Shown: positions 1 to 64,000 of the stretch, one piece after another | Position numbering within the stretch: position 1 is the stretch's first letter | How the letters are laid out: each line of letters opens with the position of its first letter | From: Adineta vaga | Lineage: Eukaryota > Animalia > Rotifera | DNA: 64,000 nucleotides | Reading direction: 5' to 3' | Assembly: GCA_021613535.1 (NCBI GenBank) | Contig: CP075492.1 | Coordinates: forward strand, 12,648,001-12,712,000 | Notes under the pieces: model-generated | Told to the model about the DNA's origin: nothing | The model's input: only the letters and a program-made list of their open reading frames with translations | Database searches by the model: none | Made by a program: the position numbers and the translations under genes

Positions 1-2885
1 GAATTAAGAATTAAAGTCTTAAAAAAGAAAAAGAAGATACATTGGTTCTTAGAAAAGATTAATAATTTGATCTGTCAATAATATGATGTAAGAATAAGTG
101 TCATCTTAGTGATGACCTATGATATATCTCTTTCGAATGTCAATAGGATGTCTTACAAATACACAAAAAAAATTCTATTGTTTTCAATTGGAAACAAATG
201 CCTTTTTTGTTGGTATAAGAAGAAATCAATAGATTTCTTATGTGTTAACAAATTTCCTTTGTTGGTCATTTTATGTTAACTGATATATGATATAGGTCGT
301 TACATTGTCTGCTCATCTTTCATGAGGTTCAATGCTTATGCAAATGAGCCTTGAACTTCCTTTTAATTTAAATGGATTTAGGCGACAAAGCATTATGAAT
401 AAGACTTGTAATAAACTGATGATGCAATCTCTAAGAATAAGTAAAAGCAATGACGCCAAACTAAATCTCAATTGACACCTCGATGATGAGAAAAGAAATG
501 ACAGAAAGACGAACGAACATGTATGAAAAAAAGGAAAGAAAAGAAGAAAGAAAAGAAAGGAAATTTTTTTTCTTTCGAGCTATGAGATGTATTTTCATTA
601 TTACCAGAGAAATACAAAATTTCATCATTTGACTGATTCTTGTTTTACTACATCTACGTACGTACATGTACAATATTTACACCAAATTACATCCAATTTT
701 TTTCCTCTTTCCTTCGCAGCTTTTTTTCTTTTATCAATGAACAAAAGTCGGTAGATTGCCGTCCTCGAGAAATAAGATCTTGCCTATGGCGATGTCAACA
801 ATCTCGTTCCTTTTACTAATATGTACGTATGTATGGATTTATGAGGATATTCATTATCAAACTCTTTTTTTTTTCTTCTTTACTAGAGTTGATTATCAAA
901 TTTTATAATAGACAAGAATAAAACATACATATATAAGCACGTACACCTACATTCATATAACTACCAGACAAACATAAAGATCTTATATTCATACGCCTGA
1001 AAAAATAAAAGCTCGCTTTCTGTCCAGTATTCCAGTATGTATAAATATATTTATCTTATATTATTTCACACTTACTCTAATACTAAATTGCATTTCTCTG
1101 ATCTTAAAGTCTTACATTTATTCTTCGTCTTATTATTCAATCTGACTTTTAGGTAATACCTCTCATTTTTCTTTTTTTTTCATCGCTTATGAATAGCAGT
1201 TGACTAAATTATAACATCTGTATAAAAATGTTTCATTTTGCCTATCAATTGATTCAAATAACTTATTCCTTTTTTTTCTTCTTCTTCTTCTAATTCGAAA
1301 GAAGAAAAAGTCATCTTTCTAATTATATAGTTTAGTTGGCTAGGAAAGATTTCTTGAGATACATTCATGTACAAATTGGCTCATTAGATAGATATATACA
1401 TATATGTATGTAGATGTGATGCAATTTGAAAATAGTTTTTAATTGAAAAAAATTGAAGATGACCATTGCGAAGAAGAAGAAGAAGAAGAAAAAAATTGCT
1501 CATGCGATTCACATTATTGAACGATATATTTTGAAGATAAGTACATCGCGGCTGAAGATTGATCATAAATGATTCAAATGCATGATAAAAGAGAACGAGA
1601 AGGAGAGAAAGAATAAGTTTATCAATGTCTACACAAGCAATTATATTTTCTAATAGTTGTACATTTTCATTGTTTTATTTGATCAAATTCTCAATTGTCA
1701 CAACAAATAAAATTAAATGAACCGTAGAGAATGACAATGTAATGAGAATATGAAACAATTCAATTATAAGTTTCTTACATCATTAGTTTATTTTCGTCGA
1801 TATGTTCCGTTTTCAATCTTTTCTTTCGTACATCAGTAAATAAAACACCTTGATTATTTGAATATTTGTATAACATGTGTAAGGTTTCTCCAACGGTTGT
1901 TATTCATTATTCAAACATCCTGCCAGAGAAAGAGAGAGAGAGAAAAACATAGAGGTAAGCAAATGAAAAAAAAAGCAAAATCAATTGTTTTCTCTTTCTA
2001 ACAGTGATCATTTTCACTTTCACCTTCTAATCGCTTCATTGTCACGTTTAATCGTTAAACTTCTTGATTGTTTTCTTCACGCATTTTTGCTATTTTCAAC
2101 ACATCTTTTCCGACGAATGATTCGAACATCAGAGATGAAAATAGATACGTGACAAATGGCTATGATCATTTAGTTTCTTCCGTCAACTAACTTTTCATGT
2201 CCATCAAGATTTTTCTCAAGGTTAATGTTGTTGGTAGGTATGAAACAAACATTCTTCAAATCGTTTCGACATTGATCAGTATAGTTTCTTTTCAAATTTT
2301 CAAGTAGAAATTGTCTTGTTTAGTAAATCTTTTCAAAATCAGAGATGATCTTGTTTAAAGAACCTCCTCTTTCGTCTTTTTTTCTCTCTTCATTTTAGTC
2401 AATAATCAATCGTTGAACTTTTGCAGCATAATTCATGTTTATATAAATTACCCTTCAAGATTTCATTCGACGCGAAAAAAAAACTGAGAAGGTGTGTTAC
2501 ATCCACACGTATGAAGTATAGACACACTTGAAACGATTCACTGTCGCTGAAGTGATGGTAAAGAAGTAGAAAAAGAAAGCGAGTAAGAGAAAAAGAGAAC
2601 AAAAATGATCTCAAATTTTGCATCTCACACTGCTGATGGGAATGACTAGAGATGTGCGTAATCATCTGAACATAACTTAAACAAAAGAAAGGCAGTCTGA
2701 ATTGAAAATAAGTACGAATTTAAACAAAAGAATAAAAGTGAGGGGTATTGATCTAAAAAGAAATTCTTACTTATAGTCATTTAGTTTTCAAATATGAAGC
2801 AATGATATAATTCATTTTTTTCTCTCTTCATTTCTTTAGATTTGATTGATGATCATTTCTTTCACAAACGGTGAGCACACTCATC

Positions 2886-5800
2886 ATGAACGAATTTCTT
2901 CTGATTCTACTTCTAACAATTATCACAAGTCAGACACAAGGTATAGTCTTTCATCCACTTAGACAACAACGAAATAGTTCAAGAAGACTGATTGACTAGA
3001 TATACATATATGAGAGAGTTGATTTAATCAGTATTCATCGATGATTGTTATGAAAATGAATGAAGTAGGATAAAATATGTCAATAAACAGAAGACTATTG
3101 AGTGACTTTAATATTTTAATGAAATCTTTAAACACGTTTTATTGAAAAAGAAAACTTCTATATGGTTTCATAAAAAAAATTGTTTAATTAAGGTCAACCA
3201 TGTACACTTCAATTTCTCCCTGCACTTCAAATCATTACAATGTCTGAGGATACGCAACCAGGAGATCTTGTTGCTCGTCTACAAATTACTGGTACTGCAT
3301 CCGAAATCTCTACTCGACTTGTTTATAATAGTTCAGAAGTGAAAACAAACGGAACAGAATATTTCACATTGAATTTTACTAATCTTTATTTGCGTTCGTG
3401 TAAGTTTTTGATTGAATTGACTAAATAATGAAATTTTCTATTGTTTCAATTAGCTCTTGATTACGAATGGTGGTCAACAAATAATTATCCAAATCCATTT
3501 CGTTTCATTGTGGAATGTACAGTTTTAGCAGATCAAACACGGCGAAATATTGATTTTCAATTGGATCTTATCGATGCTAATGATAATCCACCGAGATTTA
3601 ATCAATCAATCTATCAAATCAATATATCAGAAAAAACAGCGATCAATACGATTGTATCAACAGCAATTTCAGCATATGATCTAGATTCCGGCACCTATGG
3701 CATGTTTTCATATTATCTTTCAAATAATTCATCACCATATGATGTAAGTCATTGACTATTTTGAAGTATTTGTAAAAAAAATGTTTGTTTTTTAGTCTTA
3801 TTTTCAATTATTAAGTACGAAAAATGCCGGTTTAATTCTTGTCAAAACGCTTGATTATAATTCGATGATTCCAAATTTTAATCTATCGATCATTGCACAA
3901 GTAAAACTAACAATTTTCTTTCCAATCTCATGTATTTAATCGTAGGATATTTCCAATTCTTCACTTTCATCTCAAGCAACTCTGTCCATTCATATTATTG
4001 ATGTAGATGATCTAAATCCTGCTTTTCTTTCATCATCCTATAATCTCAATATTTCCATTAATACAACAATTGTATGTTTAAAAATCGTCATAAATTTTAC
4101 GAAGGTACAAAAAAACAAATGATTGTTACTTTTTTTTAGGGTTCAGAAGTTATACCCAATCAAGGTCGAATCTTTGCATATGATCAAGATTTAGGAATCA
4201 ATACAACGATTATTTATTCGATATTAACATCAAGTTAGAGAATACTTTTCGTTTGTTTTCATATTTAAATCGTTTATTTTAGATATCTATTTGACAATTA
4301 ACAATCGTACTGGTGTTATTACACTCCAACGCGAATTCAATTCTACAATACAATTTGATCTTTTAATTAAAGTAAAGTTTACTACAATTGAAATGTGTTA
4401 TATCATGTTTTTTTTCCTACTCGAAATTAAGGCAGAACAAATTGATAATTCTAATCGATCTGTAACGACGATTTTACATGTGAATATCTTTGAAATTAAT
4501 CTTTATCCTCCAAGTTTTTTCAATTCTCCTTATTCAATGTTTGGATATTTATCGAATAATATTGATCAAATACCAATTTTCAATGGAACTGTCATTGATA
4601 ATGATGCAGTAAGAAGAAATCTTTCTTCTATAAGAAAAAAAATATGAATATTTTTATATAGTTACCAAGATTAAGTTATGGATATAGTTGTGATTCTTCA
4701 TTACTCTATTTAAATATTAAAAAAACCAGGTAAAAAACATGTCTATGAAAGAATAAGTATATGATTATGATCTTTTTATGTATAGTCTTCGTGATTTTCA
4801 AATTCGACCGATTTATTTTCAAACACTTCCTGTTTGTCAACCATGTTTATGTGTATTGAATGTTTCGGATGGACTTTATGTAAGTTTCAATCGTTTATTA
4901 TATTTTTATAATTGTATTCAATTTAATTTAGTCAAGTCAAACAAATCTTAATGTTCGTCTTTATACACCGATTTCATTTGCATTGAATTCCTATGTATTC
5001 TCAGCTGATTATCCATTGAGTGATCCGACTATTACGATCGGTCAGATTCTGGTAGATTATTTGATAACTAACAATTTACTTTTATTTACTCAATCATCTT
5101 CTTTAGATTAACACTGATTCACTCTGCTCAGTGCAATATTCTCTCCTTGGTTCATCAAGTGCTGTCTTTTCAATTTCTTCCAATGGTAATATCACATGGA
5201 CAAATCTATTGTCACCACCAACTCAAGAAGTTTATCAATTTGAAGTTTTCATTCGACAAAATTGTTCATTACTATCGATGAATATATCTACCGATGTGAT
5301 TGTAACTATTCGTAATTTTCCCTCTTCAATTCCTTCTTCAACGTCAACATCATCACGACTTGATAATGGCACAATCTATGCTATTATTGGAAGTGTTGGT
5401 GCATTTATATTAATTATTGTTGCAGTTCTATTTATTATTATTTATTATCATATTCAACGTGCTAAACAACGTGTACCACCATTTTTTAAAATACGAAAAT
5501 CTTCTCCAGCACAAGGTTTAACATTTTTCAAATCGAAAAGTCCATTAAATGATTCGTCACCATATACATTAGGTGTTCGAGATGATGATTCATCAAATAG
5601 CAGTAGTGATCATACATCCTCATCACCATTAAATAATCGTCTTCTTTCTGGACGTTATAAAGTCAATGAATTACCTGTTAATACAACTATTGAAGAATTA
5701 TTATCATCGTATGATAATCGTTCGACAAGTAGTTCATCGAGTTCATCAGGTGGAGGTGAACATGGTATGACATCGAATACAGGTTCATTTCGTACAGTTA

Positions 5801-6485
5801 TACGTGAAACTATTGATCATCAACAATTAGATACGATTAATGAAGATAGACAATGGATGAATAGTAATCTTGAACAAAGACGTACCAATAGTTTACGACA
5901 TCAAATTATTCCTGAAGATGCTATGGATATTATATCTGAATCTCATGAGGTAGATATTAGATTAAAATATCCTACTAATGCTTGTTTGACTTGCTTAAAT
6001 TCTAATTCAATTAATTCTCTGTGTTCTCATGCTTGTTCATTGTTATCGAGCATATCAACTCACTCATTGTTATCTTCCTCTTCCTCCTCATCATCAGGTT
6101 CGACAACCACTGTTGCTGCTTGTCAACAACAAACAACAACAACACCAACAGTTGAAGTAGGACATAACAGCTCTTGTAGTTTCGATTATGCTCGATTCAA
6201 TTTGATTGCTTCGACTCGTTGCTAATTCTTGTAGTAGTAGTATTATTCATTTATTTGTTGTTGTTTTTGTTTTTCTATCTAACAAATGCTTGTAACTAAT
6301 AGATATCTGCATGATAGTTTTTAATTTCGATTAAATACATTGCAATATATTTCTTCTTTCAGTCATCCATCAGCGGCACAGGTACCGACGTTGGACTATC
6401 ACCATCAACGATATTACACCAACAGTCCAACTCGAGAAATGTTCTCAGTCGAAATTTAAATGAATATTTGACAGTATTTGTGTAA
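2886..6485 (+). CDS. Non-classical cadherin: signal peptide, about 3-4 EC repeats (later ones degenerate), one TM helix, long Ser-rich cytoplasmic tail; multi-exon
   Basis: Exon 1 2886-2940 MNEFLLILLLTIITSQTQ splices to 3193. Cadherin Ca2+-binding motifs LDYE, DANDNPPRF, AYDLDSG, DVDDLNPAF, AYDQDLG, EINLYPPSF. TM IYAIIGSVGAFILIIVAVLFIIIYY. The 3' end is uncertain: read-through stop at 6225, or splicing 5949 to 6363 ending YLTVFV* at 6485. Confidence 0.85.
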
Positions 6486-7324
6486 AGAGAAAGAGTAGAT
6501 TTTATTGAAGTCAATATTATGTTGTTTATTTTCGATAAGAATTCTTTCAAGTAAACGACACGTTTTATTTGTATTCATCTTTTTTTTGGTCTCTTTTGTT
6601 TCTTTTTTTTTCTTCTTATTACGAAATATTTGGTAAAAGATAGCTGCGATCTGAGTGATATACATTGGAACGAAAAATTGATTTGAAAATATACTTTCTA
6701 TGAAAGTCCTTCATATAATTGACGAGCGAATTTCTTTTCACCAGTTTGAAATTAGATGGGAGGTGTGGAATATGTCTCGTATAAAACATATTCATTTTTT
6801 TTATATCAATGTATTTCACACAATTGATGTAAAATGAAAAATGATGTAATATATGTAAAGTTGGTTCGATATACGATTGAAGCGGAAGATTCAATGGTAA
6901 GTGCTTTTTTTTTTGCTGGTGCAAAATGAAGTTGGAGAATGATTCGTGCAAACAACATTTCAAATAGAACGATTGTACAACTATAGTCTTCTGAATGATA
7001 AGAAATCTTTTTGCCTGCTTGTAATTAGTAATATCATGTCAATATGCGACATCTAATGTATATCAGTCTATTCTATTCTAATATTCGTCAGTCCGAAAAT
7101 AATTCTCCTTCCTTGCCGATTATTTTGATCCGAAATCAGTAAAAAATGTATAATTTATCGAGGAAAGATCTCTTCTACTTTATTTTGTCGAACAATTATT
7201 GTTCTGTTTATTTATTTTTTTTTTATAATTTGTTCAGTTTGTACATATTAAATGAACAATATGGCGAGCAATATCAACTAATATACACATCTACATATCC
7301 TTCCTTCGAGCTTATTCTTCACTG

Positions 7325-9725
7325 ATGCATTACGAATCATATCAAATGTCTACGACAATTACGAGTCGTCGTAATCAGCACGGCGCAGGCGGTGGAATCG
7401 ATGGTTATACTGCTCAAGATCATATCGATGCAAGTAATGCACAATTAAATTCAACACGAGCTCAACGTATTCGAGCAGCAATATTTCCTGAAATAGCTGA
7501 TGATAATAGTTCGAATAATGTACCATGTTCACCTATATCTCCAACGCAATTTCGTACTGGTCAAGCAACAGCTGTACAAAAACTATCTGAACCATCACAA
7601 CTATTAAAAAATGCTGTTAATGATATCATTAATTACAAAGAAGATGCAGAAATTACTGAAAAAGCACTTCCCGAACTTATTCGTTTATTAAATGATAATG
7701 ATCCACTTATTGCTGGACAAGCAGCATTAGTTTTACATACTTTAGCAAGAAAAGAAGCCAGTCGAATTGTATTATCCAGTTCACATATAGTACAAGCATT
7801 AATTCAAGCCATATCAAATCCACGTGCTACAGATGAAACACGTCGAGATGTTGCAGGAGTATTATATTGTCTTTCTCAATATAAACAAGGTCTTCTAATG
7901 ATTTTTAAAGCAGGTGGTATTCCAGTACTTGTTAAATTACTCGAGTAAATATCATTTAATTTGATTTGCGAAATTCCTCAATTGTTTATCTTATTTTAGT
8001 TCATGCAATGAATTTGTTGTTAATCATGCATTATCTACATTACATAATTTATTATTATATATTGAACAAGCAAAATGTGAAGTTATTTGTTGTGGTGGTG
8101 GTCAAAAAATGATTTGTTTATTAAATAATCCCAATCCAAAATTTCTTGCCATTCTTATCGATTGTCTCTATATGTTAGCATTCCATAATGAAGATATGAA
8201 ATTACTTATTGAATCAAGTAATGGTTCACAACAATTATTGCGAATTTTAGATATGACAAATTATGAGAAATTAGCTTGGACAACAACACGTCTTCTTCGA
8301 GTTTTATCTGCTAGTCCAACAATAAAAACAAATATGGTTGTGAAAAATACTGTACAAATCTTAGAAAAACAATTGTATCAACCAATTAGTTTACGTGTTC
8401 AACAGAATTGTTTACTGATTCTTCGTAATCTATCTGATCAAGCTGTTCAATTAGTTCGTAGATTACTTATCTTTTGTTTTAATTCTTAAGTGAAATTGTT
8501 TTATTTAGGAAAATCTTGATTCACTCATTCGTTTACTCATCGATCTTTTACGATCCAGTGATTTTATTACTGTTACATGTTCAGCTGGTATTCTTTCGAA
8601 TTTAACATGTAATCATCAATATAATAAAGCATTTGTTGTACAATCTGATGGTGTACATGCTTTGATCAATACATTACTTCAAGGTCATAATAAAGAAGAA
8701 CTTATTGAACCAACGATTTGTACATTAAGACATGTAACAAATCGACATTCACATGCAAATGAAGCACAAAATATCATTCGAAGTATGCATGGATATGTAC
8801 CTATTATTGATTTACTGAATCCAACATTATATTCTTGGCCAATAATTAAATCAACAATAAGTTTAATAAGAAATTTAGGTTTATCAAAAGAAAATCTACC
8901 CGCCTTACGTGAAGCAAATGCCGTAGAAAAATTAGTACAAATACTTATTCAAAGTTATGATCAATTAGAGCATCAAACAGCTCATAAACAATTCAATGAT
9001 AATTGTATTCCTATGAATGATATTATTGAAGGTTCTATTTGTGCATTACATGTTCTTGCAAAAGATCCACAAAGTCGACAGATGATAAGAAATTTAGATT
9101 CAATACCATTATTTGTTCAAGTAAGAACATGTCGAAGAGAACGAATAAAGAACGAAAGTTTTTTTTTTCCCGATTAGTGTCTTCGTGCACCAACAAATAT
9201 ACCAATTCAACGTGCAACAACAGGTGTTCTATGTGAATTAGTTAATGATCGAACATGTGTAGAATGTATTGAACAACAAAATTGTACACAAATCTTAACA
9301 GATTTACTTAAATCAAATGATGAGGGTGTTGGTTAGTTGAATGAGTTGTTTTGTTTTTTTCTTCATGATAAAAAAGAAACGAATTTCTTGATCGTATTTC
9401 ATAGCAACATGTGCAGCTGCGATTTTATTCCGTTTGTCAGATGATAAACCATGCAATGATGGTGTGACAACATTTTATCGTGAAGAACATGGTGTTAAAA
9501 ATGTAAATATTTTATTCTTATTAAAACATTTACGAATCGTCTTCTTTTTAGCATTATCAACCGAAACCTGATCCTTATGCACGATCTTTTCGACGAACAC
9601 CACCACCAATGCATGATGCACCTATTATTAGTTATTACACATCGGAAAGTTCACCTGTTAGTGGTTTAATCGATAATCCCAATTGTCAAGGAGGAGGAGG
9701 TGCTTGGCTTGATAGTGATCTGTGA
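7325..9725 (+). CDS. CTNNB1: Beta-catenin/armadillo paralog A (adhesion-type features)
   Basis: TRAQRIRAAIFPE, VQKLSEPSQLLKNAVNDIINYKEDAEITEKALPELIRLLND, GILSNLTCNHQYNK, ICTLRHVTNRH, EGVATCAAAILFRLSDDK and C-terminal AWLDSDL* align with vertebrate beta-catenin (TRAQRVRAAMFPE ... AWFDTDL). Six coding exons. Confidence 0.93.
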
Positions 9726-9960
9726 AAACATTGCTTTTTCAAAATCGAAATATTTATACGTAGATAGATAGTTTTTATATATTATATACTTATATCTCAG
9801 GGATTTAGGTATTTATTTTAATCGATCTAATTATTTATTCATTTAGTTTTCAATCTCAGACAGATATATTTATATTTGCTCAAAACATTTTTAGTTTTTT
9901 TTTATCTAATAAAATTTCGTATTATTGCAGATCATTGAATTCTATTGATAATACATCATC

Positions 9961-10921
9961 ATGGCTCGATCGAAATGTTTCTTGTATGATAACGTGTTAT
10001 CTCAATTTGAATAAAACAACTAAGTTATTCTTCTTTGTTTTGTCATTTAGCGATGTTAATGTTGATGATAAACCATTGGGACGAATTTTATTTCTCGTAA
10101 GTCAATTGAAATATTATTTATAATGGCGATATTCTGTTTTTGTTTTCTTTTCAATTAGCTCTATAATGATGTTGTACCTAAGACAGCAGGTATGAAGATA
10201 AAACGAAATGTTAAACTGAAAGATTTGATTTTGAACTATAGAAAATTTTCGTGCTCTCTGTACGGGTGAACGAGGTTATGGATATAAAGATTCAACTTTT
10301 CATCGAGTAATTCCTCAATTTATGTTGCAAGGTGGTGATTTTGAACGACAGTAAATTAATATTGTTTTCTAAGAATTATTTATTGAAATTATGTCATCTA
10401 TTTTAGTAATGGTACTGGTGGATATAGGTAAGTAAGATTCCGATGATATAATGATAAACTCTTAATTATTGAATTAATTAGTATTTATGGAGGTAAATTT
10501 GCCGATGAAAAGTATGTAGTTTTAAATATGATTAAGTGAAAGAATATTATGTTGTTGTATATCATTAGTTTTCAACTTAAACATACAAAAGAAGGTTTAC
10601 TTTCGATGGCTAATGCTGGCAAAAATACGAATGGTATTGATTTCTTTTCTATTGCAAAAGAAAACGTGTCGGACATTTTCATTTAAAATTTAGGTTCACA
10701 ATTCTTTGTTACCACTGTTCAAACACCGTGGCTTGATGGTAAACATGTATGTATAGCGAGATATACTTCGTTTTTTTTTAATATTTTCTTATTCATAGGT
10801 TGTCTTTGGTGAAGTTACGGATGGTATGGATATTGTTCGTAAAATCGAAGCTTTAGGTTCACAATCAGGCAAAACACAAAAACGTATTACAATTGCTGCT
10901 TGTGGTGAATTAGATCGTTAA
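9961..10921 (+). CDS. Cyclophilin A-type peptidyl-prolyl isomerase, copy 1 (8 introns)
   Basis: Spliced: [132 protein letters not shown]...CGELDR*. Confidence 0.95.
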
Positions 10922-11351
10922 AGATCATGCTCAATTTTGACTCATTCTTCAAATTATTCTCGCATATGCATGTTTTTTTACTCACCTTCAGTTTCATATA
11001 TAATGAGTATGATGATGCTTTATAGTGTTACCTAGATCGCGTGTTAGTAGAAGAAAGTGAATGATTGATAACCCTGTTACGTACACATCGTTATTATTGA
11101 TTATGTTTAGATGAAATTTTAAACAATAAAGATAGCAAACGTTTTTCTTTTTCTCAATTGAATCCATTTGATCAATGAACATGTCAAATAAAATCTTGAT
11201 AGCATATTAGTTCAATGATTAAAAAAAATCTTTCATTCTCGGAAGAGATGATGAATATTTCCTGACGTGAATCTCGTTGTTTCCTGACGATAGATGGCAT
11301 TAAACTCATAGTAATTGCGTTTAATTCATGAAGTCATTTCAAATAGATGAC

Positions 11352-11404
11352 TTCGTATGATTTTTCAAATGAAAAAAATAAAAAAATAAAAAAAATCATA
11401 CGAA
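11352..11404. repeat. 14-bp perfect inverted repeat with A-rich 25-nt spacer
   Basis: TTCGTATGATTTTT (11352-11365) and AAAAATCATACGAA (11391-11404). Confidence 0.7.
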
Positions 11405-11757
11405 TGATTTTTACGATTTAAATAAAATAGAGAGGACACAATGTTAACAAGTTAGATAATTATTCTTTTCATTGGTTAAGAACAAACAACGCTGGCTACA
11501 TATCGACATCCGAACAGACAAAGAACGACCGCCGTGTCGGTCGTTTCTTGTTCTTCATCTCGTTTCCATTTTCTACTTTTTTTCACTCGGCTTCATCACA
11601 AACGCACACATCTAACAAATTTAGGTAAGAATAATGAACGCATACCGTAATGCATTTCTCGAGCACATAATAAAAGAGAAGAGAGAAAAACGCACTAATA
11701 GAATAACGAACATCTATCATTTTATTCTTGCACTTTCTTTTTAACCAGATAGTAATC

Positions 11758-14041
11758 ATGGATTACCCAACAAATAATCGGTCACATCCACCACCACCGC
11801 CACCGATGCATCATCAAATGCCACCTCATCCTATGCATCATCCTCAACATCCACTTCTATCAAATCAATTACAACCAATTAATCCTGAAACACATACATC
11901 GATGTGGCTTGATGATCCCTATAATGTTTCTAATGCATCCGCATCACAACGTGATTCTGGATTTAATTCTCGACCAGCTTCATTGCGTAGTATAGATTCA
12001 GCAGTAACAAACACTACTGGTCCAATTCATCATGGACCAGCTACACCTGTTGGTTATGAACAACTTCCACCTCCACCACCATTACCACCCGATCATGAAA
12101 ATATACATCCACAATATGCTGAAATGCAATCAGCACCTGTTCCACCTTCACGACCGGATCCTAATCAAGTCATAGCTGAACTATTAACTTTATTAATGGA
12201 AGATGATCCTGTTATTGTTCGTGAAGCAATTACTGTTACACAAATGTTAGTAAAAGAAGGTGGTGAAGCTCGGTCAGAAGTTATCCGTAATCGTGACGTA
12301 AGATTTCAATTGAATTCACTTATTTGTTAGAAACATCACTTCTTTTTTTTTTGTTAGTTAATTGTTGCTCTTTTGGAAAGTTTTTCAAAAGACGTTGGTG
12401 ATGGTAAAATTATCTATGCACTCGCTAGTTTGTTTCATTCACTTTCTCAACAACAAGAAGGTCTTCGAGCGATACTTGAATGTGGTGGAATTCCACGATT
12501 GATTCAAATCCTCGAGTAAGCGATATCCTTGCATTCTATTTTATATGTCTTATTCTAATTTTAGTTCACCTGATAATATCGTGAATTTTGTTATCACAAC
12601 TTTACATAATTTTCTTATTGTTCTTCAAGAACAATCCGCTAATGAAATCGATCGTGCCAATGGTACACATAGTTTTATTAATTTACTTCAAAGTACTAGT
12701 GAGAAATTGTTAACATTAGTATCTGATTGTCTACTTAAAATGTCCAGTTATAATTTAAATTCGAAATTATTCATTCAAAATAGTGAAGAATGTGTTCAAC
12801 GTCTTCTCTATATATTTGATACATCAAAATATGATAAATTATTATTAACTATATCGAAATTATTTCCCATTATATCATCAGGAAATGAAATCATTAAAAG
12901 AGTATTTTTACAATTCAATGCATTGAGTATATTAGAAAAACAAATTAAAACAACGAAAAGTATTCGAATAAGACATAATTGTTTAATTGCATTAAGAAAT
13001 ATATCTGATCAAGCAACACGAATGGTAAGAAACATCTAACATGAGAGATCTAGTGAAGCGAATGAAATATCCATCAGATTTAGAACTATTCGATGAGTGA
13101 TTTCGAAGAAAAAAGAAACTGATTGTTTTCTTATATTTAGCGTGATGTGGATTCATTAATACAACAATTAACAGGAATTTTAGTAACCGATGATCAACAA
13201 TCCGTCTTATGTTCATTAGGAATTTTAAGTAATTTAACAGCAGACAATCGAACAAATAAAAGTTTATTAGTGAAATTAAATGGTGTACAAGGTTTAATGC
13301 AAAGATTAATGATGAATGCCGATGGAAATGATGATATAATTGAAGGAGCTGTAAGTGAATTTGCTTTTTTGTCTTTTCTACTTGTAAAACGTATTTTTGT
13401 TTTACGTTTTAGTTATGTACTCTTCGACATGTTACTGCTCGTCATGATTTTGAGAACGAAGCTCGTGAAGCAATTCGAAAATCTTATGGAATTGGAAATA
13501 TAATTAAATTATTACGCGATAAAAACTTTAAAGAACATTGGGGAATAATTAAAGCAACAGTTGGATTAATAAAAAATCTTGCTCTATCACCTTCAATTAT
13601 TCCGCAACTATGCGAACAAAATGCGATTCGAAAATTGATTGAATTATTGATCAATATTGATCGTGAACGAATGAAACTTTACGAAGAAAATAAACATCAA
13701 TATTTGCATCAATTTGATGTGATGATTGAACATATTCTTGGAGCATTGAATAATTTGGCGAAAGATTTATCATGTAAAACGATTATTAAAGATACGAATG
13801 TTATTTCAATCTTTGTTCGCGTAAGTTTGATGAAGATTTTGTTTCGATTTGATTTGATTTTTTCTTGAAATTTTAGTATTCACATCTATCGACTTGTTCA
13901 CTACAACAAATCTCGAGTAATTTATTGAAAGAATTAAATATCGATCGTGATCGAATACAATCCAATGATTTATCATCTCATCAACAAGCATTTAATAATA
14001 ATAATAATACTCTGATCGATTCTCGTCATAATCGTCAGTAG
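11758..14041 (+). CDS. CTNNB1: Beta-catenin/armadillo paralog B (phosphodegron present, C-terminally truncated)
   Basis: N-terminal Pro/His-rich region with RDSGFNSRPASLRS. ARM motifs CGGIPRLIQIL, VITTLHNFL, NCLIALRNISD, GILSNLTADNRTNK, LCTLRHVTARH, WGIIKATVGLIKNLAL. Last exon 13877-14041 ends ...LLKELNIDR...HNRQ*. A 5'UTR intron lies at about 11626-11748. Confidence 0.9.
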
Positions 14042-14401
14042 TAACCGAAAATCTCTCTGTTTAAATACGAATATTAATTATTTCCTAGTCATCTGTTATC
14101 TCCCACAATTTTTTTTCTCTTTGAGTTTACAATTCTCTAAATGTGGTAGTCTCTATCTCTGTTTTTCTCTTATCAATCGGCCTATTGTCAGATGTTGTTT
14201 TGTGTATGTATTTTTTTCTTTATATGTGCTTCCTTCGATACATATATATATATATATAAATGTATAAATATTGTGCAATGGACTTGGTGTCAGTTTTTCT
14301 GTTGTAATTTTTCCTCGTTAATTAATTTGGTGTTTTCACCATATTGATCATGCCATACTATGTTCTAGATTTTTACCACTTTTCAACAAACCGATTCAAA
14401 T

Positions 14402-15261
14402 ATGTCTGGTGCCAATGTTTTCTTCGATTGTGCCGTTGATGGCAAACCACTTGGTCGTATCACATTCAAAGTAAATAGATTAAATTTGTATTTCGATCGA
14501 TACTCATTCATTCTTTCCTCTTTTTATTTTATAGCTCTATGATGATGTTGTACCAAAAACAACCGGTATGTTAAACTAGAAAAGACATGTACTTGATTGT
14601 AGAGATGATTTCTTTTCTCTGTTTTCAGCCAATTTCCGAGCTTTATGCACAGGCGAAAAAGGTTTCGGTTATGAAGGAAGCTCATTCCATCGTGTCATTC
14701 CTCAATTTATGCTTCAAGGTAATGAATGATCTTGATAATTATTTTTCAATGAATCTACTGTTCTATTTCTATAGGTGGTGATTTCACACGACAGTAAGTA
14801 AAGACTTCTATGACAGAAACATTTAATTATTACATTATTTCATTCTCTCTTCTTTTCTCTCCATCCAATAGCAATGGTACAGGTGGTAAAAGGTAAATCG
14901 ATACTTTATTTGTAAAATTACCTACTCTCTTTCATTTAGTATCTATGGTGAAAAATTCGCCGATGAAAACTTTAAACTCAAACACACCAAACCCGGTCTT
15001 TTATCTATGGCTAATGCTGGTCCAAACACCAACGGTTCCCAATTCTTCATTACAACTGTTGTAACATCATGGCTCGATGGCAAACATGTAAGATCGTGCG
15101 GAAAGAAATTTTGTTGATTATGCTCTTTTTTCTGTTTCCTAAAGGTTGTCTTCGGTGAAGTTGTTGATGGTATGGATTTTGTCAAGGAAATTGAAGGCTT
15201 AGGCTCACAATCTGGAACACCAAAAAAGAAAATTACAATTACCAAATCTGGTACCCTCTAA
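14402..15261 (+). CDS. Cyclophilin A-type peptidyl-prolyl isomerase, copy 2 (6 introns)
   Basis: Spliced: [135 protein letters not shown]...KSGTL*. Confidence 0.96.
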
Positions 15262-15735
15262 ATTCAATCGAACAAAATCCAACAAATCACATAAACTTTC
15301 ACATTCCTATCTATATTTCAGCTGAGTGTTGTGTATGTTTCTTTGCATCTTCTTCTATTCATTTTATTCTATCCTATCATTAAGTGATATTATTTCTCAA
15401 CTAAGTTATTCAGTTTTTTAGCTAAACATATGCCAAGCAATTTGCTCTTTTTGATTTTTCATTCATACTATACCTGTGCAGTAGTTTTCATTGAAATAAA
15501 CCAAACATTCATGTGATGAGTCTAAAAATTCTTCGTGAATTTCAAATTGAATCATAACAAAATGAAATGAATGAATTCGTTGATCAAGATTGAAAGACGT
15601 AAGTATTTCGTTTAGATAAACTGTGTTGATCAACATGCTGAATGTGATTCATATTTTCCTAATTTTTTTTAAGTAAAAGATTTTTTATACGTTGTCTTTA
15701 TCACATATTTTAGTTCTCCCATTCACGAAGAATAA

Positions 15736-16150
15736 GCTTATGTATTTTATGTTGTATGTACTATATTACCATCATAATATATTACTACAATTATGCAACG
15801 TCATTCCTGTTTAAAAAGGTTCAGATACAATAGATCGAAGAAAGGTGTTATTTGGAAATCGAATAGATTCCTTTAGTACTCTGGAAATGTATGGTCTATG
15901 GGAAAATTGTACAATATTAAATAGATCTATAGTTTGTCAGTCATTGACAGTTGATATTCATATATGATTTTTCAAGTATAAATTCAGAATTGAACAGTAA
16001 TGACTATAACTAAGATGCTTCTATCTCTCTCATGTGCTATGGATGGTTTTGGTCTTTGTATTGGAATTATTTGGATTAATACACTTCTAACACCTCATAT
16101 AGGTCAGTTGGTAGCTATCATTTTGAATATAATTGGTGATGGTATGACAA
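15736..16150 (+). pseudogene. Decayed claudin/PMP22-like paralog of the gene at 16628
   Basis: Fragments AYVFYVVCTILPS* (versus ACILYIVSNGLPLW), YGLWENCTILNRSIVC (GLW-xx-C...C signature) and LVAIILNIIG (versus TAVAVNIIG), interrupted by stop codons. Confidence 0.55.
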
Positions 16151-16627
16151 AAATGCGGTCTTGAAATGTTAACTTCCTTACGATCAGTATCGTTTTTTCT
16201 GTGTTGTTAACGAAAGTTTTGATTTTCAGAAGAGTCAATGAGAAAAATGATAGTTTCTAATATTATGAAAAATAGATAGATATTTAAGGGAAAAGAATTA
16301 CCTTTCTAACCATAAGTAATAATTGTCCTTCTACAATAAATCCAACAAACAATAATATAAAACATGTCTATCAAGATCAAATCTGTTTAGTAGTGAAGGA
16401 GAGACACTGTTCTTTCGTTTATGAAATGCGAGACTAAATTGTCTTCTTCCTGATGTAAACTGATATGAATAATAGTATAAACGGTAATAGTATTTGTCTA
16501 TTAATTTTTTACGTTCTATATCAAGACGAATTCCAAGGATAATCGAAATGAAATAAATACTCTTTGCCAAACAACTCAGCTAGTGTCATTGGATTAACAA
16601 GTGTCTGTCATTTATTAAATGAAACAA

Positions 16628-17317
16628 ATGACTATCGTTGGACGTACAGTAACAATTATTAGTGGTCTTCTTATGATTTTGGCATGTATTCTGTACATTG
16701 TGAGCAATGGTTTACCATTGTGGTATGTAATCTATCACTTTATATATGAGATCGATATTGTCAGGCAAAAATTGACACTTTCTTCGTGACAATATCGATG
16801 AAAAAAAGCGAATATTTCTTCTAGTGCACTTGTTTACAATACGATATATCGCTATAGATATACTTAGGTATCTTATTTTGATTGTAGGGGAAGACAGGAT
16901 CTGAATGAGTCCAAGGGAGCTTTTGGTTTATGGCGTTTATGTGCAGCAAACACAGAGTCCATATATTGTTCAAATCTTCCATTGACATGTTCCCATGAGA
17001 CATCGACCACTCGTGCTTCGTGTTTTAAAATGATTTTTGCTCGAGTATTTATAACACTTGCTTGTCTCATATCAGCTATATCTGCTGCATGTTTATTTGC
17101 ATGCATTGTCATAAAAACAGGATTATATCGAATTATAATTATAACTGCTAAAATTCTTCCTTTGATATCGTTGATTGTTGGTATCATTGGAGTGGCCCTT
17201 GGTATTGCGTTCGCTACCCAATCGCCTCTCAATATTATCGGTGAGGCAGCAATCTTGGGAATTACAGCTGTGGCTGTCAATATAATCGGTGCGATTGTGG
17301 CTTTAATGATTCGATAA
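16628..17317 (+). CDS. Claudin/PMP22/EMP-like four-TM protein
   Basis: Exon 1 MTIVGRTVTIISGLLMILACILYIVSNGLPLW, then exon 2 ...AFGLWRLCAANTESIYC (W...GLW..C...C signature) and three further hydrophobic helices. Confidence 0.8.
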
Positions 17318-17560
17318 AAACATATCGTTTTTTTATTATTTTTTTGTCTTCTGTAATTAGTAAATATAGAATAGAATAAAATATATCTTCATTTCTTTAA
17401 AATACCAATCTTTCAAGGAAGAATACATGTAATACGATGCAAGAAAGGGTGAGACTCTCTGAGATGATAGGATATAGCAGATTCGATACATTGCTGACGG
17501 TAAAAAGAAATTTTCTCTCTTTTTTATTATGTTTAAATGAATTAACGTGAAAAAGCTGAT

Positions 17561-18632
17561 TCAAACACATTTATAATATCGACGAATTTCTTCTATATCA
17601 TTTGCACTCAATGCATTTCGTTGTCCAATCCATACATTTGAATCTTTCGTAATAATAGTTGGTAATCCATTGATTGAGAATGCTGTTTTAGAATAATGCA
17701 TTACAGAATTGTAATCATATGGAAGATCTAATGTATCTGTTGCACTTGCGGAATATTTATTAAAATTATGTTCTCGTCCTAAACAAAACAAAACAAAACA
17801 AAAACGAATTAAAACAACAAATATAATTGATAAAAATTAATATTTACCTGGTTGAACATTATTGAAATCAATAGTTACATAATCATCTCGATCTGTACGA
17901 GATTGTTCATGCCAAAAACCAAGTGCTATAGTGATTATAGATATTGAATGAAACATAAGAGTATAGAAGCTTATTTCTTACCATGAATAAACTCATGCAT
18001 GATAGTTGCTTCACGGATCAACACAATAGGATTTCATTTGTAGTGTAACTGCTTGACCGCCTTCAAAAACACGTCCAACCTTGAAAAAGAATGTGTGTTT
18101 TTTTTCTCATTGAATTTTATAATTTCAATTTACATATGAACTACAACCACTACCATTTTTAATTGAAATGAAATATTTATCATCATTCGTTTTTGGTCGA
18201 AATCGTATACAAAATGAAGCTGCATTTGGATCTAATGAAACGACTCGTTCTAAACGACGCATTCCTGCCATGATTTTTGCTCGATCATTGGCATCTAACC
18301 AAAAATTTTCCAAAACATCAATCAATCACAATTTTCTATGTTACCGTAGTCAGAAGAGATTTCATATGGAACAATTCCATTCGGCCAACGAGCAAATGAA
18401 TCTTTTGCACCGATACCTCGATAGAATGTATCAGATACTAGTAAAATATCGCCTTCATAGTCTCCACCTAGAAAAAAAGTCATGATGATTGAAGTTATTA
18501 GTTGCTATCTATCAATCTACCTATTTCTTCTGGGTTGTCAATATCTGTATTCACTAAAGATCTCTGTTGTGGATAACTGATTGCATAAGTAATCAATACT
18601 AAGAATAGTAAAATGTCTTTTACTTGCATCAT
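17561..18632 (-). CDS. Astacin-family (M12A) zinc metalloprotease with an apparent +1 frameshift in exon 18079-17982
   Basis: Signal peptide [19 protein letters not shown], pro-motif [44 protein letters not shown], Met-turn [17 protein letters not shown]. Confidence 0.88.
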
Positions 18633-19777
18633 ACTTTTCTTTTATTGCGTCGAATCTGTTTCATCCTTCATTTTTTATTTTTATTGATGAAAAATTAACA
18701 TCTGCTGTTTTACCCAGCAACGATTTAAGACGGATAAATATAATTTAATCATAATAATATAGTAATATTAATAAATCAGACCAATTTAGACTTATTCTAT
18801 TTTCATTGAATCATCGATTAGAATATCACATAATACACTTTCAGTATAATCTATAATATTGATCTCTCTCGTAACATTACCAAATGGTATACTATCAAAA
18901 GACTCATCATAGATGATTGTAGAAATCGATAAAACATTCTCTAGATATCTTTATTCTATTACTCATACGTCCTTCATATGAGTTTAATTAAAAATTGATA
19001 CCTTACACATGAAAGTATTGAACTTTGCCTGACAGATGATTTCTAAGTCTTCAAACATTGAATTGTCATTTTGACATATAACCTTATAAAAACTAAAGAT
19101 ATGATTAGATCTCATCTTTTTTGAATGACAAAGTTCAATGTGTCTATGTTCTCTCATGATCAATTCATATTGACGACGTTTCAAGGCCATATTCCCTACG
19201 ATACAAATCACATAGAGTAAGTACATTGAAAAAAAGATGTTCTGTATTAATTCATATCAAATAACAGAATATGATTAGCACTGTTCATCAATCGAACTAT
19301 CAACCTAGTGTCTTTCTCAGATGATGATTTGAAGTCAAATTCATGATCAAAGTATACGAGATATATTTCCTTGTCATTACGGTTGATTACTATTCATGGT
19401 TGAATAGTCGGAAAAAAAGAAGACAAGAAGAAGAAGAAGAAGAAGAAAATTCGAGTTTGACAGAACTGAACATCATCAATCAAATTCCCAATCCAGTTCG
19501 TGACAAAGCTCATTCTTTTTCTCTTTTTCAAAGGCATGCGACATGTCTCTATTGACTTGTAAAGAACTGATAAATTATCATTAGTCATTGGTAAAAGAAT
19601 AAGAAAAAGAATCTGATTCGACACTCGTCAAATGAAGGTAATTAACTGCTCATCTGGAACAAATTAATAATCTTCTATAGAAATTCCTTCTCTCGATTAC
19701 AATCAGATGAATTCTTCTTCTTCTTTTTTTTAGAATCTATTCGATTAAGCTAATTTGATTATGTTAAATAACAATCA

Positions 19778-21351
19778 ATGAATTTGATTCATCTTTTCAT
19801 TCAAAATAAATTATATATTTTCATTAGTTTATTTATCTATATTCTCTTTTGGTTAATATTAACAGTTTATAAACAATCAACAATTACAATCGATTATCAA
19901 CATGAAATTTCATCATCAAATTTTGATTTTATTCTCGAATATTTAACTAAATGTCATATTAATCTTCTCTTAATTGATCCAATAGTACTTGAATATCTTT
20001 TTATTCAACAATTACCTTTCAGGCAATTACAAAAACGCTTGATTACATTTGGTATTTTCAATGATTCGCTTCAATTGATTGAACCCATTCTCTCTATGAG
20101 AAATTTTTCTGTCAAAATTTCAAAAACTGATACAAATACACGGATAGATCATATTTTTATTGAACATAATCAACAGATTATTCATCTAGCTGTTTTACAT
20201 CAACAAAATTCGTATTTTCTTATTCATCAAAATCATCTATCATTACCGACTGATCTTAAACTTTCGTATGGTGATATACTTCGTATAATCGAACCGTAAG
20301 GAACTCGAATATTCATTATTTTCATTCAATTTCGTTTCTAGTAGTGACAATCAATTTATAAGAAGAGAATTTCTATTTACTTTTCCTCAAAATATATCTC
20401 ATTTTTTATGGCTATATAACACATCGGAATTTCTTCAATGTAATCAAACATTAGCGAATGAAATGAAAATGAAATATCATCTCTATCAAAATATAAGTCA
20501 ATTAAATTTAACGATTTTACCAATGAAAACAATTTCGAATGCTTTGACTAAATTTGAAAAACATTATTGGCTTGCTGGTGGGACTTTACTGGGTAAAGAA
20601 AAATTTTGACTATGATTCTGTATTCCTTTTTTTTTCAAAAAATTTGCACAGGTTGGTATCGTCATTGTGGTTTGATACCATACACACAAGATGTGGATTT
20701 CGGTCTTTTCGCTGAAGAATATGATGAAAGTATTCGTAGGTATTTTCTTGGTAATCCTATTGTTTACTTGTGGGGAACATTAGGACTTGTAAGTAGATAA
20801 TATAAAATAAACAATGGAATAGTTTTTTTTCTCTTCTTCTCTAGGTCAATGATTCCTTGGAATATCGTTTATTTACGGGTGAATATACATTTGATCTATT
20901 TTGGGCATATCGTGAAACTAATCATCGATGGTGTGGTTATCAAGTAAAACGAGTCAAATATCGGTAATCATTAAAAAAAAAGGCAAATCTATCGAAAATT
21001 TTCTTTGTTTTAAATAGTCGTATACTTCCATTACTTCCAAAACTTTGTTCATGTGATTTATTTGGTTTTCGCTTTTCTATTCCATGTTCACCAATTGATT
21101 ATCTTAATAATGAATATGGTTATAATCAATGGCAGACACCCTTAGAAAAGAATTATACCTGGATAAATGTAAAATATAATTCCATATGGGACGATCTATC
21201 ATGGATGTATGCTATACGTTTATATACTCGTGATGGAAGAGTTCGGAGAGATAAATATGCGATCGATTGGATTGCAGATCAATTTAACTATTCAATGAAA
21301 ACAAAAGCAACATTTCGAAGTATTCTATGGAAACAAAATGATAGTACATAG
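19778..21351 (+). CDS. FKTN: Fukutin-like / LicD-family nucleotidyltransferase (type II membrane protein)
   Basis: N-terminal TM helix. [27 protein letters not shown] resembles fukutin [27 protein letters not shown] (DxD). Also LGLVNDSLEY and YLNNEYG. Stop at 21349-21351. Confidence 0.8.
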
Positions 21352-22072
21352 TCAATGAAGATTAAATAGTTGCATTTTGTCATGTGAAAAAGTTTATTTT
21401 GTATTTAAAGAAAAATTCTTTTTTGTCTTCAATTGATGAATCATCAATAACTAAAATGATATTTTCATGTTAATTAAGAAGTAGATGTAAGTACAAATCA
21501 TAGATTATTTGTCAGTTTATGTTGAATATGAATCCTTGCATTTCATTGAAAAAATAACAGTGGAGATTCTGATTAATTGTAAACTACAATTATTCAAGTT
21601 GGAATAAAGTATACATGTATTGACACGGATAGAATGTCAAGTAATAGAAAGAAAACAAAAAATAGAGAATATTGTGAAGACGTTTCATGTAGTAATTAAA
21701 TTTCTATTCTCTAAAGCATGATAAGTATCTGTATTGTTGAAAATACGTTCACATACTCTTAGAAAATCAAGGATATGAAATGTGAGATCTTGATTATACT
21801 TCATTTCGTAATTGACTAATACTAAAAGAGTTCTTTTATCAATTGTATGATGAAGTTTACTCTAAATGATGAAGCTATTCTATTAAACGTCTGTTCAATA
21901 CTCATTTCATTAACATATTTGATGTTCTAAAACAAACTTTTCCATATATATATATATAGATAATTTTCAATCTGATCTGCATTAAATATATTGAAGAGAA
22001 AGAAGAGAAACATACACAAAACTAATGTTTAGTATTTCCTTTTTTTATACACACACATAGACATATCGAAAT

Positions 22073-23914
22073 TTATCTTTGTTGAATTCGATCTAATAAG
22101 ATATTCATTTTATCTTGTAAGATAACCATTCCTTGATTGATTTCAATGAGTTTATCTTCCATTTTATCGACTTTTCGTTCCATTAAATTGACTTTTTCGG
22201 ATGTACTTTCGACTGTTGTACCAGTACTACTTTGTATACCATATAGTTCTAATAATGTAACACAATTATCATTTAATTTCCTTTGTTGTTGTTTGATTTT
22301 ACGCATGTAGTGTATCGATGTTAATAATTGTCGTTGGGCTTGAATATATTGAATAATCATATGTTTACCTTTTTGTTTTAAAAACCAAACTTTCCAACCA
22401 TATTTCACAACATTAGCTGCTTGATGTTTATGAGCTTTAGCTAAGTCAATACTTGCAACGAAATTATGAACATATTTTTCTGATCGTGATAATTCAAGTT
22501 TTTGTGATATAACTGCTACAAGTAATGCAGTTGAAAATACACCAATAATGCCAGTAATTGCAGCAATAGCTACATGGAAAAACAATCAAACAAGAAAGAA
22601 AATAATGATTAATTTCAATTTCAATATCTTACTTCGTCCACAATATGTTGATGGAACGATATCACCATAACCTAAAGCATTTTTGTTTCTGAATAACAAA
22701 CAAATGAAACGATGAAACTTACCAATTGTAGTAAATGAAATGATGAATAACCATGTTGCATCAAGTAATGACATGTGTCCAGTTTTTTCATTATAATCAC
22801 ATGCACGCATGGCCCAACTTGCAATGAAAAATGAACTTATGCAAAATGTTGTTAAACTTATAGCTGGATGTTGTTGAATATAAGCTTTAATAACGAATGG
22901 AAATGTAAATGAAACACGATTGAGATAACCAAGTGATTGAGAAGAAGCATCACGAATTAAATGAGACCGAAGCATTAGTAATCGACAAACAAGATATAAT
23001 CGAAAAAACACTAGGTTAAATTTTTGTTTTCAAAAGTTAAAGAAATTGAGACGAGAATTATCAAAGAAAACTTACTTGGTAAACTAAGCATTACATCAAT
23101 GGGTACATAGGCTTTTGATAGATCAGTTGCATTTGTTGATTTTAATAAATCAATCGATGGCGTTGTCGTTGAATTTGATAAAATAATAGTTGTTAATGTA
23201 TTTTGACTAGAACGATATGGATTCATAAAACTGAGACTATCTTCTGCTTTTTTAACGTATTGTGAACCCCATTCAACAAGAAAATGACCAGGAATTGGAT
23301 GTATCACACAAATCAATGCTTCTAATATAATTAAAAAGATTTTCTTTCGTGTCAATGCAATACGCCAATCATCAATGGAATTATCGACACAATAAAGACT
23401 CAAATCAATACGATGATAATAAAAGACTAATCCAACAAGTATAATGGATGTAAATGATATTGTTGCTTTTATAAATAAACTAAATGATGTATCTTTATGA
23501 TCAATACGATTAAATGATAATTCACTTTCAAAAATCATTAATACAATACCAAACATACCAAGAAAACACATTAAATCACCAATAAATCGCCTAAATAAAA
23601 TGAATTCTTGATAATTAAAAGCAAAAAAAAGAGATGAATCATATTCACCGTTTTATATGTAAATTTTTTCGTTTTCCTAAACGATAACCAACATGAGACA
23701 TGAGAGTTTTCTTAGCTACTCGTCGTTGTCGAGTTGGCATACGTCGTAATTCATATTCATTTATTGGGAGATTATTTTGCGGTTTTGATCGCGCTGGTAT
23801 CATTGTTATACTAGTTGACGAAACTGGTGTTGTTTGATCACGCATTTCCATGTATCTAACAACTGGTGATGTTCCAGATTTTAATGGTAAACGTGGATTG
23901 TCGGGTGATGCCAT
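22073..23914 (-). CDS. KCNN: Small-conductance Ca2+-activated K+ channel (SK/KCNN family)
   Basis: VGYRLGKRK, DNSIDDWRIALT, HPIPG, MFFRLYLVCR, DASSQSLGYLNRV, pore TTIG|YGDIVPSTYCGR, and calmodulin-binding region KLELSRSEKYVHNF...HQAANV. Confidence 0.93.
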
Positions 23915-25468
23915 GATCAATATATTATATTTTGTAACAGAAAAAAAACTAAACTATCTAAAAGAAAGAAATTTCCTCGAAGAAAAGAATTGCTCATAAC
24001 TATTTGATTATAGTTGAAGCAAGAGAGAGACAGAAACATTACATTATGATATAAGAAAATAAAGGCAAGATGGAAGAAAAGAATATAAATAATGGTTCCT
24101 TTCTATTTATTCATTGTCCTAGTTTAAAAAATATTTTCCCCTGAAGACAATATCAAAGAGAGAGAGAGAGAGAACAACGTTTTCTAGTCTATTCATTAAG
24201 AACATAGTAGAAAATGTAGATGAATATGCGTAGGTTAAAGCAGTTGGGAAAAAAACAATAATCAAAATAGTTTTGTCATGTATATACAACGAATCAGGAG
24301 ACTTTTTCATTAATATATTTTCTTTATTTCCAAACACGAGAACTGTGTCTTACCTTAATATAAAAACTCACAAGAAATTCTTTTCGTTCATATGGCTGCT
24401 CTCTTTTGGATTATCATCTTCTATGAAAATCTTGTCACACAAAAGTGTTTTTCTCTTTTCAAAACTACTGTCTCTCTTTCTTGCTATTGTTGAATGTTTT
24501 TCCGGTAATTCTTTTGAGCGTATAAGAAATACACACAAGGACGAACAAACACAAACTAGTAAGAAACGAGAAGAGAAGAGAAGGTGATGAAATGGAAAAT
24601 TAAAACTTAATAGGACAGTCTGTCTTGTTACCAAACGATTCATATTTCTTCGTTCATTTACATTATTGCTCGTCAACAAACAACACATTCTATTCATAAT
24701 TATTTGAACAACTATCGATTCAATGCTTTGAAAGAGATTCTATCAGATTTGATCAAGACATTGTGAACATGGATACGATTGTCTGAAAAAAGAATGAATA
24801 TCACGTTTCCCTGAAAGAAAATGCCTTGCCGGATGTTTAACAAAAAAAGAAGTCAAAAGCAGGAAAACTTCAATTGAAATAAGTATTACAAAATCATTTC
24901 ATACAAAATGCAAGCATGTTTTTTTATGGTGAAACAAAAACATAACACAAGGAATTTTCGAAAGGAAATTGATTTGTAATCATTACACATCGAACTATTT
25001 TGTTCATAAGGAAACTAAATAGATAACTTCATAAATTTAATCAGTATATTCTGATTCATATAATCGACTTTGCATTTCAGACATGCGAACTTTTGCACTA
25101 GAAACTTTCATCTTAAAATGCACATGATAAAAAAAGTCTTTTGATCTACACACATCATTGTCATGGTGTTTTCTTTAACAAAGAAATATCTTTTATCATA
25201 ATTGCACTTTAAATCTTCCACATATTAAAAATTGAATCATTCTTCTGCATCGATTGGAGAGAGACATTTTTTTCTCTTCTTCTACATCTATGTTTTGAAT
25301 GAGTGTCGCGTTGCTCAGAAACTGTATAGAAAATATGATCGTAATAAAATAAAAAAAACGTTTCTTTTTGTCCTTGCAACAAGAACGAACGAATCGACAA
25401 AAAAAAGAATAACGTTGCTAAGAAGGATCGACGATGTACATATTTCTAGAGTATTTGTATTGATTCAA

Positions 25469-28400
25469 ATGACGACAAAACAAGACGAAGAGAATGCTGC
25501 TATGATGCCACGCGTATCTCGTTTGCCGCCATTGAAGGAGGAATCTGGTGCGTAAGAGATTTCGTTGTTTATTAAAATAAATCAATAAAACGAAATGGAA
25601 ATACATTTTGCGAAGTAATTCTTTCTTTTTTAGACATGCCGCGTGATCTTCCTAGAAATGTTTCGAAAGAAAAAGAGGCTGCATATAAACGTAGACCACG
25701 TCGATATAGTTTGGCAACATCTGATCCAAATCTCGATGAATTACCAATCGATTGTGTTCTTGTTTACAGTCGAAATGATGATGAAAATGAAAGCAATGGC
25801 AAATCTCATATGACTCCGTCAGAGAGACGAAAAAATTTTGAATACTATATTGAAAAAAAGCAAGGTCTAATACTTAAACGTGTCGTATGTATAAATAAAA
25901 GAACTCGAAAGTCAAATATTTCGATATATACTATCAATTTAGGAACCAAAAGGAGGTCGAGTTGGTTATGTTTTAGTTCATACACCATTTAAAATGCTTT
26001 TAGTAACAGCTGAGAATATTCGAATGCGATTACCGATTGAAGTAAAAATTGAATTATGAATAAAACTTTGTTGATCTCCTTCGAATATATATATATATAC
26101 TTCAGAAAATCGAACAAGATGAAAAGATGCACTCACAAGCGAATGATTCATGTTGGGAACGATTTAAAACTGCATTAAAAAGACCATTTCGTGTTGACCC
26201 ATCCTTGACAAAAGATGATCCTGATTATTATACAGCAATTTATTCATCAAATATTCCGAATTTTCAATCTTTATTTGATGAATTACGTGGTTCAAGAGAA
26301 TTATATTTTACGCCAGCTGAACGAAGTTTATTAACTTATGAATTATTAACAAAAGCGCATTATGATGATCAAGATGACAATGAGTTAAGATACGAACCTG
26401 TCAGTACACGAGCAGGTTAATGAACGTTTTTGATAGAAATGAATGTTCCTATCGTTGGTTTTATCATTTAGTTTCGAATATGGTTGGCAGAAAAATAAAA
26501 CGTTCAAGCCGACCAGGTATAAATAGATTTTGTCCGTCATATATTATATGTTTGCCTTCTATATAAATATATACTTTTAGGAATTGATCGATTGATAGCT
26601 AAAAAAGCGTATGATGCGTGTTTTCCTTTACATGAGGTGAGTAGAATGATTAATTTGTTATGTTTATTCATTTTCGTGCTCTAATTTAAGCCACTACGAG
26701 ATGAGGAATTTCGTTCGCCTGCAGATTTAAATGATCGAGAAGTAAGTTTATATCATTGGTTTTATTCCATCATTTTCTTTTGAATATTAGAAATTACAAA
26801 AACATTGGGCAACTATGCGTAAATGTCTAAAATTTCAACCTCTTTCTTTAATTCGTTCATATATGGGTGAAAAAGTAACATTTTACTTTGCACTCACTGG
26901 ATTTTATAATCAAATGCTTATGCCACCATCCATTGTTGGTTTAATTATATTTATTTATGGTGCAGCGACTGTTCTAAGTGATGAACCAACGTTCGTTCAT
27001 AGAATTGTATTTGATTACAAAACATTGTTTACTTTATATATAGATCTGATATATGTGGAAGTTATGGATCTAATACATATATGTGTCCGAGATGTGATAA
27101 AGTTTGTCCTTTCTGGAAATTGAGTGATAGTTGTGTTTATTCAAAAGTAATTTTATAGAATCTTTTCTTGATATTTATAAAAACGATTCTTCATCGTAGA
27201 TATCTTATGTCTTTGATAATGCAGCTACTGTTATTTTTGCTGTATTTATGTCATTATGGGCAAGGTATGAAATAGGAAAACAAATATTCATAGATCTTTT
27301 TAAATCTTTGATTATTTTGATTAGATGGTTTGTAGAATTTTGGCAACGTCGTCAAGCAGTTTTACGATACGAATGGGTAAAATAATTATGAAGAAGTTTG
27401 ATTATATTGTTGATTTTATTTGAAGGATTCAATGGATTTTGAAGAGCATTTAGAACCTATTCGACCAGATTTTGAACGTAAATCAGCAATAATCGGTGAA
27501 AACGTATGAATCCTGTTACTGAAGTTCGAAATATTTCGCCATCAATCATCAATTGATCAATCATATTTATTTCGTTTAGATTGAAGAACCATACATATCT
27601 ACTAGAAAACGAGTGCCTTTCTTTCTACTTTCTATTGCTGTTGTTCTAATAACTGTATGGAACAATTTTAAGATTAATTAAGACAAGTATTCATTTGATG
27701 ATTTAGATATTGATTGTATGTGGAACTATCTTTGGTACAATTGTATATCGTGTTCAAATGGATTATATATTAAAAAATACGTCTGTTAAAACTTATTCTT
27801 CGATTATTATAACTGTAACAAGTGCTATTATCAATTTGATTTGTTCACTAATCCTATCACAACTTTATTATTGGCTTGCAGGAAAGATAACGGATCTCGG
27901 TAAGAATTTTATTTGTATGTGAAAAGAATGTACGTATACTTTTTGAATTATTGAATAGAATTACATAAATATCAATCGAAATATGATGATTCATTGACAA
28001 TAAAAATTTATCTTTTTCAATTCGTTAATTTCTATTCTTCGTTGTTTTATATTGCATTTTTCAAAGGACGGTAAGATTTGAGTCAAATCAAAAGAATTAT
28101 TCTAATTATTTTTAATTAGATTTCTCGAATATCCATCAAAATATGGTGAACAGGGTCCATCAGATTTTACTGAACAAGTTTGAAAAATTCCCAGAAAATC
28201 TTTTTGTTTTCAAACCATATTTCTTTCTTTTAGTGTGATCCTGCTGGTTGTTTAGTTGAACTTTCGATTCAATTTGTCACGAGTAAAAATATGAATGAAA
28301 AATTCTTAAAACAAAACAATCTTTTTTTTCTAAATTTAGTTATGATAGGTAAACAGATTGTCAATAATATTGTTGAATTTTGTTTTGCAATGCATCGTAC

Positions 28401-29494
28401 ATGTTTACGTATATGTTCGAGACGAAAGGAAGATCAAAAACAATGGGAAGAAGATCATGATCTAATTGATTTTAATTCAACTGTTCTAATAGATGAATAT
28501 CTTGAATTAGGTAAAAATTCTATTGAAAAAATTTGAGACATACAATCTATTCATTTAGTTATTCAATTTGGTTTTGTTACGTTATTTGTCGTTGCTTTTC
28601 CGTAAGTGAACGTAGTGTTTGTTTTTATTCATAACTTATGATTTGTCTATAGATTGGCACCATTATTAGCATTGATTAATAATTTAATTGAATTACGTTT
28701 GGATGCATGGAAACTTCTATCGAAATATAAACGACCTATTCCATATAAAGCATCCGATATTGGTATATGGAGTGATATTATATCTGCAATATCCTATTTA
28801 GCTGTATTAACCAATGTAAATATTAATTTTCATGAACAAAAATAAAGTCGAAAATGAGAAATTCTATTTAGGCTATTGTAATTGCTTGGACATCAGAATT
28901 TATTCCTAAAATGGCTTATCGTGTATTAACATCTGGAGGAGCTAATCTAAATGATTATGTTGATTGGACGTTATCTTCTTTTTCTATACAAGATTACAAT
29001 AATACAGGTCGTATGACAGCCGATGTACCAACTGGTCTTACAACTTGCCGGTAAGATAGAAAAGATTGACTGCAGAAAAAATGTTCGATTTTTTTAGATA
29101 TCGAGATTTTCGAGAGTCAGTCGGACCATCTTATTCTCAAACGACACTCTATTGGAATATTCTTGCTGCTCGTTTAGCATTTATCATTATTTTCGAACAT
29201 TGTATTTTCTTTATTATTTACATTATGCAATGGCTTGTAGCTAATGTACCAAAGAATGTTCAGAATAAAATCGATCGTGAACGTTTTATTGATCAACGTG
29301 AACGATGGACGAGTGGACCAAATGGTGAAAATTTCAAAGATGTTGCCATAGTTTCTCATGCAGTTGCCCGAATGGCCAATATATCGAATAATAATTCTCC
29401 ATCGATTCACAAAACTAATGAAAAACATATAACACGAAAGAGAAATGGTAAAAAACATATTGGAATACGAATAACTCCTGAAGATAAAAAATGA
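25469..29494 (+). CDS. ANO: Anoctamin/TMEM16 (Ca2+-activated Cl- channel or scramblase), many exons, with an apparent -1 frameshift near 27500
   Basis: FPLHE, [130 protein letters not shown]. Confidence 0.93.
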
Positions 29495-29816
29495 ACGTGT
29501 GTGTGTGCTTTTATACATTATTTGTTAACAATCTACTATTTTTTAAAATATACTTAAAAATTCGTTTATTTTACTGTCTTTAAAATACTGTATCACAATA
29601 AGATTGTCGTCTGTTCGATGATTGAATCATTCTTGATAGAAAATATTGTTTATCGACATTGACTTGAAAACAAATATATATTATCTAACCTTCATTTATT
29701 GCTCAAATAAGAACAAAAAGAATTAGAAACCTTGATCGAACTATCCTCCGATGTATATAAATATCATTGAAATAAATCGTTTTATTTATTACATAATACG
29801 ATATATAATATTCATT

Positions 29817-30043
29817 ATGTGTGTAAAAATCTCTTGTAATCAATGTGGATTAACAACTTGGAAAGGTATGAATAATTTTTAATTGAAAAAAGAAATCTGA
29901 TCATTATTTTCTTGCTGTTAGGTTGTGGTCAACATGTTGCTCAAGTTTTACGAAATGTTCCCATATCAAAACGATGTAAATGTAAAATGAATCTTGAAAT
30001 ATCATCATGCAAAACGAATTTCATTCAATTTAAAATGTATTGA
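29817..30043 (+). CDS. 56-aa Cys-rich protein of the MCxxxxCxxCGxxTWxGCGxH family (absent from the ORF track)
   Basis: Exons 29817-29865 and 29922-30043 (GT-AG) give MCVKISCNQCGLTTWKGCGQHVAQVLRNVPISKRCKCKMNLEISSCKTNFIQFKMY*. Confidence 0.75.
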
Positions 30044-30140
30044 ACTATTCATATAATTTATTTTGATTTTATTTGAAAATAAAAATGCATCATATACATT
30101 TCTAAATGAGATTGTTTATTGCGCCAAATAAATCTTATGT

Positions 30141-31489
30141 TTACATATCGAGTAGATATCTATTTTCCGGTGTATAATAAGGTGATGTTTTTCCAAGTGT
30201 AAGTCTCATTTCATCAACAAGTCGACACCAATTTGATGTTAATGTTCCTGCATGTAAATCAGCATGGGCTTCAATAAATAAATCAATAAGAAACTCTAAA
30301 ACAATCTTTCCACGTTCTTGCTGTGACATACGTGTTAATGTAGCATAAACCACATTTTTTTTCGTTTTTATTGTAAATAATTTATAATAACCTTGCTTTT
30401 CTTTATTTATCTCGATAAATTCATTGAATACTTGTTCATCTTCAGAATTTAAATAAATATTTGTAATATTCGCTCGTCGTACATCGGCATCGAATAGATC
30501 AAAATATTGTTTTAAAGGATATGCTTGAGACATTTCTCTTCCAGTAACTTTATCTGATCGACGAACATAAACGGCAATATACGGTCGAAGAGAATCAACC
30601 GATGGTACTTTTAAATATTCAGTTACCATCTTTTGAACATGAGTTAATGTTTCTGGTTTCAAACGTAGGAGATAAAATAATAATTGTGCACGATACCAAT
30701 TAAATGTTCGATTTTGAAAGACAGGAGGATGAACAGGTTGTGCCCAATGACCAAAATCAGCGTTGATATAAGTTACTTGAGGATGAACAGCAACACGTGG
30801 TAATGAACAATTTGTTATAGGAAGAAAAACACAATCTGGATTAGTCACATTACAATCTCCATACATCTAAAATGGCAATATGCTTAGATTTGAGAAGAAA
30901 AACTCTCGTATGTAGTTCTGAATATTTTCAGTAAGCAACATCTTACCCAATGTCCTGGTACATCATAAACAGCAATTCTACCTTCAGATAATGCTACACC
31001 AAATGCCCAAACAATTTGATGAACAGTTGATCCAAAGCCTGACCAAGCATATTTTCGGATAATAGCAAATTGTTTATCCGTGCAATTGACTGGATGTTGA
31101 TGATCATATAACCATTTTTGTGCTTGGAAAATATTTTCCAGAGAAAATTCATCCGTTGAGGATTTATTACATGAATTGACAGGATCTTTTTTTGGTCCTC
31201 CAGTGTATTCTACAGTTCGACATGGTATTGAACGTGCTATACGAAAATAAGTCTCATCAGCAAAACGTAATGACCAAAGATGTGTGGCATTGGATGCGTT
31301 TGAAACTTTAAATGAAATTCTTGGTTTCTCAACGAGGATATTTACGTTTGGCTTATTGATTTTGAACTCATTGAAAATGGAATGACTAATATGACTAGAG
31401 AAAAGATAGAGAACTAATAGAATCATTCCAAAAATTATTATGATCATTGCTGCTCTCCATGATTGTGTATTCCTTTTGGTAAACATCAT
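30141..31489 (-). CDS. GT23 alpha-1,6-fucosyltransferase-like (FUT8/NodZ superfamily), type II membrane protein, no SH3 domain
   Basis: N-terminal TM helix, HQHPVNC, SGFGSTVH, AVYVRRSDK (motif I), IYLNSED (motif II), GTLTSNWCRLVDEMR (motif III). One intron at about 30867-30946. Confidence 0.82.
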
Positions 31490-34400
31490 GAATCAGTGCT
31501 CGTCTGATATTTAAATCTTTTATACTTGAATCAAACCCTGTTTACATTCTTAACAAAATGTATTTCATGATCTAAAAGAAAAATTTCAATGTATTATCAT
31601 AAGATTTAACCAAAATGTAAACTCGTACATAACTAGTTTCACAAATCAATATACACAGTCTAGATCTAACCAATATTTCTAACTTTCAATTATAGAAATA
31701 GAAGACAAAAAATTGCAATCTGCATATTAACGTTTCTTTTTAACGTAAAGCAGGTCTTACTGTCATACACATGCCATCCGTAGATCTAAATGAATTTTTA
31801 TTCTGAAGTGATGTAGTGACAAATTCTTTCTGTTGAATGGTTCATCGATAAACAAAACTTACGATATGATGATTTATAGAACTAAAAATAGATTTAAAAA
31901 AAACGTGAAATAAAAAGTCATGAATAATGAGTATTTATGTTGTTTGTCACACTGAACATCCACATTCTCATCGAGAAAAGAAGAGGAACGGATGAGAAAA
32001 AAACTTTTTTTTTTCTAATCTGAACATACGGCTTACTTCTGACATGAGCGTCACCATAGTAAAATCTTTGTTTCTTAAGTTTCTTTTTGGTAGCGATGCT
32101 TCCTCGAGGCTCTTTGTGAATTTAACGAAGCAAGATAGAGAGAATACAAACGTCATCACTATAAACACGTTTTCTTTTCTTTTTCTGTTGTTCTTTACCA
32201 TAAAGAGAAGTGGGTAAAGGCAACATCTTTGATGACATTAAGCAAAAAGAATCCTATCCCACTAGAAAAATGTTCACTTAGTTTGAATACATTTTTATAA
32301 TACGCGAAATAATTTTTCTTCGTTTCTAATCAAATAGATCATTTGAAAAAAACAACCACATATACGTTGTTCTTTCAATTTTTGAATCGTTGAACAAGAC
32401 ACAAATTCATAAGACGTTAAACGTGCGACATAATTTTATTGAATACTGACTTACATCTATATAGCATTCCTAATGTCGATAAAGAAGAGAAAATATTCTA
32501 TTGAATATAAATTCTCAATGTATTCATTTCGGAATTGAACTTCAATTCTATTCCGGTAGTTTGAACAATTGATTAAAGAGAAAATGTAAATACTTCCGTG
32601 AATGAGTGCATATTCAATAGAATATGGAAAAGAATAAGAACATTTATTATTCATTATTTCTCGGCACATCAATTTAACAGACTAAGAAACTAACCACCTA
32701 TCTCGTAAGTAGTTGAATAAAATAATAAATACAAACTTATCATAAATTTTCTGATCGACAGACATTTTCTGGATTGACAATAGTAGATTATATTAAATAC
32801 ATCGGTTAGTCGATAAGTTCTCGAAATTTCAAATATTTGTTAATCTTTTTATACTAAATAGTTGAGTTAGTCTCCATGATATTCTATAGAAAGTTTCCTC
32901 GTTTGAATCTATTTTGATATTCTAGAGTATGTATTGAATTAAACTCCGTGGTTATTAACTTAGCGAAACTCTTAGCATCTGTATCTGTATATCGAAGGAC
33001 TAAGGTAAAGTCGACGATCATCTTTCAAGAACTTTCGTTCACTTGAAAATCGATGAATCTAATTATTTACTGTACTATATGAAGTAGCACCTTACCCATG
33101 AGCAGTAATTAATTCGCCATAAATTTCTGTAGTAGTTAGGCATAATAATGAACGAGTTTTCTATGTATGACTAACACACAGTTTATTCATGCGAATATAG
33201 AGGTGCTAAAAAATCTCATTTATGGTTCTTTCTGATTGACGCTTTCGAAACGGTGTCCTAGTATTTCAATACACAACATATGTTGCTGCTTGATTAGCAC
33301 TACATGCAGGATAAAACTACTCAGGATAAAATTTTAAATAACTATTACGAAAACTTATTGACTGATCTATGTAGTAATCGTTTCTTTCATATTTTTTGCA
33401 TTTATTTTCAAACTACTATAAACAGTGAATAATTTAACAGAAAAATTGTTAGGTTTTTTTTCGTTCGTTTCGTTTCGTGGTTATTTAAGAGATTTCATCA
33501 CGATTCTATAGTTTTGCTTCAAGTTCAAGTATTTGCATAAACTATGTTGAGTCCAATGTGAAGTGCAAGGTAAATAAAATATTATGAATCATTCCCACTT
33601 TACGTATTAACCGGTGAATTTATTATGTAAATTTCTCCAAAAATCATGACAATCAAATATCACTAATGGAACATTATTTCTTAGTATTACGTTCTCTCTG
33701 AAACTATGCTGATTTATATAAATATATAGTTACATACCTGATGTGTTAGTTGTATCCAAAATCTATGACAAAAATCTCATTTTGATATACATTTTATAGA
33801 CATTTGAATTTCTTTTTATGATCTAATTAAAATCTATGTCAAGAAATTCTTTTTCCTTCGAATATTTCTTATCATGATGAACAAAAAAAGAATACATTTG
33901 ATTGACTCATAGCTATAATTATATAAATTTGGCGATTAAAATATTTATCATATATCAAATGATTTTTATGGCCGTGCATAGACCGCATGTTTCTATCATG
34001 AGTTGAGAATAACTGTAATAAAAAGTTATACACACAGCTTGATACGATTCAAATATGAATGTTGATAGTATATTCTTTCCTGAAGCGTGTTCGAAACTTC
34101 ATAGAATCATTATGTGACATGATTGGTGTACTTCAAGGTTATTTCAATGGCAATTCAATTGATGATGTAAATTCCAAAAATAATATTATCCTCATCATTC
34201 AACAACTAAAAATCTATCAGATTATGAATAACTTTCGACTATGAAAAGGTTTTCATCACATTCGTTTGTATCATACGGAATATATGTGACAATCTTTTCT
34301 TTCAATAGCCACTTTATCATACGTAATTATCTACCAACAGTTATATGAATCGCAAGAAAGAGAGAGAGACAGAGAAAGTTAAAAAAAACAATTATTCACA

Positions 34401-34529
34401 TGACCTCCATCGTATCATCAACTCTACTCGTTGTTTTGTTTCTATCTGATATTCGTTATATTATTGTCAGGAAAAAAGAGGAAGAGAGAAAAAATGATAT
34501 GAATAATCTCTTCTCGAACGAGAGAAAGC

Positions 34530-34536
34530 TATAAAA
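34530..34536 (+). promoter_or_regulatory. Probable TATA box of the peptide-precursor gene
   Basis: TATAAAA about 80 nt upstream of ATG 34610, in a purine-rich context. Confidence 0.4.
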
Positions 34537-34609
34537 ACTCGATACAAAAAACTCGATGGAACATTTCGACTTGTTTCTTTTTTAGTATCCTATTTATTGA
34601 TATCTCATA

Positions 34610-35213
34610 ATGCGTATCGTATTCGCAGGTATTTATACTTTTATAAATTCTTATTTAAACTACTCTTTTTTTATGTATGTAGTACTTTTGTTATTCATTG
34701 CTTGTGCAGCAAGTTATCCATCGAATCAAGAAACGGATAATGCTCTTGAATTAAAACTTCGATCAATCTTAGATCAACTTAATGATGAAGAAATGACACA
34801 ATCATCAACAGAAGGTTAATAGAAAAAAGCGCTTAGATTTCGACTGATTAATTGTTTTCCATTTGGTTTTAGACGATGATGATGATGAATCATTCAGCAA
34901 ACGACAAGGTGGTCATAATTTGGTTAATAAAGGAACAAAATGTGAAATTGAATGTGTTGGTGCTCAACGACATCCATCAAGTGGTAAAGGTAAAAATATA
35001 AAAGAAGCTGTTCGAATCTGTAAAAATAAATGTCTTATTCGCGGTGGAAAAACCCCTATATATAAAGGCAAACCAAAATATGTAAAACCTATGAAAACAC
35101 GTGCATTTATTGAAGAAGATGATGATAGTGATAATAGTGAAGATCAAGATGCTCAACGTCGTGAATTATACGATTATCTTATGGAACAAATTCAACGAAA
35201 TAATAATGAATAA
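34610..35213 (+). CDS. Secreted prepro-peptide: signal peptide, acidic pro-region, KR site, cationic 4-Cys mature domain, acidic C-terminal extension
   Basis: Three exons (34610-34628, 34683-34814, 34873-35213): MRIVFAVLLLFIACAASYP...DDDDDESFSKR|QGGHNLVNKGTKCEIEC...CKNKC...KTR|AFIEEDDDSD.... Confidence 0.75.
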
Positions 35214-36611
35214 ATGTCTTACCGAAAGTATCTAGCATTTGAAGAACATGTTTTCTTTCTTGCATGGCTTAGTTTTTCTTATATACATATACATAGTGCC
35301 ATTTGTACCCGTGAATTTATTCATCGTTTTTTTTCTCTTCATGTACAAATGAATCGTGAGGCTTCGATTGCTTTTTAATGACAGTGAAGTATACTCCGTT
35401 TTGTATTTATATTAAGACATAAATAAATATCAAAGAACTATGAATAGAAACTTTATTATTATTAACACATTGTAAATGAAAAATTGATTGATATCAAGTA
35501 TTACTTTTAAGTAATATATAATAACCTTTTGATATAGTATTACTATGATATATACCGCAAGTATAGAATAAACTTAGAGATTATCTCGAGAGTGAAGAAA
35601 AGAGTTTAGATATTCGTTATGTATTGTTGATAAAGTCTTTTGCTAATTTTCTACGCACAAATAATATGTCAGCAAATAGTAGATGAATAGAAAAACTTGT
35701 TGATCGATAGTGTTGATATGAATTCTTCGTATAAATGGATGAAAAAAATGTTATATCAAAGTAAAGTTAGTTCTTTGGTTCTTTAATTTATAAACATCAA
35801 CTCAGAAGAGATAAAACGATCAGTCTTCGACAATGATCCCACATATTTAATTAGGATTCTTCTATGTTTCTATCTGTCATACCCAAGAATACATAAATAT
35901 CCTTGTGCACTATCATCTCCTGCGATTTAATATAATTATCTTCTAGCATTGTCGTCTTTTCCTTTAATATTCATGAAAAATAGGAACACAATCTCTTCTA
36001 CCCACGCGGTACATATTCATACGTAATAAATAATGGAAATTTCATGGTATGAAAGTCAAGTAAGTACCATCTTCTCCTAAATCAGATTATCCTAAAACGT
36101 GTGTTCTATACTAATACAATAACATTATCGAATGTACGTCTTACAGTCATTTTACATATGATCGATAGAGAAATGACATTATCAACTTGATTGATCTTGA
36201 TAGAATTAACAAACATACATGATGTCATTGCAATATAAAGAAGATTTTATCTAAAACTCCAAGTATTTATTTACGAGAATACTCATATCTATTATTTTCT
36301 TCAGTATCATTCTGGAGAAGACGAAAAAAAAAGTAAAGGTAATTGTTGTTCATTATATTCTATATTCTTCTTGTGTTTATTTTAATCTCTCTTTTACTTG
36401 AATGCAAAAAAAAGAATTGAACACCATTGGTCACAAGTTGAATTGTTTTCTTTTGAAAGACAAATTGAAGATCATGGATTGATGATAACACAAATACAAC
36501 AACATGAATGAAAAAGATGTCAAAAGAAAATCGAAAAAGTAACACGAAATAATAATAGAAAGAAAAAAAAGGAGAGAGAGAGAGATAGAAAAAGAAAGAA
36601 AGATAATTGAT

Positions 36612-38088
36612 TTAATCATCATATTCTTCTTCTTCTTCATCTTCCATATAATCTTCTGATTCGAGTTCGGCAGCACGAAGCTTTTCATGAAGAGTTTGTT
36701 GATCATCAGTCATATCTTCAAGATGAGCTAGATTTTGAATAATATCAGCTGGTAATCGAGTATAGAGAAGTTCAAGATCAGTTGGATGAAGTTTAGCATG
36801 TAATTTCTCAATATCAGTACCACATACAGGTTCCATATTATCAACAGGTAAAGAAGGATAAAGTTGTTCTTTAGTACATGTTGATGCTGTAATACCATTA
36901 CGAGTTACAGATGTTTCTTCCTTTGATACGATCACACTTTGACGTGTTGTAAGAAGTGCACCAGGTTTTAATGTTTGTCTATTGAAATACAAGATTATTT
37001 GCATACGAAATTTAGTATTCTTAATCTTACCGGCTAACGAATTGTTTTTGTTGAACTAAACGAGTCTGTTGTGGTTGTTTTCGTTCTGTTCGATTTTCTG
37101 GTCGAAAACGTTCGATGATATATTCTAAAATAGCACCTGTATGAATTAATAATCTTTGTGGTAACACAGATAAGAATGGTTTTCGTTGAATTTTATTCAG
37201 TACATCATCATTTGTTTGTTTAATTCTAAGTAAAAACGAAACAATTAACATGCGATACCATGTTAAAAGAAATGTAATCGATTGATAAAGATAATCAGTT
37301 TGACAGCTAATAGTTGATTTTATTCGATCCCATAAAAGTGTTGTTCGTCGACCAAAATCACGACGAGGAACATGAATTGTTTCTAATTACCGGGGAAAAA
37401 AAATCTTCATTAGATATTCTTCTTCTCAATCTATACATCTTACTTCCTGGTACATGTGTTTCACAAAATGTATACACACTATCAGCGACATTGGTTGCTT
37501 TATTAACAGTTGCATTTGCTACATTTGAAACCTAGAAAAAAGATTCTTGAAAAATAAACAAACGAATTATTCTTAAAAATCAAATACTGTTTCTTTGCCA
37601 TGTTGAATTGTTGATGTTGTTGTATCCTTAACAGAATTCATTGCATTACGAACAGGTTCAGTTTTTTCATTCAATGTATCGAGCATATCTTTAGGTGTTG
37701 ATTTAATCACAGGATATTTGGCTTCAATTTGACGAATTTTTTCAACAGTAAAATCGTCAATAACACGTACTAATCCATTGGAATAAAATGAATAAAAATT
37801 CGTTAAATTCAAGAACGATGTCTTTACCTGGTCCTTGTAATGGTTTCATCAGCGGATTTACAACAGTTGTAGCAATTCTTAGAGATTTATCAGCAACTGT
37901 TTCAGCTAAACTGCATGGAAATCGAATGAAAACACTTTTATTTTTAGCTTTAACATATACATCTTGAAGTTTATTAGTTGATGAACGAACAACTAGAAGA
38001 AAAAGAAAGCATGAAATTTACAAGAAATCCGATTCATTTATTCACCTGGTATATCATGTAAACAAGAAAGTGTTTGAAATCCGAACAT
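36612..38088 (-). CDS. Perilipin/PAT-family lipid droplet protein
   Basis: PAT-like N-terminus LHDIPVVRSSTNKLQDVYVKAKNKSVFIRFPCSLAETVADKS...VIDDFTVEKIRQIEAKYPVIKSTP, followed by a Thr/Val/Ala/Lys 11-mer-like stretch and an acidic C-terminus. Confidence 0.75.
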
Positions 38089-39117
38089 TTTAAGATTGAA
38101 CAAGAAGAAATTTTCGTCTAAAAAAGTACAGATCGAATAAAAACTATACTATATGATCAGTACTACAACGTTTGTAAGAAGAAAATTCTAAAAAACAGTT
38201 CGATAGTATAGGACATGAAACTATGTCTGAACGATTCGCGTGTTTTTTTCCTCTAGGGTTTATGTACAAGATTAGATAGATACTAACCAAAAAGGAGGGA
38301 GAAAAAAGAAGAAAGGGTGACATAGAGGTGAAGAAGAACGATTATAATAGATCTATATACTGCGCAATAATATCAACCTCGATAGTGTTTTATATTCTTC
38401 GTTTGTTTCTAGATAATCGATAGACGATTTTATTTATATCAGAGAAATTCAAAAAACATTTCGATTCGAAATAATAATTCAATAGACAAAGGTTAAGATA
38501 ACGTGCACATACATCTGTTTATTTTCTTCGAAGTTCTTCATTATATTCTCTACGAGAAAAAAAATTGACCTTCAAATTCCATATAAACTACAAACATATC
38601 TGTGAAGTTCTTATTTACTGCTTTCAACTTTCACGTATACACTTCCAATTTTGTTTCATGATATAAAAGTTCTTCTATCATATTAGTTACAACGAATACT
38701 CAACATGACGCTAATATTACTATTGAGATTACATTACAAAATCTGCTTGATAATATGGATAAATCATTTTTCTTTTCATATCCATGAGAATCAAAATCGA
38801 TGTTTATTTCTTAAAGGTTCATATAAAAATTACGTATTGTAAGGAGAAAAATACCCGAAAATCTCTAGTTTACTACCAGATACAACATGCGAAAAGGAAA
38901 TTGCTTTGCATAAGGTTTTTTTGTTTTGTTTTCTTCTTGTTATGTTCTGTAGAAATCAACAAATGCACAACAAAAAAGAATAGAAAATGTAGGAAATAAG
39001 AGTAAAGAAAAAGATGCATTCCATGCCTAATGAAATTTGCACACAAAAGACTAGATATGAAAAAGAAAAAGATTTTATTGAAATCGAAAGAGCAATGTTA
39101 AAGATAAAATCATTGTT

Positions 39118-40689
39118 TTAAGATTTCTTTGGTTTAATTGGTGCTTTGTTTGTTACTCTAGAATATCGATACGATTAAAAACAAATCTCATTACAATTAG
39201 AAAAGAATATCTTACTTAGCTAAAACTTGATTGATTTGATCGAGAATTTGTTTAGCAAAATTATCGATGGGTACCTTAAAAAGCAAATCAATTCGATCAT
39301 GATAAACACGTTTAATCATTGACTTACTTGATATACTTGATAAATTTTTGGTACTGTAAATAAGAAGACTAATCCAACAAGTGTAAATGTTAATGTATTC
39401 ATTGATAAACCAATATAAAAGGAAGCAAAAAGAATCAAACCAAACTAATGAAAGAGAAAAAATAAATGGAAATTATGAGAAAAGAAAGATGCTTTTGTAA
39501 ATAATTTACAAGAATTGAATTTGTCAAATTATTCCATAAGAAGAGGCTTCGTGCTTGTCGTATAATACTAGTTCCATTCGTACGAACATAACTAGCTAAA
39601 GCTTGAGCTTGACGTTCAGAAATATGCATATCAGATGTAAACAATGAACTAAACAATTGAAATGTAAATTGATAAAGAGAATTTAGCTAGTTCGTTACTC
39701 GAAAATATCATCTTGAACTCGACCAACGAATGTTGCCATGACATAATTGTATAATTTATAAAGACCAACAACAACAAGAAGTGCAAGTAACCAAAATGAG
39801 ATAGCCGCCAATGATGATAAGAACATGAATGTTACAATTATTGATAACAAAACACCAAAGACAATGCCCGAATGAATGGGATTTTGCCAATAGATAAGAT
39901 TACTTGCTAGAAATAGTCATTGTTAGAAAAGTACGGCAAAAAGAAAAACGCAAAAGTTTTACCTTGTTTTGGTGTCATTTCTTTCATTCGTTTTTGTAAA
40001 TGAATCACTGACTGACGAGTTTGATTCCCTAAAATTGTGGGAAAATATTGATCAATTAATGCTTTATTTATCGGAAATACAAAAGACAAATCAGATCTCG
40101 TGAGTTCTTATCCAATCTTTAGTTGTTTTTTCTTCTTTTCCTTCCGTTGATGTACTCATATCTTGTACACATCCCGGATTATCTGTGGTTTTTCTCTTGC
40201 TTATTACTCGGCATTTTTACAAAACGATCGTCTCCATCTTTTTTTCTCTTGCTCTCTTGTCCTTCATTGTACTTTCCCTATGAGCAATAATATCTGCTGA
40301 TAATAAAGAAATTATCACATAGAAATATAAGTTATAGAGCACGCATTTATTTGTCACTTCACATCGTTCTTTCGGAAGAAAACGTGTTGTGGAACTCGTC
40401 AGATCTGTGATTAGATATTTTTTTACTTACATTGTTGTTGAAAAAGTCTTTTAGACTTGGTAATAATATCTTCAGCATGTTGTTGACCTTTTTTTAATTC
40501 AGCTGTAGCCTTGTGACCAACTGTTTCGCTCGTTGAGCCATTGAGTGATGATGGTGGATTATAATTTGGATTTGTTGAATTCACTGTTGGTGTTTCATTG
40601 AGATCATAAGATCGTGATGGATGATCAACAGCGGATGTTTTTGTCCATCCACCTGTTGTTGAATCAATATCGTAACTCTGAGATTCCAT
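39118..40689 (-). CDS. RTN: Reticulon-family ER-shaping protein
   Basis: Reticulon homology domain: LIYWQNPIHSGIVFG...LYKLYNYV...ARSLFLWNNLTNSILFGLILFASFYIG...LFTVPKIYQVYQVPID. Confidence 0.85.
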
Positions 40690-41651
40690 TAGAACAAATA
40701 GATTCGATCAAAATTAAGTTCAATCTAGAAAAAGTTTTAATAATATTTTAGTGAATTGAATTCAACTCGACGAAATTTCGAAACTAAAGGAAAAAGTAAA
40801 CTGATTCTAATCAGAATAAACGACCATATTTTATTCCGGCGGACGGAATCTTTTCTTACCTCTCTTTCTTGATTTTCTCTCTCCCTCTCTCTCCCTCTCT
40901 TTCATATGTGCGTCTTGTTCGCCAAGCGACATGTCGATGTTTTTACTATTAGCTAGTACCAGACGAAGCGTACATATATAGATTAGATGAAAAAGAAGAA
41001 GAAGAAGAAGAAGAAGTACTGGAACAGAAGAATAACAGATACAGAAAGAAAAAGAAGAAAAAGAAAAGTCTATTAGTTATTTTCTCGTTTATGTCCAGTT
41101 TTATGTATAATAGTCATGAATTATACATTATGAATACAACGACAAAATCGATTACGCAAAACTAGAAGAAGAGACTACTAATTAATTGTCGATAAATAGC
41201 TATCCAAATTGTCAAATGATTGAGTAATTTTTAAAATTTGTTCAATTTATACTTCGAAAATGTTTGTTTTTTGCCACGTCGTCTCACCAATAGATTTGGA
41301 AATCGTGGTGTTACGTTCGAGTGACTAATTGATCTTTGTACTTTGACTCATAGATTTCAAAGAACTATTTTTAAGATAAGAAAAGAAAAGAAATACGTCA
41401 ATTGAGTTATCACAGTTCAGCAGTCAACACTAAGAAGAAAACGTGCGTACGTCCTTGTCGAACTCTCAATGACTAATTTACATATAAAATCGTCAACCAA
41501 TGGAAAATCTAACGATAGAGTCCGATCTTCAGTTTGTAACTTGATAATTAAAGTATCTGTCATCAATATCATTCTAGAAAGATAATTCAATTTGTACTAA
41601 TTAAAAAATAATACAAAACAAAATCTTCGATTAATTCATTCATATATGGAT

Positions 41652-41664
41652 ATTGCTTAGCAAC
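41652..41664. promoter_or_regulatory. Candidate RFX X-box
   Basis: ATTGCTTAGCAAC fits RYYNYY-N-RRNRAC, is near-palindromic and lies about 80 nt upstream of ATG 41746. Confidence 0.5.
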
Positions 41665-41745
41665 TATCATATGCAAAATGTCTATGATGTTTTCTTGACA
41701 AACATGATTACATACATATAGTTGAGAAAGTTGACTAATTGTACT

Positions 41746-42717
41746 ATGACTACAGGTTTATCTTCTGAATCTGCTAATTGGATTCTCCCATCGCATCCAA
41801 GTACATTTACATCAACAATACCAAATTATGAAGAAGCACCACCATTTCGTGTTAATCGTGAAGGTGTGAAAAATTATATGAAAAATCGTGGAAGTTTAAA
41901 TATTGGCGATTGGGCTATTGAAGGTCGACGAATGTCAACAACAACAACAAACGCATTACCAAACGATCAAGAGTCCATTTTACTTCAACCGAAAGTTTTA
42001 GGACCTGATGCTCTACGAAATTATACGAAAAGTCGTTCATCAACACCAAATCTTATCTATGGAGATCTTCAACCACCTAATTCTCATCAAGGTATGCGTG
42101 TGAAACGAGAAGGTCGTGCTAATTATGAAAAAAGTCATCATTCACAAACAAAAACTTTGTTTGAAAATTACGGTAAATTACCATTGCCAACACCAAAAGG
42201 ACCTCATACACAAGGCGAAGTAAAGATTTTCTTTTATACAAAGAAAAATATTCCAATTCTTTCCAAATTTGTTTTCTAGTTAGCAACAAATCTATTTTAT
42301 GACCATCAAGAAGGTCAAATGGGTCCAATATTAAATAATTACGGTCGTTCAGCATCGACACCAAGACCAAACCCTCATGTCAAAGGTCTTGCTGCTGAAA
42401 GCAATCTTCTAAAAGGAAAAGGAGATTGTCATTTACTCGAACATGGATATGATCGTTATGTACCTACACCTGAACCTCATCTCAAAGGAACTCAAGCTCA
42501 TATGAATTATGAAATGGGTCAAGGTCAACATGTCAACGAACTTTTTCATCAATATGGTAAATTACAACGATCAGCTCGAACAGCACCAAAAGTAAAATAT
42601 GGTGGTGTAGATAATTTACTTAAGGGTCAAGGTGATGCAATGAAAAAAACTCTTTCTCAATGTCCACCAACACATCGTCGTGTCGAACGTCCACTTACTG
42701 CAACATTATGGTCATAA
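41746..42717 (+). CDS. Uncharacterised protein with about 7 internal repeats (P-[KRH]-V-K...N-[YL]-x-K-x-x-G...L-x-x-Y-G)
   Basis: Two exons (intron 42220-42278). The repeats are visible in translation, mostly spaced about 35-40 aa apart. Confidence 0.75.
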
Positions 42718-42851
42718 ACAGATATTTGTTTTTCATATTATTGATGTTATTATTGTCATTTTGTTTTTTTTTGAAAGAAACGGATAGATAGATAAATTCA
42801 TCTATTCGATCGATAAGATTGTAATTTATCTCTTCTTCTTGCTTTGTAGAC

Positions 42852-45657
42852 ATGCCAAAACAAGAACGTTTTAATCGTTATACACCAGAAAATCCTCTTC
42901 CGGACGATGTGACAAATATGTCTCGACAAGAAACTATTTGCAAATTTTGTGGTGTTTCATATCTAGTTCATAATGAAATAAAAGCACTCGAAAATAAATG
43001 TGCAAAACTTGAAAATCAATTAGCTTCTTATACGAAAAATCCATCTCAACATGATCCAACACGTTTAGCCGATCTTGAATCGACCAATGCTCTAAATACT
43101 CATAAGTAGATTATGAAATTCAAATTGATATTCAATTTCATGTTTAATTCTTCTATAGATTGAATGAAATGAATCGAAAACTTGTTTTGCTACAAGATCA
43201 ATTAGATCAATCTGAAAATTCTCATAAGAAAACAAAGTAGAAATATGTTTGTTATTGTTTAATAATATTATTTCATTCAGATCTCATATTGTAACATATT
43301 CATCAAGTTTACATATGGCACATAATCAAATAAAAAGTCTTCGAAAAGAATATGCACTCGCACAAGATTCCTACTCAAAAGATATTCAAAATTGGAAGAC
43401 ACATCTACAAACAACAGAAAATACATTACAAAATCGTACGTGAAAATCATCATTCAATTTAATATTGAATTGCATATATTATAGACATGAAGAATGTCAT
43501 GAGTAACTATGAAAAACAAATTCATCATTATCAAAAAGAAAACGAACAATATCAACAACAACAATTGAGGTACATTTCTGATGAATATTACCTATCTATC
43601 GAATATCTATTGTAGTGAAGCCAAACATTCTCAATCTCATTCCGTGTATGAATATGAATTGTACTGGTTTCGAATGATATCTATTTGATTTAGAATACAA
43701 ATTCAACTCGATTCAGCTCGAAAAGAACTTCAGATTCATCAAAATGAATTATCCCGTTTACACGAACAAATATCTCAACAGGAACAAAATCGACTACAAT
43801 TACAAAATGAATTTGAACATGTAAAACAATATTCAGAAGAATTAGAACGACAACTATCTGATAAAGATCAAGAAGCGAAGATGGAAAAAGAACTTCGATT
43901 AAGTAATCTAAATATGATCTTTCTTCTCTTATAAATCGATGTTTTTTTTTTGTTTAAGAAAGTGATAGCGAATTGGACGAACTTCGTTCAAGATTTCGAC
44001 AATTAACCAATGATTATGAACAATTAAATGCAATGAAAACAGAATTTCAAACGAATGAAGTTCAAACTCGACGAAAAATCGATGAAATGAATCGATCACG
44101 ACAAGCCGTTCTTGATCGTACACGTGATGAATATGAAAAACTCCTTCGAAAATATACTGATCTTGATGAAACCTACCGTGAACTTATTGGTTTGAAAGAT
44201 AAAGATACTTGTAAGAATTGAAAAAAAAACAAAGAATTTTCCTCATAAAAAAATATTCTTTTCGTCTTTATATAGTAGAATCGAAAAGAATTCGTTCGGA
44301 TTTACAACGTTTACAAAATGAAAATATCGAATTAGCAAAACAACGAGAAACATTATATATTACTCATGATATTCAAATGAAAAAGCTTCATGATAGTTAT
44401 GCAACAAAATTACGTGAAGCAGAACAATGGCCGGATCGTCTTCAATCAGAATTAAAACATGAACGTGAACAACATCGAACACAAATCAATGATCTCGAAC
44501 GACGCCTTAAGGAAAGTCTCGTTACTGTAAGTCTCATCATTGATTATTTATCTCGACTGGCAGCTTTGTTTTTAGGAATTGAATATTGAAAAACAGAAAT
44601 ACAATGGTCTATTGCGTAAATATGAACAAGAATGTGGCTCATCAGCTGAACAATTACGACAAGAATTGATATCAACGGAAAAAGTAACGATTGAACAACG
44701 ACGTTATTATACGAATCAAATTGATCAACTTGAAAAAGAGAAAGACGATTTAAAAAAAGAATTAAATTCTCTTCGAGATGTTCTCAAAGATTTACATGAT
44801 CAACTGAGTAGGTTTGAAATTGTATCTCACAAAAACATACGTTCGTTTTATTTTAGAAAAACAAGAATCAATGAATAAAGATCAAATAAATCAGTTAAAA
44901 TTAAAAGAAGATTTAGCAGAAAAAGAAACAAGTCTATTTCATGCACAATCAACAATTCATGAACTAAAAAAAGATTTAACTGAAGCACGAGAAGAAGTAT
45001 TAAGATTTCTCTAGAATTAATCCGTGTTGAACTATGCTTTACATAACATGTGTGTTCGCAAGTTGTTTCTTTTTCATATTCGTATACATCATCAATACTA
45101 GTCGAATTTCACACATAATCTATTCTCATCGTAGGTCATCACATTACAAGAAACGGTTCATCGAGAGTGTACAGAACGTGAACAACTAAAAGATGCATTG
45201 ATTGATGCACGACAACAATTATTAAAATTGAAAAAGAATGGTTCGATAGATGAAATAATGTATCTTGTCAAAATTGATCTTCGTTTTTTTTCCAATAGGT
45301 ATTCTTAATAATACAGCATCACGATCATTACATTCTCCACCGATAGCATTTGAAGAAATTGAAAAACGTGTTACTGCACCTCTTTCATATCATCAAAATG
45401 ATCGTCCACCTTTTACTCAATCGGAACCAACTGCATACAATCATAGTATTCCAGATGATGCAGCTATTGCTGCTGATTTATCTGCTAGACCAATGTCTTC
45501 TTCTCAAAATATCCAAAATCGTTATAAAGCTCTTCCACCTATTCAATCTCAACGACAAAAACAACGTCGAAATCAATATATGCTTTCATCAAATAAAACC
45601 GAACAATTACTTCAAAATCAACGACGTATTGTTCGATTTATAAAACATATGAAATAA
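42852..45657 (+). CDS. LEKR1: LEKR1-like coiled-coil protein
   Basis: N-terminal PLPDDVTNMSRQETICKFCGVSYLVHNE and C-terminal LQETVHRECTERE match remembered LEKR1 motifs; long heptad-rich middle region; many short introns. Confidence 0.8.
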
Positions 45658-45966
45658 GATTTTCTTTGTACAAATATAATTGTTTATAGTTATGATCTTT
45701 GCTTTGTTTCTGTAATTCAATAAGATATATATTTTGCATTTGAATAGTCTTCCGATCGAGAACGCATTTTTCAAACTAATTCTCCTTTTCTCCTCCACTA
45801 TAGATGTCTGTCATCTATATAATATATTGAATAATACTAAGTTCTTATTGGTTGAATACAGTCCCATAGCATTTGTGTTTTGTAAACATTTATAACGTTT
45901 ATTTACGAGATAATATTTGTTCAAGATTTCTACCTTTTCTTTTGATTAAAGAGATCTGTCCGAGTG

Positions 45967-46419
45967 ATGGCACGATACAATGTTCATGATAGTCAACAAT
46001 TGGCTATATTTGGCCCATTTTTTGCTACAATGTTATTAACATTCATCGTTTGGGTATACATGTACATTCGACGTATTTATTTTATTCAAACAACGAAAAT
46101 CAATCCACAACTATTTACACGTCCCGGTGAATTCATACGATTATCGCCTCCTGGTGTCAATAATCCATCTGATAATTTAAAGAATCTTTTTGAAGTTCCT
46201 ATTCTATTCTATGCTCTTTCACTCTATCTATTTGTCACTGATCAAGTTGATACAATGTACATCATTGCTGGATGGTTATTCTTTGTATTTCGAGTCTTAC
46301 ATAGTTTTGTTCATTGTACAATCAATATCATCATAGTTCGATTCTATCTCTACCTATTTTCTTGTATTGCATTATTTTTCATGTTATTTCGTGCCATGTC
46401 AACACATTTCTTTTCATAA
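45967..46419 (+). CDS. MAPEG-family membrane protein, bacterial type, intronless
   Basis: IFGPFFATMLLTFIVWVYMYIRRI...SPPGVNNPSDNLKNLFEVPILFYAL...AGWLFFVFRVLHSFVHCTINIIIVRF; four TM helices. Confidence 0.85.
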   Translation: MARYNVHDSQQLAIFGPFFATMLLTFIVWVYMYIRRIYFIQTTKINPQLFTRPGEFIRLSPPGVNNPSDNLKNLFEVPILFYALSLYLFVTDQVDTMYIIAGWLFFVFRVLHSFVHCTINIIIVRFYLYLFSCIALFFMLFRAMSTHFFS

Positions 46420-46935
46420 TACTTCATATCAATAAAATTTTCCATTTTCAGACGATTTCTATTCCATCTATAGAAATGTACTGCGATTAACTATTTAATC
46501 GTCTGAATTGTATACTTTAAATATGACATTCACTGTTGATTTTATTTTTCTTTATGTATATATTTTCTGATATAAAAATTAAATAATTCTTTTTCTTAAC
46601 GGCTCGGTAATATTTGGAGAAAAAAAAGACCGTGCCGATTAAGATAATAACATGCACAAAGATAATCATCATAATATCGAAATCAAAAGAAGGAAAGTCA
46701 GTTTGAGAACCGGAAATGATAAAACACACACACACACACGTATATAGGAAGGAGAATCAAGTCCAAAATTTGATCAAACCAGTAAGAAGAAAATGCACAT
46801 CATTTTTCAAAAGTATTTCATTTTGTTTTTCACAATAAACTGAAAGAAATCTGACAAATTAATAATAAGTATTGCCAAATAAATATCAATAAATATATAT
46901 ATATATACATGGAATGTATATTAGATTTCACATGT

Positions 46936-55856
<8,921 letters not shown>

Positions 55857-56102
55857 CGTTGTTAAGAAGGAGATATCTTGCTTTTCAATGCGCACAACGC
55901 GCAGAAAATTCAAGAAAACAAAGCAAGCAAACGAATGTTTATCACAGATCTAAAAACTAGAAGTGAACTTTGATTTTCTTATTGGTCACAATACTGTCAG
56001 ATAGATTTTCTTTCTTTTCTTTTCTTTCACGGATAAAATTAAAATAAATGAGACAAAAAAAACAAACGAAAAGATAGATATTATTCATAATCAGGAATGT
56101 TT

Positions 56103-56570
56103 TTAACGTTTTTTGCCTTTGCCACCACCTTGTTGACTTTGTTGTTGTTGTTGTTGTTGATTGCCTGTACGTGTTTTTAATTTTGGTATCATTTCTACAA
56201 GATAAAATAAAACATCATCTTTTGTTTTAAATTGATCTTTAATTAATGTATTATCAGCATTCTTTAATTGCACACGAACACGACCACGTTGTTGAGGTTC
56301 ACGAGATTCTTCTCGACAATATAAACGATTCGGTTCCGTCACAATTGTTAAACCAGCATTTTCTAAAATATCACGAATTTCATTCACCGTTGGATTATCT
56401 ATTGCTTTTGCTTTGCCAACACGACGTCCTTGTGCACGTGTCTTTTTCGAATTGATATATGCTGGATAGATGCAAACAAAACGACATTGATCAGCATGTG
56501 TTGCTGAATTGGGAAAAAATGGTTGTGGATTACGTTCACGTTGTGTTATTGATGAATAACTAGCTGCCAT
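56103..56570 (-). CDS. SRP19: Signal recognition particle 19 kDa protein
   Basis: RFVCIYPAYINSKKTRAQGRRV...NPTVNEI...YCRE...RGRVRVQLKN...IPKLKTR and a GKGKKR tail. Confidence 0.95.
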   Translation of the reverse strand: MAASYSSITQRERNPQPFFPNSATHADQCRFVCIYPAYINSKKTRAQGRRVGKAKAIDNPTVNEIRDILENAGLTIVTEPNRLYCREESREPQQRGRVRVQLKNADNTLIKDQFKTKDDVLFYLVEMIPKLKTRTGNQQQQQQQSQQGGGKGKKR

Positions 56571-57012
56571 CTGAAATCAAAGAAAAAAAAGATTTTCATT
56601 ATCATCAATTCAAGATACAACATATATTTTCAAAAGAAATTAGATGAATCATTCACATGTTATAAAGTAGAAAAAAACAAACAAACCAACCGGAGAATAA
56701 GAAAAGAAAACAAAACAAAGTATTTGATGAATCATTCTCAACTAATTTTTCTAAATACATATGTATACAAATGTACAAGGGAGATTCTGGAATGAAATAA
56801 CTAAAAAGTTCTTTCAATATGAAGATAAATACACACACACATATATAGAAGAGAAAAAATAATAGTAGTGATAGTACGAGGTGTATGTGAAATTTTTATG
56901 TATAAAATAAACAAACAAAAAAAGACATCTTCTTTTATCACAGACTAACACAGACACACATGTGCTCATTAAAATTAATTTATATTTAGGAAATATACGG
57001 TTCGTTGAATCG

Positions 57013-57607
57013 CTATCGAACGTCTTCGGTTGTAGTTAGTCTTGTGATTAGAAGAAGAAATAATATTAAAGATAATGTTTGAGTTAACGTAGATGATGAA
57101 TTGTCCGATTTCATATCTTTATATTGTACTGGTTGTTGTCCTATATAAAACAAAGGAATCCTTTTTCTTTGTCTTTTTTTTATTAAATAAAAGTCTTCAT
57201 TTCTTACGTAAGATTCGATATGAATTGACTACATGATCATCACCTTGACTACATGAATAATCAATTGTATTCAGTGTATCATTAAGAATTGTATGATCAA
57301 TATGAATGATAATCAATGTGGAATTACAAACAGTAATATGAATAAATTTTTCTTTATTTATTCGACATTGATTGACTCTATTATCGACCATAAGAAGAAT
57401 TCCAGATGGTTTAACATTATCTGTTTTAACTGATAAATAGATGTTTTCATAGATCGATGGTGTCTTTATCTGACAACGAACTTCAATATTTTCAGTTAAA
57501 AAACCATGTTCAGGATGTACGTATAATTGAATCGAAGGATCTTCATTGTTTGAAACAGTTAATTTAATAAAAGTGCATAAAAGACAGACTAAAATAGAAT
57601 GCGTCAT
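57013..57607 (-). CDS. Small secreted/surface protein, possibly Ig-like fold with a GPI-signal-like hydrophobic C-terminus
   Basis: Signal peptide MTHSILVCLLCTFIKLTVS; IEVRCQI...IDYSCS; exon 2 (57140-57013) ends SDNSSSTLTQTLSLILFLLLITRLTTTEDVR*. Confidence 0.6.
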
Positions 57608-59869
57608 AACAAATTCAATATGTCTTTACTTATTTGAATAATAACAACTTCGAATTTTGAAAATCAAACATTTCTTTCTCTTTTATGTTATTTTTACTCG
57701 AAGCAATTATATTTTATGAAATTCAAGACGAGAGATTCCGTAAAAATATCTAACACGTCGTGTTTATTCTTCCATAGTTCAATGTAAGAATACCAAACAA
57801 TCTAATGTGTTTACTATAGAACTTCTTCTTTTCTCATGATAATTCAATTCAACAATAGAACGATTAACATCATCTTAAGAGACTCTTATATATCCATATT
57901 CACTTATGTTGTTTTCTTTTCGAAGCAATGAATAATATACTGCACTTACTATTGAATACAAGAAGAAACAACGACGTTGACATCTTGCCGTTACCAATGG
58001 TTGTATCGATCGAACTACCAGATAATTAATCTTCTAAAGAAAGAAAGATAAAAGAATCAAAGTAAAACATATTGTCTGCTGATGACGTTTATGTAAATGA
58101 CGCGTCTCTATCTATCTATCTATCTCCGTCTGTATTTTGTATATTCACACATATCATTATGAAATTAACACATGCTGACTGACTTCTCATCGTCTATGAC
58201 TTCTCTCTATCCTATCAAGACAAGATTCGATGCTTTTCACTCTTCATACATACATAGTGGGCGTGAAACCTTTAAAAATGAATATGTGTAATCTTAACAG
58301 TAAGAACGAAGAATAATGAGTGTTCAAGTATAAGTGAGCGATGGAGCAGAAGAAAAGATGAGATGTGCTTTAAACAAGCATGTACGCACGTTAGACAATT
58401 TGTGAGTAGAAACGGATTACATAAGGACGTTTTCTTTTCTTCCTCTTCAGCTGTATATATATATATAAAATATGTATGTATTTCTTTCGCACTCCCGACT
58501 CGTTCACAAAATGTTAACTAATGCAATAATCAAGTGGGAAGGGAACTTGAATGAAGGGCAAATATACACATCGAATTGAACGAGAAAAGAACGAAAAAGA
58601 AGCAAGAAACAAAGTATATAATGTGTTTATATGGATTCCCGATGCTGTTTATACATTGGAAAGTTAGTTCGATGCAGTCTTCTCTAGTTTACAAGAAAAA
58701 TACTACTAACGACAACTGATGAAAAGATATTTATACATAGTATAAATAGATAGATAGAAATGAAGGTTAATTAACAGACCTAGTGAAGAAAAAAAAACGA
58801 ATGTAAGTAGAGAAATATATAAATAACATTTACCAGATGCCGATGTCATATAATTCAACCATTGTATAATACACTTCAGTAAAGAGGAGGAAGAGGAGGA
58901 GACGAAAAGATATTTACTAAAGAAAACACAACTATGTAATGAATATATTCAATAGGTAATCGAAGAAAACACATTGGATTTATTAGTATCTGCTTCAACA
59001 ATCAATAAACATCGGATTCTATTACAACACAACACCGTTTATAGAAATAAACATACACATCAATAATGATGATGGTGAAGAAAAAAAATTGACCTATCAC
59101 TTTGCATCGATAGGTAGAGAAGAACAACCAATCAAAAACCGACGGAAACCACTACAGTATATTGCTAGACATATCACTATATAAATGAAAAAAAAGAAAT
59201 TCAAGTATCAATTTGTCACCTACTTGACCCATACTCTCGAATAACTCAACAGGAAAAATATATTCTTCATTATTTAAAATGAAGATGTCTGACTGTTCAA
59301 TTATTCTACCTTATACTTACAGACAATCAATAGATGAAATACAGTATCAATGAAATGTCTTCAAGTTATATGATCATATATAATAACTGTATTACAGAAC
59401 AACAAAGAATCGAGGATATTTTTATTCTTTTTAGTAAATGAAATGTTAAGGATGTCTGTTTATATAATGCAGCTGTCTTATCCACTCTCTGGCATCTAAT
59501 GACAATAGCAGTTGTTCTTCTAAAAGGTAGACGCGTCGTATGTTGTAGAATAAACAACAACAACAATAATAACTACTAATGCTATCAACATTAACATCAA
59601 TTAACAAATGTAATAAAAAAAATGCGAGACATATATCAAGATTAGTACTTATTCTATTTTGCATATCTTCTCAGCACGTCAAATCTATTTAATGAACTTA
59701 AGATCATTCTATTTATAAAATCTATATTTATTTCAAAATAAACTATTCATTTATGTATGCTTTTATTTACAAAGTATAAAAATTTTTTTTATAGATAAGG
59801 GCGTGCATGAACGTACAGCAATAGTAATGAACGAATGAGTGAAAAATTCAATGAAAGAAAATGTTTGTT

Positions 59870-62854
59870 TTATTTTGTTTGATTTCTTGCCATAATTGCT
59901 ACGTATCGTGATTTTACTGGATCACCAATTAATCTCACTTGAGCATTATTATCAAGACCAACATCACGTAAAGAACGCTCTTTCATTGTTTGTAATTCTT
60001 GTCCACGGTAGTATAATTTCTGATTTTGAACAGGAACAGTTGTAATATTTTGTAATTCTTCCATTAAATCAATGATACGAATATTATTACTACTACGTAA
60101 AATCATTACATGTCGATCAGAACCTAAATAGAAATTATTGTAATCTTTTTTAAAGAAAAAAATTCTTAAATTTTACCATGAAATACTTCAAGTTTCATTA
60201 CTTCTTGTTGATTATAAGGTTGCATCAATTCGTCTCCACTGTTGCTGTAGTACATTCGCCTTTGAAATCATGAGAGCCGACAGCTAATATTATCAACGTT
60301 CACACACACGCACAGACTCAAATCTCACTGTTATATAGTTCTTACCTGGATGACATATCACCATCTTGTAGTGATTGAGATCCCCCTCCATAATAATACG
60401 ATGATGACGATGCTGTTTGTTGTCGCGGAGTGAAATAACCAGTGATTTGTTGTTGTTGTTGTTGATTCACGAGCATATTACTTTTATACCAAAGTGAAAT
60501 AAATGAATTATTAACGATGCCAATAGTTTCAAGTGATGTATCAGGTGGACAGATGTAATAATGGCATTCCATTATAAGAAATATTCTGTTCCGATATAGG
60601 AATATTAAAATGTTGTTGAAGTTCAACTTGTAAATCATAAATAGTTATTGGATGTTGTCGACCAATGGCAAGACCTTGAACTCGATCGCCCAAACCAACT
60701 TGTAAACTGATTATATACGTTGCGGCAACAGCAGCAGCAGCAGCAGTCGATCGCGAAGTAGTTTGATTAGTGAATTGTTGATAATGGTTAGTGCTAAAAA
60801 TGTTGAGTTAGTCGAAAACAAAATAGTACGTCAATCAAGGGTTCATATTTATTTTGAAAAAGAAAAAAAATGTGTGTAAATAAAGTCTGATGTCTTTAAA
60901 CTTGATGGTTGTGAGAATGCCTAAAGCAAATGATAATAGGGAGGGAAAAAAAGATATATGAAATTGGTTGATTTTGTTGATTATTTTCAAAAAAAAAGCG
61001 ATATACTTACGATCCATGACAATGACAACAACATTTACAATTATGATGCTGATCTTGATGACATGTGCAATTGCAGTAATGACTATTTAAGGAACATAAA
61101 TGATACTACTACTAGATTGACTATTCGATGTTTAATGAACAATATGTTAGATATTCTCAAGTTATTATCATGTTACTTAATGTGTAGAAAAAAAGATAAA
61201 ACAATTGAACGTAGAAATCTTACCCGGGACCGCCATATTGTTGATCGTTTCCTGTTGAATATGAGTAGTAACTTTGCGATGGATAATATTGTTGCTGATT
61301 GTAAGTTTCACCCGATGATGATCCTCCACCTTGTTGTCCGTAGTAACCACTTGAACCGGATTGCTGTTGTCCATACATACCTCCGGATGCTGCTGCTGAT
61401 GATGATCCTTGTTGTGCATAATAACCATTTGAACCTGATTGTTGTCCTGAATAACCACCGGAATATGCTCCTTGTGCGCCATAGGAACCAGCTGCAGCTG
61501 ATTGTTGTCCATACATACCAGCTGATGATGATAATGCAGCTTGTTGATATTGATTTTGTTGTCTGTGTCGTGAAAAATATTGTTCATCAGCTCGAGCAAT
61601 ACGCATCGTATTATTATTTTCTATACCTAAGGATTCTAAGAGAACTTCAGGTGTTTCACAAATATTTCGACCCTATAATGATAGAGATGAATCTAAGATT
61701 AAAACAATCTTCTTATATTTACTTTCCAATACAGAATCACTTGTTCAGGAGGTATTTTAAATACTCTTGATGCTTCATCGATGACATCACGGACACGTAA
61801 ATCATAATCTCTTTTAACGATAAATGTTTGTCGATCCGATCCATGTGCGGCTTCAATTTTGATTATTTTGCGATCTTGACGACGAGCCATTTTCTTCAAA
61901 AAGTAATCAAGTCAAATTATTCCTTGATAGAATACAAAACAGATGTATTGACAACTTATATCTTACTTCCTCATCTTGTGAACGTTTGGGTACGTCAGAA
62001 AACATCTTTCTCAATTACAACTGAGTAGAAATTGAATAGTTTATTTGTTCGAAATTGGTATGGTGATTTATGTGAACACGGGAAAGTAACGAAACAAGTT
62101 TTGTCTCTACAATGGGCTCACTTTTTCAATTCTTTCTTCTTTCTTCTTTCTTTCTTTCTTTCGTCATGAAAGCAGAACAGAGATTTGCTAGGAAACAGAT
62201 TTTTTCTGCCGTTCTTTTTTCTTTCTCTTTGTCTCATTTTGTTTTCCATTCTTCTTGTGAAATCACTTTATTGTTTTGTTTTCAGGTGAACGAATGTAAA
62301 GATCGAAAAGGAAAAGAAAAGTGACGAAAGCAAGCAAAACATAATAAGACGGCACTTTTCGCCCAGATTTGTGGTTGTTTTTATTTTTGTTACATATCGA
62401 AATTTCACTTAGTGATGTTAACTATGTATCTAAGGTTTCTATTTGTTATGACGACAAATCGCATCCATTAATCGTATCCAAACGAAGAAGAGAAAAAGAT
62501 TTCAGTTCTGTTGGATTTTTTTTCTCTGCAGTTCATATAGAAAGATTTTCTCGTGAGAATCTAACGACTTGAACTCAACTTAGAATATGTGAAGAAGAGA
62601 TCGGTTTAGCAAACCTGAATTTCAACATCATGTTGTGCTTTATCCATGCTAGCTGGATCGTAGAGTTTGTTCCATATACGATCATGTTGTAAATTGGCTA
62701 ATGGATCGACCATATCTGAACGACTTGTATGTGAAATAACATTTCCATGATGGGAATGTCCAACTGATCGTTGAGTATTTCCACCTGTATTTCGTGCACC
62801 TTTCGATGGATCTGTTATTTCGTATTCATAAGTGTATTCATAGGTAGTACCCAT
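59870..62854 (-). CDS. Protein with three ubiquitin-like domains, a G/S/Y/Q low-complexity linker and a Cys/His-rich exon; apparent +1 frameshift near 60550
   Basis: UBL1 IIKIEAAHGSDRQTF...FKIPPEQVILYWKGRNI...LESLGI; UBL2 IISLQVGLGDRV...FNIPISEQNISYNGMPL/PPDTSLETIGI; UBL3 MKLEVFHGSDRHV...VPVQNQKLYYRGQEL...LRDVGL. Upstream exons 62854-62615 and 62005-61967 join in phase 0 to 61893. Confidence 0.7.
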
Positions 62855-63232
62855 TTCTTTTTCTTTACAAAACTCAAATCAATCTCTGCTGACGTTATTA
62901 TTCTCGAACTCGAAAATAATAAAAATGAAAATATTATGTAGAAAATCGAAGAAAAAGAAAAAGAATAGATGAAGATTAAACAGAATAACAAAATCTTTCT
63001 TTTGTTTTGCTACCATGCCAGCCGTACATTCTCTCTCTCTTCTTGTTTCGTTGATGTTTTATAATGAAAATCTTGTACTATTATTTAAAAGAACAAAACC
63101 AAAAATAGACATCTTTCTCGCCTAATTCTGTTATTACTTGACAAAATATTTCGAATGGAAATGAACGAACGTAAATCAAGCGCTCATTTCTTATTTATAT
63201 CTTTTGCATAATCTCGTTTTCGATTTTAAAAA

Positions 63233-63451
63233 ATGGGTAGTAGTAGTTCAAGTTCATCGACAGCGAAGAATTCTGATTGTTATCTACAGAATAAACTTGA
63301 ACGACAACAATGTTTACAAACTCATTCAAATAATGATATTATCACTTCGAAAACTTTATTTGAAAATAATCCCTTAAAAAGAAATTGTTCATTTCCATGT
63401 AATGAAAATAGACGAACGACAATGATGCACAATATGAAACCTAACAATTAA
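63233..63451 (+). CDS. Possible short ORF or uORF with an N-terminal MGSSSS (myristoylation-like) start
   Basis: 72-aa ORF with AAAATGG start context; no family recognised. Confidence 0.25.
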   Translation: MGSSSSSSSTAKNSDCYLQNKLERQQCLQTHSNNDIITSKTLFENNPLKRNCSFPCNENRRTTMMHNMKPNN

Positions 63452-63841
63452 ACCATCATTGTACATTGGCACGTGCTGTCCTCTAGAGCATCGATTTCTT
63501 AATGGTTACACAATTATTCTAGAATAGAAACTGAAGAAGAAGAAGAAGAAGAAAAAAGAACATTATGATCTGAAACTGAATTACCCATATTTTTCTCTTG
63601 TGAACAACTACTTTAAGTTTTGTTTTAAAAAGCTTTCAATTTCTTTCAAGGAAATAAAAAGTATTGATTCTCTGAGAACGTACTTTACGTTCACACTGAA
63701 AAGGTAATTTAGTCAATGATGATATGCTTGATTGTGCTTTTCGTTTCAGATGTTTTTCGTTTGTTTTCATTTGATTCAAACGAATATCATCGTTGTTATT
63801 GATCCTATCAATTGAATCTCTTGAGAAAGATTCATTTATTC

Positions 63842-64000
63842 ATGGATGATTTCATGAATGATTTAGAAGCAGGACTAAATTATAATCCTGCTCGACATAT
63901 GAATAAAAAAATGAAAAAACGTAAACAACTTGATGCACTTTTAAAATTTCGTTCAACAAAATCGAATCGATTACCTAATCAAGTAATTCATACTTCTGAA
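63842..64000 (+). CDS. Probable 5' part of a gene running off the window end
   Basis: MDDFMNDLEAGLNYNPARHMNKKMKKRKQLDALLKF... is open to the end, has an NLS-like basic stretch and follows a splice acceptor near 63750. Confidence 0.4.
   Translation, partial: MDDFMNDLEAGLNYNPARHMNKKMKKRKQLDALLKFRSTKSNRLPNQVIHTSE

Follow-up and report, generated by a model that had tools for sequence, protein, structure and literature searches.

A linked beta-catenin pair in bdelloid rotifers with separated degron, adhesion and tail modules

Two beta-catenin genes, here called A and B, lie in a 64,000-nucleotide stretch of Adineta vaga DNA (contig CP075492.1, positions 12,648,001 to 12,712,000; hereafter the window), raising the question of whether one ancestral protein has been divided into an adhesive and a Wnt-regulated copy and, if so, when and how cleanly. 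Splits of beta-catenin between adhesion and signalling are known in nematodes, flatworms and, in part, insects. Nevertheless, a 2017 survey reported a single bifunctional beta-catenin in every lophotrochozoan examined except flatworms (PMC5643146), and our literature searches, with limited coverage of subscription papers, turned up nothing on beta-catenin paralogs in rotifers. Here we find that the A/B pair is a real, conserved and expressed feature; its elements, in a window of 30% GC with GT-AG introns of 50-120 nt, are collected in Table 1.

Table 1. Features of the beta-catenin locus, in window coordinates
Feature	Position	Strand	Description
Cadherin-domain single-pass membrane gene	2886-6485	+	Precedes A; synteny extends to the ohnolog and Rotaria
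In-frame stop	7253-7255	+	5' of the A ATG, within the unspliced 5' region
Beta-catenin A (A1 ohnolog)	7325-9725	+	6 coding exons, 703 aa, 12 ARM repeats, degron absent, helix C deleted
A exons	7325-7944, 8000-8453, 8509-9120, 9178-9331, 9405-9502, 9552-9725	+	Gene model
Alpha-catenin-binding region of A	7457-7657	+	TRAQRIR helix to ARM1 start; Y142 equivalent Y104 at 7634-7636
C-terminal WLDSDL PDZ-type motif of A	9705-9722	+	Gene model
Cyclophilin 1	9961-10922	+	Separates A from B; 166 aa, 8 introns
5' UTR intron of B	11625-11748	+	Transcript-like contigs
Beta-catenin B (B1 ohnolog)	11758-14041	+	6 coding exons, 646 aa; Pro/His-rich disordered 1-128, ARM1-11 only, short tail
Beta-TrCP-type degron DSGFNS of B	11953-11982	+	Shortened phospho-relay: S33, S37, S41 equivalents, no S45
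Cyclophilin 2	14402-15261	+	164 aa, 6 introns; 3' of B

Spliced models were searched exon by exon, while full-length searches and structure predictions were run through database records identical to the local models: NCBI A. vaga protein I4U23_014817 on CP075492.1 for A (found with its third exon) and UJR10622.1 for B. Splicing was assessed on transcript-like contigs from four studies, compared over 6620-12600 (5,981 letters), the RNA nature of these runs being a guess. With that proviso, both genes are spliced and expressed: all five introns of A are joined, at joints that skip the GT-AG introns exactly, as are the 5' UTR intron and first two coding introns of B; introns 3-5 of B are taken from the gene model and the identical NCBI model, the contig comparison having ended at 12600. 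The A contigs reach unspliced to 7132-7236, beyond the in-frame stop, and therefore give no sign of a degron exon upstream. An upstream coding exon is further ruled out by the same start in 13 other A records, in agreement with the sequence-only reading, which had held that A lacks DSGxxS and that the stop blocks N-terminal extension; the model indeed contains no DSG motif. Two other splice sites were set aside, an ATG|GT donor at 6895-6899 that lacks contig support and a donor at 9328 in A that shifts the frame where reads back 9332. B is not a decaying pseudogene, as its frame is open, it is spliced and it is 84-92% identical to B1 orthologs.

A and B had been described as a tandem pair, and they are linked but not adjacent: the gene order is A-cyclophilin-B-cyclophilin, and the intervening cyclophilin is itself spliced and expressed according to the transcript-like contigs. 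Since the two cyclophilins are 75.6% identical and have five intron positions in common, the duplicated unit was most likely a two-gene block of beta-catenin plus cyclophilin. The gene upstream of A was considered as a classical cadherin and rejected, Pfam detecting no classical cadherin cytoplasmic domain. The whole block (cadherin-A-Cyp-B-Cyp) is repeated on the ohnologous A. vaga chromosome CP075497.1 and in Rotaria, and Didymodactylos carnosus has A-Cyp-B-Cyp-astacin; the block is therefore older than the tetraploidy and the split of these genera. Its presence in several assemblies also rules out an assembly artefact.

Both proteins are beta-catenins, with an ARM solenoid whose best sequence and structure matches are to that family, and alignment bears out the K312 and K435 equivalents claimed for both (human numbering throughout). 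The three intron positions proposed as shared all hold, except that the first is a phase 2 intron at LD|S rather than LE|. We take these three to be old animal CTNNB1 positions, so they show that A and B were copied at the DNA level and give no date. Against vertebrate ARM repeats, A is 46-53% identical and B 35%. Exon 1 of A finds two structures of beta-catenin fragments in complex with alpha-catenin, 4ONS (residues 37-111, E 1.7e-13) and 1DOW (82-110, E 9e-6), and T120 and Y142 are retained in A only, as expected from the proposal that A keeps the alpha-catenin-binding segment; its 12 repeats and WLDSDL end likewise agree with that proposal. All TCF-contact residues checked are kept in A. 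A-type proteins are altered at F253, R274 and W383, and F253N is found in both A and B.

The degron claimed for B, DSGFNSRPAS, is present, and exon 1 of B matches no beta-catenin structure, consistent with the claimed loss of the alpha-catenin segment. The missing PDZ tail was correctly noted, but the loss goes further and takes in ARM12, Y654, helix C and the C-terminal tail. The predicted structure of B is disordered to residue 128, followed by eleven repeats (135-611) and one low-confidence helix, with a polar tail at the C-terminus; its closest structural matches are beta-catenin entries (E 1e-25). B has lost H578, R612, Y654, W338, K345 and W383. It retains the TCF contacts N426, K435, R469, H470, R474 and K508, the Axin contacts H260 and K292, and L156, L159, D164 and L178 of the BCL9 site, along with K312. 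Roles at the TCF, Axin and BCL9 contacts come in part from PMC11613877 and PMC5643146.

This anatomy extends across Adineta, Rotaria and Didymodactylos, in each of which A types and B types (the latter as B1 and B2 classes) were found. DSGxxS is retained in 29/29 full-length bdelloid B records, all of which lack the Y142 motif, ARM12 and a PDZ tail, and the degron and the TCF hot-spot residues checked are invariant across the three genera and both ohnologs. B2 stops directly after ARM11. The A types vary more at the C-terminus: with respect to the full set of 12 repeats and helix C, B has 11 repeats, window A has 12 without helix C, and its ohnolog A2 has both. Helix C is deleted in the window A1, which also carries Cys at Y654, and in A. 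steineri A1, while A2 retains Y654, and helix C with a WFDTDL end persists in the A2 ohnologs and in D. carnosus A; the Rotaria copy at the A1 position is a frameshifted remnant (pseudogene). By its sequence, window A is the faster-evolving ohnolog. In the early-branching D. carnosus, A still shows the remains of a degron, DSDIHS or DSDMHS, in which Asp stands in place of G34; the 13 further A records examined show nothing of the kind. The D. carnosus form is an intermediate of stepwise loss. Two further introns are common only to B and D. carnosus A. The relay of D. carnosus B is out of register by one residue, which counts against the explanation of function preferred below.

ARM-domain trees recover A and B as one clade, with support of 98, 99 (from a quick version of the mixture-model tree) and 100/100, and the long B branch (0.73 + 0.56) is attached to the short A branch rather than to the second long one. 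The tree leaves out P0129, P0136 (a sponge protein) and other long rows as long-branch artefacts; in a first tree, P0129 and P0136 had appeared as rotifer relatives, a placement we discarded. Together, these data support a duplication on the bdelloid stem, before the tetraploidy and before the Didymodactylos split. Flatworm beta-catenin-1 falls outside the rotifer clade, and the bdelloid split therefore has a separate origin. The suggestion of an independent sub-functionalisation still physically linked accordingly stands for the duplication, which is independent, linked and dated to the bdelloid stem by synteny, introns and trees; it does not stand for a clean division of the HMP-2/BAR-1 type. 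The bdelloid history is still readable from a duplicated block, an intermediate degron in an early-branching genus and ohnologs at differing stages of decay.

Monogonont rotifers appear to have undergone a separate split, parallel to that of bdelloids. As in bdelloids, one monogonont type, a B clade that includes Brachionus plicatilis (P0357), has a degron (E/DSGYST) without the TRxxRxR helix or PDZ tail, and the other, an environmental clade (e.g. P0245) placed within the rotifer clade at 97/99, has the reverse set, degron-less with helix and PDZ tail. We infer from the tree that the latter is monogonont A. It was found in the same sample as the monogonont B type, on a different long contig, and neither a partner beta-catenin nor a cyclophilin was seen nearby on the contigs examined. 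Unlike its bdelloid counterpart, monogonont B retains Y142, an ARM12 and a Gln-rich tail, and AU tests indicate a separate duplication, rejecting both bdelloid B with monogonont B (p 9e-5) and bdelloid A with putative monogonont A (p 1e-4); the two monogonont types may be sisters, support of 73/45 neither establishing nor rejecting that grouping. A guess of orthology between monogonont B and bdelloid B, made from their common short relay, was dropped because of this rejection, as was rotifer-wide orthology of the A and B types. One could still imagine a single old rotifer-wide duplication, masked by gene conversion between the linked bdelloid copies that makes A and B look like sisters, and the shortened relay followed by SxSID in both monogonont B and bdelloid B would fit such a history. 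We consider it improbable in view of the AU tests, of the Y142 and ARM12 still present in monogonont B, and of the decayed D. carnosus A degron, which is equally shortened, so that the shortening is older than the bdelloid duplication. On the simplest history, the relay was already shortened to S33/S37/S41 in a gene that then split twice in parallel. With rotifers, beta-catenin splitting gains one firm further origin and another that is probable.

How closely the bdelloid pair follows known systems can be judged against planarians and C. elegans, in which the partition into adhesion and signalling copies has been proven experimentally (PMC3670178). In Smed-beta-catenin-1/-2 (PMC3670178, PMC5643146), one copy likewise has the alpha-catenin site and PDZ tail without a GSK3 motif, and the other has the GSK3 motif with neither adhesion module; the signalling copy, beta-catenin-1, retains a transactivation domain along with its degron, whereas B has none. 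Smed-beta-catenin-2 has lost its Wnt-binding surface and transactivation, in contrast to A2, which keeps the TCF residues and helix C. The analogy drawn to planarians and to HMP-2/BAR-1 thus holds for the module partition but not for the tail: ARM12, helix C and tail are missing from the degron-bearing B and present in A2, which has no degron. Compared feature by feature, A has the alpha-catenin and PDZ motifs and no DSGxxS of an adhesion-only type, yet its TCF residues are kept and helix C is lost in A1 only; with helix C, WFDTDL and TCF residues all kept in A2, A is not visibly adhesion-only. B has DSGxxS and an S/TxxxS/T relay and lacks alpha-catenin and PDZ motifs, as a signalling type does, yet has no transactivation domain. 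Its retained degron and missing last repeats, helix C and tail recall the truncated Smed-beta-catenin-3/4, which have kept the degron and lost the last ARM repeats, helix C and transactivation domain; Smed-beta-catenin-3 also lacks the alpha-catenin site (PMC5643146). Those proteins work beside a full activator, however, and the best 150 of 577 matches contain no such activator from bdelloids. The grouping of B with bdelloid A at 100/100, in a tree without identified beta-catenin-3/4, also argues against orthology to them. C. elegans resembles bdelloids in having a degron-less adhesion copy (HMP-2) and signalling copies (BAR-1/SYS-1/WRM-1) without alpha-catenin and PDZ motifs (PMC3670178), but has four types rather than two, whereas the bdelloid pair is still linked in one block and A has stayed close to vertebrate ARM repeats. 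The bdelloid pair may be seen as a known division of labour that evolved separately and left the transactivation parts on the adhesion copy A2. With the degron separated from the activation tail, it offers a natural experiment on whether ARM12 and helix C are required for Wnt output.

What the two proteins do, as opposed to how they are built and arose (for which synteny, introns and trees speak), we infer at every step from the module pattern and the tested planarian and C. elegans cases. The best explanation, which we hold with moderate confidence, is that A is junctional and B a degradation-regulated TCF partner that signals without a C-terminal tail. A DNA-level duplication of the beta-catenin and cyclophilin block on the bdelloid stem would have split one bifunctional protein. 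A, having kept the alpha-catenin helix, ARM12 and PDZ tail and lost its degron stepwise, would be a stable junctional catenin joining cadherin to alpha-catenin and actin. B retains the degron and the TCF/Axin groove but no longer has an alpha-catenin segment, the cadherin surface of ARM11-12 or a PDZ tail; it would be a nuclear TCF partner under destruction-complex control, phosphorylated on the shortened S41-S37-S33 relay and degraded unless stabilised by Wnt. Since no other beta-catenin type found in bdelloids bears a degron, it is most likely B that conveys the Wnt output, as a weak activator or de-repressor acting through ARM1 (the BCL9 site) and its Pro/His-rich N-terminus. Counting against this explanation are B's lack of helix C or tail and its loss of W338, K345 and W383, as well as the A. 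vaga pathway itself, in which several Wnt genes are lost, few are left and no clear LRP5/6 is seen (PMC8711157).

The logic could also be inverted, with B a Wnt-stabilised competitive inhibitor and the degron-less A2 both constitutive activator and junction protein, such that Wnt lowers TCF output. B has the modules of Smed-beta-catenin-3, an inhibitor of beta-catenin-1 that binds both TCF and beta-TrCP, and planarian proteins without helix C and C-terminal tail are inhibitors (PMC5643146); B2 ends immediately after ARM11, helix C and WFDTDL are present in A2 and D. carnosus A, and among the best 150 of 577 matches no bdelloid protein combines a degron with a tail. Against this, an unbound activator without a degron would stay on at all times unless junctions sequestered it, F253, R274 and W383 are changed in A types, helix C was dispensable in the A1 ohnolog, and the planarian inhibitor acts beside a regulated activator, beta-catenin-1; we therefore regard an inverted switch as somewhat unlikely, and as a shade more doubtful its conjunction with two parallel rotifer splits and a half-decayed Didymodactylos degron. 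That B no longer takes part in canonical Wnt-TCF signalling, its degron answering mitotic, stress or desiccation signals or B serving as a WRM-1-like kinase scaffold while A types cover the remaining adhesion and signalling, would suit its long branch, low vertebrate identity and the lack of a clear LRP5/6, but seems quite unlikely given how invariant its degron and TCF hot-spot residues are. Most improbable of all would be an unseen third beta-catenin, with degron and tail, that signals beside a junctional A and a B acting as accessory inhibitor, as in flatworms. Nematodes do have very divergent paralogs, and our view of the exhaustive search is its best 150 of 577 matches; among these, every bdelloid protein is of A or B type, and the loose contig read ends match the A2 ohnolog.

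The fate of the A paralog differs from that of its neighbour in Rotaria sp. Silwood1, where the A1 ohnolog has become a pseudogene and the B1 copy beside it is still intact. In Didymodactylos, the degron of A has decayed at the position equivalent to human G34, and B retains a canonical DSGIHS motif, yet with its relay shifted out of register by one residue.

The cyclophilin that follows A encodes 166 aa in the window as opposed to 207 aa on the ohnologous block, and the 207-aa cyclophilin of R. magnacalcarata carries an N-terminal extension resembling a mitochondrial presequence; cytosolic and mitochondrial forms may be partitioned between the ohnologs. Public annotations join A to this cyclophilin in products of 853-958 aa (P0151, P0456 and L004 1157-7476). 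These fusions are probably gene-calling errors, and transcript-like contigs place the two genes on separate transcripts in A. vaga.

Features of the window and of the compared loci (L002, L004, L009, L010)
Feature	Location	Strand	Remarks
Cyclophilin following A	window 9961-10922; L002 8266-9392; L010 14350-15509		
Cadherin-domain membrane gene	window 2886-6485		N-terminus faintly Cad99C-like
Long multi-exon gene, BEACH/WD40-like segments	window 47152-55949	minus	judged from translation alone
Didymodactylos degrons (A decayed, B canonical)	L004 about 1157-1260; P0156		Asp at G34 position in A
A1 ohnolog, Rotaria sp. Silwood1	L009 236-2913		pseudogene: stops and frameshifts

A search of the cadherin-domain gene found no classical cadherin tail; its linkage to the block is kept on both ohnologs and in Rotaria.

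Strain or allele variants of A comprise a 6-nt Gly-Gly insertion ahead of the PDZ motif (window 9688) and, in its N-terminal arm, a change of two bases (7384-7385). Loose contig ends from three runs fall at 9519 and 9852, one of them within the last intron of A.

Other divergent beta-catenins in the comparison set are P0024, P0030, P0035 and P0042, a C-terminally truncated group with a degron; the arthropod-like records P0195, P0197 and P0201, which start without one; and two copepod paralogs on long branches (P0053, P0102).

Follow-up and report, generated by a model that had tools for sequence, protein, structure and literature searches.

Can a beta-catenin that has lost its C-terminal transactivation domain (CTD) be the Wnt-responsive partner of TCF, or is it a competitive inhibitor of an activating beta-catenin encoded elsewhere? 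The question is raised by gene B of the bdelloid rotifer Adineta vaga, which an earlier note on this DNA took for a candidate Wnt-stabilised, dominant-negative TCF partner. B lies in what we call the window, i.e. the whole stretch of 64,000 nucleotides that was analysed (G000:C3:12648001-12712000 of a 100.8-Mb Adineta vaga assembly of six contigs), which is AT-rich (~30% G+C) and dense in genes, with introns of 50-125 nt. The gene comprises six coding exons, the first of them coding from 11758 to 12297, and specifies a protein of 646 aa (Table 1). A literature search found no paper on rotifer beta-catenins, either functional or descriptive.

Table 1. Positions, within the window, of beta-catenins A and B, their neighbouring cyclophilin genes and the parts of B (X1, X3, X5 and X6 are RNA runs)
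Feature	Position	Strand	Remarks
beta-catenin A	7325..9725	+	alpha-catenin motif, ARM12, degenerate helix C, ending AWLDSDL-stop; 3' exon joints in X6
cyclophilin-1	~10050-10920	+	between A and B
beta-catenin B	11758-14041	+	six coding exons
B 5' UTR exon	11502..11622	+	run X1 contig joins 11622 to 11747, GT..AG; same joint in X5
B exon 1	11747..12297	+	ATG 11758; Pro/His/Gln-rich N-terminus, MWLDDPY motif, degron, ARM1 start
B degron, DSGFNSRPASLRS	11953..11991	+	residues 66-78; identical in B and B'
B exon 2	12358..12515	+	ARM1-2; joints 12297/12358 and 12515/12565 in X1, X3, X5
B exon 3	12565..13024	+	ARM3-6; K312 equivalent at 12758-12775
B exon 4	13141..13350	+	ARM7-8; K435 equivalent at 13252-13269; joints in RNA contigs
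B exon 5	13413..13820	+	ARM8 to ARM11 helix 1; R469/H470 and K508 equivalents; ends ...ISIFVR
B last exon (exon 6), coding part	13877..14041	+	ARM11 helix 2 remnant 13895-13936, conserved tail 13937-14038, stop 14039-14041
B 3' UTR to poly(A) site	14042..14369	+	contigs continuous to 14198; X6 poly(A) loose end 14369
cyclophilin-2, next gene	14402..15261	+	ATG 14402; ORFs; transcript 5' loose end 14367; contig depth very high

An early stop may be an artefact, stemming from missed exons, a mis-modelled 3' end or the decay of a duplicate, and two features of B lend themselves to such an explanation: it is the downstream copy of a tandem duplication of beta-catenin and cyclophilin, and no family match was detected for its last exon (none against PDB at E <= 10, and only sub-threshold noise against Pfam). 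The transcripts speak against it. RNA contigs over positions 9000-14999, drawn from four runs (X1, X3, X5 and X6) of three studies, contain every B intron as a GT..AG junction, and the joint between exons 5 and 6, across a GT..AG intron of 56 nt, is present in all four. Exon 6 reads YSHLSTCSLQQISSNLLKEL, then NIDRDR...NNNNN...IDSRHNRQ before the stop, and its contig cover is unbroken from 13877 to 14198, where it is interrupted by a skipped simple repeat; the X6 contig with the poly(A) loose end has a length consistent with a run through to 14369, which puts the poly(A) site ~330 nt past the stop and 33 nt upstream of the next gene. The earlier note had pointed to splicing into further ARM12 or C-terminal exons as the finding that would speak against its reading; we looked for it, and in the contigs of the four runs, which rare isoforms can escape, there is neither a joint leaving the last exon nor any alternative 3' splicing, the exon continuing without a splice past the stop as far as the poly(A) site. 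B is thus an expressed gene whose 3' end the transcripts confirm, rare isoforms aside, and the Asn-rich tail followed by a stop at 14041 is exactly as first described. Likewise, no ARM12- or helix C-like frame, and no coding remnant of either, occurs in any of the three frames of the 360 nt between the stop of B and the start of cyclophilin-2. The 3' UTR itself has blocks conserved with the 3' UTR of B', the counterpart of B on chromosome 6. The space past B is bounded by cyclophilin-2, and a cyclophilin gene likewise follows B' on chromosome 6.

Where B ends within the protein fold can be stated in human beta-catenin numbering, in which ARM11 spans residues 594-636, ARM12 637-666, helix C 667-683 and the CTD 684-781 (PMC7776579). 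The exon border ...FVR/Y of B is common to the neighbouring beta-catenin A (...FVQ/C), and since the next exon of A aligns to human 609-651, the border corresponds to human Q601/L602. The stop of B falls 54 codons past this Q601-equivalent border, i.e. inside ARM11, and the protein is left without ARM12, helix C, the C-terminal domain and the PDZ ligand. The description of B as ending after ARM11, with ARM12, helix C and the transactivation domain missing, therefore stands, with the stop placed inside or just after that repeat. Within the last exon, the segment CSLQQISSNLLKEL corresponds to ARM11 helix 2, while the third helix of ARM11 is degenerate. The Asn-rich tail is more than junk, as Adineta and Rotaria share its ending IDSRH[IN]RQ. 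In an AlphaFold model of the A. ricciae ortholog (P0135, 90% identical, computed from a 42-sequence alignment), a continuous helical ARM solenoid is predicted with pLDDT > 90 to about residue 600, and pLDDT drops below 50 over the final 19 residues. Searches with B were run exon by exon, whereas database orthologs (the Didymodactylos protein P0007 and P0135) stood in for B in full-length searches and in the fold; the joined model of B was reserved for dN/dS, the trees, local blastp and checking the frame.

As judged from its exon alignments, B belongs to the beta-catenin/Armadillo family by its ARM core. HMMER matched exons 3, 4 and 5 to solved Catenin beta-1 chains (E = 6e-16, 4e-9 and 6e-22, respectively), and the weakest matches to the B exons were the solved chains of HMP-2, the adhesion paralog of C. 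elegans. These alignments bear out the claim that the TCF-contacting residues are retained: the K312 equivalent is kept in exon 3 ('nsKlfi' aligned with 'esKlii'), that of K435 in exon 4 ('tnKsll' with 'knKmmv'), and those of R469/H470 and K508 in exon 5 ('lctlRHvt' and 'hwgiiKatvgli'). By eye, the equivalents of L156, L159, D164 and L178 in ARM1 are kept as well. The alpha-catenin motif (R[AS]QR[VI]R AA[MI]FPE before ARM1) is absent in B and present in A. The DSGxxS degron of B aligns with the canonical DSGIxS, with a Ser/Thr ladder that is one step shorter. The fourth degron Ser had been described as lying one residue early, and this holds for an ungapped count, which puts the last Ser at position 44; under MAFFT, on the other hand, the Ser of PASL falls on the canonical S45 'SL' site, a deletion of 4-5 residues after S37 removes the T41 step, and the n+4 spacing for priming of S37 stays intact.

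An important question is whether this architecture is peculiar to one gene. Relatives were sought with an exon 5 profile (B plus B') against 1.84 billion representatives, followed by a word search with P0007. This gave 31 B-type proteins, the window's B included, from at least nine named bdelloid taxa and from environmental transcripts, the sources being Adineta vaga (B and B'), A. ricciae, A. steineri, Rotaria socialis, R. sordida, two more Rotaria species, Didymodactylos carnosus and transcript-sized contigs. Each of the 31 stops 23-57 residues past the FVR border, the alpha-catenin motif is missing from all of them, and DSG[FI][NH]S is found in every one that is complete at its N-terminus. 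The endings fall into recognisable types: the B' class always closes with ELN[IV][DEN] before the stop, most of the B class with IDSRH[IN]RQ(Q) behind an Asn run of variable length, and Didymodactylos extends into the first ARM12 helix (...KVLDFLKQ, then the stop). A comparison of B with B' gives dS = 0.77 and dN/dS = 0.24, with dN/dS values of 0.26 over the 23 codons of the last exon shared by the two and 0.17 over residues 1-60, the conserved Pro/His/Gln-rich N-terminus; the two ohnologs share an identical degron with identical flanking residues, even though they are saturated at silent sites. In quick maximum-likelihood trees with SH-aLRT, in which the placement of long branches (C and the acanthocephalans) is unsafe, support for the B-type clade is 100%, and B and B' separate before Adineta and Rotaria diverge. 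From the shared early stop, the dN/dS values and the trees it follows that the B-type truncation is old, stable and under selection, and the codon-level comparison of B with B' demonstrates purifying selection on this architecture, which occurs in Adineta, Rotaria and Didymodactylos.

This leads us back to the artefact. Beyond the last exon, which is unspliced in the contigs of four runs up to a poly(A) site near 14369, the six exons joined by a local script give a single open frame of 646 codons whose one stop is terminal, its dN/dS is low, and the same early stop recurs in proteins of three genera, several of them from transcript-sized contigs. An artefactual truncation is hardly credible and is refuted as far as contigs allow.

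The second part of the proposal, an activating beta-catenin elsewhere, calls for a census of the genome. Five beta-catenin loci are present in the 100.8-Mb assembly: A and B on chromosome 3, A' and B' on chromosome 6, and C on chromosome 2. The same five were returned across the whole assembly by B exon 5, by the 204-aa ARM7-11 exon of A (E <= 1) and by a canonical 797-aa beta-catenin as queries, while the degron exon of B and exon 6 of B each found B and B' only and the ARM12/helix C exon of A found A and A' only. Exon 1 of B has its only homolog in the genome at B' (72% identity), and exon 5 is 70% identical to its B' counterpart. Chromosome 6 carries, on the minus strand, A', a cyclophilin gene, B' and a cyclophilin gene in the same order as the window, from which it follows that the tandem pair already existed when the bdelloid genome was duplicated. 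The two B-type genes, B on chromosome 3 and B' on chromosome 6, are best explained as ohnologs that make up the signalling half of the beta-catenin pair throughout the sampled bdelloids.

The other half of the pair has a complementary set of parts. The A protein of the window (identical to Adineta vaga UJR10620.1) no longer has the core of helix C, and in gene models with the conserved start it has no degron. A' has a full helix C (MKKRLSQDVTSALY), the ending AAWFDTDL and the alpha-catenin motif, and no DSG in its N-terminus; the A-type proteins of other bdelloids start with M[ED]YE[ST]Y and similarly have the alpha-catenin motif without a degron. By eye, both A and A' keep the K312, K435, R469/H470 and K508 equivalents. 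The fifth locus, C, is intact (519 codons in seven exons) and nearest to the B-type at ~35% identity; it starts just before ARM1 without a degron and stops 50 residues past the same exon border, without ARM12 or helix C. None of the five loci in the assembly thus combines a degron with the C-terminal domain. The search for a third, full-length paralog carrying both degron and transactivation domain, which had been suggested as a check, was therefore run with a negative outcome, C having neither. Since degron and ARM12, helix C and tail never share a locus, there is no activating, Wnt-regulated beta-catenin elsewhere, and the expectation that one is encoded outside the window was not borne out: B and B' alone have the degron, and the only two loci with ARM12/helix C, A and A', are without it.

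What, then, could B and B' do? They would be the only paralogs that the destruction complex can reach through a canonical degron and, because they alone bear one, they may constitute both the Wnt-regulated pool and the Wnt-responsive TCF partner. If they are that partner, output at TCF must be independent of the C-terminal domain. It could run through co-activators docking on ARM1, through the conserved Pro/His/Gln-rich N-terminus of B, or through the displacement of co-repressors, and the nematode co-activator SYS-1 offers a precedent for output without a CTD. We lean towards this explanation, namely that the B-type protein is itself the Wnt-responsive TCF partner, and consider it, on the basis of sequence comparison, likelier than a planarian-style inhibitor. 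There is no beta-cat1 equivalent in A. vaga for B to inhibit, four TCF loci are present, and the degron is identical between B and B' despite silent-site saturation. Other observations pull in the opposite direction. In vertebrates, C-terminal deletion alone already weakens beta-catenin signalling. The combination of D164A with deltaC has been tabulated as 'adhesion preserved, signalling lost' (PMC7776579), and planarian proteins of the same architecture inhibit TCF reporters (PMC5643146). Furthermore, A and A' combine the TCF-contact residues with a C-terminal domain and could act as activators, and neither BCL9 nor the N-terminal binding domain of TCF was detected, in searches that were weak.

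There is also the dominant-negative reading itself, according to which a Wnt-stabilised B would occupy TCF without C-terminal co-activators and so compete with an activator, for which A or A' are the only candidates. It takes its strength from the planarian beta-cat3/4 proteins, which consist of the same modules, bind TCF and beta-TrCP and inhibit TOPflash (PMC5643146), so that the precedent invoked by the earlier note is accurate. It also fits the loss of ARM12, helix C and the CTD from B, the complete helix C and AAWFDTDL tail of A', and the TCF-contact equivalents that A and A' keep by eye. The planarian inhibitors, however, live beside a canonical beta-cat1, which is missing in A. vaga, and the fact that both B-type ohnologs persist across bdelloids, their degron invariant, is more in keeping with a core transducer, though a modulator is compatible as well. 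Moreover, because no paralog has both degron and CTD, a dominant-negative B would mean that Wnt stabilises only an inhibitor, which inverts the logic of the pathway: A or A' would be a constitutively stable activator that is switched off by Wnt. By analogy with the planarian proteins we regard this as a serious but rather unlikely alternative.

Our searches for pathway partners bear on B as the Wnt-responsive TCF partner and on a further reading. Four TCF loci were found, with an HMG box (of TCF type, with the signature YPGWSARDNY) and a C-clamp. A six-frame genome search, a weak one with prokaryotic control genomes, gave no usable match to the beta-catenin-binding domain of TCF (CTNNB1_binding, PF08347), and two candidate TCF N-terminal ORFs had no CTNNB1_binding match when compared with Pfam. 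These ORFs carry DEVKVF.CEKHE, which resembles DELIxFKDE. A corresponding six-frame search for BCL9 (PF11502), equally weak and with the same kind of control genomes, reached E = 0.82, short of the cut-off.

Given that the N-terminal binding domain of TCF was not confirmed, B might act mainly outside TCF-dependent transcription, either by binding Axin, APC or cadherin tails as a scaffold or sink under degron control, or by controlling the localisation of TCF, as WRM-1 does in nematodes. A protein stripped of the alpha-catenin motif and the C-terminus is, in essence, an ARM groove of regulated half-life, and the K312/K435 buttons of that groove bind cadherin and APC as well (PMC7776579). Against such a role, the retained residues are those mapped for TCF/LEF binding, e.g. 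K312E, K435 and K508A (PMC7776579), the genome has four copies of TCF, and no positive pointer to a function of this kind was found. We consider it improbable.

Returning to B and B' as TCF partners, the wider implication can be put forward tentatively, as somewhat short of an even chance: canonical Wnt signalling in bdelloids may run through a beta-catenin without ARM12, helix C and CTD, either because transactivation has moved N-terminally or to the displacement of co-repressors, or because the pathway is inverted, with the B-type a competitor of a stable A or A'. A split of adhesion and signalling between paralogs was already known from flatworms and nematodes, as were CTD-less forms acting as inhibitors (planarians) and as an activator (SYS-1). 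Bdelloids provide a third, probably independent case of unusual composition, in which no paralog under degron control has kept anything past ARM11 and no paralog with a CTD has kept the degron. N-terminal transactivation or co-repressor displacement, if true, would amount to a second, independent SYS-1-like solution with the classical degron kept. Because A. vaga can be kept in culture and has a complete genome, the question is open to direct experiment.

The B-type proteins can be set beside several known systems. Like human CTNNB1, B has a DSGxxS degron, an ARM core and the K312/K435/R469/H470/K508 equivalents, and it shares the Q601 border with A; unlike CTNNB1, it has no alpha-catenin motif, ARM12, helix C, CTD or PDZ ligand, and its Ser ladder past S37 is shortened. 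Closer to the rotifers, the acanthocephalan Pomphorhynchus laevis has a beta-catenin that carries degron and alpha-catenin motif in one protein, and that of Neoechinorhynchus agilis ends in WFDTDL. These two proteins suggest an A/B split later than the separation of bdelloids from acanthocephalans, an order on which the trees give no clear answer. TCF reporter output is dampened by two further beta-catenin forms with a shortened or weakened C-terminus, Drosophila Neural Armadillo and vertebrate plakoglobin (PMC5643146). The former arises by splicing of the one arm gene, whereas B is a gene of its own, and the latter has retained ARM12 and a tail.

A close architectural parallel is found in planarians, where Smed-beta-catenin-3 and -4, which have kept the GSK3 sites but not the CTD, bind TCF and act as inhibitors in the TOPflash assay (Su et al. 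2017, PMC5643146). As with these proteins, the B-type was born of gene duplication and has kept the N-terminal GSK3/beta-TrCP sites and the TCF/Axin/APC-binding ARM residues; in B, too, the degron and TCF-binding residues persist and the CTD is gone, and bdelloids likewise have an adhesion-type sister paralog with alpha-catenin motif and PDZ ligand. The B-type, however, is cut further back than beta-cat3/4, inside ARM11, and A. vaga is without a paralog like planarian beta-catenin-1, the target of inhibition by beta-cat3/4, in which degron and CTD occur together. In our trees the bdelloid B clade stands alone, the flatworms being represented by one Macrostomum beta-catenin and no beta-cat3/4.

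Nematodes offer the other parallel. C. elegans SYS-1 has no CTD and acts as a co-activator of TCF/POP-1, with its activation function in the NTD and R1-R4 (bioRxiv 10.1101/2021.12.26.473689). B resembles it in being without a CTD, although N-terminal activation in B is only suggested by the conserved N-terminus and ARM1 residues. The two differ in build, SYS-1 having 12 ARM repeats and regulatory domains beyond the NTD (bioRxiv 10.1101/2021.12.26.473689) and the B-type a canonical degron and ~11 repeats, and they are of independent origin in nematodes and rotifers. Overall, much as C. elegans has distributed the work among HMP-2, BAR-1, WRM-1 and SYS-1, bdelloids appear to have divided the functions of beta-catenin among their paralogs.

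A third beta-catenin type, paralog C, lies on chromosome 2 as an intact frame of 519 codons in seven exons. It is composed of ARM repeats alone: the degron, the alpha-catenin motif, ARM12, helix C and the tail are all absent from the gene. Equivalents of the TCF contacts K435, R469/H470 and K508 (human CTNNB1 numbering) are retained and that of K312 appears to be lost. Its nearest relative, at about 35% identity, is the B-type, and its branch is very long. The assembly also holds four TCF/LEF loci, in which an HMG box occurs together with the YPGWSARDNY signature and a C-clamp, CRARF. DEVKVF.CEKHE[ED]D, encoded by an ORF further upstream, is similar to the beta-catenin-binding motif DELIxFKDE; Pfam did not recognise it as such a motif.

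Positions in the A. vaga assembly of paralog C and of the TCF/LEF loci (the latter within L026-L031)
Feature	Chromosome position	Strand	Locus
Beta-catenin paralog C (third type)	C2:13337554-13339462	+	L010:2555-4463
TCF/LEF	C3:5844715		
TCF/LEF	C3:5817488		
TCF/LEF	C6:10997531		
TCF/LEF	C6:11052073		

In the window's A, the beta-catenin with ARM12 and a tail, helix C is degenerate (9405-9725), reading PCNDGVTTFYREEH where its chromosome-6 counterpart A' and other bdelloid A-types have PYDMKKRLSQDVTSALYRDEH. The tail is shortened as well, its final residues being AWLDSDL as against AAWFDTDL, and an 'A2' class in Adineta steineri matches this form. Among bdelloid orthologs of B, the degron-bearing gene that ends at ARM11, the Asn run in the tail varies from about two up to eight residues; in a contig from RNA run X5, a TAA inserted in frame after 13992 gives the AAT run (13978-13992) one further Asn.

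Beyond the coding region, long exact blocks are common to window 14042-14401, which spans the 3' UTR of B and the intergenic DNA behind it, and the corresponding minus-strand interval L008:5765-6101, located 3' of B', the chromosome-6 ohnolog of B. Examples are TTGTCAGATGTTGT, ATATTGTGCAATGGAC and, at the poly(A) site, TTCTAGATT, to be compared with a coding dS of 0.77 between B and B'. They resemble regulatory elements conserved in the 3' UTR, or else pieces of the promoter of cyclophilin. The 5' end of cyclophilin-2 (14367) adjoins the poly(A) site of B (14369). Contig word depth in runs X3 and X5 is far greater for cyclophilin-2 than for cyclophilin-1, the gene following A, contig depth being a poor gauge of expression. 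Both X5 cyclophilin contigs (from 9958 and 14367) start with a common non-genomic leader ending in CGCCGACCACGCCACGTAT(G); trans-splicing may have added it, or it may derive from a library adaptor. An 853-residue A. steineri protein named peptidylprolyl isomerase (P0162) is a database gene model in which a beta-catenin of A-type and the cyclophilin downstream of it are fused; the fusion is an annotation artefact, but the model confirms beta-catenin-cyclophilin synteny in a second species.

Outside the bdelloids, the beta-catenin gene model of the acanthocephalan Pomphorhynchus laevis (KAI0986709.1) has both degron and alpha-catenin motif and stops 13 residues past ARM12, lacking helix C and tail. 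The model itself may have been cut short; alternatively, because of this early end, loss of the C-terminus may be older within Syndermata.
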